Source: Glycera tridactyla
Taxonomy: Eukaryota
DNA length: 64,000 nt
Reading direction: 5' to 3'
NCBI GenBank assembly: GCA_965644265.1
Contig: OZ286466.1
Location: forward strand, 41,540,001-41,604,000
Shown: positions 1-64,000 of the stretch, one piece after another
Layout of the letters: every line of letters begins with the position of its first letter
Numbering within the stretch: position 1 is the first letter of the stretch
Program-made: the position numbers and the translations under genes
Notes under the pieces: generated by a model
The model's input: the letters and a program-made list of their open reading frames with translations, nothing else
Database searches by the model: none
What the model was told of the DNA's origin: nothing

Positions 1-111
1 GCGAAAATACCCTATTATCGCCCATCGGCGATTTTTCATATGTTGAAACAAATTAGCGCCCCCCTTTCCCAATTAGCAAGCGCCCCGGGGCGCTAATTAG
101 GGAGAATACGG
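1..111. mobile_element. Right end of a CCGTA-terminated (Tigger/pogo-like) MITE, truncated by window edge
   Basis: Ends ...GGGAGAATACGG followed by TA; similar termini at 30875-31016 and 40353-40480. Confidence 0.5.
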
Positions 112-132
112 TATGTATAAATATATCATACA

Positions 133-309
133 CAGTCGAACCTGTCTATAAAGACCGCCTTCGGTCGCATCAAAAAGTGGTCTTTATGAGCAGGTGGTCT
201 TTATAGAGAGGTCATTTACTGTTGAAAATACTACCACGGTTGCACTTCAAGTGGTCTTTATAGAGAGGTGGTCTTTATAGAGAGGTGGTCTTCAGAGCAG
301 GTTCGACTG
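133..309. mobile_element. Tc1/mariner-pogo-type MITE (family M1)
   Basis: TIRs CAGTCGAACCTG / CAGGTTCGACTG, TA on right flank, internal GAGAGGTGGTCTTTATA repeats; related partial copies near 9340-9425, 18607-18764, 19046-19206, 22416-22500, 32190-32360, 39553-39730. Confidence 0.75.
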
Positions 310-878
310 TACTGTTCAATACCATATGTGGGACTGTCAAAACACAACAATGCCATTTATAGGGCTTGCCTATCAATGTATTATCTCCATGTTTTCAACA
401 CAAATATCATACAGAGGAGTCCCCTTGAGACATCCCCCCTTGTGAAACCCTGATTTTACAGTTATGTTTCCATCTCAGGTTGAGTTAGCCTACTACTCTC
501 CCCACCCAGGCAGGCTATATTGACTACACAGCTTAGTGTAACAAACTAAAACCAATATGATGGACCCGAAACTACTGCACAGATCTGAGTCCAATCTCAA
601 GAAGAGTATCACATACATGTCGTTGACAATGACGGGGAATGATTGCGACTGAATTGCGTGATCTCGTCAGCGTATCCGCCCGTTTCAAATGCACACCAGC
701 GACAATGTAATTAAGGCCATGATAGGGTAGTACCGACTTTGGTAACGTAACCCTCCATCATGGACTGATCTTAATGTTCAACGCCACATTTACATCTCAA
801 ATTACTCAGAGACTTGAAAAACCAATCTGAAAGTTTGATGAAACTACTTCAACTTCACAGCTTTTCTTGTTCCCTATC

Positions 879-1095
879 CAGGGCTCTACGCTAAGGGTTG
901 CTCAACTGGCACAGGCAGGCAGATTTGTTGTTAGGGCAGGTGGTTTTATCAGTCTGCTTGCCTGATGGGTACCCAACCATTATTAGACTATGAGTACATG
1001 GAGGAGGGTAGGTGAAAATAACAGGCAGGGCAGGTAAAAATCAAACATCACCTGCCTGAAGCACACCTGAAGAAAAAAGTTAATGTCGAGCCCTG
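879..1095. mobile_element. hAT-type MITE with CAGGGCTC termini (probable 5-bp TSD)
   Basis: TIRs CAGGGCTCTAC / GTCGAGCCCTG; flanks CTATC / CCATC (4 of 5 match); same terminus as 50582-50758. Confidence 0.6.
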
Positions 1096-2242
1096 CCATC
1101 ATGATTGCACAGGGTTTGTGAGAGTGATACAAGGAGGGGAACTAACATGCAGCATTCACAATGCAGAATCCACAATGGATATAAGTCAGGAATGCATTCA
1201 ATGTCTTGTTACATTTTTGTATCACAAATGTACATCATGTTTCCAAATAACATGTCTCAATCTCAATCTCAATAGATCAAGAACACAAAGTATACATGAT
1301 CATTAGCGCTGACACATGCCTTTAAACTCCTAAAAACCAACGAACCAAATCTACTGAAAGTATATCCTCCCCCAAAAAGAATGAGTGATAATAGAGGAAG
1401 AGCTTATGCAATAAAGATTCATGGGCGATTGTTGTATTCTCATAAATATTGAGCCATATTATTCTCAAATAGCTATCGGAAAGGCGATAGATATCATGCC
1501 CGGTCTGATGACAGTCAGGAGCGCGTTGTTTTAGTGTATCGTGACGGTGGTCTGTCACGAATGCTGACAGTTATCACCCTCACCTGGCACCGACTGTCGG
1601 CCAGGATTCTCATCCCATCTTGGCCTGTCAGTCACCCCTCAGCTGATGATGACGACACCATTATCAGTCAGCCCTGATGCAGCTTTGCCCGTGACCAAGA
1701 CCAGAGCTATCTGCCACCAGCTGCAACACACAGGGTGTTCACCCATGTTCCATGATGAAACACTTCCCTGACATGGTAAACAGGGCTCATGGTGGTTATT
1801 GATCTTTCATCACCCCGTAACACCATCCTATCCACTAATTCAATTGAACTTGGGCTGAGTACATACCAATCATACACAAGAACATCTTGCGTGCAAAAAG
1901 GCTATGATGATGACAAATAAGTCAAATGACCAGTGTCAATTCTTTACATGATATAAGCAGATTCCCAGACATCCTAAACAAATTCCTCGACATTTTTCTT
2001 TGACACCACTCAAAAAACATCAATTCAATCGAAAAACCAAAAACTAGCCTACTGTACCTCAGCATGATTATTGCCAGCCGCACCACAGTAAGACCTGTAA
2101 TGAGATACCCCCCTTGATGTCACCAAAAAGTGGTCTCTGGAAAGAGGTGGTCCCAAATGTAAAAGCTGCCCCAAGAAAGTGGCCAAGAACAAGGTGTTCT
2201 CACATAAGGGGTCTCTCATAGCAGCTTCCACTGTATCACACA

Positions 2243-2433
2243 CAGGGGAGATTGTGAGACATTTGTCTCACATTTGAATGTAATGTCTCACATTTTGGGA
2301 CAAATGTCTCACTTCAGTCCCACCCAAAAGCAAACACTTGTAACATTTGTTTCATATTTCTGTAAATTGTCTCAAATTTTGAATGGTGGCGAGACAAATG
2401 TCTCACTTCAGCCATACCTCAGATCCAACACTG
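2243..2433. mobile_element. Truncated copy of the MITE at 57752-57964
   Basis: Shares GAGACATTTGTCTCACATTT core, CTTCAGTCCCACCCA and right terminus CAACACTG; left TIR missing. Confidence 0.6.
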
Positions 2434-2701
2434 CCATCATGCAGCCATGGCAAGTGAGCCTGATCACAGCCCGAGTACATATCTGGTCAGAATCAGCCTG
2501 GTGCCTTGAAGCCATTCTAGATTATGGCCGATGGTACTGATAAGTGAACATGATTCTGTTGAGCTGGGCAATCATCATTCCTGTCATCTCTATTATGCAA
2601 TACAAAAGCTTTCCGCCCTGGAGATTTCATGTTCATATTGATCTGCTTCCATTAGGTTGTTGCCCCTGTATTCAACTTACATGATTGCCTGTCAGTCACT
2701 A

Positions 2702-2860
2702 CAGTCAAAACAAGCGAAGTGAGACCCCCAACAAGAGACCACCTCTGATGGTAGACCACTTTTTCAGGGCAGCTTTTCTATTTGACATAGTCAAATAAAC
2801 CTCCTACGAGAGACCATCTCTTTTGAGAGACCGCTTTTAGGTGACATTGAGGGCGGTCTC
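2702..2860. mobile_element. Degenerate TA-type MITE (family M2)
   Basis: TACAGTCAAAAC start, GAGACCACCTCT motifs, similar to 20402-20578. Confidence 0.55.
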
Positions 2861-2899
2861 TTGGCACTCCATCAGCACTGGATTATGTCAGTGAGAGAG

Positions 2900-3075
2900 N
2901 NNNNNNNNNNNNNNNNNNNNNNNNNNNNNNNNNNNNNNNNNNNNNNNNNNNNNNNNNNNNNNNNNNNNNNNNNNNNNNNNNNNNNNNNNNNNNNNNNNNN
3001 NNNNNNNNNNNNNNNNNNNNNNNNNNNNNNNNNNNNNNNNNNNNNNNNNNNNNNNNNNNNNNNNNNNNNNNNNNN
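2900..3075. other. Assembly gap (N run)
   Basis: 176 N bases, next to the LINE microsatellite tail. Confidence 0.99.
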
Positions 3076-3080
3076 CGACA

Positions 3081-5923
3081 ATAAGATAAGATAAGATAAG
3101 ATAAGTAACTTTTATTTTTCATTCACGGATAACAAAGTAAGATATACAGAGATACCAGATTTTCAACATCCCGTGACAAGTATAATTCAACATGATGAAC
3201 ATAAGATTAAAGCCTGCACATGGAGAAAGAGGAAAATGGTGTTAACCATATGAAAGATATGCTGAAATCTTTTCAGACAAGCTACTCGATAAAATAGTAC
3301 AGCTATTGATCGAAAAATGGAGTCAATTACATGGCTACATAATAACTAGAGTAAAACAGGTGATAGATGACACATAGCATTCCGTAACTATGAACCACTG
3401 CTTTCATAGTTGCTAGATAAAAAATATAGCAAATATTGCCTTCCTTAAGAATGTCAAATGTGAAATTGAAATACGACTAGTGCAATCAACGTGTTTGAAG
3501 CCATTTGAATAAATGATCTTTGAAAGCTTCTTTGGTAAGAGTTTGTAATTCTTTAATTTCAGGAGGAATCTTATTCCAGCTTTTTGGGCCCATGTATGAA
3601 AAGCTTTTTTGAGATTGACAGGTCCGGAAAAGTGGCAATTCAAAATCACCTCTACCAGCTCCCCTTGTCCCATGATCATGGGCAGACTGTAAAGGGGTCA
3701 GAAGTGATTGTAAATACATGGGTGCTTTCCCGTTGATGCACTTGTGCATCAGTTGTAATAGATGCATTTCTCTGGCTTCTGAAAGACGTAAAATGCTCAA
3801 ATCGGCATGGAGTGCATCAGTGTCAGACCATCGATTTCTAAGAAGGATACATCTTAGTCCTTTATTTTGTTGTACTTGTAGTAGATACGCATCCCTGCCA
3901 CTTATAGAATGTAGTACTGAATCACAGTACTGAAACAGTGGAACAATGAGCGCTTTGTACAATTTGAGTGCTGATTTCAAGCTGATGAACTCCCTTGCTT
4001 TTGATAGGAGAAAAAGCCTCTGGCTAATCTTTCTTGAGATGTATTCAATGTGGGGGCTAAATGACAGCAACGGGTCAAGTATGACACCCAGATACTTGAA
4101 ACTCTCAACCCTTTCAATAATCTGACCAGCAATGGATACTGTTGGAAATAGACGTACTGAGAGCGAATATCTGGTTCCAAAAATCATCACTTTTGTTTTT
4201 GACACATTCAGGAACAGTTTGTTTGTATTCAACCATTTCTCTATGTGGCAGAGATCGTTTTGAAGGTTCCTCATGAGGACCTCCGGATCACTTTCATTGC
4301 AATAGATCGCTGTATCATCTGCATATAACGCACTATCAAAGGTCGTGAGAATCTGGGTGATGTCATTGATGTAGATAATGAACAATAGAGGTCCAAGAGT
4401 TGACCCCTGGGGGACATCACAGGTGACTAGTTTCTCATCAGATAGAGTGCCATTGATTTGTGTTCTTTGCATCCGGTCAGATGAATAGGATCTGAACCAG
4501 TGTAATTCAACATCAGTTATACAGAGTTTTTTCCAATTTGCTGAAAAGCCGGGCATGGTCTACGGTATCAAACGCTTTCTTAAAATCTAAGAAAGCAACT
4601 GCAGTGTTGAGACCTGTGTCAACTTGTCTTAGAATTTTATCTGTCAGATGGACTAGTGCCGTTTCGGTGGAGAATCCTGGACGAAAGCCTGATTGTGAAT
4701 CATTCAGAATATTATGAATACGAAGGAATTTGTATAACTGATTATGAACGATTTTTTCCACGAATTTAGACATGAAAGGAAGAATTGAAATAGGGCGATA
4801 GTTAGACGGATTGCTTCGATCTCCATCCTTGAACAAAGGTGTCACCTGTGATGTCTTCCATGAACCTGGAACAATACCGTCACGAAGGGAAGAACAGAGC
4901 ATATCATGTAATAACGGTGCTAAAATGTCTGCCCCATCAATGAGAAATCTGGCATAAATTCCCAGAAAGCCAGTCGACTTTCCTACCTTCATACTTGCTA
5001 ACAATGATTGGATGTCTGAGAGAGAAGGCTGGTCAAACTTAAAATTCTCTCTACCACCAGATAAGACTGGCTCAGTATCGAGAACCGGTCCAGAGATATC
5101 TTTGCTTAGTTTGACACCAATTTCTGTGTTGAAGTCATTGAACATATTCGCCATTTCGAGCGGGTTGGAGCTTCCTCCGAGGTCAATGATATGCGTTGAC
5201 TTCTGTGCATTCGATAAGAATTGTGAGAAAATTTTCCATGTTTGTTTAGGATTCCTCTCATTGGCTTCCAGATTTGATAAGAAATAAGATTTTTTTCAAG
5301 ATTTTTGCAGTATGGTTTTTGATATTTCTGAGAGCATGAGCCGCAAGTATATCATCTGGTAATAATGATGCACGGGCCTTTGATTGGGCATCTTTGAAGT
5401 CATGTATGATGGAGATATAATCCTCTGTCAACCAGGGAACATTATCAGTTCTAATGTGCATCAATTTGTAGGGTGTAACAAGATCACAAACTTGTCCTAA
5501 GACCTCCAGGAAAAGATTAAAAGTGTCTTGCAAGTTATCAGTGGCATGAAATAAACTCAATAATCTCGCTTGGAGGACCGATCTGTATCTATCCTTTGTG
5601 TAACTTTTGAAAGTTCTTGCAAAGACTTCTTTCTTTTCCTTGCAGGGTTTGCCAGATTTTCTGATGGTAAGAATCAGGTCATGGTCACTCAAACCTGAAG
5701 ATATGACCATCGAGGCACGATACAGATCAGACCTATTCACAAAAATTAAGTCCAATAAAGAACTCCTGATCAGTGAGATTCTGGTTGGTCTTGTTACGAG
5801 CTGTTTTAGACTCTGTGATCGTTCCAGATTTTTGAGTAGAAATCTATTGGGACTATTCACCAGATAGTCGATGTTGACATCTCCAAGGACTATCAAAACG
5901 ATGCTGCAAACGGAATCGGACAA
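3081..5923 (-). mobile_element. 5'-truncated non-LTR retrotransposon, L2/CR1 group
   Basis: APE endonuclease C-terminal motifs (LGDVNID, SDHDLI); RT motifs (NYRPISILP, QSGFRPGFST, FLDFKKAFDTVDH, PQGSTLGPLLF, YADDT, KYLGV); 3' UTR ending AATAAA then (CTTAT)5 tail at 3081-3105. Confidence 0.9.
3486..5923 (-). pseudogene. LINE ORF2 (APE + reverse transcriptase), broken by two frameshifts
   Basis: Three consecutive ORF pieces 5258-5923, 4513-5154 and 3486-4556 continue one another after frame changes near 5290 and 4530. Confidence 0.85.
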
Positions 5924-7470
5924 TCCAGTAGTCTGAGAAGACCAGTAGATTCTGAAATCTAGTGGTCCTCAATTTTTTTTAGTGGTCCGCAGAATACAAT
6001 ATGCTCCATAGAGAGAATCCTACCTCTCAACATGACAGTAATTGCATTTTGTTTTATGTCAAAATCATGTGCGTCACATCGATATGGTGGTAAAGGTCAA
6101 GAGAGCATTTCTGAAAGATCACAGGCAGTCTTCGCTCATTCTTCACTCCATAATGATGATGATTGGGACCGAGGAGAGAGAATTAGAGCCCACACAACCA
6201 TCTTCTAGAAAGGGCAAAGTTGTTTGTACAAGGACACCCATGAGCCATCACACCTAAAGAAGAGGGGCAAAAAAACAGACTGTGCCCTTGCTAGTTTACT
6301 TTCAAGCTTTTTCCAGGCTTTATTTTCTTCACTTACAGTCAAACCTGTGTGAGCAGCTAACCTGAGTGGCAACTGCGAAAAGTGGAGGTGTCATTTTCTT
6401 CATGTGAATCATTCAAGATCATCACAATTATGTGTGATAAGTTACCTTTTGGTGAGAATTGAATAAAATATCTGTTATATCCCTAAACTAGTCACACACC
6501 TTTTTTTCAACCTCAAGTATTCATCATGTATACGGAGGTGGAAATTCCAGATAATTTCTCCTCAATATTTGTAACAGAGATACATGATATGGAAGTTGCT
6601 ATAAATAAATATTATAGAGATATGCACAGTGGCTTCCAAATAGTGGAAATGGCATTTGTATCTCAATCTTTATCTCACTCACTGCTTTTCTGACAATGAC
6701 AATGACATAGTCTTTAATGGCGTGATCAGCAAATAATACATGAGTACAGAGATACATGCCAAATATAGAAATAAGAAAGCCACACAAAAGTCAATATGGG
6801 AATTGAAATGTCAGGCGATGTTTGAGGCATGTCTTGGCAGAAAAACATGATAAAACTGTGGAGCGAACATAATGCATTGAATATGGTAATGCATATATCG
6901 CTCTGGTGACGAAGATGAATATGGAAGCATATGAGGCTGCAAAAATAATGGTGATCATAAATTACATTCCAGCAGCCAGCGTATACATATGAATTACCGA
7001 AAATGGTATGCAAATATTGCTGATAATAAGTTCTTGTCATGCTGCTTGGGTGCACAGTAATGCTTATATTGGAATAGCTGATAGCTTGCCTTCATTTCTG
7101 ACTTTGGGGACTATCAGATCTGAACCAGTAGCAAATAGATAGAGCAAGCTACGGCCACTGATTTATCACGTGATCAAGAATGCTTGTAGAGTAGTCAAAA
7201 TGTCGTGATCATTTCAAAACATCGTTCCAAAGTAAGTGAAAATGAAATGATTTCAACAGATCCAAACCAATTTGGTGTCAGGTAGGACTTTTCAACAGAG
7301 ACTTGTACAATGGCATGACTTGACCAAATCTACAGGAAGTTGGATATAAACCGGGTCTCTGGATCAGTGTTGCTGAACCTAAGAAATGAATCGGTACTTT
7401 CAACCACCATATTACTGCCTGATAAACTGAGGGCAGTATTGGGTGGTTGACAGGGGAAATGTCTGGATTC

Positions 7471-7827
7471 TAGTGTTGGCAATTGGTTGCATTTTGAGAA
7501 TCGATTATCGGTTAGTCCAACTGATCGATTATCAATTATAATCGGTTTGCAACACTGGCACCACAACCACTACCTTGTTTCACCAATTTTTTGTCTCCAG
7601 AATCATACATATACACATGTGTATGCAGAGCTGTCCGCTAGGGTAAAGGGATTGTTTTGGGTGGAGGAGGATGACAGGATTTTGACTTCACAGGCTGGAT
7701 TTCCATTGAAATATATGTGCTGACTCTGTTCCCATTAAATCGATTCCACATCTCTGCAATCGATTGTCTAGTTGGCCACCAAGATCTATGGATAATAGGG
7801 TATTAATCGATAATCATGACACCACTA
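7471..7827. mobile_element. hAT-type MITE, 8-bp TSD
   Basis: TAGTG termini, perfect TSD CTGGATTC (7463-7470, 7828-7835); second copy at 44345-44713. Confidence 0.9.
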
Positions 7828-7881
7828 CTGGATTCAAAATACTTATCAAATAGAAGGCAGTCAACCAGACACTCAGCACTA

Positions 7882-8050
7882 CAGTGAAACCTGTGACGAA
7901 AGTATGCCATAAATGAGGAAGTGGTACCTCAAAAGAGGTGGTTTCTCGTAAGAGGTATTTTGACCATGTCAAATAGAAAATCTGCCCTGCAAAAGCAGTC
8001 TCCCGTCGGAGGGGGTCTTGGCAGGGGGTCTCTCCCCACAGGTTTCTCTG
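7882..8050. mobile_element. TA-type MITE (family M2)
   Basis: TA|CAGTGAAACCTGTG ... CACAGGTTTCTCTG; similar to 48831-49007. Confidence 0.7.
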
Positions 8051-8308
8051 TGATATATTTTCATTTCTCCCCAAACAGACCTAAAGATATGATGGTTATG
8101 CATTGATTCCTTGATAATCCAGGTATTTTTATAGATCTATAGAATACATGGTGAGCATGTAGTGGAAGGATTATGTTAGTGGTTTTGGTGGTTAAATCAG
8201 CATGTTCATGTCTGGATTGCATGATGACATGATCCAGCATTACTTCTCATGATCCAATCTGTGTATGAACTGATCACATCACATCTCTCTCTCTCCCTCT
8301 TCTTCCTT

Positions 8309-8527
8309 NNNNNNNNNNNNNNNNNNNNNNNNNNNNNNNNNNNNNNNNNNNNNNNNNNNNNNNNNNNNNNNNNNNNNNNNNNNNNNNNNNNNNNNNNNNN
8401 NNNNNNNNNNNNNNNNNNNNNNNNNNNNNNNNNNNNNNNNNNNNNNNNNNNNNNNNNNNNNNNNNNNNNNNNNNNNNNNNNNNNNNNNNNNNNNNNNNNN
8501 NNNNNNNNNNNNNNNNNNNNNNNNNNN
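8309..8527. other. Assembly gap (N run)
   Basis: 219 N bases between a CT-rich tract and a (CA)n tract. Confidence 0.99.
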
Positions 8528-8589
8528 TGTTTCCAGAAGAGTGGTCACATAATCAGAACATGGTCTTACATGCCTAATCAGGCACATGT

Positions 8590-8653
8590 ACACACACACA
8601 CAAACACACACACATGCACACACACACACACACAAACACAAACACACACACAA
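8590..8653. repeat. (CA)n microsatellite
   Basis: Direct observation. Confidence 0.95.
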
Positions 8654-9778
8654 ACCTACATGCATCAATATCACATGGTATATTTGCCTCTTTTGTGGCT
8701 ATTCTAATCAGTGTCACAGATGTCATCATCATCCTTATCATCTTGGCTAACAAACACAATCCACATTTTATAAGTGCTATCATTGGTTGGGTTCCAGTGT
8801 CATAACTCATAAGCTTATGCATGCTGGGTTCCTATATTACATCAGTATTTCAGCTATTGCTAATCAAAGAAGGCGAATGCTGAATTCTTTGAAATGATTT
8901 GCTTGTGGCACATGGTTGTGATGAATACTTTCCTAATTTCATTTGTTTTGGTGAAAGAACGCCATCAATTTTTTACATTTTGGTGAACTGATTTGATGAA
9001 ATGCTTTCTGATTGTTTCCAAAGTGCTTCTCAAATTGCTGAAGTTATTTCCATTCTGATAAAATCAATTGCCATAAGATTGTTCCTGCCAGAAGATCCCA
9101 TCATTTTCGTGAATTTCAAGGGGATGATTCAGTGCAGTGGTTAGGGTGCAGCAATTAGGGGTGCCGGCAATGGGTGGCTTACCCAGAGGATATGCCATCA
9201 TTCAGCGTTTTGCAGAAAAATACAAAAAAGGACACATTATTGACCTCTTTAAATTACAGATCTGATCAGGCCCTGCATCAGGCTCACAAGACATGACCAC
9301 AATGAACAGACCACCCAGGGTCATGACCTCAACAGTATTTTCTATAGTGAATAACCTCTCTATGAAGGCCACCTATCTACAAAGACCACATTTTGATGTG
9401 ACCAAAGATGGTCTCAGTAGACAGGTTGAGGGTACATGCACATGAAGCACACAGGCAGCATATGTGAGCCATAAATCATGCCGGCCAAGATCATGATTAG
9501 TTTGCATGCATCAACTCCCGGGTCAATTAATATGGCCTGAACATGCCTTAATTGACTGGTTACAAGAGCATGGCTAGCTGAGCAGAATAATATGCAATCA
9601 ACCAATCTGACAGGCTCCAGTACACATACACACACCCGTATAATGCTCGGCCAAATACCCCACCATTATCATCCAAACCAATCTCGTCCAACTATCCAAA
9701 ATTCAACCAATATCAAATTTGGACCAAGATATTTCACATAAAATGCCTTGATGAATATGCTTATTATTGTATTTACAG

Positions 9779-9837
9779 ATCTGCTTCATCAGAAAATAGC
9801 CTCCATTCCCATGTCCTTCATACCAACCTTCTCACAA
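9779..9837 (+). CDS. Putative internal exon of an unidentified host gene
   Basis: TTTACAG acceptor and CAA|GTATGG donor; open frame (D)LLHQKIASIPMSFIPTFSQ ends in phase 0; no homology recognised. Confidence 0.25.
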
Positions 9838-10389
9838 GTATGGTTGATCAATGTTGAATAGATATTTTTCACCATGAAATTATTCCAAAATATAAGCTGG
9901 GAAATGAAATTTGAGAATCAGGATAAAGTAAAGATATACATAAAATGATATCACACAGGTTGTAAGGTTCAATGACTAATACATATTCTGGCTCATGAAA
10001 CAAGTGAAGACAGCATCAACCTTTATGCTTGAATATCTTTATGCACTGCAGAGGATTTGCAGTAAGCTCCACTGAATTCATTGCAATTCTGTATGAGCAA
10101 GGTCAATGAAACCACTTCATATCATTTTCCCCAAGGCTAGATATTAAGAAAGGTACACCTGACCTCAACAGAGATCACAAGACATTTGATTCAATGTTCA
10201 TAATTCTAATCCCCAATTTTGTTAGTAGATCAGTTCTTGGTGATCTGGCTTCCAACATTCGATATCTGGAAGTTATGAAGAACATACTTGTGATGTTAGT
10301 TGGGTAGTGCCATCCAGGTTCTCTGTGGTACCGTGATGTTATTCAACATCAGCAAAAGCTCCAATAAGATGGGTGACCAAGTCTCCTAA

Positions 10390-10590
10390 GGCTGGGGTTC
10401 CTGCTTTGCTTTCTCAAATTCACCCTGACTGAAGTATGAAAAGGAAAACATTACTGTATTTGAGAGAATTCTCTTGATATCTGGCTGAGGTTGGGGCTGG
10501 GGCTGGGGCTCCTGTTTTGCTTTCTCAAATTCACCATGACTAAAGTATGAAATAGAAAACATTATTGACTTTAAGAAATATATTCTCTTG
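10390..10590. repeat. Imperfect tandem duplication (111-bp offset) with (GGCTGG)n expansion
   Basis: TTTGCTTTCTCAAATTCACC..GACT.AAGTATGAAA occurs twice; minus strand reads GEFEKAKQEPQP twice. Confidence 0.75.
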
Positions 10591-11392
10591 ATAGCTAATC
10601 CCAAAAATTTGAGGCTAATCTTCTGGATTTGGCAATATTTTATCAAGTGCATATGCACAGAATGGACAAAACGTTATCAAACTCGTTTTGCTGTCATTCG
10701 GTGATCCCTCATTGCAGTTTAGATTGTACCATACATATAATCCATTATATCATATGTAATGCTATCGTGAGACTTACTATACTTCAATGAAAAATGACAT
10801 TCATTCAATTACACTTGGTGTTACTTGAGTGTACGATGTACTCAAGCTGGTAATGTTATATGAGATCAATCTGCAGATGGGAATTACATATCCCTCAGCA
10901 TTTAATCTATTCTTGCTGTCAGTCACAATAGAGATAGGGAGAGGAGTTGGTGCAAGTAAACAATATGCAAGCAAGCTGGAATGGAGGCAATCTTGCAGAT
11001 GATAAAAATCAACATATGGAGAAAAGACTGATGAGCAACGCACTATATCAGTACTGAGCCATCAATGTATCATTCCTAATCTGAAATCTCTATTTGTTCG
11101 AACTCTGGAGAAACTATATATAGTATATGAATTCCTGGAAAAAATCTGGGATAACAAACTTTTTGTTCACTTGGTTGATTCTCTTATGAAGGGACAGAAT
11201 TTCATAATTCATTTCATATTCCTGTTTTTTTGTCATTTCCTGATAGAAGAATCCTTCATATAATAGCAGATGCAATGAAACCCCAATAAGACCAATGAGA
11301 TCGTTTGGCATTTAACAGTATGTATCAACCCAGCGGATTATGTATGCCATGTGTTCCTGGTTAATGTAGTCAAGATTTTCTCTCCCCTGCAG

Positions 11393-11527
11393 GCATCACT
11401 CTCAGACACCCAAAACACAAGATGTAGGGACCCTAAAAGGTTGTTATGTGGAAGTAGCAGTTCAGACACACCTCTATGTAATCTACAGGAAGCTGACACT
11501 CATTTTGAGCAAAGCGCATCACATGAA
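11393..11527 (+). CDS. Putative internal exon of an unidentified host gene
   Basis: Strong acceptor TTTTCTCTCCCCTGCAG and donor GAA|GTAAGA; 135 nt, open in phase 0 (ASLSDTQ...SASHE). Confidence 0.35.
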
Positions 11528-11787
11528 GTAAGAACAAGCATTGGGTTCAGAGTATACTATACCGATATGATCAATTGTAATCGGACAACTGTAAAGCAGC
11601 TTCACAATCAGAAACGGAAACAGGAAGTGAAATCTGTAACTTTCCTGAGTATAATGGAAACTGATTCCCAAAAAAATATTGAGAAGTGTCTGAGTCACCC
11701 ATCTAACAATCCCATCCTTGTGTTTTTGATACCATCACATACACCTCCTATGCAAATCCACCTATTTTGTAAGACCAGTCTTTTTTC

Positions 11788-11977
11788 CAGGGATGTGATT
11801 GGTTCACAACCAAAAACCCTGATATTGTGACCAGAGGCAATAATTCTGGTCCAATTTTCATGATCTAAAATCCATAACAATCAGCATAAAGTGCTCTTCT
11901 GAGGCATACATATGGATTGCTGCATTTGTGATCAAAAACTTGGAAAGCTGCAGATGCAAGGAACAATCACATCCCTG
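11788..11977. mobile_element. hAT-type MITE with CAGGGATGTGATTG TIRs
   Basis: 14-bp TIRs; longer copy at 58114-58404; solo end at 57455. Confidence 0.75.
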
Positions 11978-12361
11978 TTATTGTCAATTAAGGTGAACTC
12001 TCAGTGCAGGTATCTAACAACAAAACTTTTTTTTTGTACTGTGATCATTATTTCAATTTGCCACACACGCTGGATATGAATGAAGAGATATGAAAGTTTG
12101 ACTTGACACTGGCATCAGCCTTGTAAGCCAGAGCTGACACCGCTCACACAATGTTCAATATGGGCCCCCATTGATATTCAGCGTGGGTTACATTTGAGGC
12201 GGAAGCTGTCACTCAACGAACCTGACAGATGTCTGATTAACGAACATCCTGAGGTGCATACCTCAGACACTGATTTCGACACACTGACATATTATACCAA
12301 CACCTACCAAATATTCATCCACTATTCATGTCAGTCAGAAAGTTGAACAATGGTCATCATA

Positions 12362-12451
12362 CAGTAAAACCTGTCTTAAGTGAAAAGTCACAGGACCAAA
12401 TTTTTTTTTCACTTAAGACAGGATTTCACTTAGCACAGGATTTCTCTACTG
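12362..12451. mobile_element. Short TA-type MITE (family M3)
   Basis: TA|CAGTAAAACCTGTCTTAAGTG; similar to 60612-60788. Confidence 0.55.
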
Positions 12452-12475
12452 TTTGTCTGATATGGATAAGAAATA

Positions 12476-12610
12476 CAGTGAAACCTGTCATGAGCATAAC
12501 CTCTCTCGAATGATCGCTTTTGTTTGCCAAAATACCAAATACTTTTTAAATGACCTGTGACAAGCGATCACCTCTCTAACATGACCAGCCACCGGTCTAA
12601 ATGGTAGCAA
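12476..12610. mobile_element. Left part of a TA-type MITE interrupted by the Penelope-like element
   Basis: TA|CAGTGAAACCTGTC terminus, ACCTGTGACAAGCGA motif; a similar ACCTGCAATAAGCAA resumes after 16283. Confidence 0.6.
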
Positions 12611-12611
12611 G

Positions 12612-13424
12612 TCATTTGTGAAAGACACCTCAGAATTCATCAGAATCATCCATGAACTACCGGAGTTCCATGGAAATTGCATAATTGCAACAATGGATGT
12701 GACGTCACTTTACACAAACATTCCCAACCATGACGGGATAAAAGCAATAGCAGAAACGATCAGAGGAAAAACACATCTGATACCAAACAGGGTGATATTA
12801 AAATTGCTAGAAATGGTTCTACATAAGAACAACTTCGAATTTAACGGTGAACATTATCTACAGGTAGGAGGAACAGCCATGGGCACCAAAGTGGCTCCCA
12901 CATATGCTTGCCTATTCATGGCAAACCTAGAGACAAAAATGCTACAAGCAGCACCCCATAGACCAACAGTATTCCTAAGATACATCGACGATATCTTTAT
13001 GGTATGGGAGACTTCCCCAACCCAACTTGATGAGTTCGTATTTCACTGCAACAACTTCCACCAGACAATCAAATTCACGGCAGAACATAGCCAAGAAGAA
13101 GTGGTCTTCTTAGACACTAAGGTGAAATTCGACCCTACAAACAGGAAACTATATACCGATCTATACAGCAAACCTACCGATTCCCACAGTTACCTACCAT
13201 ATGATTCACACCACCCCCAGCACTGCAAAAAATCATTACCATTCAGCCAACTGCTGAGAATACGCAGGATATGCACCAAACAAGAGGACTTCGAAACACA
13301 TGCAAAAAACATGAAGGGATATTTTATAAGACAAGGATATCCGACCAAAATCATAGATACCGCATATGAGAAAGTCACACAAATCACGAGGGACACCCTC
13401 CTTTATCCAGTCAGGGATAACACA
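12612..13424 (+). pseudogene. PLE reverse transcriptase segment (begins inside RT, interrupted by an insertion)
   Basis: ORF track 12618-13487; RT-like sequence runs to RDTLLYPVRDNT. Confidence 0.85.
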
Positions 13425-13542
13425 AACAAGAAATTTCTTCAAAAAGAAGAATGGTCGTCGATTTACAGTGGAGAAGTGGTAATTTAAAAGGAAAAATGAA
13501 TGAAGTGGAGAGAAAGAAAGAGAGAGAGCCTGTGTTTGTGTT

Positions 13543-14750
13543 CTCCAAAGAACAAATAGACTGGTTATCACCTCTCAAACTGCGTATATAACGAAAGAAA
13601 ACATCGAAATCTCGCCCCACGTGAACTAGCTCGAAGTGATTCCTCCTCATTTCGCCATAAAATGTATTTTTCGACTTGTGAAGCAGCATGAAGAAACTCG
13701 CGATCGCCATCTTGGTATTTCTACAATCGAATCATATGATGACGGAATTCGCCTCCAACAAAGAAATAGACTGGTTATCACCTCTCAAACTGCGTATATA
13801 ACAAAAGAAAACATCGAAATCTTGCCCCACGTGGACTAGCTCGAAGTGATTCCTCCTCATTTCGCCATAAAACGTATTTTTCGACTTGTAAAGCAGCATG
13901 AAGAAACTCGCGATCGCCATCTTGGTATTTCTACAATCGAATCATATGATGACGGAAATTCACTTCAATCGAACAAATAGACAGATTGTCAACCCTCAAA
14001 CTGCATATATAACGAAAGAAAAAATCGAGATCTTGCCCCACGTGAACTAGCTCGAAGTGATTCCTCCTCATTTCGCCATAGAACATACTTTTCGACTTGT
14101 AAAGCAGCATGAAGAAACTCGCGATCGCCATCTTGGTATTTCTACAATCGAATCATATGATGACGGAATTCGCCTCCAACAAAGAGATAGACTGGTTATC
14201 ACCTCTCAAACTGCGTATATAACAAAAAAAACATCGAAATCTTGCCCCACGTGAACTAGCTCAAAGTGATTCCTCCTTATTTCGCCATAAAACGTATTTG
14301 TCGACTTGTAAAGCAGCATGAAGAAACTCCCGATTGCCATCTCGGTATTTCTACAATCGAATTATATGATGACGGAAATTCACTTCAAACGAACAAATAG
14401 ACAGATTGTCAACCCTGAAACTGCATATATAACGAAAGAAAACATCGCAATCTTGCCCCACGTGGACTAGCTCGAAGTGATTCCTCCTCATTTCGCCATA
14501 AAACGTATTTTTCGACTTGTAAAGCAGCATGAAGAAACTCGCGATCGCCATCTTGGTATTTCTGCAATCAAATTATATGATGACGGAAATTCACTTCAAA
14601 CGAACAAATAGACAGATTGTCGACCCTCAAACTGCATATATAACGAAAGAAAAAATCGAGATCTCGGCCCACGCGACCTAGCTCGAAGTGATTCCCCTTC
14701 ATTTCGCCATTAAACGTATTTTTCTTCATGTAAAGCAACGTGACGAAACT
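13543..14750. repeat. Tandem array of ~210-bp units (about 5.7 copies, two subtypes)
   Basis: Unit starts at 13741, 13951, 14162, 14371, 14582 (periods 210, 211, 209, 211); subtype order A,A,B,A,B,B. Confidence 0.95.
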
Positions 14751-15086
14751 TCGGCCAGCTTCGTGTCAAACACGTGGGTTCCGCGAATTCTCACATCGCC
14801 TTTCAAGACTAAAATACCATAGAAATATTGAACTCACGTTGAAGAAGATTACACGATTAAATCACAGATATCTGATTGTATATACTCCTATGTATAAATT
14901 CCGAGAATCCATCGAATATTCGCCAGAAACAGTGGAGATGTCAAGCGGGCCGTGTTAAGTTTGGCCTCCTTCTTTCATTCGTGAGATCGGCTTCCTCGTG
15001 GTTCCGAAACCTGCGCAGACGCTCCGAAATCGTCTTCCGCGCACATTGTTGACATCTCGCGACGAGAGCCCTTTGAAAGCAGGTCG

Positions 15087-15220
15087 CTGATTGGTCAATT
15101 TCGCCGCGATTCCGGCAATTTGGCCAATCAGTGAACGCGACAGATATAAATTAATTATGCACTATTATGGGATGGATCGCCGCCTCATTTGCATATCGAT
15201 ATAATGACGTCACCGGAAAG
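15087..15220. promoter_or_regulatory. Promoter-like motif cluster inside the HINE-like insert
   Basis: Imperfect palindrome with two CCAAT boxes (15087-15131), octamer ATTTGCAT (15187-15194), CRE TGACGTCA (15205-15212), ETS-like CCGGAA (15213-15218); CpG-rich. Confidence 0.35.
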
Positions 15221-15588
15221 GCTTCCCCGAGAAATTCCGCGCTCTCTATCCGTAAGTGTCGCTTTCTCCGTCATATTTTTCGTTTCAAACGGTCTCACAC
15301 AGTCATTCATCGATATTATCAGGATTTCTTTATATTTCACGTAATAAGTGAAGCTTCTCACACAAATCGCATATTTTTCAGGCAAGGCCGGTCTAATTCT
15401 GATGATTCCAGAAGCATCTTTTACAAAGGGTCGTACTCATACTGTGTCGACTATTAATGTCTACTTTCGCCGACTTTCTCATGTTTCTCTACGGAGTCCT
15501 CCACAAAACCGGGCGATTTTATCGTCTAGATTGAGAGGGAATCCCAGAGTGAAAACAGTACCGTCTCCGACGGAAAAACGTGGAGACA

Positions 15589-16248
15589 CCACCACCACCC
15601 CCAATACCTCTGATCCTCACATACGGCTCAGGTATGCCAAATATAACAAGCATACTGCGGAGACACTGGCACACACTACACACCTCTCCCATAGCTAGAG
15701 ACCTAGTAGGTCCGGCACCGTTGGTCGCCTACCGCCGACCACAGAACTTAAAAGAAAAACTTGTACGAGCACAAGTCACATATCCACCAGTGGAACAAGA
15801 CATACAACCAATAACCCACGCCAGGGAACCTAAGTGCCCAAAATTTGTCTGCAATTTCTGCAATAAAATCAGGAAGCAGGAAACATTCTTATGCCCCAAC
15901 ACAGGCACCATACACAAACTACCAACTAACCTGGACTGTCATAGTCAAAATGTCGTATACTTACTCTATTGCAGTGAACACAAGACACAATACGTAGGCG
16001 AAACAAAACGTCCATTCGCTGTCAGACTAAAAGAACATTTGGCAGACATCAAACACCAACGTGACAAGCCAGTCTCCAACCACTACAAAGAGAAACAACA
16101 CCAGAAGAAAGAACCCCATTTCTACATCTTGGAGAAACCACGACCATCCCCCACCAACGAAACAGAGAGGAGAAGACATTGTGAGAAGAAATGGACATAC
16201 CTGCTTCGTGCATTCCAACCTTACGGGCTCAATAAAATGGGAAAATGA
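15589..16248 (+). CDS. PLE C-terminal segment: RT thumb/linker, Cys cluster and GIY-YIG endonuclease
   Basis: IPLILTY, CxxxxCxxC linker, NVVYLLYC..H...YVGET, RLKEH, NHY, PYGLN; no stops or frameshifts in this half. Confidence 0.85.
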   Translation, partial: PPPPPIPLILTYGSGMPNITSILRRHWHTLHTSPIARDLVGPAPLVAYRRPQNLKEKLVRAQVTYPPVEQDIQPITHAREPKCPKFVCNFCNKIRKQETFLCPNTGTIHKLPTNLDCHSQNVVYLLYCSEHKTQYVGETKRPFAVRLKEHLADIKHQRDKPVSNHYKEKQHQKKEPHFYILEKPRPSPTNETERRRHCEKKWTYLLRAFQPYGLNKMGK

Positions 16249-17153
16249 TCCATATCAATCTTTGTTTTTCTAAATGGTAGCAATTACCTGCAATAAGCAA
16301 TGTAGAACTGCCCAGAATTGAGCTGATCTCATTATTTTTTGTACACCATGCCTTGATCATCTCAGGTCTTTCCCGAGTATTTTCTTGCTGCCCAGAGCGC
16401 TCCATGGATTACAAACGATGTTTCTCACACTTAACCCTCATATATTAGCGGCGTATGTAAGAAGATGTTTCATCAGGACCTCCCTACACATCCCAAAAGA
16501 GATCTCAGCATTGTCAAAGTGTGTCCTTGGCCATTTGATCAAACTGTCAAGTTGATCTGATGAAAAATATCTAATGAGATAGCAGCCTCTTAGTCATTTC
16601 ATGGATGCCATAAATTATCATGAAGATACTTGATGAGTCTCATATAGGAATGAAATGAGCATCATTGTATCTGCCCACACCTTACCGACTACCATTTTCG
16701 ATCCCTGGATGTGGTTCTTGGCTCAGAAGTAAAAAAAACTGAAATGTGCCCCCCCCCCCCCCCCCCGGACGTGTAAAGGCGGTAATGATGATGATAGTAG
16801 ATACATGTACTGTGTACAAAAATATGAAATTGTGGTGATTCAAGGAGAAAAATCTGATGTTCACTGCCTCCTCAACAGATACAAAAATTTGCATCAATCT
16901 CAAAATAGAGCGAACTAGTTGGCCCTGGGAATAAACAAGAACTGATTCAGTATGACGATTTATGTTGATACACTAGAGAAGAAAGTTTTCTTTAAACTCA
17001 CTAGCATCACAAAAGATGAAGAAAAATCACCCGCTAAAACCACCACAATCATTCACATAATACAATTATTGTCAAATCAAATAGAAAAAGGTTCTTTGAA
17101 TTCCTTCAAATGGTATTCTCTTGATCAAAATGATGTAGCATGTTCCCATGCAG

Positions 17154-17488
17154 CAGACCAAAATACAAGGTACCCAGCTTCGACCGAGAAATTCCCAACA
17201 GTATTATATCTTGGTCATGCTGACCTGCCTGTCTGTGATAAAAAACATGAAACAGCATCCCTATGGTAATGGAATCACATAACCGAGTATTGGATTGGAA
17301 GGCTTACAGATGTCTTCATCAGTTTAACATTTGATACGAATCAGCGATATTTACATTCCACGGCTTGGGCTAGTTCCTGGTCTCGAATCCAACCAAGTTT
17401 TGATGAGAGTTTAAAATCTGACTACTGTGTAGTATTTTTCGTGAATTATGCTTACCATCATTGGATGAATAAAAAGCTGATTCTCACA

Positions 17489-17570
<82 letters not shown>

Positions 17571-18099
17571 GTGTCAGTGATGCATTTTCAACAAAATGAT
17601 GATGCATCCCAAGGACCCCAACTGACTGTTTGGAGTGGGTCCCGTGATGCTCATGTGAGTCATCAATCAAGTAGAGCCCTCGCTGAACCGAGACTGGGGC
17701 CAACACCTTCTCCCACCTCTTTCCCAGGAGTTGATTGACAACAAAACATCACATGACCCTCCCCAGCTACGGGATCACGTGACGACGCTTCCTTGCAGTC
17801 GCCACTACCTGACAGAAAGGCAAGCAGATGCATTCCCGTAAGCTTGCTTGACTTTCAAATATCGCAGTGTGTATACATTTTAATCTTCATCCATGATCAG
17901 TTAAATTGAGTAAATATCCATGTTGCAGATTGGAAAATCTGTTGCAGATTGAAAACATTTCATGAGGTTAGATTTGGTTTGTTGGCTGGTTGGATTAACC
18001 GCTTGATTGTATCAACCTGAAGGATTGTCTATGCCGTGTATTGCATTTCTCAGGTCTGGATATTCTGCCCTGTATAAGCATCACTTTCACTCATCCTGA
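17154..18099 (+). CDS. Four putative phase-compatible exons (17154-17265, 17578-17654, 17728-17837, 18054-18099) of an unidentified gene
   Basis: Canonical AG/GT sites (G|GTAATG, CAT|GTGAGT, CC|GTAAGC); exon phases chain 0-1-0-2 to a TGA stop; product not recognised. Confidence 0.28.
17493..17574. repeat. (GT)n microsatellite
   Basis: Direct observation. Confidence 0.97.
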
Positions 18100-19570
18100 A
18101 CACGAGAAAATATGGAAGCATAAAGGATATCAAGCAGAAGTGGATGACAGTTCAGAAACACCACTACTCACATCAAATACACTCATTTCCAGCTGGCATT
18201 CTTGACAGCATGAGATTGGGCCGACAATGAAGATTGAAGCCTTTTCAAATGAGTGAATCGTTTCATTCATCTTCAAGACTGATTCCAATTATGGAAAAGT
18301 CCTCAGTACTCGAAAAAAAAAAAAAAATTGAGAAATATGTAGCACATCCATTCTGTTTTGTCAGCTCGCTGCTGTTTGCTGTTCCATCACATGACAAGGC
18401 AGAGTTGTAGGAGTCATGTGATGGTTCTGCATCGGGGACATTAATACATTTCAGACCTTCGGCATCACGCCATGCATCTCTGTCCATCACGCCAGATATT
18501 CTAAACTATCAAGAAATGTAATGGAGACTGTGACAATCTAAGACAGGTGATTACTGCTTCTAAGCTTATTTGCAAAAGAATGATGGAAAACCATTCTGGA
18601 GAAGTCTCTAAAGTCCACCTCTCTATAAAGACCACCTCCTTATAAAGTCCACCCTGTGGCCGTGGTAGTATTTTCAACAGTAAATTACCTCTCTATAAAT
18701 ACCACCTCCCTATAAAGGTCACTTCTGTTGCAACTGAAGGTGGTCTTTATAGGGAGGTTTGACTATATATCTGACAGATATTTACCAAATATGCATCTTA
18801 TGCAAGGTTGCAACAGAAGAAGGATGTGGGTATCGGAGGGTAGAGCTGTGCACATCCCATTTATAGATGAATAATATGCAGTGAGCAGAATTGATCCCAG
18901 AATACCTCTGGGGTTGGCGTCTATGTCCGACTACTGAGCCTTTATGTAAAATGACCCATCAGTACAGGTTGGAACTGACCTCCTTCATTCCATATCTAGA
19001 GCTACCTAACCCTTGTCTTGAATCCCTGCACTAAGGCAACAAATAGAGTCAAACAAGCTCAACAGAGCACCTCTCTATAAAGGCCACTCTGGGCATCAAC
19101 CGTGATAGTATTTTCAACAGTAAATGGCCTCTCTACAAAGGACACCTCTTAATAAAGTCCAATTTTTCATTCAATCAAAGGTGGTAATTATAGACAGCTT
19201 CGACTGAATTGCTTTACCACTGAAAACATAGTATGTACAGTCCAACCTGTACTAAGCAGCCATTGTATTAAACAGTCACCTGTCTCAGGCAATCACCTAC
19301 CAGATTTTGATGATATTTCACCAAATACCTAATCACTGACTATCTACCAAATTACAGATTTGGGGGATAACAACTTTTGAGGGCCACAGTTGGTAGTGAT
19401 GACAATTTTTAAAAAGTAATGATAGAAGTATTTGTAATGATCAAATGAGAGGACCATGAATTTCTTGAAGTAATGTATTGTGTAAAATGCCAAATTTGTT
19501 ACTAAAAAACCATTATGGTTTGCATAAATAAAATTTGACTTGTAAAATGTGTCAGATACAAGCAAGATTG

Positions 19571-19786
19571 CGGGGGTAATTTTGCACTGTGCCCTGTGGC
19601 AAATGGCACATAAAATTGTGAAAGGGCACATTAAACCATATATCTTGTGCCCAGAAGGCACATGGAATTTTCCATACTTTCATATGATTACATGGTTTGA
19701 GGCACACACAAATCTGAAATGGCACATGAAATCTGCATCAATGTGCCCGAAAGACCCATACACATTCCTGAACAAGAAAATCCCTG
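19571..19786. mobile_element. hAT-type MITE with 6-bp TSD
   Basis: CGGGGGTAATTTT ... AAAATCCCTG termini; TSD AGATTG on both sides; inverted copies at 31512-31726 and 41899-42110. Confidence 0.85.
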
Positions 19787-20401
19787 AGATTGGTTCATGA
19801 ATACTTTGCCTGACATCAATCCATGTGTACATGTCCATGTGACACTGACACTGACCATATAACCGATTTGGATTTCAACAAGGCACATTTAATCTTGCAA
19901 ACACCCCTGTGCACACCGTTTTGCAAGTCCAAGTGCTAAGAACAATACATCAAATGGCTCCGACCAGTGAGAGTGCATCCAAATTTCTAGAAGGCCAGTC
20001 ATTTTTCACTGGTAAGACAGGCCTTGTATGGAACGACAGGTTTGCGTGAGACCTAAGTTTACTGTCTACATCTCTCATCCCATTCACCATTAAAGCAATA
20101 TTCACTGGAATCACTTTGTTCGTCTACAGTGACTAGATATTCTCCAGTCACTCAATACAGCATGGGAGATACAGTTGACCATCCCCAGTCACACCAAAAT
20201 GGACTTTGTGGACAGGTGGTCTTCGTATAGATGCCAACCTTCAGCGGACAAGAATAGTAGCAGTGTCATTTTCAAAGAGTAGTAGTGCCAGTATTTCGCA
20301 ATTGAATAATGAGAAAAATCCTGATTTTTTGGAGTAGCATCACTCGTAAAATGCAAGAATTTTGGGGTAAAGAGAGTAGTTGGTACTCCCAAATCGCAGT
20401 A

Positions 20402-20578
20402 CAGTGAAACCTGTCTCGGGAGACCCCTCTTTTGGGAGACCACCCTCTAATGGAGGCCGCTCTTTATTAGCTCTTCTTCATTTGACACAGTCGAATATAC
20501 CTCCAATGAGAGACCACCTGTCTTGAGAGACCAATTTTCATTGGCGTTCGGGGTGGTCTCCCAAGACAGGTTTTACTG
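20402..20578. mobile_element. TA-type MITE (family M2), complete
   Basis: TA|CAGTGAAACCTGTCTCGGGAGACC ... GGTCTCCCAAGACAGGTTTTACTG|TA. Confidence 0.85.
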
Positions 20579-23500
20579 TATTTGGCATCTTTGTTTTTGG
20601 TGGTATCAGTATATTCATTTCGGATCGTCATCCCCTACTGCCCTTCGTCTTTGCCCAGTGCCAACTTATTCTCTTGTGAGGGCCTCTCTTTTTAAGAATG
20701 GCTCTGCCAGGCTTTATGCAGGTGATCGCACAGAAGCAATGGCAGCAGCAGGCCAAAAAAATGTGTGTATCCAGTGTTGGCTCACAAGAAAATAGTCCCC
20801 TCATGAATGCTGTCAATTAGAAACCTTATGTCAGTTGAGAGATGATGTTTGAGGCATGAATGGATATAGATGTATCCCACAGTTTTCCTGGATGGGATAT
20901 TTGCCATGAAAGAGATGCTATATGAGTGCAATGACTTGAGGTTTGCACCATATTCATCCTCCAACAGAGGTGTGAAGAGTCATGCTGCTGCTGATGGGAG
21001 ACATTATCATAAAATAGCTATGGTGACATACATTAACAGAACTTTCATCATATCCCTCGAACTGTTACATAAGTGAATACAGTATGTGATACAGAATGAA
21101 GACCATCACATCATGAGCAAGCAGAATCAATGTCAAGCAGATCAGAAAGTATGCTAATGAAAGCTGGCCCAAAATATGAAATGTTAGTTTAGTTCATCCA
21201 GTCCTCACTGTGTCACTTTCTAAAAACAGTCAAAAGATGGGTCTGTCAAAACAACAACACCTCTGAAGTATTCACCCAACCATATGCAGTCTCCCTGCCA
21301 TCATATTCTGGACCTCACCATAGATGTTGAGCTGGAGATAGGGGGAGAGAGTCTGGCCCATACCAGCTAACTAACCAGACATCAGAGGCTATGTGTGGAT
21401 CTACCAGTTGACCTAGATGTACTGATAGTCCCCTCCCCCCTCCCCCTCCCATTCACACAAACCCTGCTCTCTCATCCAGCAGCCTGGCCAACCCATAGAA
21501 ACATTCAAACTGTTGAGTCCATCCTATTGACTCTCTTAGCACCAACATAATATTGAAACTAAGGAAGAGAGTACAGTGAAATCATGTGTATTCCCATCAT
21601 GTTTGGTCCCTCTGTATGCATTATACAAGTAGTTATAGAGAGACCCCCTGACAATAGACCTCCTCTGACGGACACCGCTTTCTCAGGGCAGCTACTTTAT
21701 TTGACCCTAAATGTTACCAAAATGAAGTCTCTCAATAGAGGTCGTCTCTCGTAGGAGGCATATTTGACTATCTCGAATAGAGAAGCTGCACAGAAAAAGC
21801 GGTCTCCAATCAGAGGTGGCCTATGGTCGGAGGTTTCACTGTAGTCCCTCATCATATATTTCACTGCAGTATTTATCTGAAGTGATATTGAAGATAGATA
21901 GCCTTTCCATCAAGGGTCTTCAGTAAATACATGCATTTTCAGTGATTGAAAAAGCATAGCTATGCCATTTTTACCATACCAATTATAGTGGAACCTCTGA
22001 CCTGCCCTAAACGTCACCAAAAAGTAGTTTCTCAAAAGAAGTGGTCTCTCATCAAGTATATTTGACTATGTCACACAAAAAAGCTGCTTAGCAGAGATGG
22101 TCTCCTTTTGGATGTGGTCTCTCATCTGATGTTTTCCTGTAGTTGCGATTGTATTCTCAGAAAAGAACAGAATGAAACCATCATTTGTATTCAAGATACA
22201 ATATGGTCTCAGATGCTGAGAGATTTAGGGACCTTACAGGCTATGTGGGTTACCATTCAATCAAATTGTATCATTTATGTATTTACTGCTAAAAATTATG
22301 TTTTGGACTACTTTAATATTCAGTCATGCAATGATATTGCTGCCATTCTTTTGGGGCCTACAGGCCTAGTTTTCTATCAAGTCCACACTTCTTATAAGAG
22401 ATGCCAATAAAAATACAGTCTAACCTGTCCATAAAGGCTGCTTCGGTCACATACTTTATAGGCAGGTGGTCTCTATAGAGATCATTTACTGTTGAAAACA
22501 CGTGATGAGTATTTGTGTGCAATGGTTGGTTCTAACCAATAAAACAATCAAAATGAAAATGAGATACAATGGTTGTGATTATTAGCTGAAACCCCAATTA
22601 GATTGACCCAACTAGCTAATTACTGAGTTGTCAACAAGAAATTCATCAAAAAAACCTTACCAAGTTTTGTGGGCGAAGCTTACATATTCAGTCATTCTCA
22701 AAAATTTGTAACAATTCCAGAGGAGCAAAACAAGAAAAACAAAGTTTTGGCAAACTATTCCAAACTGCTTTATTATGATTACAGACTACCTGAAGTTCTC
22801 AAATCCAAGTTTTCACCCACTAAATACTTTTCTTTCATGTGATATCATCAGTGACACGCAACCATATGGATTTGTCAAGAAACAGTTATGAGATGTCACC
22901 AAGTGAAGATGAATTGAGTGTAGTTGGTAATTATAGGTATAATCAGACACATAGCTTCCATTTTAATGCAGCAAACAATATTTCTGAATGGAATGATCAT
23001 ATAGTGGTGTCATATATTGATCGATACCCTGTTGGCCATATGGTTACAGAATTCGGTTTCCAGCTAAAATTGACACACTATATTTTCAACCTTCTTTCGT
23101 TTTACATAGATCACTTTTGCGTGGGCACGAATAAAAAAAAGGTAGTTTACATGTGAGCTGGATACATCAACAACAAGCACAACAAAAATCATTCAGCAAA
23201 ATGTAACGGTATCATGTCCACAGGCAATTTAGAAACATGACAAATTCGTTACGGAGGTTAGAAAGAAATGAACGAGATTCATAGTATAATCTCATGTGGA
23301 GAATAGTGTTAAATTTCTTGTTACTTTGAAGATGGGTGAAAAAATGGTTGCATCTATATATTGTCAAACTCTCCACAGCTTTATGCATCAACTATAGTCC
23401 ACTTGCTCTCTCCACTAATCAAGGTCATTAATTTTCATTGAAAATCTTTTGTAGGAGTCAGATTTTCATGTAATATCACCCCTGGCTCAGATTAGGGGAT

Positions 23501-23874
23501 ATGTCTCACATCTACTCCCCTCTCTCATATCTGTGAATAGACAAATCATGATATTGGCATTATCTGAGATGCTTCCTGAAACAAAAACAAAATCAGTACT
23601 TTGTTACGGAGGTTAGACAGATTGCATACAACTTGCATAGTAGCTTGATGACAACAGCATATGCTGCCTTCAATCCAATTATGTGGATAATCCTTCAATA
23701 GATACTTCTTTCAGAGTAGGACCAGACAATAATCTCATGGACTATGGTCACTGGAAGAGAAATTTTCTGACCATTTTCAAACAGAGATAATGTATTTTTT
23801 TCTCACTGAAAACATAACGGAAATGTCTGTTCATGGTTGGACATAGACAGAAAAGTAGCAGTGTCCACTACACT

Positions 23875-26388
23875 TTATTTGAAGGCCGTGAATGTGTCAT
23901 CAATCAATTTAAGTGTGTCTTTAGGGATGGAAAAGCATTTCTTGCCCTTGCCCACCTGTATGGGAGTCTCAATAATCAGAAGGAGATCATCATAGCCCAC
24001 CCATATTTCATCCTTACGAGCTGGCCACTTGAAAGTCCCACTCTTGCCCGATCTTGTCAAGAATTTGATTAACACTTCTACCTCATTTTTATCTTTCACC
24101 TGTCCCACATACCAGCTATCACCATACACAACTGCAACCCAATCCAAGATATTGGGACTTGTGGCAAGATGCTGTTGCACTGCAATATTCTCAGTGCCTT
24201 GATTCAGATCATCTTGTGCTGACGTCACCGGAGAATTAATTCTATCAGTGGACTTGCACTGGCTTGAAGTTGGTCCAATCTTGGAGGCTTTGGCAATGGA
24301 GTGTTTGATCCACCCATCACAACTTGATGTGGATACATCCTTCAGGCAGTCTGGACAATTACAGCTCATGTCTCGCACAGCCATCACCATGTCAGGAAGT
24401 GGTACAACTGCATGAAGAGTCATTGTCCCTGGGAGAGGTTGAACTTCAGGTTTGCCAGCAAGAATGACAGCAGAATTGTCATAATCACTCTGGGAGTAAT
24501 GAAAAAATTTGACTTTGCTGGCTGACATATTGCTGCAAAAAGTGTGAAACTCAGAGGCATCCTGAATGCTGCACTTGCCCTGTCTGACTGCCATGTCTGC
24601 CGCCCTTTTAACACTGGCACCAAGACCATCACATGGGCCTTTACCATGTCCACTTTCAAGATAATTCCATCGTGCTTGTACACCAAAGTCCTGTTCGTGC
24701 CCTTGCAGGATATTGAAGATGGTTTTATTCCGATACTGGCTGGTGGGAGAGTCTGTCAAATAGTGCACTGTTTCAAGTGATGGACATTCCTGTTTGAGGA
24801 GTGGCATGAGCTTTTGAATTATGGAATAAACTGCTGTGGCATTGTGGTTAAGAACTTCTGATATGGCTACATAGCTCTGAAATGTTTTCTCACTAGTGGG
24901 AGAGAAGTAGGCAACCATAGTATGGAGTGAAACCATCGCAGCATTCCAGTATGCTGATTGAACCTCTTCTGCAGAAGAACAAGTATAATTTTCGGCGAAA
25001 TCCATCCAGACTAAGATTTCATTCTCGGGCAGATTTTCTCGAAGTCTTCTCACTTCCTTGTATTGTGTTTGCACCCTGATGACATGCTGACGGAAATCAC
25101 AGATCTCTTTCATGAGAAGATCAATAAAGTCAGCCTTAGGGATGGTTTGCTCAATTTCCTTGAAACGTGACTTGTCACCATCTTTCACTTTTCGCCAAAC
25201 TTTGAATGTCACATCGGATTCAAGATGATTCTGTAAATCACTGGTTAGTGTTGTATCATCAGGATATTCTTTGATGAATACATCTGGATTTTTTGAACAC
25301 TGAACACCATAATTCCTCAGGCTACGCAGTTTGAGCCCCATGTTCTGATGATAAGTACATAAACAGGTTTTTCTTGATGCAAAGTTTGCTAGCATAATGT
25401 GGGCAGGCCTCATCCGGCAGAATACACTGCGTGACATCTTGATATCAGGGTATTCAGCGCGAAATTTCTCATGAAGATTATGCAAATAGTCCAAAAGCAC
25501 CCGTTTCTGCTTGTGCTCATTATCAACAACCTTGGTATCATTTTTACCTGGAAGTACTGTACAATTATCTTCTCGCTCAAGAAATGAGTGAACTTTGTCA
25601 CGAACCATTTGCTTGCTGGCGTCAGTTTTCCTCGCGGTTCTCATCCTTGATATTTTTTGCCGTGTGATTTGTAATTTCTCTCCAAGTGATGATATACATC
25701 GATACTTCCTCAACACACCATTTGCTAATTTCTTTTTGATCACAGCCTCATTCTTTTTCTTATACACTTTCAGGTTTCCTCGAAGATCAGAAAGTAGACT
25801 ATTAGCCAAGATCAGCTGCTTACGAATTTTGGGATGCTTACGTGGAGACAGACCCTCATCTTGCAATTCTTTTTGCGCTTTTGAGCGTGGAGTCATTGTC
25901 TGCATTGTGATAGTTTCACAACTTTCTGAAGTAGATGGCTGCACTTCGCGGGTCTCCTGGCTCTTTCGTTTCCTAATGAGCTGTTTCTCTGTTTTCCAAT
26001 TCTTACGTTTCAGCCTTTCATTCTCTTCGGACAAACCATGAATTGTTTTATAAGCTCTCCGAAGTGCGCGCTTATGTGATTTGCGAACTCCCACACTCTT
26101 ACTGATTCCAGGCAGTTTCACCGTAACTCGCGTCGAAGGACTACACACTGAAGAGGAAAAGGACTGCTGCTCTTCAAGGGACATGGATAGCTTTCCCTTA
26201 TTGTAGAATGTCTTTGCTTTTTTCCTATTCTCTGCTCTCCGCCTCTTCAACTGGGCTGGATTCAATTCAGCAACTGGAACATAAGTAGCCCTCTTGCGTC
26301 TTCTTTCTTTCTCCTTGTGACCTGATGGATCAGCCCTCTTCTGCTTTTCCCTCCATTTTCGCTGCCTCTCTGCATTTGTCAGGGCCAT
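23875..26388 (-). CDS. DDD transposase, Sola2-like (837 aa from MALTNAERQ; ORF open from 26475)
   Basis: D(82)D(40)D triad in WMDFAENY / YLTDSPTSQYRNK / SGHGKGPCDG; upstream CLCTYHQN motif; basic N-terminus; subgroup assigned from recalled motifs. Confidence 0.8.
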   Translation of the reverse strand: MALTNAERQRKWREKQKRADPSGHKEKERRRKRATYVPVAELNPAQLKRRRAENRKKAKTFYNKGKLSMSLEEQQSFSSSVCSPSTRVTVKLPGISKSVGVRKSHKRALRRAYKTIHGLSEENERLKRKNWKTEKQLIRKRKSQETREVQPSTSESCETITMQTMTPRSKAQKELQDEGLSPRKHPKIRKQLILANSLLSDLRGNLKVYKKKNEAVIKKKLANGVLRKYRCISSLGEKLQITRQKISRMRTARKTDASKQMVRDKVHSFLEREDNCTVLPGKNDTKVVDNEHKQKRVLLDYLHNLHEKFRAEYPDIKMSRSVFCRMRPAHIMLANFASRKTCLCTYHQNMGLKLRSLRNYGVQCSKNPDVFIKEYPDDTTLTSDLQNHLESDVTFKVWRKVKDGDKSRFKEIEQTIPKADFIDLLMKEICDFRQHVIRVQTQYKEVRRLRENLPENEILVWMDFAENYTCSSAEEVQSAYWNAAMVSLHTMVAYFSPTSEKTFQSYVAISEVLNHNATAVYSIIQKLMPLLKQECPSLETVHYLTDSPTSQYRNKTIFNILQGHEQDFGVQARWNYLESGHGKGPCDGLGASVKRAADMAVRQGKCSIQDASEFHTFCSNMSASKVKFFHYSQSDYDNSAVILAGKPEVQPLPGTMTLHAVVPLPDMVMAVRDMSCNCPDCLKDVSTSSCDGWIKHSIAKASKIGPTSSQCKSTDRINSPVTSAQDDLNQGTENIAVQQHLATSPNILDWVAVVYGDSWYVGQVKDKNEVEVLIKFLTRSGKSGTFKWPARKDEIWVGYDDLLLIIETPIQVGKGKKCFSIPKDTLKLIDDTFTAFK

Positions 26389-26389
26389 C

Positions 26390-26880
26390 CTGCAAAGAGA
26401 CACAAGTACAAGATGTTGCTGCTTCCCAGAATGAATTATCAGTGCATTCTCATACTGGCTCCATACATAATCCATTCACGGAAAGAAACTCACACTCCTG
26501 ATTGCTAGGCAAATGAGTATGGTCCATTGTCAGAATAGAATGAATCATTATCAGGTTCATAATGATAGAAAATCAGGTGGTGGATAAGTACAGAGAACTT
26601 GATGGACAAATGGTTGATAAAGTATAAAAAAACACTCAATATTGCAGTAAAAATCAAATTCTAGCAATCCTCAGTAAGCTATAAATCTTGACTAGTGAGT
26701 ATGACAGATTGATTCAAAAAGAAGACCATCGAATTGTTCTTCAAATCCTGAATTGACATCAGTGGCATTCTATCTAACCTCCATAACATACCTGTTTGCT
26801 ACCACTGATTGGTGTTAAAACACCCATTGAAGTGGGGAATACTACATTTTACCAAATGAAATGCATAGATAAACACTCAC
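26390..26880 (-). other. Putative 5'-UTR intron of the transposase gene
   Basis: Minus-strand donor AAAAG|GTGAGT at 26880 and acceptor TCTCTTTGCAG|G one base before ATG at 26388. Confidence 0.55.
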
Positions 26881-27120
26881 CTTTTCAATGAGCTGGTCTC
26901 AGCTTGGTATTTTGGGAAATTCACTCCTAGAATTGCTATTTTCCACAAGTTTGTGGCATGAGTTGTTGACTCCTTTGTTTGGGCCACTAGTCCATGCTGA
27001 CCACTGACCAGCACTGCCCAGATATATGCAGGATCCCTCAACCACATGTTTTGATGATCCCCTTGTCATAATATACCCCAGTAACCAGGGGGTGCCCTGG
27101 AGAGTGCAGACAAGTATCCT

Positions 27121-27150
27121 GTTACGGAGGTTAGGTGTTACGGAGGTTAG
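27121..27150 (+). promoter_or_regulatory. Tandem pair of the 14-bp subterminal motif GTTACGGAGGTTAG
   Basis: Exact copies at 23248, 23603, 27121, 27137, 63723, 63740; variants at 26774 (inverted), 27293, 27482, 62526, 63896. Confidence 0.5.
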
Positions 27151-29459
27151 GGACCAGCCAATCTAGTGGCCATATCATAGCCTGGAAAGAAGTCCATACC
27201 ACCCATAAGCTACCATGCTTGAGTGGGTATGGACCACTATATCATATTAGAAAACCATGGTTCCAACTTCATTTTTTCTATGAATGGAGGCCGTTACGGA
27301 AGTTAGGTCCTTATTTGTCCCCTCTTCATTTTTGAAGTTCGTTCCATCATTATTCAGCCATCGTCAACACTGGAATCCAGAAATGCTGTTTTATCTTTAC
27401 TATGGTTGTGAATGAATAAAAAGGTGATATCTTATCATCTAATGATGAAACCTACTACATTCTGTAGCCAGCCAAAAAACTGTTACGGAGGTTATAGGAA
27501 TTTCACGGACAATCATTATTGAGCTGGCATCTTGAAATCCAAAGGATTATCAATGAGAAAGCATGATTTTCTGTAACTTTCATATATTACCAACATAGAT
27601 TTAGGAGTTTTTCCATCCTGTGATATAATCTTCCTAGCAAAATGCAACCCTGAATTAGGAGAAATGCTCTGCAGACATGGCTTTTTGGGCAATCTGACGA
27701 TATTCAAGCTCACAAAACACATGGATCATATTCATGGATCACCATGAAATTTGGCAGAAATTCTCTTAACAAACTAAGGATCATTCCAAAATAATTTTTG
27801 TATCTGTGAGTGATGGGATTTTTTCACAAATTAGTGAGCAACCCTGAAGACACTAGATTTCCCAAATTGTTACAAATTTTTGAGAATGACTGATTACCAA
27901 TCAAACAATTAGAATCAAAATCCATTGAGAATTGAGGGAGGGGATATGATTTTAGTGATTTTTGCATAATCACCCAATTAGCCTAATCACCAAGTCATTG
28001 ATGAGAATTTCACACAAAATGTGACCGAGTTCTGTCCAATAAAATAATAAGAATCAAAATCCATCGAGAAGTGAGGGAGGAGATGCAATGTCTGCGAATT
28101 GTGGATGACAATGGACAACGGACGATGGACAATGGCAGATGGACGCGGCGTGATGGCATAAGCTCATCAGCCTTCGGCCATATGAGCTAATGAAGTGTAG
28201 GGTCGACAGATATGCCAGGTTGAAAATATACCAGGATATATGGTAACTATGGCATACTTCGGAGAACTGGAGTAACGTTCATCTATAACCAATGTGTAGC
28301 AGATGAGATCAATGTACAACTCCATCCAAATCAACTTGTTACAATCCAATCACAAGAGAGTGGCGACCTACTCATCTCCTAATCTAATTAAATCAATACG
28401 CTAAGTGTCTTAAAGATTCACAACATCGACAGTGATTTCCCCTTCTTTTTTGGGTGGGAATGGCGGTTGAGGGCAAGCCAATCAAAGATACAGTTTTGCA
28501 CCACACCCCCAAAAAAAAACACTTATCAAAATGTGAAGTAAAAAAATTACCTCATTCGGATTGTAGGTGAGCCCAAACCCCATTTTCATCTTTTTTTGTG
28601 TCCCAGCCATTGTTCTTTTTCATCCAATGTCTATTAACTGAAGTTTAGCCTTGACACATTCAAAGATGGGCCAAAGACCAAGAATTTTGCAATCCCACAA
28701 CTGCCAACATATGGAGACAACCTAAATGGTGGACATTTTGAATCACTTGCATCTTTCCTGCTCAATCTCTACACATTCTCGTCTGATTATAATGATCTAA
28801 ATCCCAAAATAATGTGCTTAATATGCTTTTCTGCCATTTGCAAGGCTCAATGTCTGCCATTATAACATGAAATCCCTTAATTAATCACATCTCTAGATAG
28901 AGAACTGGGAAATGGCCTAAATGAACCGAGAAATTAATGATGGATTTGACCGGCATCTTTATTCATGATGCCTTCCAGAGAAAACCACGAAAAATATGGG
29001 CTCTAAAAATCAGGATTATGTTCCATCACCGAGGAACAATGTGGGGGAAATGTAAGATTTATCACACTGGTACAGTATAATCACACCATGTAATGGTCCA
29101 TTCTTGTTAATTAAATATCTCATCACAGGAAATGGACTCCAATAAAGCCTAATGGACTGGTTTTAGGTTAGTCTTACCGAGAAATGGAAACACTGAATGG
29201 AAGTAGGTCATGCTAGTTGCTATGGTTGTGTATGAAAGCCATGGTAACTGGAATCACATGCTCCGTTTCTAGGTGCATCTGAGCTTTTGGTGAGATGGAT
29301 GTTCTTGATGAGTCAAGCTTGGTATGTGTGAGCACACACACTCATCATGCTCATGACCTACATATTACAGTATTCACACCTTCCATCCCCCACATATCTA
29401 TGATCAGATCAATTCATGAATACTAATGAAGCACGTACACATTCATACATACATGGCGG

Positions 29460-29576
29460 CACACACAGGCACACACGCGCGCACGCATGCACGCACGCAC
29501 TTACTCGCTTGCACGCACGCACGGATGGATGGATGGAAGGAAGGAAGGAAGGATGGAAGGATGGATGGATGGATGG
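29460..29576. repeat. Compound (ACGC)n-(GGAT/GGAA)n microsatellite
   Basis: Direct observation. Confidence 0.9.
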
Positions 29577-30874
29577 GATTGATGCTAGTATGGACTGTTC
29601 AACCATACCAATCTATCGATCAAGTAATGTTCAACATCACTTCAATCTAGCAAAAAATGCATTACAATTGAAATGATTGACAACCAGGTGAAATTTGGTA
29701 GCACCTGGCTAACAACAGTTAGCAATATTAAAACCTCAATCAAGAAAAATGTTGCCAACACATCCCATGCAAGACTGACTCAGCAACACCATGAACAGCT
29801 GAGACAGAGTCAGACAGGTCATCAGTAAAATACCAGGCCAAGATTTGGGCCATTAAATTCCATACCCAGGAAGAAGGGATTGAAGGAATCTTGACTCCTA
29901 TCCGACTCTAAGCCACAACCTTTTTTTTTTTCTGAGCCACAACCTGTCAGCAGCTAATAGATCCTAATGGATGCAGGGTCCCCCCTAAAATATGTGTGAG
30001 ATACATATATGAGAAAAACAAAACCTGCCATAGTTAAGAAATACCCCCTGGGAGTTATTATTATTATTATTTTATTTTTTTTTTTTTGGGGGGGGGGGGA
30101 GGCTCACTGTAATATCCAAGCTGAGTGTGCTCAACACCTGCAGCTATATTAGGGGTGAGTGATAATGTGGAGAGCGAGGCAGCAGCAGCAGCAGCTATGA
30201 CGAACTATCATTGGCTGTGACTGCGCAATTGTAAGTGCGAGCCTGTTATCACAGCGGAAGCAGGTTGCCACCGAGGTGAACCACCTGAGCCCATACCCTC
30301 CTAACGCTTTAATCTGAAACATATATTTTACATATATATACATACTGTATATGAAAATGCATACACACACATACATACATACACACACACAGGGGAAAAT
30401 GTGGAACGGACCTAGCCTAGCACTGAAGTTTCAATTTCACCAGGTGAAAGCCATCATTGTTTGCAACCAATAAAATACATATTAATGGATCTGAATGAAA
30501 AAGTGACAAGCTCATTCTCAGCTTTGTAGTGATCTTTACAACTAAACCTGTATGCTGCAAGCTCCAAAACCATGTTTCGAATCCAGATTTTTTTATGTTC
30601 AAGAGAACAATCAAACTCCTGTTAGCCATATATAGATTGAAGATTCAGAGAGGCATTCTTAAAATCATTTACACAATCAAATATTGTGGTTATAGTACTA
30701 TATTCCAGCATTCTGAATTAAGATGAAATACTCAACTACACAGTGAAAACCGCAAAAAGCATAGTACATGTTCAACAAATGGTATGACCTCGGACAGTAG
30801 TTGCTGATGACTGCTTGAGGCAGACATGATCAATACGGCATACTCCATTACTGGGTAATCATAGACTTCGGGTA

Positions 30875-31016
30875 CCATATGTACTCGCATATGAGCCTCC
30901 ACCGCCTATAACCCGGGGGTACAATTTTGCCCATAAAAGTCGTGATTTTGTCGATATCTCGCATTTAAGCTGACTCCATGATTTTGCTGATTGGACATGG
31001 CGGATTGCGAATACGG
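30875..31016. mobile_element. CCGTA-type MITE
   Basis: TA|CCATATGTACTCGC ... GCGAATACGG|TA; related to 40353-40480. Confidence 0.6.
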
Positions 31017-31511
31017 TAAAACATGTGACTGAGTGCTGATTCATAAACAGGTTTGACTGTGCTCCTAAACTGAGCAAACTTGAGCCTCACTGGAATGGGT
31101 CCATGGGGTCCACTTCACTAGGGTAAGGATGCACATGTGAGTAGGTCACAGAATCAGCATGCAGCCAAACTTGAACTAAAGGCAAGTATGAACATATGGT
31201 CTCCGTAGATGGGGGCTCTGAGGAGCAGAAGTTCATATCTGAAAGGACTACCATGGACAAATGAGAGTAACATTCATAGGAAGGCAGCATTTGCAAAGAG
31301 GTTGCTGATGTAGAAGTCCTACTGAAAAAAAGTAACATTTTCAGAAACATGATTAGATTTTTTTCAACTAACCCATTTTTGGGATCATTTTCGAAATACC
31401 AAAGTTTTCAGAAAAATCAACATCACTGAATTGGAAAGATTTCCTTAGAAATTGTTGCAGTTTTTCCAGCCAAGCACCATTCGTTGTGCTGGAGAAGCTC
31501 CTTAGCAGGGG

Positions 31512-31726
31512 CAGGGATTTTCTTGCTCGGGATATGTATGGGTCTTTCGGGCACATTGATGCAGTTTTCATGTGCCATTTCAGATTTGTGTGTGCCTCAA
31601 ACCATGTAATCATACCAAAGTATGGAAAATTCCATGTGCCTTCTGGGCACAAGATATATGGTTCAATGTGCCCTCTCACAACTTTATGTGCCATTTGCCA
31701 CAGGGCACAGTGTAAAATTATCCCTG
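31512..31726. mobile_element. hAT-type MITE with 6-bp TSD
   Basis: CAGGGAT termini; TSD CAGGGG on both sides; inverted copy of 19571-19786. Confidence 0.85.
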
Positions 31727-31825
31727 CAGGGGTAATTGTTTATTCTTGTATCTATGTTATGCTATATTATACTTTACTGTGTTTACAAAGACGGATTGAA
31801 ATAAAGTAAAATCAATCAATCAATA
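31727..31825 (+). mobile_element. Probable 3' end of a degraded L2/CR1-type LINE
   Basis: AT-rich UTR, GAAATAAA, (CAAT)n tail; just upstream of the MITE the + strand reads FFQPSTIR, resembling an L2/CR1 ORF2 C-terminus. Confidence 0.35.
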
Positions 31826-32618
31826 ATTGTGAGCATCATTATCAATCCACATACGCCTACATCTTAGTGACAGGGCCCCCTTGTGACAATGATGGACTGC
31901 CAAATCAGAGCTAAAATGCGTAGAAATTCAATCAGACTGTACAAAGATGGCGCTACTGACCTGAGGCAACAAAGCTGAGCATGCAGCTCCTGGGATCGCG
32001 AGATGTATACACCCCATCTCACACCAGCCAATATCTCAGGATTTACTTCCAAATGACAAGTACACACACATTCAAACATGTGTTATCATCTAGCCGATAT
32101 ACACATGTACGGGATTATGACCTTGACTGATGGTTTTTTTCTCATGATGTCTACAACTTCTTCCTGATCAAACTAAAGTTTTTTCTGTACAGTGGAATGT
32201 GCTCGAGAGACCACCTCTCTATAAAGGCCACCTGCCTATGAAAGCCAACCTGAGCAGTGACCCTGATAGTATTTCAAGGATGAATCACCTCTCTATAAAG
32301 TCCACCTGCCTACAAATGTCACTTTTTGATGCAACCTAGGGTGACTTATATATACAGGTTCAATTGCATTTAATCTGATTCCTGGTGGATTCTACTGCAA
32401 CATCCCACTCATGCCCATCACATAGATGTCTCAATATAGCCAAAGCCCATGAGATGTGGATCAACCAGCTAGGCAAGCAATCAGAGAGAGATATAGCAAT
32501 AGAGTGGGAGAGAGAGAGAGGGAGAGGGAGGGAGAAGGAGAGGGAAGAATGGGAGAGGGATGATATAGCCCCCTTTTTGAGTGCTTGGAGCAAATAAAAT
32601 ATTGTGTTATCTGTTATC

Positions 32619-32858
32619 NNNNNNNNNNNNNNNNNNNNNNNNNNNNNNNNNNNNNNNNNNNNNNNNNNNNNNNNNNNNNNNNNNNNNNNNNNNNNNNNNN
32701 NNNNNNNNNNNNNNNNNNNNNNNNNNNNNNNNNNNNNNNNNNNNNNNNNNNNNNNNNNNNNNNNNNNNNNNNNNNNNNNNNNNNNNNNNNNNNNNNNNNN
32801 NNNNNNNNNNNNNNNNNNNNNNNNNNNNNNNNNNNNNNNNNNNNNNNNNNNNNNNNNN
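32619..32858. other. Assembly gap (N run)
   Basis: 240 N bases. Confidence 0.99.
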
Positions 32859-34327
32859 GGAGAACAGAAGGTTAGAGGACTATAAATAACAAGGGCACAA
32901 TTTTAGCATTTGAATGCAACTACAAAAGCATTCATTAGATCCTAAGAAGTGAAGAATACAGCAACAATAGGGGGCACATTCTTATGTCAACCAACTTGAG
33001 TGTGTGAATGTCCTGTAGTGCGACTTCATGCTATCAATGGCATGGCGCCATCAATAGGCAGGAAATGAACTTCATCAGTATGCTTCAAAAGTTTTCCTAT
33101 TCGTTGAAAAGCCAACCCATTGAGAGTCCTATCGATAAAAACTACCAATCGATACTGATTATCTTTGTACCAGTATATCATGAATAAAGTCTGCTTTCTG
33201 TGATGAGTGAAATCCTTCGCTGATTCTGAGTGATTTGAAATGAAATTTTTATTCAATGACAAGAAGCTATTTTATACCCCATTGAGTTGCTGATAATCCT
33301 CAAATTGTTTTGTTGGGTACCCCAGAATGCGAGTGATCAAGGTACTAAATCTATCATTGTTTCGGAAAATTCTTCTAAGGTGGCACATGGTATGGTATAC
33401 CCAGGGTCAATTTAATTGAAATATTCTAAAACTATCAAATATATACAATGGTGAGTCCAACAGGATTCTGACCCTGAAACGTTTCATTTTAACCATCTCC
33501 CATTGTGTGAAATTTGCATAAAATCAATACCACTTCAGCACCTAAGAGCACTAAAACCCTCCATATGCTCAAGAAAATCAGTAATGTGGCCAATACTGTG
33601 ACATCATGGTTATTACTTAGCGATGAATTTTGTTCACATCTCATAAATTAGGGATTGGGTCATTGCGAGGAAATCTATTGCGCTAACAGAATGTGTACAA
33701 ATAGATCTTTCAGCTATCTGGGGCTCAAGGAATCCTGAGCCAGAAACAGTGTAAATTCCAAAGCATCTCCGAACTTCATGCTTGAGAAAAAACAGAATCT
33801 GTCATGAACAGACTAAAAATAGTAAATTCTCGATATGAATGCTGCCTTCACTTATTAGTAATCAGAGAGGTTGCTGCTATCCACTGGGTGAAATGATAAT
33901 GAAGCGCCAGAAATACATGTACACCCATCGGACAGCATTTCTATTTTCTAATCCCTGCATGACCTTAAAACTACCACCTAGGGATGTATCACAGAACTAT
34001 TTGTGACAGTCCACACCCTGAAGAAAAATACAGGAAGTTTGTCTCCAACTTCAGATAAAGAAAAAGTGTACATGTATTAGACATCTCCAGGATATTTCAG
34101 CAAATTGATCAGAGCTGACAGTTCATTTTTGTAAGTGATCATTACATCGCAAGAAACTTCACAACCGCCACAAAGTCAGGATCCAGGCCCCAGGGTATAC
34201 AATAATGAGGAGGGTTGCTGTATATCAGTACCACTTCCTATAGTTCTTTTAGACAATCTCTAATAAGAATGAACATAGTTCATTCATTCAAAGTCAGTGA
34301 ACAAAGAATAAAGAGAACACAGATAAT

Positions 34328-34562
34328 AACAAGTATTGGGAAAGGAAAGTTGATGAAATCATCAGTGATTACGAACTAGGATTCAGCTACAGTACAATGT
34401 ATGTGTTTATTGTTGGCTCCTAGATTGTCCAGTGAAATGTTCCTGACAGAGCATGACAGAGAGAACATATGTACACATGCACATGCAAATGCATGCATGT
34501 GTGCATGCACACATGTACATACACACACCCAGCCAGCCAGACAACCAGCCAGCCAGCCAGCC

Positions 34563-34597
<35 letters not shown>

Positions 34598-34692
34598 GCA
34601 ATAATGACACACAACCAATGAGAAACAAGGATCAAAAGGTCTGATATAGTAAAGGACAGAATTCACATAATGGCTATTAGCCATGTGGATAT
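34328..34692. mobile_element. HINE-like element with (CCAG)n(CAGA)n microsatellite and terminal hairpin
   Basis: AACAAG at 34328, microsatellite ~34525-34595, hairpin CACATAATGGCTA-T-TAGCCATGTG at 34661-34691. Confidence 0.4.
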
Positions 34693-37068
34693 TGGAAAAA
34701 AAGTGAAAGTATATTAGAAGTAATTCTCAAACGAACACCGTTTGGTCACAAATCACTTTTCATGACTTCACATAGAAAATATCTGAGAACAAGAAATCAC
34801 TCAATCTACCATTCTTGAGTACTATTTGAGTACACAAAATGAATTGGCAATTGGCCCGGAAGCTACATGTAATACATCAAAACATGTTGACAATGGTTCT
34901 CAAGTAAACAGCCTAGCACATGCACATTTAGAGGGGGTACTGTAATCAAATCAGTGGTAAGGGTGTTTATGTGGTTAGAGGGGTCATAGCTCCAGGTCCT
35001 ACCGAACCATCCAATCAGGTGCTGAGATAAACTGATAAATACTTGGTTGCCAATATCATCAGCAAATAACCAATAGGGAGGCTTGTTACAATTGATAACC
35101 ACAGGGCAAATCAGGCATCCAATCACATGCTCCATGAGGCTAATTTGGCTGGGTGGCCCTTAGACTCACTCTAGATAGTATTCTCCCAAACTATTATTAT
35201 GTGAATTCTGCTTTATCAATCATTTATCCCCTGTGCCTAAATATTGCAAAAATATTCCTCTGTAAGAACAGCCTGAATTCTACCAATACATGTATATCGA
35301 GTCAGCTACAGCATGGCCAGAACATTCTCAAAGGTGTTGGAAATTATTTTGCTGCCTCAGAACAGAGTGAGACTCATATCGCAAGAATTGTCAGAAATCA
35401 GAAAGATGTGTCAAAATTCATCAGTAAACATACTTATTGATCGATTGATTGATTGATCAGTTCAGAGGTACATTACCATACAATCATTCAATAGAAAAAA
35501 TCCACACTGGAACTTTGCAGATTGGAGCAGAACCTCGAAAGGAAATCACTATTGGTGATTATCATAAAGCATTGACAATACATCCTATACTTATTGAAAT
35601 GTATCTCAATATAGCCAGTGCTGAGATGAGACAGAAAATAAACCAGAATGAAGCATCAGTGATGCAAGGTCCCCACTGAGGTGGGAGCTATTACAGCGAG
35701 CACCTTTGCCTGTTGAACTGCCCATGAGTAGCTCATCACCTGCCCAAGCTTGGAAGTGAATAAATGTGTCAGTGCTTGTCCATTAATGTTAAAAGTAAAG
35801 TTGGAGTGAATTGGTGAAGCAGATTTGGAGAAATGTCCAGATGGGAGTTATATCACCCTGGAGATAATTCAAGTGCACAGAATAAATGTGCCAGTAACCA
35901 TCTTTGCACAGGTATAATTTCAAGACAAGTTGATTGGATGTGGATCAATGCAGCAGTTTGGGGCTTATGGGTCAGCAGGGTCTGGATTAGAGTGCATACC
36001 ATGCTGAAGTCTTCCAGACATTTCAACACATATCCATATCCAAATGCTTAAAGAGAAGTTGATTTGATGTAGATCGGTGCTGGGGTTCTGGAGATTCAGT
36101 TTCTGCAAAGATGGCCTACAAGGATGGGCACATGCATGCACAGCCAGACAGATGGAGACTATCTTACAGTCCCAGTGAGGGACAACAAAATGTTAACAAG
36201 AAATGATATATGGAGTGAATGTCAATCATCAAGTGAGATCGAATGATGAAAAAGCCCATCATGAGTGAAATGGGAATTTCTTACAATCTATTCCATATCC
36301 TTCAAAAAGGCTAAGATAAAGAACAGCTGCATTACATCACGTCATGCAGGCTGAATTTGAAAAAAATCTACGAGAGCTATGTAATCAGTAGAGTGAGCCG
36401 GTCTATGAGCATTCCGTGTATTACATGCTCCATTGCTTGGATCACTCGAACTTCAGCAAAGCAATCAAGATATTTCTACACTCACTTGACCCAATTCAAC
36501 ATTCGGTAGATTCCACTCAACCACTCTCTGGCTTGTGATACAGTAACCCTTCATCTCAATGACCTTTAATCTACTTTCTGAGGGCAAGCCCTACTTGATG
36601 CTGGATGGCCAACCAACCCATTTATTGACCGACTTCCTACTCAAGGACCAACCAACCAGACTGACTGACCGAGAAACAGAACAACTGGCCAAAAAAAATC
36701 TTTCACATCTGTACACTGAGAGAAATAAGGAATCTTATATATCTTAGGATCTAGTTCGTATATCAACCCTGTGTTTCTTGGTATCAGGCATATTCATCAT
36801 GCATATGTATCTATTTGTTGGCTGCCCCCCCCCCCCCCCCCCCGCCTCATTCTGCCAAGAAAGGTGGTTTTTAGTGTATGTTTATGTACATTTCTAATCT
36901 GAAAAGCGAACGGTAAACTTTGATACCTTTTTCATGTATCATTCTCTAGATGCCACAGAGAAGACCCTCACAATAACTCAAGCAGGTGCATCAATAAAAT
37001 ATTTGTAATATTGACTGATTCATGATAGTGAGACTCATTCTTAATACCACCACCTCCATATGATATAT

Positions 37069-38788
37069 GGCCAATTCTCCCAAATTGGGGCCAAAAAATG
37101 GCAGATAGGGTCACTTTTTCAAACAATCCTGTTTCATAAACCATTATTGCCATACAGTTCCACCACTTGTTGGGTCTTTATACCCAAAAAATCGGGGAGA
37201 TCTGCTGAGCCAAAAAAATAATTATCACGGTTTTCATGAGTGGGGGTCGTCAGCCGTTGCGTATGTTACTTTTTTATAAGAATGTCTCAAAAACACTCAT
37301 AAATTGCTCTGAATTAACATTTATCATTATAAATCAATAAACTTTGTTCCAGGATGTCATTCTACACTACTTATTTCCTTCTCAAGGTCAGTCATTCAAA
37401 AAGATTTGAGCCAGAAATACAATGTCTGTCCTCAATCCTCAGGCGCTGTCTTTAAGTTTTTTTTTCTAAGCAATTACAATAAGCATAAGTACCAAACTCA
37501 TTATTCCAATTGAATACATATTGATGAGATGATGGGAACAGGGTTTTGTCATTCTCTGGAAAAGTTGGGAAGTAATGAACATCATCTTATATGTATGTTA
37601 TTTTATGTGACGTATGTTACTGCTGACGCCATTTTTTTACACCCGAGTTATCTCATGTAAATTTCATTCAGTAATTGCCACCAAAAGTAGTTAGTAGCTA
37701 CATTTATCTTCACAGTAATCCAAATTTACATAATATCATTGAATAGGCTTGAAAACATTTGGACTTTCCAAGTTATCTGATTTTATATGACCACTCTCAA
37801 GAAAACAAGTCAAGGATAACATACATATCAGGTTGTAGCTCGTGCAGATTATGTCAAAATAACATACATATGATCACATCATCCATATTCCTATACCACA
37901 GTGATCATTTGTGACTATCAGTTGATGAAAAAGCATGGATCATCCAAATGTTGAGCAACCGTCCAACAAGGTCAACTTTATCCTGAGATCCCTTGGCTAA
38001 GTATCACCTAGTATGTATGTATGTTATGCAAAGTTTGCATGTTACTATAATTTTTCAATTGACATTCATGCACTTTTTTATCAACTATAAACCAAATTAT
38101 GAACTAAACCGGAAAAATATATAGTGTCATGAATGCATGGGGATCACATTCAAAGGAGTGATCAATCCAAGATGGCACCTGTTGCTTGTAAACATGCTAA
38201 AACTCTGACCATAGGTATGTTATCCATTGACGGAAATGTCACCCTTTAAGTGCAGTGTTTATCACCTTGTTGATTCTTTTGAGCACTGGGTTGGTCATTG
38301 TAACGATATTTTCAAATGATCTGATGGTGATACACGAGTTGATTCATAGCAGAAATCAGTGGGATTGAATGGTGAACTTTCACTCTAAAATTGACGGAAT
38401 GGTAGTAACATACTGTGACGCAGTTCAGAGATATCAGGGAGCTATTTATCTCTAATATTTGACATGTCCCAAGGTTGTAAAATGAAGCCCTGCTATCGAT
38501 TGTCAAGACGGAGTATGTTTGAGATCTTGGGATTATCTCAATTTGATATAGCACATCACCAAAGTAGGGTGGGGTCTGGTGTTACGTTTTGTGCGGTCAA
38601 AAATGGCCAATTTTGGCCATTAAATTGCCTCTAACTTCACCAAAATTAGAGATATTCCTATCAAAGTTGGACCAACTATTGTTTGAATCACATTACATCA
38701 GTCCCAATGTCCAAATTCTGGTTGAAAGCTGCTGAATTTACATAAGATACGTTTTTCGGTAGCTGGCCCCAATTTCGGAGAATTGGCC
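37069..38788. mobile_element. 1.72-kb non-autonomous DNA transposon, GG..CC termini, ATAT flanks (Sola1-like)
   Basis: TIRs GGCCAATTCTCC(C/G)AAATTGGGGCCA; ATAT on both sides; near-identical inverted copy at 54227-55961; no long ORF. Confidence 0.85.
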
Positions 38789-40352
38789 ATATAGGGCCGC
38801 TTGACTCTTAATAGATGATGTGATGGGACATTCAACTCCCAATAGATGATGAGATGCAATATTTTCAAGAGTGACCGACTTTCTTAAATGATGGAGCTGA
38901 CATATCTCATTGATAAATGATGTGCCACACTATGATATATGTACTGTGGGCACAGGTGTGACCAGAATGAATGCCAGTTGTTCAGTTCCCAGTAGAAAAG
39001 GGTAATCTATATGATTTATGATTCGTATCTTGTATCTTTAAACATGCCTGATGCTTCATTCCTGACAATAGTCAGTCAAGTTTCGAACTTCAAAGCTGCA
39101 ATGGTATAGGTTAGGTTGTTTTGGACCATGCACTCTCAGCTACTTCCACTTAGTGACAATTTTTTTGTGTTCAGGGCTTGTGTGTGTGATACTTGTAGGA
39201 CACAGACCATCCAGCATTGATAGATAAGGTTCACCAGGCATGATCAATTCATAGGGTTGATACATGCATCTGAACTCCAACCAACCACATAATCAATCTA
39301 TTAATCGATCAGACAATCAGTCAATCAATCAATCAATCAATCAATTAATCCCTCACATATTTCAACATAGAAGCTGGGAAAGATATTCATCAATAAATAT
39401 GGATACAGAGATGAAGATGGATGAAGTTTTTGAAATCTCTTGATACATGTATTTTCAATGGTGAAATATGCACAAGATGGGCTTTCCCACACAGATGAAA
39501 GAAACATTGACATATGAATAAATCTGAGTGTCTGAATTTAGTAAGATAATGCAGTAGAGCCTGCTCAAGGGACCACCTCTATTCAAAGGCCAGTGGCCTA
39601 CAACAGCCAACCTGAACAGTGACCATGACAGTATTCTCCACTCCACAGCTGGGAACCTCTCTACAAAGGCCACCTGCCTACATAGATGACTTTTTGAAGA
39701 AGACAAGGGTGGTCTTTATAGACAGGGTTGATGGCATGAATTAATCAGTACTTTTGAACTCTTGATGATAATGACTCACTGAGTATCTTCATGGAAAATA
39801 ACAAACCTAGAACACTCCCAGAGATAGCACGCCATACCACGCTTGTCCATGTTCGTCAGTGCATGCAAACTCTCACTGTCCACCTCTCTTCTATTTTCCG
39901 TTTGTCTGCTCCCCTGATTTACACCACACATTTTTTTCTAATTGCCTGAAGCATCTCGCAGACGGCTGAGCTACATACCAAGATGGCAGGACAATTTCAC
40001 TAACTATTGCAGAAAATATGATGTGGCAACCTATATAATAGCATGTGTGTGCAAAACTTTATAGAATACACAGAACACGTATTCTTTGTTAACACAACCC
40101 AGCAGGTGCTAATTGGGTCAAGTTGCAAGTATCATATTCATACGTGAAAATATCCCCAATTTCTGAGGTGAAAAAGCCCAGGGCAGTTTTCGGTATCTAG
40201 CATGGAAAACTTAATTTGCCAAAAATCATGAAAAGCACATTGTGTTGATATATTCTTTGCAAACCTCTTTTAGTGGCATTCATACACAGTAGGCATGGTA
40301 TAGCACTAAGCTGCCTCTTAAGATAAATGCATACACATTGGGAAGCCGACTA

Positions 40353-40480
40353 CCGTATATGCTGGTGTATAAGTCGACCCCCTGATTTTGCCCCCGAAAG
40401 TCAGGATTTAGCCAACATCTCTCATATGACTCGATTCTGTCATTTTGCCCAGACTGAACATTGCGAATTGCAAATACCGG
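40353..40480. mobile_element. CCGTA-type MITE, degenerate right end
   Basis: TA|CCGTATATGCTGGTGTATAAGTCG; similar to 30875-31016. Confidence 0.5.
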
Positions 40481-41898
40481 CAAAGATTATCGAAGAGAAT
40501 CGACATATCGAAAATGGAAAGGCCAATCACAGTGTTTGATCAGTTTCAGCAAGGCAGTTAGCAATGAGTCAATTGATACATCGAAGACAACTGTGCAGAG
40601 AAGCTAATTTGCACCTTATCCTGGCTATTGACACGTCATTCATGCCTCCATTCTTCAATGATTTACAGTGTTAAATCAATGATGAGGTGGTTCCCACTGC
40701 TATAAACACATGTCAAAGCTGAATAAGCATGTATTTTGTGATAAAAACGGAAGGCCAGCATCTCCGATAGTGATTCAGGCACCATTGTTGTGTCCAGTGA
40801 CGAGTCTAAAGTCCTTGATGTACTGTGATTTTTCTCATTGTTGGTTCTCATCGTGGTCTGATGGGGCCCGAGATGGCAGGACACTTTGATTGTTTATACC
40901 TGCAGAGTGTTTTCATTATGTTTATGGTGTAATTGTCAAGAATTTCTCAAAAAGGATCATGAAGTTGAAACTGTCATGCTCTATTGTAGCACCACAATAA
41001 TTACATACAACTACCAAGAAAATGTATGTAAGGTAAAAGATGATGTATTCAGGGATCTTTCATGTTAGAAATTGGTACCTTCTTTTAAAAATTCGATAAC
41101 TAGGATTAATTTCGATTAGTAAATTGATTACAATCGTTGTTTATTCAACACATGAAAGAGAGAGATCGACTGCATTGGGGAAGGTGACTGCCATGAATTT
41201 AGAAATGGGGAATTGGGAGTTCATCTGTGAAAAGGGTCACAGAGTGCTGGAGAGTGATGAGAAAAAAGTGAATCTGAGCGATAAAATTTATTCTTCCAAG
41301 GTATCACCAATCAGCAGTATCAAAATCCATGGTGATCGATTGAATTAAGCCCTGATCGAATCATGTTGACACAAATGATGACAACTTGTTGGCATGCGAT
41401 CGATTACCAGCATGAATCTTCTCTGGTTGATTGTGAATTGTACTCACTTCAAGTACAGGATGAACAATGAAAACTCTAGGATCACAAGTGCCTGCTGAGA
41501 GAGATATGGCGTCATTGCTCTGAGTTACCATGGCAACTGCAGGTGATAAAAACTTACATAGAAACTGGAACATCTTCATCAATGTCACATTCACTGATGC
41601 AAAAAGGCAAATGGTCGACTCTCAATTCAATTAAATCAGTCACTAACTTTTTCAGCTGGCTTTTAAACATGTATATTGTAGCAAGGAGAGCAACATTTAC
41701 AAATTCAAGTGGCACCATCTCGCTGCAATCCATAACAGCCAAGGAACCATGTGTAGCATACCAAAGTGTGTACATGGTTGGAACATGACGCCCCAGCCAA
41801 ACGCCCTGTTTTTGCAACATTTTCCGATGAAGGACATTGCGAAGACAGCAACTAGAGACACCTGAGATGAGACTGACCTCGTCCAGGTGACCACTTTC

Positions 41899-42110
41899 CA
41901 GGGGTTTTCTTGCTCGGGAATATGTATGGGTTTTTCGGGCACATTGATGCAGATTTCATGTGCCATTTTGGATTTGTGTGTGCCCCAAACCATGTAATCA
42001 TATCAAAGTATGAAAAATTATATATGCCTTCTGGGCACAAAATATATTAATGTGCCCTTTCACAACTTTATGTGCCATATGCCACAGGACACAGCGCAAA
42101 ATTATCCCTG
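41899..42110. mobile_element. hAT-type MITE with 6-bp TSD
   Basis: Third copy of the 19571 family; CTTTCC on both sides if one C of the left run was lost. Confidence 0.8.
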
Positions 42111-43392
42111 CTTTCCAACATTGCTTTTCCATTTGAAACAGTCAAATATACCACTGGTGTACTATGACCACATTGAATGGTATTTGATAATGTCATTGCG
42201 GCAATACATGTAAGGGCATCATCGCCTACACGACACCGCAGTGGCAGCTGCCGACATTGTCAGTACCAACACCAACACCACCACCATAACCACACCAAAT
42301 CATGCTTGTAACAACATTGAGTATGTGGCCTGGTTATCCATGTAGGAATTATGAAACATTTCAAGGATGGGAACCTGCAAATAACAGCAATTATCAACTT
42401 ACTAGGACATAGCAATTTGTTCTAACAATAGGCAACATCCATTCGTACATATAGAAACCGGGCAATTCTAGCTTAGATTGGTGGATGATGAACAATTTTT
42501 GAGACAATAAATTATGAAGAATTCAACTCAGTATGATAGGCCCAACTTGAATGAAGCTGGTCTCTATTCTGCTCAATGAAAAATATATATGATATAATTT
42601 GTGCCCAAATTTCATATTGATCACCCATTTCACCAATTACTTCTTACTTTTTCTGCTACTTTGACTTAACCAACACAATCTTGGTAAAAATCATGCTTGT
42701 TCATAGTCCCATAATGACTGTCATACATTGTTATGTTTACAATCAAATCAAAAGACTGCTGTGAACACTATCTGTGATGTCACGGTAAGAAATACTGTGA
42801 TCCACTTAATCAATAAACCTTTGGCTATGTACTCTACAATGATTTACACTCACTGACGGTTGAGGTGAGACTTATGACCAAAAAAAAGGCACATAACCAA
42901 TGCCAGTAGACGTAGTCATGGATATTGAAAGAATGTCATACAATATATTGCCGAATATACGCGCAGTGTGCGAAGGCATAGTCAACTACCATACACAACT
43001 ATTCGGAACCAAATCTGAGGGAAAATCAACCTCTCCATGAGTGCTACCAAGACAACGATGTTGACTTACCTCAGTGATCTAGGGCGCGAATAGGCTTCTC
43101 CCAACTCGTCCTTATTTGGCCTTGACACATGTTTTGGTTTCGGTGGTCAATGAGCTGTTGAGTTAATTATGGGGAGTGCGTCTAATTAGGTATGGGCCTG
43201 TATACAGCAATATGCGGTTCGTGGAAACTGGGAAGATTCCAATAATTTTTAATTGTGAATCTTTAACAAATATGTATCGCATAACGATGTGATGAACTGA
43301 CTTCAAAATTAAAGAAAAACATATAGCCAAATAGATGATCAACTCGATAATGTGTGCTTGGGAAAATTGAGACATACAATGAAAGGGTCAGA

Positions 43393-43452
43393 TTGATTGA
43401 TTGATTGAGTAGGCTTTAACGTCTCCTCAACCCAGGCAGGATTATTCAAGAC
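43393..43452 (-). mobile_element. 60-bp retroposed 3' end of a SINE/LINE with (CAAT)n tail
   Basis: 13-bp TSD TGAAAGGGTCAGA at 43380-43392 and 43453-43465; minus strand ends GACGTTAAAGCCTACT(CAAT)n. Confidence 0.8.
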
Positions 43453-44344
43453 TGAAAGGGTCAGAGTCAGGCGCATTTAATCCTGAATCTGCACGCCCTA
43501 GACTGCTGTCAGCCCGATGTGAGCATTTCCTGCTCACAAGTGTGAACAGTCTGTCACAACAGCGTAAAGAGGTGTGAATGGAGTGGTACCAATATTCTTC
43601 TTATTATGTTTGCTGTGTCACGCACCCACTGGACACCAGAGGGCAATTATGTGTAGTTTGTGAGGCCCCATATAACAATGTAAATGTTTCCCCCATAGCA
43701 CAGAAGGCCATCAATATCATGCAAATTGATGCGACCATGTGATGATATTCCTTTCAATATGTTATATTACCCCTAATAAGCGACCTCCCCGTTTGCTGCA
43801 TGTCACTTGTCTGCATTCCAGTAGCCACTCCAAACTCATATTTCAATCTATTTTTAGCCCATACACGGCCAATCAGATACAGTGATGAGCTAGTTATTAG
43901 AACTTCAGGGCTAGTTTGGCCAATATGATCGAAATCATAAGATAAAGCCTTGAAAATATTTGGGGATCTTGGCTCCTGTGAAAGTCAATTAGAGCCAAAA
44001 CAGGAAAAAGTGTCTCAAAAGGCCCTAAAGCCCTCGTAAATGCAATGGAATATACTACAGCAAAACCTGCAATGAGCAAGTACCTCAAATTCCTTAAAAT
44101 TGGATTCACGCAATAATTTCTGCTGTAATAATAATAGTTCATGGTACTCAGTGTACATTCTTGAGTTATTGATATGGACATGTATAGGCAGTAAGAGAAT
44201 GTAACTAAATGACTCAGCTCATCCTTTTTTAGTGTGGATTTAGAATCCTTCCACCCCTAATAATGATATATAGAGATATGATCCTACTCAGAGAGGCAAG
44301 CCCCTTGAAACCCAATACTAATCATGTATCACATGATATCAATG

Positions 44345-44713
44345 TAGCGTTGGCAATCGGTTGCATTTTGAGAATCGATTATCGGTTAGCCTAATCGATC
44401 GATTATCAATTATAATCAGTTTGCAACACTGGCACCACAACCACTACCAAGTGTTTTGCCAATGTTTTGTCTCCAGAGTCATACATACAGTCTCCTAGGG
44501 TATAGGGTTTGTTTTGGGTGGACCAAGATAACAAAATTTTGACTTCACAGGAAATCCATAGCTTTTTTCATAAATATGGCTGCATTTTCCATTGCAATAA
44601 ATGTGCCGACTGTGTTCCGATTAAATCGATTCCACCTCTCTGCAATCAATTGTCTATTTGGCCACCAAGATCGATTGATAATCGGGTATTTAACGATAAT
44701 CGTGACACCACTA
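44345..44713. mobile_element. hAT-type MITE, 8-bp TSD
   Basis: Perfect TSD TATCAATG; same family as 7471-7827. Confidence 0.9.
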
Positions 44714-45530
44714 TATCAATGATATCAATAATATTTCAAGAAGGAATACATCACAAAACATCAATTACCTCGTGAAAACACAGGGGCTGGTAGGATTCTG
44801 AAGGCCTCTCGTTCGACACAGGTTCTTCAAACATTCTTCGTGAGCACTGTTGTTGAACAACCTGAATCCATCGTTATCCCACATACATGTGCCATGTACA
44901 AATAGAATAATATAGAATAGTTGTGGTGTTAAAAAATGTCCATTAGATAGTGGATGAGAACTCATTTCGTGAATTTGAAAAAGACCAAAATATAAAGGAG
45001 AGAAATCATAAAGAGCGATTCACACATAAAGAATGATATTTGTGATTGCCGTTGTTGATGCTTGTGATTTGCCAACAAATATAACAGCAGAATCAGTGCA
45101 TTTAATCAGTGAAACCCTATAAAGGATGTATGTCAGCAATGATCATCTATCCAAACAAGATCAATATTTCCAATCAAGTAGCAGCAAAATAGCGACAGCC
45201 TGTTATCTCTGACATGATGTTGCCGTCATCGCCGTGTCCCGCCGATGGGCAACGGAGGAAAAATGATGTTTTCTATAATGGTTATTATCAATGGCCAGTG
45301 TAGTAATCTTGGGGAATACACACACATGGGATTGGGAGATGGCTGGACACATCAGTTGCGGCTGTTAGCAAAATAAATAATAAAAACCCTACAAACTTTG
45401 TGTGCCACAAAAAACTAAAATAACAAGATTGAGTATCATTGGTCATACTACATGGTCGTGAATGAAATTAGTCATTGGGAATCCACTGGATAAGGTCATG
45501 ATATTGAGAAATGTGCTCAGCTTATGTATG

Positions 45531-45776
45531 CAGTCAACCTCTCCATAACGACCATCCCCGGTTGCACGCAAATGTGGTCGTTACTGAGAGATGGCCGCTA
45601 TGAGGCAGTCATTATAGGGAGGTCTGCAAACCAAACCTGGAGGTTGTTAGTCGGAGTTGTGAGGTGGTCGCAATGCAGAGGTCAAATATAGTGAAAACTA
45701 TGTCGGTTGTGGTGTCGGGTAGTCGTTACAGCAAGGTGGTCGCTATACGGAGGTGGTTGGAGTGAAGATTTGACTA
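45531..45776. mobile_element. TA-type MITE related to M1
   Basis: CAGTCAACCTCTCCATAACGACC ... GGTCGCTATACGGAGGTGG...TTGACTA. Confidence 0.6.
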
Positions 45777-46579
45777 TATATAATTCAATTATATAAGGCT
45801 GTGTGCTTGATAAGGCCTGCCTCAAAACCATGTGGAACATATTAAGGCGGAGAGCAGAGGATTAATGTCAATCCCCACCACCAAATATCATCTATATTGA
45901 ACACAAATCTCAGGACAGCAAAGTTCGATACAATCACCATCTTCTGACAAACATATCTGGCTCAAATATGAAGAAATTATTTCGAAAGAATACAAAAAGG
46001 AAAAACATGTCCCTGTAAACCTCAAGAAGAAAAATGGAGAGCTCTATTTTTCGAATTATTATTTCCCAAGGAGAGAGTTGACCGAACAAGATATAAGAGT
46101 AGAATCACAATTTAGTGGTGGTGATGAGTGGGTGCTATTTAATCCTCGCATATTGCACTTTCAGCGGGGCATTTATTTACCCTGTGCGTTATACGGCTTC
46201 TGCGTGCTACAGCTCGAATCAATTTGTAAATTTCTGTTTACCATCTGAATCCATCAAGAAGATGCAGTCTCATATCATCTTCTCGCTCGCTCGTTAACTC
46301 TTCGACACCTGCATGCTGTAACTCACTCTCACAATATAATGTGCAACACACTCAAATTATTCTCAGGTTTGAGTCTGTTGTATTCAGTCCCTGATTTGAA
46401 ACACCAAATTTGATCACAGTTCAGGATGATTAAAAACTAAGTATCACTAAAGAGAATAAGCTGGCAACTTTGCAGTTTCAATAGTTGTAATCTGTTAAAC
46501 AGAGTTGCTTCGGCGGGAGAGTGGTTAGTTGTATTGGTTGGATGGGGTTGAAGCCATGTGTCAACCCAAGGGATTGTGT

Positions 46580-46662
46580 CATGCATGCACACACGCATGT
46601 ACATGTACACACGCACACACACCCACATGACCACACATACATCCACACACTTGACCACACGC

Positions 46663-46698
<36 letters not shown>

Positions 46699-46806
46699 CA
46701 CACACACACCCAATACCTCTAAATTTGTACATGCATACACACATGTACAATAAATGCATTCACATATTAATTCAAAATACATACACTCACTCAAAAATAT
46801 ACCCAT

Positions 46807-46882
<76 letters not shown>

Positions 46883-47010
46883 CCTATTTCAAGAATACTC
46901 ACAAATACACACACAACCGCACAAACACACATACGCGCACACACACACACATTCACTCCCTATTTCTAGAATACATACAAATACACACACACACACACAC
47001 AAACACAGAT
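46580..47010. repeat. Long degenerate (CA)n-rich tract
   Basis: Direct observation. Confidence 0.9.
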
Positions 47011-48830
47011 AGCCAGATTTACACACAAATATAGCAGCCAATCCTTATCAGACAGCAGGATTTGACGGTGTCATATGCCCTTCATTCAACACCAGGCGAT
47101 ACATCACTTCTCACTCTAGCGCCATCTATGCTCTCCATTCAGATCACAAGACGCAATCGGCACGAAAGGTCGGCGGGATATCCTAGTACGCCTGTGGCGA
47201 AAGCTCATGCATCACATAATGCCTGTCGTGTGAGATCTTGTTCATCAAATCGGAGATTTGTCCCATGGAGAGAAGCCTTTGGAGAGCGTATTGTTTGATG
47301 CCTGACATCACAGGAGTATGCATTAGCTATATGTCCACGTCATTTTCTGTCATTTTCTCTGATTATCCAACTACAAAGCAGGGCTTCCTCCCCCAGAGCA
47401 AGACCTCACCCTCTCAATGCAGATGAGTTTCTCACTTTCTTACTTTAACCCTATCAATATCTAACGGCTGAGTTCAAGGCCTCAAAACTCAGCATAAACA
47501 GTACGGTTGTGATGCTAGTTTACAGTTCAGACATACATCCAAGCAATTAACACATGGCTATTGAAGCTATCAATGATATATCTAACTATATTGATAGCTG
47601 GAAGTTGGCACTATAGTCTGACATAAATTATTGTACAAAGACCACACAATATACTCACATTCTCAGTGTCTTATATAAAGCCAAAGACCCACCATCAGAT
47701 AGGTCACAATCAAGCAAATGACCTGTCATTGTGTTCAAAGGGATTTTTGAGAAGCCATCATGAAAAATGAGATTTCTGACAAGAAATATACATTCACTGC
47801 AGGGATATTTCTAGAGTGAGATTTGGGGAGAATCTCCCATCAAATTCTCAAATGTCCCATTTGTCCAAAAGGACAAACTGTACCAATGGCTCTGATCAAT
47901 GATCCAACAGATGCCAGAACTTGCTTCTCTTAAAGCTATTTCCAAGTGTTCTTCTAAAGAACTGACGCTTATGCTACTGCCTGTTTACTGGAAGAAATCC
48001 TTAATCTGAAGTTCTCTTCCAGTTAGCAGAGAATACTATTGAAATGTACAAAACATCCAGCAATTTGTTCCTGAGTGAGAAATTGTCTCATCCATGTCAG
48101 AATTCTCCTATTAGTTTAAGGTGGTGTAGGACATTTGTCGCATTTACCTCTCCACTCAGGAATTTCCCTGTTCACCTCAGGATTTCTCATTCCCAGCTTA
48201 ATGCAATATGTATACATGTGAAATTACGGTGAAATATTGGCGATAGCGATGAGTGTGGGCTGACAGAGATCAGCATCATCCCTGATCGGGATGTTGACGT
48301 TGTTGCACTATGAGGTGGCGTGAGAGGTGCGTGCGTATGCACAAATTTGAGCTAACTGTAATTAACTTTGCCGGGCAAATATCAAATGCCAATTGTCAGC
48401 AATAGATGGCAATCTTCTTGCAATAGATGAGATGGTTTCAAAGCCAAAGTACATGGCTGTGAAATGGCTAAATCAAGTGTCATTCAGCCTCCCAACAAGA
48501 CAGATGATTATCCACTTCAGTACAGACAGTTGATTGACTCACTGCCATTGGGTTTAACTGGAGTTGTTAACCAGAGAGATGATGTACGCAGTTTGTTTGT
48601 TTGAGGTTTAATGCCATTGATCTATGCAGAGGATTATGTATAGTGTGTTCTTGTACCCTGCAGTAATAGGGCATCACTTGCACAAACTCTGAACACAAGA
48701 TGATGGGGAACCTGAGAGGTTTTCATTGGAAGTAGCGGACGGATCAGCCACACCTCTACCTACTCAATATGAACATGGTGAGCATAGTGATGGCATATCT
48801 AGCCGAAAAGGATGTGGAAAAGAAGTAGTA

Positions 48831-49007
48831 CAGTGAAAGTGGTGACGAAGGACTGCCCTAAATATCACCGGAAAGTGGTCTCTCAAAAGAGGTGGTCTCT
48901 CATCGGAGGTATATTTGACTATGTCGAATAGAAAAGCTGCCCTGGAAAAGTGGTCTCCCGTCAGAGGTGGTCTCTCGTTGGGGGATCTCTCGTCACAGGT
49001 TTCACTG
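48831..49007. mobile_element. TA-type MITE (family M2), complete
   Basis: TA|CAGTGAAAG ... GTCACAGGTTTCACTG|TA. Confidence 0.8.
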
Positions 49008-50581
49008 TAATCGGTTCAGACACACCTCCCTCTACATACAATTACACAAATCTACCTAGATGTGTGACATTATCTAATCAAACCCCAATATCTGCCTTCA
49101 AAGGAATACTAAGATACGAGACAAGCAAAAGGGGCAGGGGCATGCTCAATCACATGCACATTCTTTGCTCTATTCCCCACTAATTGCGGTCCAATTCTGA
49201 TGATAAAAATGAACTACTCCGCAACCAATGCTTTTTTCTGTTGTTAATATAGACTTCAATCACATCTCAGAACTATGAAACATGCAAGATGAAACTTGAG
49301 CACAACAAAATGCCTTTTAACAGAGCACAGTACTTAAAATGAGGGACTGTATGAATATGAGAATGACCAGATGGTCAACATCGGTGTATGTATGGAGTGT
49401 GCTCCTGGATGGGTTATTCAGTAGCTAATTTTGTAAGAGTTTGGTTAGCACAATGTAGGAGACTCCTCACTCCTACACAGACTGGACAGTTGCTGCCATG
49501 CTGTAAATCCAGGTTTAGATGACTTCCGAGAATGTAAATCTGTACATTCCATCGGCCTATCAGGGAATATAGTTATGAGACACAGTTGAACACAGGTGTG
49601 GCCGGGCGAATGATGGTTTCCTGACAATAACTTAGAAAGTTTGAGGGCCAGCTATCTCAAGATTTTCAAGGTCATCAGGTGCAAAAAGGTCAAAACTGTT
49701 TCTGGGGGATAAATAATTCGAGAAATTTGAGGGCCAGCCATCTCTACTCACTTTGATATAATACATACATACTCTCCCAGGCTATGGCATGACACCCATT
49801 GATCATGGGGCGGCCATCTTGAATTTGGAGGTCACTCAGAGTAAGAAGGTGAAAATGCTTCCCAGACAATAAGTTGGAAGATTTCAGTGTTAGCCATCTT
49901 AAATTTGAGCCATAGACTTTACTAAACCATAGCAAAACATCTATTGATGTTGTGGTGGCCATCTTGAAATTCAAGATCATCTTGTACAAAAAGGTATTGG
50001 TTTTGTTCATATACGAGTGTACAGCTACCATAATACAGTGAAACACAGCCTTTGAAGTTGGACAGTCCATGTACACAGGTCACCCTATGAAGCAGAATAC
50101 TCTTTTTAGCAATGATGAACATTTTATTAGAAACTTTGACCCGCTTGTCTGAAATTTAAAATTCGATCCCTGATGGTGTTGGTTTTGCCATGATGTCATT
50201 GTGTGGCGACTGTGGAAAGCAGTCGCTGTGCTGTGCATGTATACTAGGATAGAAAATTGATTACCTCCTGAGTTATTCATTATAGCAACAGACAGGGAGC
50301 AGTCACCACTACATGGCCACTGGCATGGTTAACACAAATCCCTCATGAATCATGCTGGTTTAGAGTTGGGATTTGGGCTGGTAAGAGTTTGAAATATGAT
50401 GAGCAATTTATCTCGCAGTGACCAGCCCAGCCCGGTGTAATACAGCATCAGTAAACATGCAGAATGCACTTCCCCAAGTTCAAACTCTATTTTGTTCAAT
50501 ACGTACCATACTCATTGGATGATTTTGATCACAATTTCTGTCTATAAAGCACATCAATAGAAGACAACCACAATGAAAGAT

Positions 50582-50758
50582 CAGGGCTCTATGTTGGTCA
50601 GAATACTTCTGGCCCTTAAGTCAATATGTTGAAAATCATTGACAAATATTGGTAACCATTCAATACAATGTCAATTAAGACCTCAACATTTTTGGCCCGA
50701 GTGTACATTTGGTAGCCATTGGCTATCCACAGGTATATTATAGCAATTTAGAGCCCTG
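50582..50758. mobile_element. hAT-type MITE with 5-bp TSD
   Basis: Perfect 10-bp TIRs CAGGGCTCTA / TAGAGCCCTG; TSD AAGAT on both sides. Confidence 0.85.
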
Positions 50759-50993
50759 AAGATTGTTTTCTCTGAGCAGCTTTTCTATCCAACAAAGTCA
50801 AACATACCTCTCATGGGACCACTTCATCATTGAAAAACTATGTTATGCTGACACTTATCAGCTATTTATTGCAGGTTTTAGTATATGTGATGACTGAGGT
50901 CAAGTTGCCTCAAGATCTGCCAGCAAAGAATCCAACGGGAAAGATGGCAAATTCACACCTCATGTGGCTATTGTTAAACCATTCCTGTCAGTA

Positions 50994-51951
50994 CAGTAAA
51001 ACCTATGACGAGTGACCACCCTAGAAAGCACGAAAAAGTGGTCGTTGAAGAAAGGTGGTCGCTTGTCGCAGGTTCGATCAACTGGTCGCAAACACATTTT
51101 CACATACCAAATACTTCCAATATCGCCCACTAATATTTCGCTGAATTAACATCAATATTCACCGATTACTTCGCAAAATACACGCAAATGGCACGAAATA
51201 GATGTAAAGCAACTCCACTGTTGACAAATGCCAATATTTTCATGAGGAAATATCACTATCATTTGCCAGAAACAGTAAAATTTGTGCCCTTTTGGCCGTG
51301 TCTCAAACAAACTGCGTACCACTATCATCAAGGGAACCCCTCAATACGTATATATTTCAAGATCTGACCAAAGACAGCATCCCCATTCCTCCAACAACAT
51401 TAATAAACTAATACACGAACGATTTTCAGCTTCAAAATGTTGAATTCGTGCAGGAATATCATCCGTTGAAAGAAGAATCGTTTATAAGAAAAATAATTTT
51501 CGAGCCATCTTGTCATGTGTTCGGGAGAGAGAGGCTAGACATGGGGGACTGTGTTGTGCAATAACAAGCAGCGGATGTTTGACGGATTTTCTGCGTATAA
51601 TTCGTCATGTAGACATGTAATATCGTAGCCACGCTGAGTTCTCGGGTGCTTCAACACTGAGCAAACAGGCGCAAATGACCGGAAAATAGGCTTCAGTGAA
51701 GTATAGCATGAATAGCGATGAGCATATCGTTTATACACTCCGTCACGGTTGATTATCGCCCAACAACAACATACTAGTGCCGGTCAAGCTGCCGATTTGC
51801 CTCGAGTGGTCGTTCGTCACAGGTAATCGCTGATCGCGTTAGGCGCGTTAAAGAGGTGGTCGCCCGTCAAAGGCCATCTTAGAAGTATTTGATATTTTGG
51901 CAGGAAAAACGGTCGTTCAAGAAAGGTGGCCGCTCGTGACAGGTTTCACTG
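50994..51951. mobile_element. 958-bp non-autonomous Tc1/pogo-type element
   Basis: Imperfect ~27-bp TIRs (CAGTAAAACCTATGACGAGTGACCACC / GGTGGCCGCTCGTGACAGGTTTCACTG), TA on both flanks, CpG-rich interior. Confidence 0.85.
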
Positions 51952-54226
51952 TATACTTCAGTGATTCACAGCAAATTGTCCAGGATGAAGCTTTCCGTCC
52001 ACATGCAAAATGTGCCATCTTTTTTTTACATAAACAGAGAGAACAGCATTCTTAATGATGACTTGGGGGGCATAATTGTATTGACTCAACAGAATGGATG
52101 GAGGTCATGGAAAAATTACACGAGACGGTCTCTATGAGCAATAAGGGTCCAAGTTTTCACTTGACTTGGGAATACAAAAGCAAGCATAATTCTCAAATAT
52201 TTGAAACAGTCTGAGGGCTCAATATTTACATCATTCATTTTCAAATCTAAGGACAAATTCCTAAGAACAATGTGAATTATACCTGGTGTATCCTCAACCA
52301 AATGTCTCCATTTAAAGAATCTTCACAATTTTTATTTTGTGACCAAGTGTCAAACACTTTTTTGAGGTCAAGGAACCAATGCCTATGGCTATAGAGCATG
52401 CTATATATGAGTGAAGTTGAACTATCATGATACCAACACGAGATAATTTGCTCAAAACTAATGCTCGGAATCACTTGCTAAAGTGATGATCGGTTAATCA
52501 GATTTAACAGCGAGTGATTATCGATCAAATAATCAGAGTCAGGGTTCACCTGGCTGACCTCATAATGCTGAAAATTTGCTGTGAATTCATAAATTTTTAC
52601 CCATATTCAAGGGCGATGAACTCATTGACAAAGCAAAAATTTGCTTCAAATAATGCACCCGGACTTGTGATTGTAGATTTACGTTCATTTTTTCTATAGC
52701 TTCTGAGCTTGGTAAAATATTTTGCTTCATATTCATAAGATGCAATAATCAATATATCATGGTATTCATTGAAGCACCACTCAAAACTCCGATATGTAAC
52801 TTATTCCAAATGATGGTCACTTGACATTTTCACACATTGCCAAAACTGAATGATGGGTAATGCTCAGGTTGCTGCTCATAAAAGACCGAGGTGCAACTTC
52901 ACTGATGGCGGTGGGCAAACTATGTTTCCGATTTGTATCAGATATCATGCAAACAGCCAGTTATTAGATCCCTCTCGGTTGATTCATCTGGCTTCGAGGG
53001 GTTATGATGGTTTTAGAAGTGAGTCCCACGATATGGCCATTTATTACAGGAAGCTTTAAAAAGGATCACGGCAGATGAGCTCCCCTTGCCTGAACCCTTT
53101 GACCCCCACATCTCTTGCCACTTGGGTCACTATCCAATCACCAAAAAGCTTATATCCATCAGCTCTGAACAAACAAAATTGCACAATAGGCGTATTGCTC
53201 ATCACCTCTGACGGACAGAAATTGATTTCAATCAATTAAATTAATTCAAAAATCACTGCTTTGATTCAAGAATTAAACTATATATTCATATGAATTAGGA
53301 GGTTCAACAATGGGCCACATAAACTTCCTATCGAGATAGCTGATGCAATGCATAGCTTTTTATGTATACATATGTGAGTTCATAGATTACATAAAGAAAT
53401 GCATACTGGGCACAAATAAATATTCAACAGGATAAACCAGGATAGGTGAGGCATTCATTATTTTTATTTTTTGCATCTCCTGGTACATTACCTGAATGAA
53501 AAGAGACATGCACAGTGAGTAGCATTTCAGGAGTCCATCATTTTATAGGAAAATATGACCACAGGAAATATCTCATCGAGGTGTAGAGACAGAAACCTTT
53601 CCAGCTATTGTGTATTTCACAATATACATGTATGTACAAGAAGTATCATGGGAAATTACAACTGATATGCAATATGGTTATCAAATCCTTCTCACAGTTG
53701 AAAGAAATCTTCATGAGAGTGAGTGTGGATTCTGTTATCCATCTAGAGAATTCTGTATACCCATTGTGCATTCCATATATAGAAACCCCAAGGACTTGCT
53801 CAAGTACCATACTCTGGTCTCTCAAGGCCCATCAGAGAAACCAGGAGCTTTGTATGACTACACCCACATGAATTTCAACACAAGGATTATACACGTACTT
53901 GGAAGTGCTGTTGTGTATACAGTTAACCAGCAAAGAGCAAGCACCCTACATCTCTTGAAATTAGGTCTCTCAAGACAGGTTCTTGCTGCTTTTACTGTAT
54001 ATTGCCGAAAACACTCGCAGTGGGCGAAGGTACAGGCAAGTGCTGTGCGCGCCTATTTGGAGCTGAATCTGAGGGAAAACTGCTCACTAATTTGCCATAA
54101 ATGTGATTAAAACACTCACCAAATTGATGAATAATGATGGCAGCCTTCCGTTTAAGTTGAGTTTAAGGAGGGGATGCGCATCTATTTGGGTATGGGCGAA
54201 TATATGGCAATATACGGTAGGTATAT

Positions 54227-55961
54227 GGCCAATTCTCCGAAATTGGGGCCAGCTACCGAAAAACGTATCTTATGTAAATCCTGCAGCTTTCAACCAGAAT
54301 TTGGACATGGTGACTGATGTAATGTGATTCAAACAATAGTTGGTCCAATTTTGATAGGAATATCTCTAATTTTGGTGAAGTTAGAGGCAATTTAATGGCC
54401 AAAATTGGCCATTTTTGACCGCACAAAACGTAACACCAGACCCCACCCTACTTTGGTGATGTGCTATATCAAATTGAGATAATCCCAAGATCTCAAACAT
54501 ACTCAGTCTTGACAATCGATAGCAGGGCTTCATTTTACAACCTTGGGACATGTCAGATGTTAGAGATAAATAGCTCCCTGATATCTCTGAACTGCGTCAC
54601 AGTATGTTACTACCATTCCGTCAATTTTTGAGTGCAAGTTCACCATTCAATCCCACTGATTTCTGCTATGAATCAACTCGTGTATCACCATCAGATCATT
54701 TGAAAATATTGTTACAATGACCAACCCAGTGCTCAAAAGAATCAACAAGGTGATAAACAACCTCTAAAAAATGATTTGGCACTTAAAGGGTGACATTTCC
54801 GTCAATGGATAACATACCTATGGTCAGAGTTTTAGCATGTTTACAAGCAACAGGTGCCATCTTGGATTGATCACTCCTTTAAATGTGATCCCCATGCATT
54901 CATGACACTATATATTTTTCCGGTTTAGTTCATAATTTGGTTTATAATTGATAAAAAAGTGCATGGATGTCAATTGAAAAATTATAGTAACATGCAAACT
55001 TTGCATAACATACATATATACTAGGTGATACTAAGCCAAGGATCTCAGGATAAAGTTGACCTTGTTGGACGGTTGCTCAACATTTGGATGATCCATGCTT
55101 TTTCATCCACTGATAGTCACAAATGATCACTGTGGTATAGGAATATGGATGATGTGAGCATATGTATGTTACTTTGACATAATCTGCACAAGCTACAACC
55201 CAATATGTACGTTATCCTTGACTTTTTTTCTTGAGAGTGGTCATATAAAATCAGATAACTTGGAAAGTCCAAATGTTTTCAAGCCTATTCAATGATATTA
55301 TGTAAATTTGAATTACTGTGAAGATAAATGTAGCTACTAGCTACTTTTGGTGGCAATTACTGAATGAAATTTACATGAGATAACTCGGGTGTAAAAAAAT
55401 GGCGTCAGCAGTAACATACGTCACATAAAATAACATACATATAAGATGATGTTCATTACTTCCCAACGTTTCCAGAGAATGACGAAACCCTGTTCCCATC
55501 ATCTCATCAATATGTATTCAATTGGAATAATGAGTTTGGTACTTATGCTTATTGTAATTGCTTAGAAAAAAAAACTTAAAGACAGCGCCTGAAGATTGAG
55601 GACGGACATTGTATTCCTGGCTCAAATCTTTTTGAATGACTGACCTTGAGAAGGAAATAAGTAGTGTAGAATGACATCCTGGAACAAAGTTTATTGATTT
55701 ATAATGATAATTGTTAATTCAGAGCAATTTATGAGTGTTTTTGAGAGATTCTTATAAAAAAGTAACATACGCAACGGCTGACGACCCCCACTCATGAAAA
55801 CAGTGATAATTATTTTTTGGCTCAGCAGATCTCCCCGATTTTTTCGGTATGAAGACCCAACAAGTGGTGGAACTGTATGGCAATAATGGTTTATCAAAAA
55901 GGATTGTTTGAAAAAGTGACCCTATCTGCCATTTTTTGGCCCCAATTTGGGAGAATTGGCC
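54227..55961. mobile_element. Inverted second copy of the 37069-38788 element
   Basis: Reverse complement matches along its whole length with small indels; ATAT on both sides. Confidence 0.85.
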
Positions 55962-57751
55962 ATATTCGCAATCGCTCTCGCATACAGGCTGCTTAGAAAG
56001 CAAGGTTGCTCATCAATATGTTTACATTATAAACCCACTCTATCATTCCTGCACATCACCCAGATGACAGTAAGCCTGTGATATACTGCAAGAAAACAAG
56101 CCATCACATGCCTGGGTCAAATATCAGATGCTTTCACCATTTATCTGGATCACATCATCAAGGCACGGCCAATGGGGCCAATACAAACCGGTCCTGTCAT
56201 CAAGCATGCTGGGAGGAATATCATAAGTGATGTTGTAGATCATGTTGGTATGGACTTATGGATGAAGGCTTATTTCCTGACTTATAACTTGATACACTAC
56301 GGGTACCTGAAAGCAGTGAAAATCAGACATAAACTGGGACAATTTCTTGAGCTTGAGTTAACAATGGTGCCCTAATCAGATGAAGCCAGAAAGAAAATGA
56401 ATTCATAACTGCCACTTCAGGCACACCCAAACCTACATGAAATAACACAATTATATCTGTGTACATTATTGAGGGCTGACAGCAAGAATATGCTGTGGAA
56501 TAAAAAACTTTGATGTCTTGATTATCACTTATGTGAAAAATATAAAATGTGACATGTGAATTTCAAAAACTATCATCCATTTGCCATTATTTCATAGGGT
56601 TTGTCATTCAGTTGACATTACTTAACTTATAGAATGATACTTTATAAGAACTGGGAATAGCACTAGTACCGGTATCTATCAGACAGAACACTGTGTTTGA
56701 GAGACATGAGCTGCGTCCAGCTGGATCATGACAGAACCTGTCTCCACTTGAAAATGAGTGTGACACAGAGTGACTACAGAATTAGCTCATAATGTATCAT
56801 ATCAGAATGTACCGAATCAGAATGTATCATATCAGAAGGTTTAGTGAACACAAATATATTCAATCTTCTGTTACAAAATTGTATATCACTTTCATCCTTC
56901 ATCCATGAAAAAAAGCAGCTGAAATCTTATCACTTCATCTTGCCGATTGGACTCGGCACATGACCTGGAATGAACAAGGAAAGATCCAGTCCAAGCAAGT
57001 AGGGAGTTGAGAGCTGCTTGAGAGGGGCAAGCCATTTCTGTTGCCATGGCTACAAATGAACAGCAGCTAAGTGACATCTAGTGTTTCCCACAAGTAAGCT
57101 ATCCACACACAACCAAGTGGGTTTCTATCCTCCGCAGACTGAGTGACCTTGACTTCGTGACCTTTTGTTGAAGTGCTACTGATACCTTATTCTCTTACCC
57201 ACTTAGCCATTTTACATGACATATCAATCACATAACATGCCCAATAGAGATAGTAGGTAGGAATTCTTAGTCATCATGGAAATCAATTATTCTCCTAACT
57301 GAATCCGGCAAATGCACCAAAATCCGCTTGAAATGTCATTACCTGAAAATCTTACTCCTGAATACAATTCATTGAAAAAGTAGTATTCCAATTGCTGATT
57401 AAAAATATGGATCCAAAATAGTTTCCGTATCATCTCTTCACTTCAAGAAGAGCTCAGGGATGTGATTTGCTCACAATAGAAAACCTCCACATGTTTTCTG
57501 TAGCTAATGCACTCCCATAGAACCAACTATACAAGCCCTTGAATACAATTCACCAAAAGATGATGTGTACCAGAAAGTCTGTGGCCTCCAGCATCCTGAA
57601 AAGTTTCAAATAATCACAAGAAAACATCCCACTTGACCTCCTTGAGATGGTTTACATTCGATAGAAAAGGAAAGTAAACAGTTTTAAAAGCTTGAAAACA
57701 GTACTCGGCTGGCAATGAGATCAGTTCAATCTTGCCTGAGCCACTAGGTCA

Positions 57752-57964
57752 CAGTGCTGGATATCAGGGGAGATTTTGAGACACTTGTCTCACATTTGAG
57801 TATTAAGTCTCACATTTTGAAGAGTGGTGAGTCAAATGTCTCACTTCAGTCCCACCCAGAGCAAACACTTGTGACATTTGTTTCATAGTTGTGTAAATTG
57901 TCTCATATTTTGGATAGTGGTGAGACAAATGTCTCGCTTCAGCCATACCTCAGAGCCAACACTG
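57752..57964. mobile_element. hAT-type MITE, CAGTG termini, probable 6-bp TSD
   Basis: CAGTGCTGG / CCAACACTG; flanks AGGTCA / AGGTCG. Confidence 0.7.
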
Positions 57965-58113
57965 AGGTCGCCATTCTTCAGGGGCCCAACCTATAAAGTA
58001 CCGGAATCTGTCACAGAGGTATTTCACAGATTACCTGCTTTGGCAACTTCTGCATATTTCACTTTTCCAGTTATTACTAACAGTCGGTGTATGAACATTG
58101 ACGTTTTAGGATA

Positions 58114-58404
58114 CAGGGATGTGATTGGCTCACAACCGAAAACCCTGAAAACCTGACTGCAGACTGGAGGCGCTTTTCACAGAGATTTTGTGGGACAATA
58201 CTACCAAAACAACGGCTAACTAATGGCTACTAAACCTGCCTACAAACACTATGCTTCATCTCTACTAATTCTGGTCCAATTTTCATGATCTAAAATCCAA
58301 AATTATCAGCATAAGATGCTCTTTTCTGCCATATGCTTTGATTACTGCATCTATGATTAAATAAAACCGGAAATCTGCAGATCCGCGGAACAATCACATC
58401 CCTG
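58114..58404. mobile_element. hAT-type MITE with CAGGGATGTGATTG TIRs, probable 6-bp TSD
   Basis: 14-bp TIRs; flanks AGGATA / AGGATG; same family as 11788-11977. Confidence 0.8.
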
Positions 58405-59522
58405 AGGATGCAAACAAGTTGGCCGACACATGCCATTGATGTGTTCTGTGGATTGATGCTGACAGCTGCCATGCAATTAGCGAGTTCAGCCAGTATTGTG
58501 GCATGACAGTGATGCTGATCAGTATGACGCTGATGATCGCTACCATCATACTGAGACAGACGGTTCATTGTCAAGAGCAACAAGCGATGAGCATGCCTGA
58601 AGAGCAACCTGTGATAAACGATTACCTGTGATGAGCGACCATTTTGTTGATACCTACAAATGTGTTTGACCAGGCTTAACAGACATTATCAATCCTGCAT
58701 GATTACACATACATATGTGATCTGCACATTCCAAAAAGCATTCGTCTCTCAGGATTTGAGGCACTTTGAATCTTGGACACATGGCAGCCAAGCCTAGATT
58801 GAAGGAATCTTGACTCATGTCCAACTCCGGCCACAGCTCCTCAAAGACAGTCAGCACCTCTAAAAATAAGAATTAAATTAAAGGAAAAGGAAACAGAGGC
58901 CCACACCAGAGGACTTTTGGGACCAGTGAGTACTGTAATGCATAATGTTGAGTTGTGAATGAGGATCCAACTTTTGGGCCCAATCACATGAATTTTGAGG
59001 CTGATAGAGCAGAGGTGTGAGAAGATTGTGAGCAGATTGAAGTGTGTGAACATAATGACAGCATACTGCCGCTGACATTATAATGGAGGATTTAGTTGGC
59101 AGGCGGAATAATTAATGGCAAGAGAAGAATGAAGGCAAGCTGTCAAGACAAATCGCTCTCAGACAAATCGCTCGACCAACCGCCAGATGACAAAGAGCGT
59201 ATGCATGACAAGTGAGCTGAAAAATGACAGCCTTCAAACACCCACACTCACGGCCATGTCCTTGTGATGAAGAGAACCCTGTCTCCCTGCACTTCTACAA
59301 CCCCTAATTGCAAAATCAATCCTGAAATTCCGACTTCTGATGATATCTTGGTTGGCTGGTGGGTTGATTGTTTGGAGCATAGTTTGGTTGGCTGGCTGGT
59401 AAGGTTGGTTAGGTGGTTAGTTTGTTGGTTGTTTGATTGGTTGGATGGTCGAGATTTAACAGCACAAGTGAGATGGCAATGTAGTGCAAGCACAGGACAT
59501 GTCTCTGTCAAGAAGGGAAATA

Positions 59523-59682
59523 CAGTAAAACCTGTCTTGGGAGACCGCCCCAAATGCAATGAAAAGTGGTCTCTCATTGGAGGTATATTTAACTATGTCA
59601 AATACAGAAGAGCCGATAAAGAGTGGTCTCCCATTAGAGGGTGGTCTCCCAAAAGAGGGGTCTCCCAAGACAGGTTTCACTG
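59523..59682. mobile_element. TA-type MITE (family M2), complete
   Basis: TA|CAGTAAAACCTGTCTTGGGAGACC ... GGTCTCCCAAGACAGGTTTCACTG|TA. Confidence 0.85.
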
Positions 59683-60549
59683 TAATATGAAGCACTTTTT
59701 TGGCCACCCACGGTTGGACTCTATCATTCTCCACCAAGCAAACATTGCAGGAGAACCATGACATCACACTGGGAATGCGCGACGTAACCCTGGCTACAAT
59801 GCTCCTTCGGGTTACAACCTTCAAAGGAAATTTGCATTAAATTTTAGAGTTGAGTGTTCTACTCAATTCTGTGTGATTCCGAGTTTAGGCTATTTTAGCC
59901 TCATCAGTTACCAATATTGAAATAAATAATAAGTTAATTTATTTCAATAACTGTATGGCTGCCCCCCTCTCGATTGGCGGCCTATTGGCTTCTCCCTGTA
60001 CGAGTGAGCATCCTTTTTGGTCTCATTTCTCAATTGATTAAATTGATTGATGAGATCAAAACTCAAATATTTTTACTGGATGGGGGTCGGATGTTGAGCT
60101 GATAATTTCCCACTGAATTCATGGGTGGGTCACTTTTCATTCATCGGGGGGTATTTTTTACCCCAACGTCATGTGATCTCTACCCAAATATTGACAAATT
60201 GGGTCCTAGGGGAATTTGGAACCCAGTTATAATCAATGGTTCTCAAATATTCTTCTGCGTCATCAGCGGCTCCCTGGATGGGGTTCCTGGGTTGGACTCA
60301 CTCCAGGATGGGATGAAATGCATGTAGTTATGGATGCAAGTAAGGACTTAAATAGAATTATGTGGACGAGGCTAGGTCCCCACCATATATATATATATAT
60401 ATATATGGGAAGACGAGGCAAACAATGTTCTTCTCCTGCTGCAAGACTCAGACTGAAGTTATTTACCAAACGGATGCCGTGATGTCACAAACGGTGCCGC
60501 ATTCTGTTGCCTAGCAGTGGAGTCGCGGTCGCGTCCTAGTCGATCACGA

Positions 60550-60563
60550 CGCCATCTAGTGGC
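60550..60563 (-). promoter_or_regulatory. Candidate CTCF-binding motif
   Basis: Minus strand GCCACTAGATGGCG matches the CTCF core consensus; CpG-rich context. Confidence 0.35.
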
Positions 60564-60611
60564 TCTAGGACAACTAAACACACACACACACAAAAGAAAT
60601 ATATATATATG

Positions 60612-60788
60612 CAGTAAACCCTGTCTTAAGTGAAAAGTCACAGGAGCAAAATTTTCTTTCACTCAAGACAGGATTTTGCTTAGCGCAGTACAATTATAGT
60701 GAGAAAAAAAACATCCGGGCAGACCGTGGGGTATGTGCTTAAGACAGGATTTGCTTAGCACAGGTTTACACTCGAGCAGGTTCCACTG
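60612..60788. mobile_element. TA-type MITE (family M3)
   Basis: CAGTAAACCCTGTCTTAAGTG ... CAGGTTCCACTG|TA. Confidence 0.7.
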
Positions 60789-61754
60789 TATATCAATCTT
60801 GTACTTTCTGCATGTAAAAAACTCCCAAACATATGGAACTACAGTTATATGCATTTTTCCTTTATCAACTGTTTGTTCATACAAGCATTGAATAATTGCT
60901 CAACAAACCCATGAAGAAGATCATACCATGGGAACTGAATATTGGTGTCCAACTTCCAGATATGTTTGCCACTTCATCATTCACTGAGTATTCTGTAATT
61001 CAATGACAATGAATGATAATTTCCAGGAGAAATCTAACATCTTTACTACCTTGGTGGTACAAAAAATGTAATGAATATTGACAATTCCCATCACTAATCC
61101 ATTCATCCAAAGTTTGGCTCTTGGTAGCATAGCAACGAAAAATATCATGATAGACGGTAGATAGGCCTGGTATCAACATCCTACCGATTACCATAACAGT
61201 GGGGACATGCATCACCCTAGAAATGCATACAGATTTTATTTGGAGATTTGATGTGCTATGAATATAAATGCGGCCAGTGCTTTCCGATCAGGGCCATCAT
61301 ATTCCTCAGGAGATTCAGCCGACAACTTAGATGCCCAGAAAAATCAGAATATGGAATATCCAACATTCACTCCATGTCTTGCAGCCCCCCCCCCCCCCCC
61401 CCCTTTTACAAAGATACAAATCAGGGTTCCCTCTCTGTATTAGCGTTTTAGCTAAAGGTAATGAATAAGGGAAATGCTAAAAATTATTTGATTTGCTATA
61501 ATGATTTGCCAGAGTCATTTACAATCTTGATGGCCAAAGATGGCGGGGCTGGTTTTTTGTTGATGAACATTCACCTAAATTCATGTGTTTTGGCAGAAAA
61601 ACGCAGCAGAAAGAATGGCATAAGAATGCCATCATTTTTTCATTTGGGTGAGATGATTCAGTGAAATGCTTTCTGATCTCTTCAAAGCGTTTTCTGAATT
61701 GTGAAAAATATCTCCATTTTGCTAAAATCATCCACTAAGAGGTTTTTCATTGTA

Positions 61755-64000
61755 CAGTCATTCTCAAAGAATTGTAACAATTCCAGTAGAGCAAAACATG
61801 AAAAATGAAGTTCTAACAAACACTTTCAAACTACTTTATTTTCACTGTAGACAACCTGAAGCTCCCGAATCCAAGTTTTTGTCCACTAAATATTATTCGT
61901 TCTCTGTATATCAAGGGTGACATACAACCCTGTCAACTGAAAAAAATAACAATTTTGCTGTGTACAGAGATGAAGATGACTACTGTGTAATTGATATTGT
62001 TGATGCAATCTAGCACTCAGCTTTCATTTTGATGCAGCAAACAAGTTTTCAAAGTGAAAGGCCATATGATAGTGCCATATATGGACTAGTGCTCTGCTAT
62101 TCATACAATAATGGCAATCGGCATTTGGGTGAAATTAGGAGCTTATAATTTCAACTTTCTACTATTTTCTATAAATCACATATGTCTTGAGAAGAATACC
62201 ACAAAAGTAGTTCACAGTTGAGCTGAACATGTGTACAGGGAGCACATCAAAATTCATCCACAAAAACCCATGGATATGGATATTCTTCACAATTTTTCAC
62301 AACTTCTGTCAACAACTATAGTCCTCTATATCTCACAGTAGACAATTTAGATTTTTCATTGAAATTCAGCTTATGAGTTCAGCATTTCAAACCCATTTGA
62401 GTATAGAATGTGCTGAGGGAATATATTATGCATTGACTTATACCCTCCATATCTCCCTGTAGAGATCAATCATGGAAACAACATTATTTCAAAGGTTCAA
62501 AGGAGAAAATCATAATCAGTACCTTGTCACGGAAGTTAGACAAATCACGAATACAGTTTGATTAGGAATTGGAGAAAAATGCATTAGGAAGATCCTCGAG
62601 CCTATGTTCACATCATGACATTTATTTGAGATGACTGTTATCTTGAACCACTTCTCAAAAGATTTTTTTTTTTTTTTTGGGGGGGGGGACTTTCTGTCAG
62701 TTCACTGTGAGAGAATGTAACTAGTAACTGTCATTCTATGGAAAGTGCATTTTTGTACTGGTATTCAGTGTGTAGAAAACACCCTGTTTTGCCTATGACT
62801 TCACTCTACCAAGGAAATCCCTGGCAAATAACAGTAATAAGTGAGAGAATACCAGGTTCTCTATCTACAATTGTTTAGGACATTGAATGCACCATCAATC
62901 TGAATAAGCCTGTTTTTCGGATTGGCAGATCATCTTTCAAAGTTCACACACAAATGGGTTCACTAAAAAGGGAGATGATCTCCCAACCTGAGAAAGACAG
63001 GCTTATTCAGATTGATGATGCATACAAATGTCCTCAAACAAGTATGAATAGTGAACACTGGTATTCCATCACTTATTATTGTTATATGCAAGGGACACCA
63101 GAACTATCGGGGGATATCTCAAATGTTTTACAATAATCAAAAATAATATAAATCATCATAGCATGCCTATATCTCATCCTTACTGATGAATTCTAACCTC
63201 AGACAATCTTACCAGCAGTTCTGAATCATATTTGCCTTTCACCTGCCCTATATGCTTTGCATTTCCATGCCTTACATTGAAGCAATCTGTTTTGCCATAT
63301 CTGAAGTAGGAGCTATGCCAATGACCTATCCCTGGCTCAATATTGACATGATCTTGTGTTGTGCATACCTATCAAAACCTGACATGGTTGCTTTCTTCAG
63401 GTAGTCTGATCAAGGAAGAGTCAGTCAAAAAGTGATTTATTATCAATATGAGCATTACTGTTTGGAAGGTGGCATCAGCTTCAGATATATGTTACAAATG
63501 GTTGTGGTATTGAAGTTCTGATATGGTCATGAAGCTCTGGAATGATTTCTGTCATACAGGCGGAAAGTGGGCAAGTAGATTATGGGTTAATTGACATTGC
63601 AGCATCCAAATATGCTAATTTAACCTTTTCTGCAGAAAATCAAGTGTAATTCTCCTCAAAATCCATGCCCTGGGTGCAATTTAGCAGCAAGAGGTTCAAC
63701 CAGAAGTGAAGACCGGTATCCTGTTACGGAGGTTAGAATGTTACGGAGGTTAGGGAACAGCCAATCTAGTGGCCACATCATAGGCTTGAAAAGAGTCTAT
63801 ACCATACATAAGCTACCATTCTGGAGTGGGTATGGACCACCATATGATATTAGAGAATCATGGTTCCAACCTCACTCTTTCCATGTATGAAAGCCGTTAC
63901 CGAGGTTAGGTCCTTATTTGTTCCCTCTTCATTTTTCAAGTTCGGTTCATCAGTATTCAGTCGTTGTTACCATTGGAATCCAGAAATGTTGTTCTATCTT
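61755..64000 (-). mobile_element. Diverged non-autonomous relative of the 22689-27892 transposon (runs off window end)
   Basis: TIR CAGTCATTCTCAAAGAATTGTAACAATT (26/28 match); 61755-62750 resembles 22689-23830; 63715-64000 resembles 27115-27400; no transposase ORF. Confidence 0.8.
62889..63021. repeat. Imperfect long hairpin (47/49-bp arms, 37-nt loop)
   Basis: Perfect 21-bp core: CATCAATCTGAATAAGCCTGT (62893-62913) pairs with 62997-63017. Confidence 0.85.

Follow-up and report, generated by a model that had tools for sequence, protein, structure and literature searches.

The question raised by this locus is whether a DNA transposon flanked by a 3-bp target-site duplication (TSD) stands for a lineage with a target chemistry of its own, as the initial annotation proposed, or for a family that ordinarily duplicates 4 bp. 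The element lies in a 64,000-nucleotide stretch of the Glycera tridactyla genome, here referred to as the window, and the autonomous copy occupies positions 22689-27892 (5204 bp), as delimited by its terminal inverted repeats (TIRs) and by a full-length copy, L036, that is 99.6% identical at the DNA level (21 differences in 5204 nt). The left TIR (28 bp, beginning with CAGTC) is found at 22689-22716 on the forward strand, and the right TIR, its perfect complement, is found at 27865-27892 on the reverse strand; the pair starts with CAGTCATTCTC, and shuffled sequences indicate that none is expected by chance. ATT is present on both flanks (22686-22688 and 27893-27895), as first reported together with these TIRs, and no 4-bp duplication fits at this element, with the flanks reading TATT on the left and ATTA on the right. 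The initial annotation cautioned that a single insertion might show a 3-bp match by chance and proposed a comparison with empty HINE sites. Both flanks are parts of a dispersed host repeat, and two uninterrupted paralogues of the repeat (L068 and L069) could be aligned without gaps to the left flank, one ATT, and the right flank. Because ATT occurs just once at these empty sites, which are colinear with the joined flanks, a chance match between unrelated flanks is ruled out, and the ATT of the window element is a real duplication.

In agreement with what had been claimed for it, the element, with its uninterrupted open reading frame (ORF) and perfect TIRs, is an intact and very young cut-and-paste DNA transposon. 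The genome contains four uninterrupted 866-amino-acid autonomous copies whose proteins are 99 to 100% identical and a fifth copy, with 98% protein identity, that is interrupted by a TGA stop codon. One copy, located on C34, has an ORF that is 100% identical to that of the window element. L036 provided the full-length DNA comparison among the autonomous copies, and the copies on C34, C13, and C42 were compared via their junctions. A shared origin of the window and C34 flanks by segmental duplication or flank exchange was rejected, as the flanks are no more similar than expected by chance and there is no cross-match between the TSD halves; since the flanks differ, segmental duplication is an unlikely source of the intact copies. 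The identity among copies suggests that the transposase is active at present. In addition, the genome harbors a partner family of about 100 noncoding copies of 2.85 kb, with 28-bp ends identical to those of the autonomous element. These copies are 95.7% identical among themselves, and none of them contains an ORF. In the subterminal parts, their identity to the autonomous element is no higher than 70% and 84%, and for this reason they were rejected as recent deletion derivatives of the window element. Presumably, the partner family is cross-mobilized by the same or a near-identical transposase.

The length of the duplication was then read across the family. The CAGTC TIR pattern has approximately 245 matches in the 2.04-Gb genome (122 forward and 123 reverse), while a control pattern has none; about 100 of the 245 matches were listed for TSDs and about 90 were used. 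Most of the resulting TSD data come from the nonautonomous partner family; the autonomous copies number only five, three of which have a 4-bp TSD. Among the matches listed, a perfect 4-bp TSD was found in 35 of 46 paired copies (34 of 45 plus a neighbor at 61755), a 4-bp TSD with one mismatch was found in another 4 of the 46, and an exact duplication of only 3 bp was found in 2 of the 46, namely, the window copy and L055. A recognizable duplication is absent in five copies of the same set, including the C34 copy with the identical ORF. The five autonomous copies have TAGA, AGCA, TTTT, and ATT as TSDs, with one lacking a duplication. The neighbor is a nonautonomous relative on the forward strand (61751-64000) with TGTA at 61751-61754 and a TIR from 61755; it extends beyond the end of the window, and TGTA is again found next to its right TIR at about 64494. 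The earlier observation that this relative starts at CAG proved correct, as its TIR begins with CAGTC and has two mismatches. Because the norm of the family in this copy census is 4 bp, the 3-bp duplication of the window copy, although real, is a rare exception rather than a new target chemistry.

The transposase is encoded on the reverse strand by an ORF of 866 amino acids plus a stop codon (23875-26475); M30 (codon 26386-26388) is a conserved start common to the homologues, giving a protein of 837 amino acids. An RNase H-like catalytic core covering residues 473 to 656, approximately, was assigned to 24508-25059 (reverse strand) from invariant columns, secondary structure, and fold matches. 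Consistent with the D(82)D(40)D triad initially described, D492 (25000-25002), D575 (24751-24753), and D616 (24628-24630), all on the reverse strand, are invariant in 23 homologues. The core is predicted to fold in the order β1-3, α, β4, α, β5, α, which places the three aspartates at the canonical positions. A wide VIA-align search matched this core to Mos1 (Z score of 9.4), Metnase (9.1), IstA (8.5), and SB (7.7) and to retroviral integrases (Z scores of 8 to 9), and it was clearer than a Foldseek search against the PDB, which gave only weak RNase H-fold matches. Invariant or nearly invariant columns also mark a C371-x-C373-x2-H376 motif upstream of the core (25348-25365, reverse strand), which is invariant, and a second cluster, C705-x-C707-x2-C710 (24346-24363, reverse strand); both are possible zinc ligands. 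Residues 771 to 855, approximately (23911-24165, reverse strand), match a Tudor/chromo-like β-barrel, with VIA-align hits to the MRG701 chromodomain (Z score of 7.7) and the PHF19 Tudor domain (Z score of 7.5; rmsd of 1.8). Tudor/chromo/Agenet sequence matches in the homologues are weak, and a sequence search of the PDB returned only weak Tudor/Agenet-like matches; the barrel may read chromatin. Neither the 866-amino-acid protein nor any of 22 homologues and 6 distant genomic relatives gave a Pfam match. The protein family comprises 23,796 representative clusters at an E value of ≤1e-3, and a word-based protein search with alignment added almost no further homologues. A literature search retrieved no paper tying VRTN to such a transposase.

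How this family relates to known superfamilies depends mainly on the comparison with Sola. The Sola superfamily, reportedly described by Bao et al. in 2009, is divided into Sola1, Sola2, and Sola3, three groups that are barely alike, and we know of no structure or biochemistry for Sola-like transposition. Sola2 may be characterized by GRG termini; those of the window family are CAG. The defining traits of Sola are a DDD transposase and a 4-bp TSD, while its termini are very variable (PMC10741241), and its RNase H-like domains have no reported Pfam match (PMC5751038). The window family combines a DDD triad in an RNase H-like fold with a 4-bp TSD, the window copy being the 3-bp exception, and it further resembles Sola in its TIRs, a size of a few kilobases, the lack of a Pfam model, and an occurrence in molluscs and other invertebrates (PMC10741241, PMC5751038, PMC10294476). 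It differs from Sola1, which has an AWWT target and GGAC/GAC termini (PMC3845634), as also seen in the starts of bivalve Sola1 consensus sequences: neither the CAGTC ends of the window family nor its target, which fits AWWT in only 2 of 35 TSDs, agrees with this group. None of the homologues of the transposase carries the Sola name. The family probably belongs to Sola, an assignment drawn from its DDD triad, its 4-bp TSD, and the lack of any other superfamily's signature.

With regard to such signatures, Zator elements have a 3-bp TSD and a transposase of the TP36/PF07592 type. The window copy has a 3-bp duplication like Zator, the norm of its family being 4 bp, and a search for PF07592 found no match in the protein, in its homologues, or anywhere in the genome. 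Tc1/mariner elements duplicate a TA target and have DDE_1, DDE_3, or Transposase_1 domains. Members of this group (Mos1, Sleeping Beauty, and Metnase) provide the closest solved folds for the core of the window transposase and, like it, have the second acidic residue at a short distance from the third and lack an insertion domain. However, the TSD of the window family is 4 bp long and variable rather than TA, the N-terminal part of the protein differs, and Cys clusters and the C-terminal barrel are added; the Tc1/mariner Pfam models do not match the window transposase.

It is conceivable, though we regard it as doubtful, that the family is a superfamily separate from Sola and has its DDD triad and 4-bp stagger in common with it through convergence or very remote ancestry, for example, as kin of DUF7869 (PF25273), an unannotated eukaryotic family. 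The lack of any matching Pfam model and the disagreement with the Sola1 hallmarks speak for this, and both families have the motifs (S/T)D..Q..N and GH....D in the surroundings of acidic residues two and three. DUF7869 clusters are also nearest to the catalytic part in a language-model search (scores of 0.90 to 0.93), and when two DUF7869 ORFs from this genome were compared by hhalign, they gave a remote signal over the D2-D3 block (probability of 78%; E value of 1.8e-5). Nevertheless, neither the protein nor any of 22 homologues and 6 distant genome relatives matched PF25273 in hmmscan at an E value of ≤1, and the genome's own DUF7869 loci are elements different from the window family; a literature search found no paper mentioning DUF7869. 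The same picture would be expected from a member of Sola2 or Sola3, since Sola itself lacks a Pfam match and its groups have so little in common. Furthermore, given the very large size of the family, some transposable element library has probably already named it.

Taken together, we favor, with a probability of about 0.75, the view that the window element is a recently active autonomous DDD cut-and-paste copy with a Sola-like 4-bp stagger, that its 3-bp duplication was a rare event, and that the partner family presumably moved along with it. The family target is loosely palindromic, S-A-Y/WNNW/R-Y-S (slashes mark the borders of the duplication): in all 34 perfect sites, Y stands immediately 5' of the TSD (23 C and 11 T) and R immediately 3' of it (24 G and 10 A). 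The RNase H-like DDD transposase would cut this target with a 4-bp stagger and leave 4-bp duplications, as in the Sola superfamily, and the same or a near-identical enzyme would also move the 2.85-kb elements, which retain the 28-bp ends around a diverged interior. At the window site, the stagger and the duplication would be 3 bp because the half-sites on either side were separated by 3 bp, and such insertions would amount to a few percent (2 of 46 among the matches listed). Both the window site, CAT/ATT/ACC, and the L055 site, GAC/AGT/ACC, fit the flanking Y/R rule solely in the 3-bp register. As these 3-bp events keep the rule, they suggest that recognition of the half-sites, rather than a fixed ruler, places the two cuts.

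Alternatively, an ordinary 4-bp duplication, TATT or ATTA, could have formed and then lost one junction base, leaving an apparent ATT. This course of events predicts the same empty-site sequence as a true 3-bp event, and for that reason the paralogue comparison cannot tell the two apart. The target logo makes it improbable, however: in each of the 34 perfect sites the flanking bases are Y and R, but the TATT register would have an A at the Y position and the ATTA register a C at the R position, and L055, the second 3-bp case, likewise breaks the flanking rule in its 4-bp registers. The window copy is also very young, with an identical ORF elsewhere, so that there was little time for an exact junction deletion. 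The changed target chemistry advanced in the initial annotation, with 3-bp duplications as the rule as in Zator, is refuted by the copy census and hardly credible: the exact 3-bp duplications of the window copy and L055 do fit the logo, but the perfect 4-bp TSDs in 35 of 46 paired copies include three autonomous copies (98 to 100% protein identity) and the neighbor at 61755, a relative from another assembly also has a 4-bp TSD, and PF07592 is missing from the protein and the entire genome.

The relative from another assembly (L070), which is 40% identical, has CAGTCATTC ends like those of the window element; its ends read CAGTCATTCC, and it is flanked by AGCA on both sides. The CAG(TC) ends singled out in the initial annotation are real and conserved across species, but calling them atypical carries little weight, because Sola termini are described as very variable (PMC10741241). 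A 14-nt subterminal repeat, GTTACGGAGGTTAG, is found at 23248-23261 on the forward strand, with other copies at 23603-23616, 26774-26787 (reverse strand), 27121-27134, 27137-27150, 27293-27306, and 27482-27495; there are 11 matches in the window versus 0.17 expected. L070 has a similar repeat, GTAACGGAAGTTA, and the GTTACGGAGGTTAG repeats are candidate transposase binding sites. Only tentatively would we go as far as proposing an undescribed Sola-like subgroup, characterized by the CAGTCATTC ends, the palindromic target, GTWACG-type subterminal repeats, a C-terminal Tudor/chromo-like reader, continued jumping, and flexible 3- or 4-bp staggers.

In summary, this locus presents a well-defined and probably still active DNA transposon in a marine invertebrate, with four intact copies and about 100 noncoding partners. 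The approximately 24,000 representative clusters of its transposase that are without a Pfam model constitute a gap in protein-family annotation, and the rare 3-bp events that obey the Y/R flanks are a small mechanistic hint as to how the cuts are placed. With clearly defined ends, a target logo, and candidate binding repeats, the element may be a starting point for developing a transposon tool or for studying Sola-like transposition.

The Sola-like transposon in the window is a real, intact and very young element of 5204 bp (22689-27892). Its 28-bp ends are perfect inverted copies of each other that start with CAGTC, and ATT stands on either side (22686-22688 and 27893-27895), as the initial annotation had described; taken as 4 bp, the flanks read TATT and ATTA, and no 4-bp duplication fits them. 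With up to 3 mismatches allowed, the terminal inverted repeat (TIR) pattern matches three times in the window versus 0 times in 100 shuffles, and the third match, which has 2 mismatches, marks the CAGTC start of the previously noted relative at 61755, which is non-autonomous. The transposase is encoded on the minus strand by an uninterrupted ORF of 866 amino acids (23875-26475), and since its homologues begin at the residue aligned with M30, the true start is probably at 26388. That the element is intact and recent was borne out by a protein search of the genome, which recovered four uninterrupted 866-amino-acid copies with 99 to 100% identity, on contigs C18 (the window copy), C34, C13 and C4, and a fifth copy on C42 with 98% identity and one TGA. 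The flanks of the autonomous copies differ, and they are therefore separate insertions. Between the C4 copy (L036) and the window copy, 21 of 5204 bases and 6 residues are different; the residue changes include C373W, which alters an otherwise invariant position of the family.

The 3-bp duplication had been proposed as the target chemistry of a lineage, and this proposal did not survive a tabulation of other copies. A search of the 2.04-Gb assembly (207 contigs) for the TIR, allowing up to 2 mismatches, gave 122 matches in forward and 123 in reverse orientation, and 0 for the reversed control pattern; about 100 of these 245 matches were listed. Among the matches listed, the junctions of 46 paired copies, most of them from a non-autonomous partner family, could be tabulated, and a perfect 4-bp direct repeat flanked 35 of them. 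In the same set, the 4-bp repeat differed by one base in 4 copies, an exact 3-bp repeat only was seen in 2 (the window copy with ATT and locus L055 with AGT), and 5 lacked a flanking repeat. The relative at 61755 is preceded by TGTA (61751-61754), which recurs after its right end, 494 bp past the window, and the five copies with a transposase gene are flanked by ATT (the window copy), TAGA, AGCA, TTTT and no duplication, respectively. The lineage as such thus has no new target chemistry: like Sola, the family duplicates 4 bp. The C34 copy (C34:56202009-56207212; junctions L060 and L061), whose ORF is 100% identical to that of the window copy, is the one without a duplication (left, TACA; right, CTAT), and a check for flank exchange with the window copy offered no explanation for this. 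At two further loci, L035 (C4:33905365-33914729) and L037 (C4:62567933-62577384, which lacks a duplication), the paired TIRs are 9.4 kb apart and enclose ORFs of 668 and 993 amino acids that are absent from the partner family; these interiors probably reflect other elements nested inside.

The 3-bp duplication at the window copy is nevertheless real. Both flanks (22489-22688 and 27893-28092) lie in a dispersed host repeat, copies of which occur on many contigs at 72 to 88% identity (1427 and 2112 first-look candidate matches for the two flanks), and some of its matches are offset by about 160 to 330 bp, which would fit a partly tandem unit. In two uninterrupted paralogues, the end of the left-flank match and the start of the right-flank match lie exactly 3 bases apart, and both align without gaps to the left flank, a single ATT and the right flank, so that three bases were duplicated at the window copy. 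The 34 perfect sites used to derive the target define a loosely palindromic S-A-Y | W-N-N-W | R-Y-S, with C or T before and G or A after the duplication in 34 of 34. The window site (CAT|ATT|ACC) and the L055 site (GAC|AGT|ACC) obey this pyrimidine/purine rule in the 3-bp register only, and on this sequence criterion we read both as true 3-bp events, a class amounting to about 4% of insertions, with the half-sites presumably spaced one base more closely. Formally, a 4-bp event followed by a 1-bp deletion at the junction could also have left the apparent ATT, and it predicts the same empty site as a true 3-bp event; however, both 4-bp registers that it implies violate the rule, at the window copy and at L055 alike, which makes it unlikely. 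A chance match of unrelated flanks is ruled out by the gap-free, uninterrupted paralogues.

The partner family accounts for most TIR pairs; its elements are about 2.85 kb long from end to end and have the identical 28-bp ends. Their subterminal parts are about 70% (element positions 1 to 581) and 84% (4415 to 5204) identical to the autonomous element, and 260 bp of the transposase region survive in them at 70% identity, with no ORF present. This divergence argues for an older, related non-autonomous family and against fresh deletion derivatives. Eighteen of its members are 95.7% identical to one another and about 2 to 3% from their consensus. That these 28 bp are exactly conserved while the sequence around them has diverged suggests selection on the ends for recognition by the present transposase, which may cross-mobilise the partner family. 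Within the subterminal parts of the autonomous element, a 14-nt motif, GTTACGGAGGTTAG, occurs 7 times, with 4 further copies in the relative at 61755 (11 matches in the window against 0.17 expected), and the closely similar GTAACGGAAGTTA fills the subterminal parts of L070, a relative from another assembly; these repeats are candidate transposase-binding sites. At 27120-27151, some 650 to 750 bp upstream of the start codons of the transposase, two of the repeats are arranged as a perfect tandem pair with the 16-nt unit TGTTACGGAGGTTAGG, and the pair is also present in the relative (63723-63753).

The D(82)D(40)D triad originally recognized in the transposase corresponds to D492, D575 and D616, which are invariant in an alignment with 22 homologues and lie in the motifs MDFAEN, TDSPTSQYRN and GHGKGPCDG. 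No Pfam match was obtained for the transposase or any of the 22 homologues. An AlphaFold model based on the alignment of all 23 sequences (mean pLDDT of 74.7; core, 80 to 96) orders the core as β1-β2-β3-α-β4-α-β5-α, with D492 after β1, D575 after β4 and D616 just before the next helix. Foldseek gave weak RNase H-fold matches, and VIA-align matched residues 458 to 656 (approximately) to the Mos1 transposase (Z of 9.4; 163 residues aligned; rmsd of 3.9), SIV integrase (9.2), Metnase (9.1), PFV integrase (8.8), IstA (8.5) and Sleeping Beauty (7.7), Z values that support the fold and not a function. Residues 771 to 866 or so match chromo/Tudor/PWWP barrels (MRG701, Z of 7.7; PHF19 Tudor, Z of 7.5 and rmsd of 1.8), in agreement with weak Tudor/chromo/Agenet sequence matches of the homologues. 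Two conserved cysteine clusters, C371-x-C373-x2-H376 and C705-x-C707-x2-C710, flank the core.

As to classification, Zator is excluded because PF07592 had no match in the transposase, its homologues or the genome. A language-model search placed DUF7869 clusters nearest to the catalytic part (0.90 to 0.93), and two intact DUF7869-bearing ORFs of the same genome, L066:3172-6705 (minus strand; 1177 amino acids) and L067:797-3547 (plus strand; 916 amino acids, with a weak OTU-like cysteine protease match), are remotely similar around the second and third acidic residues (hhalign probability of 78%; E of 1.8e-5 over the D2-D3 block). At most, this points to a remote kinship. To our knowledge, DUF7869 is a Pfam domain without annotation. 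A DDD transposase together with 4-bp duplications defines Sola, whose termini vary greatly (PMC10741241); its RNase H-like domains reportedly match nothing in Pfam (PMC5751038), and Sola1 and Sola2 have been reported from bivalves (PMC10294476). All of these features fit the family described here. In contrast, the hallmarks of Sola1, an AWWT target and GGAC/GAC ends (PMC3845634; the ends also from the starts of bivalve Sola1 consensus sequences), do not: AWWT is found in just 2 of 35 duplications, and the ends differ. Set against published descriptions, membership in Sola is likely rather than demonstrated, with a probability of roughly 0.6 to 0.7.

A word-based search found 34 to 36 relatives (best identity, 49%), including "hypothetical proteins" from two bivalves (Pinctada and Mytilus) and from a sea slug (Elysia). 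Two members of a cluster from the limpet Patella caerulea (that of P0157) are named "Vertnin" in UniRef: P0191 is genuinely related (29% identity; E of 3e-69), and P0190 covers only the noncatalytic, low-complexity middle part, so that a link to vertebrate VRTN is doubtful. Within the genome, more than 30 places match the catalytic core (residues 420 to 712) at 24 to 25% identity inside stop-free frames of 2200 to 3300 amino acids (e.g., C40:21474149-21475030, C11:49133868-49134749 and C13:43415182-43416063; also L081), a pattern suggestive of a very young, high-copy element that carries a giant ORF; its core segment had no Pfam match. Five short contigs (L070 to L074; JBEVXV010000141.1 and four others) binned as a "Sedimenticola sp." metagenome-assembled genome encode eukaryote-type relatives and most likely come from an animal host whose DNA ended up in the bacterial bin. 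On L070, a transposase 40% identical to that of the window copy lies in a complete 6132-bp element that has CAGTCATTCC at its ends and is flanked by AGCA on either side; CAGTC ends and a 4-bp duplication are therefore conserved features of the clade.

A full HMM search of 1.84 billion representatives returned 23,796 proteins at E ≤ 1e-3 (3,651 at E ≤ 1e-30), and judged by these matches, the transposase family is a very large superfamily without annotation. Minor points worth noting in its biology are the palindromic target with its strict pyrimidine/purine frame, the conserved subterminal repeats and the Tudor/chromo-like C-terminal domain.
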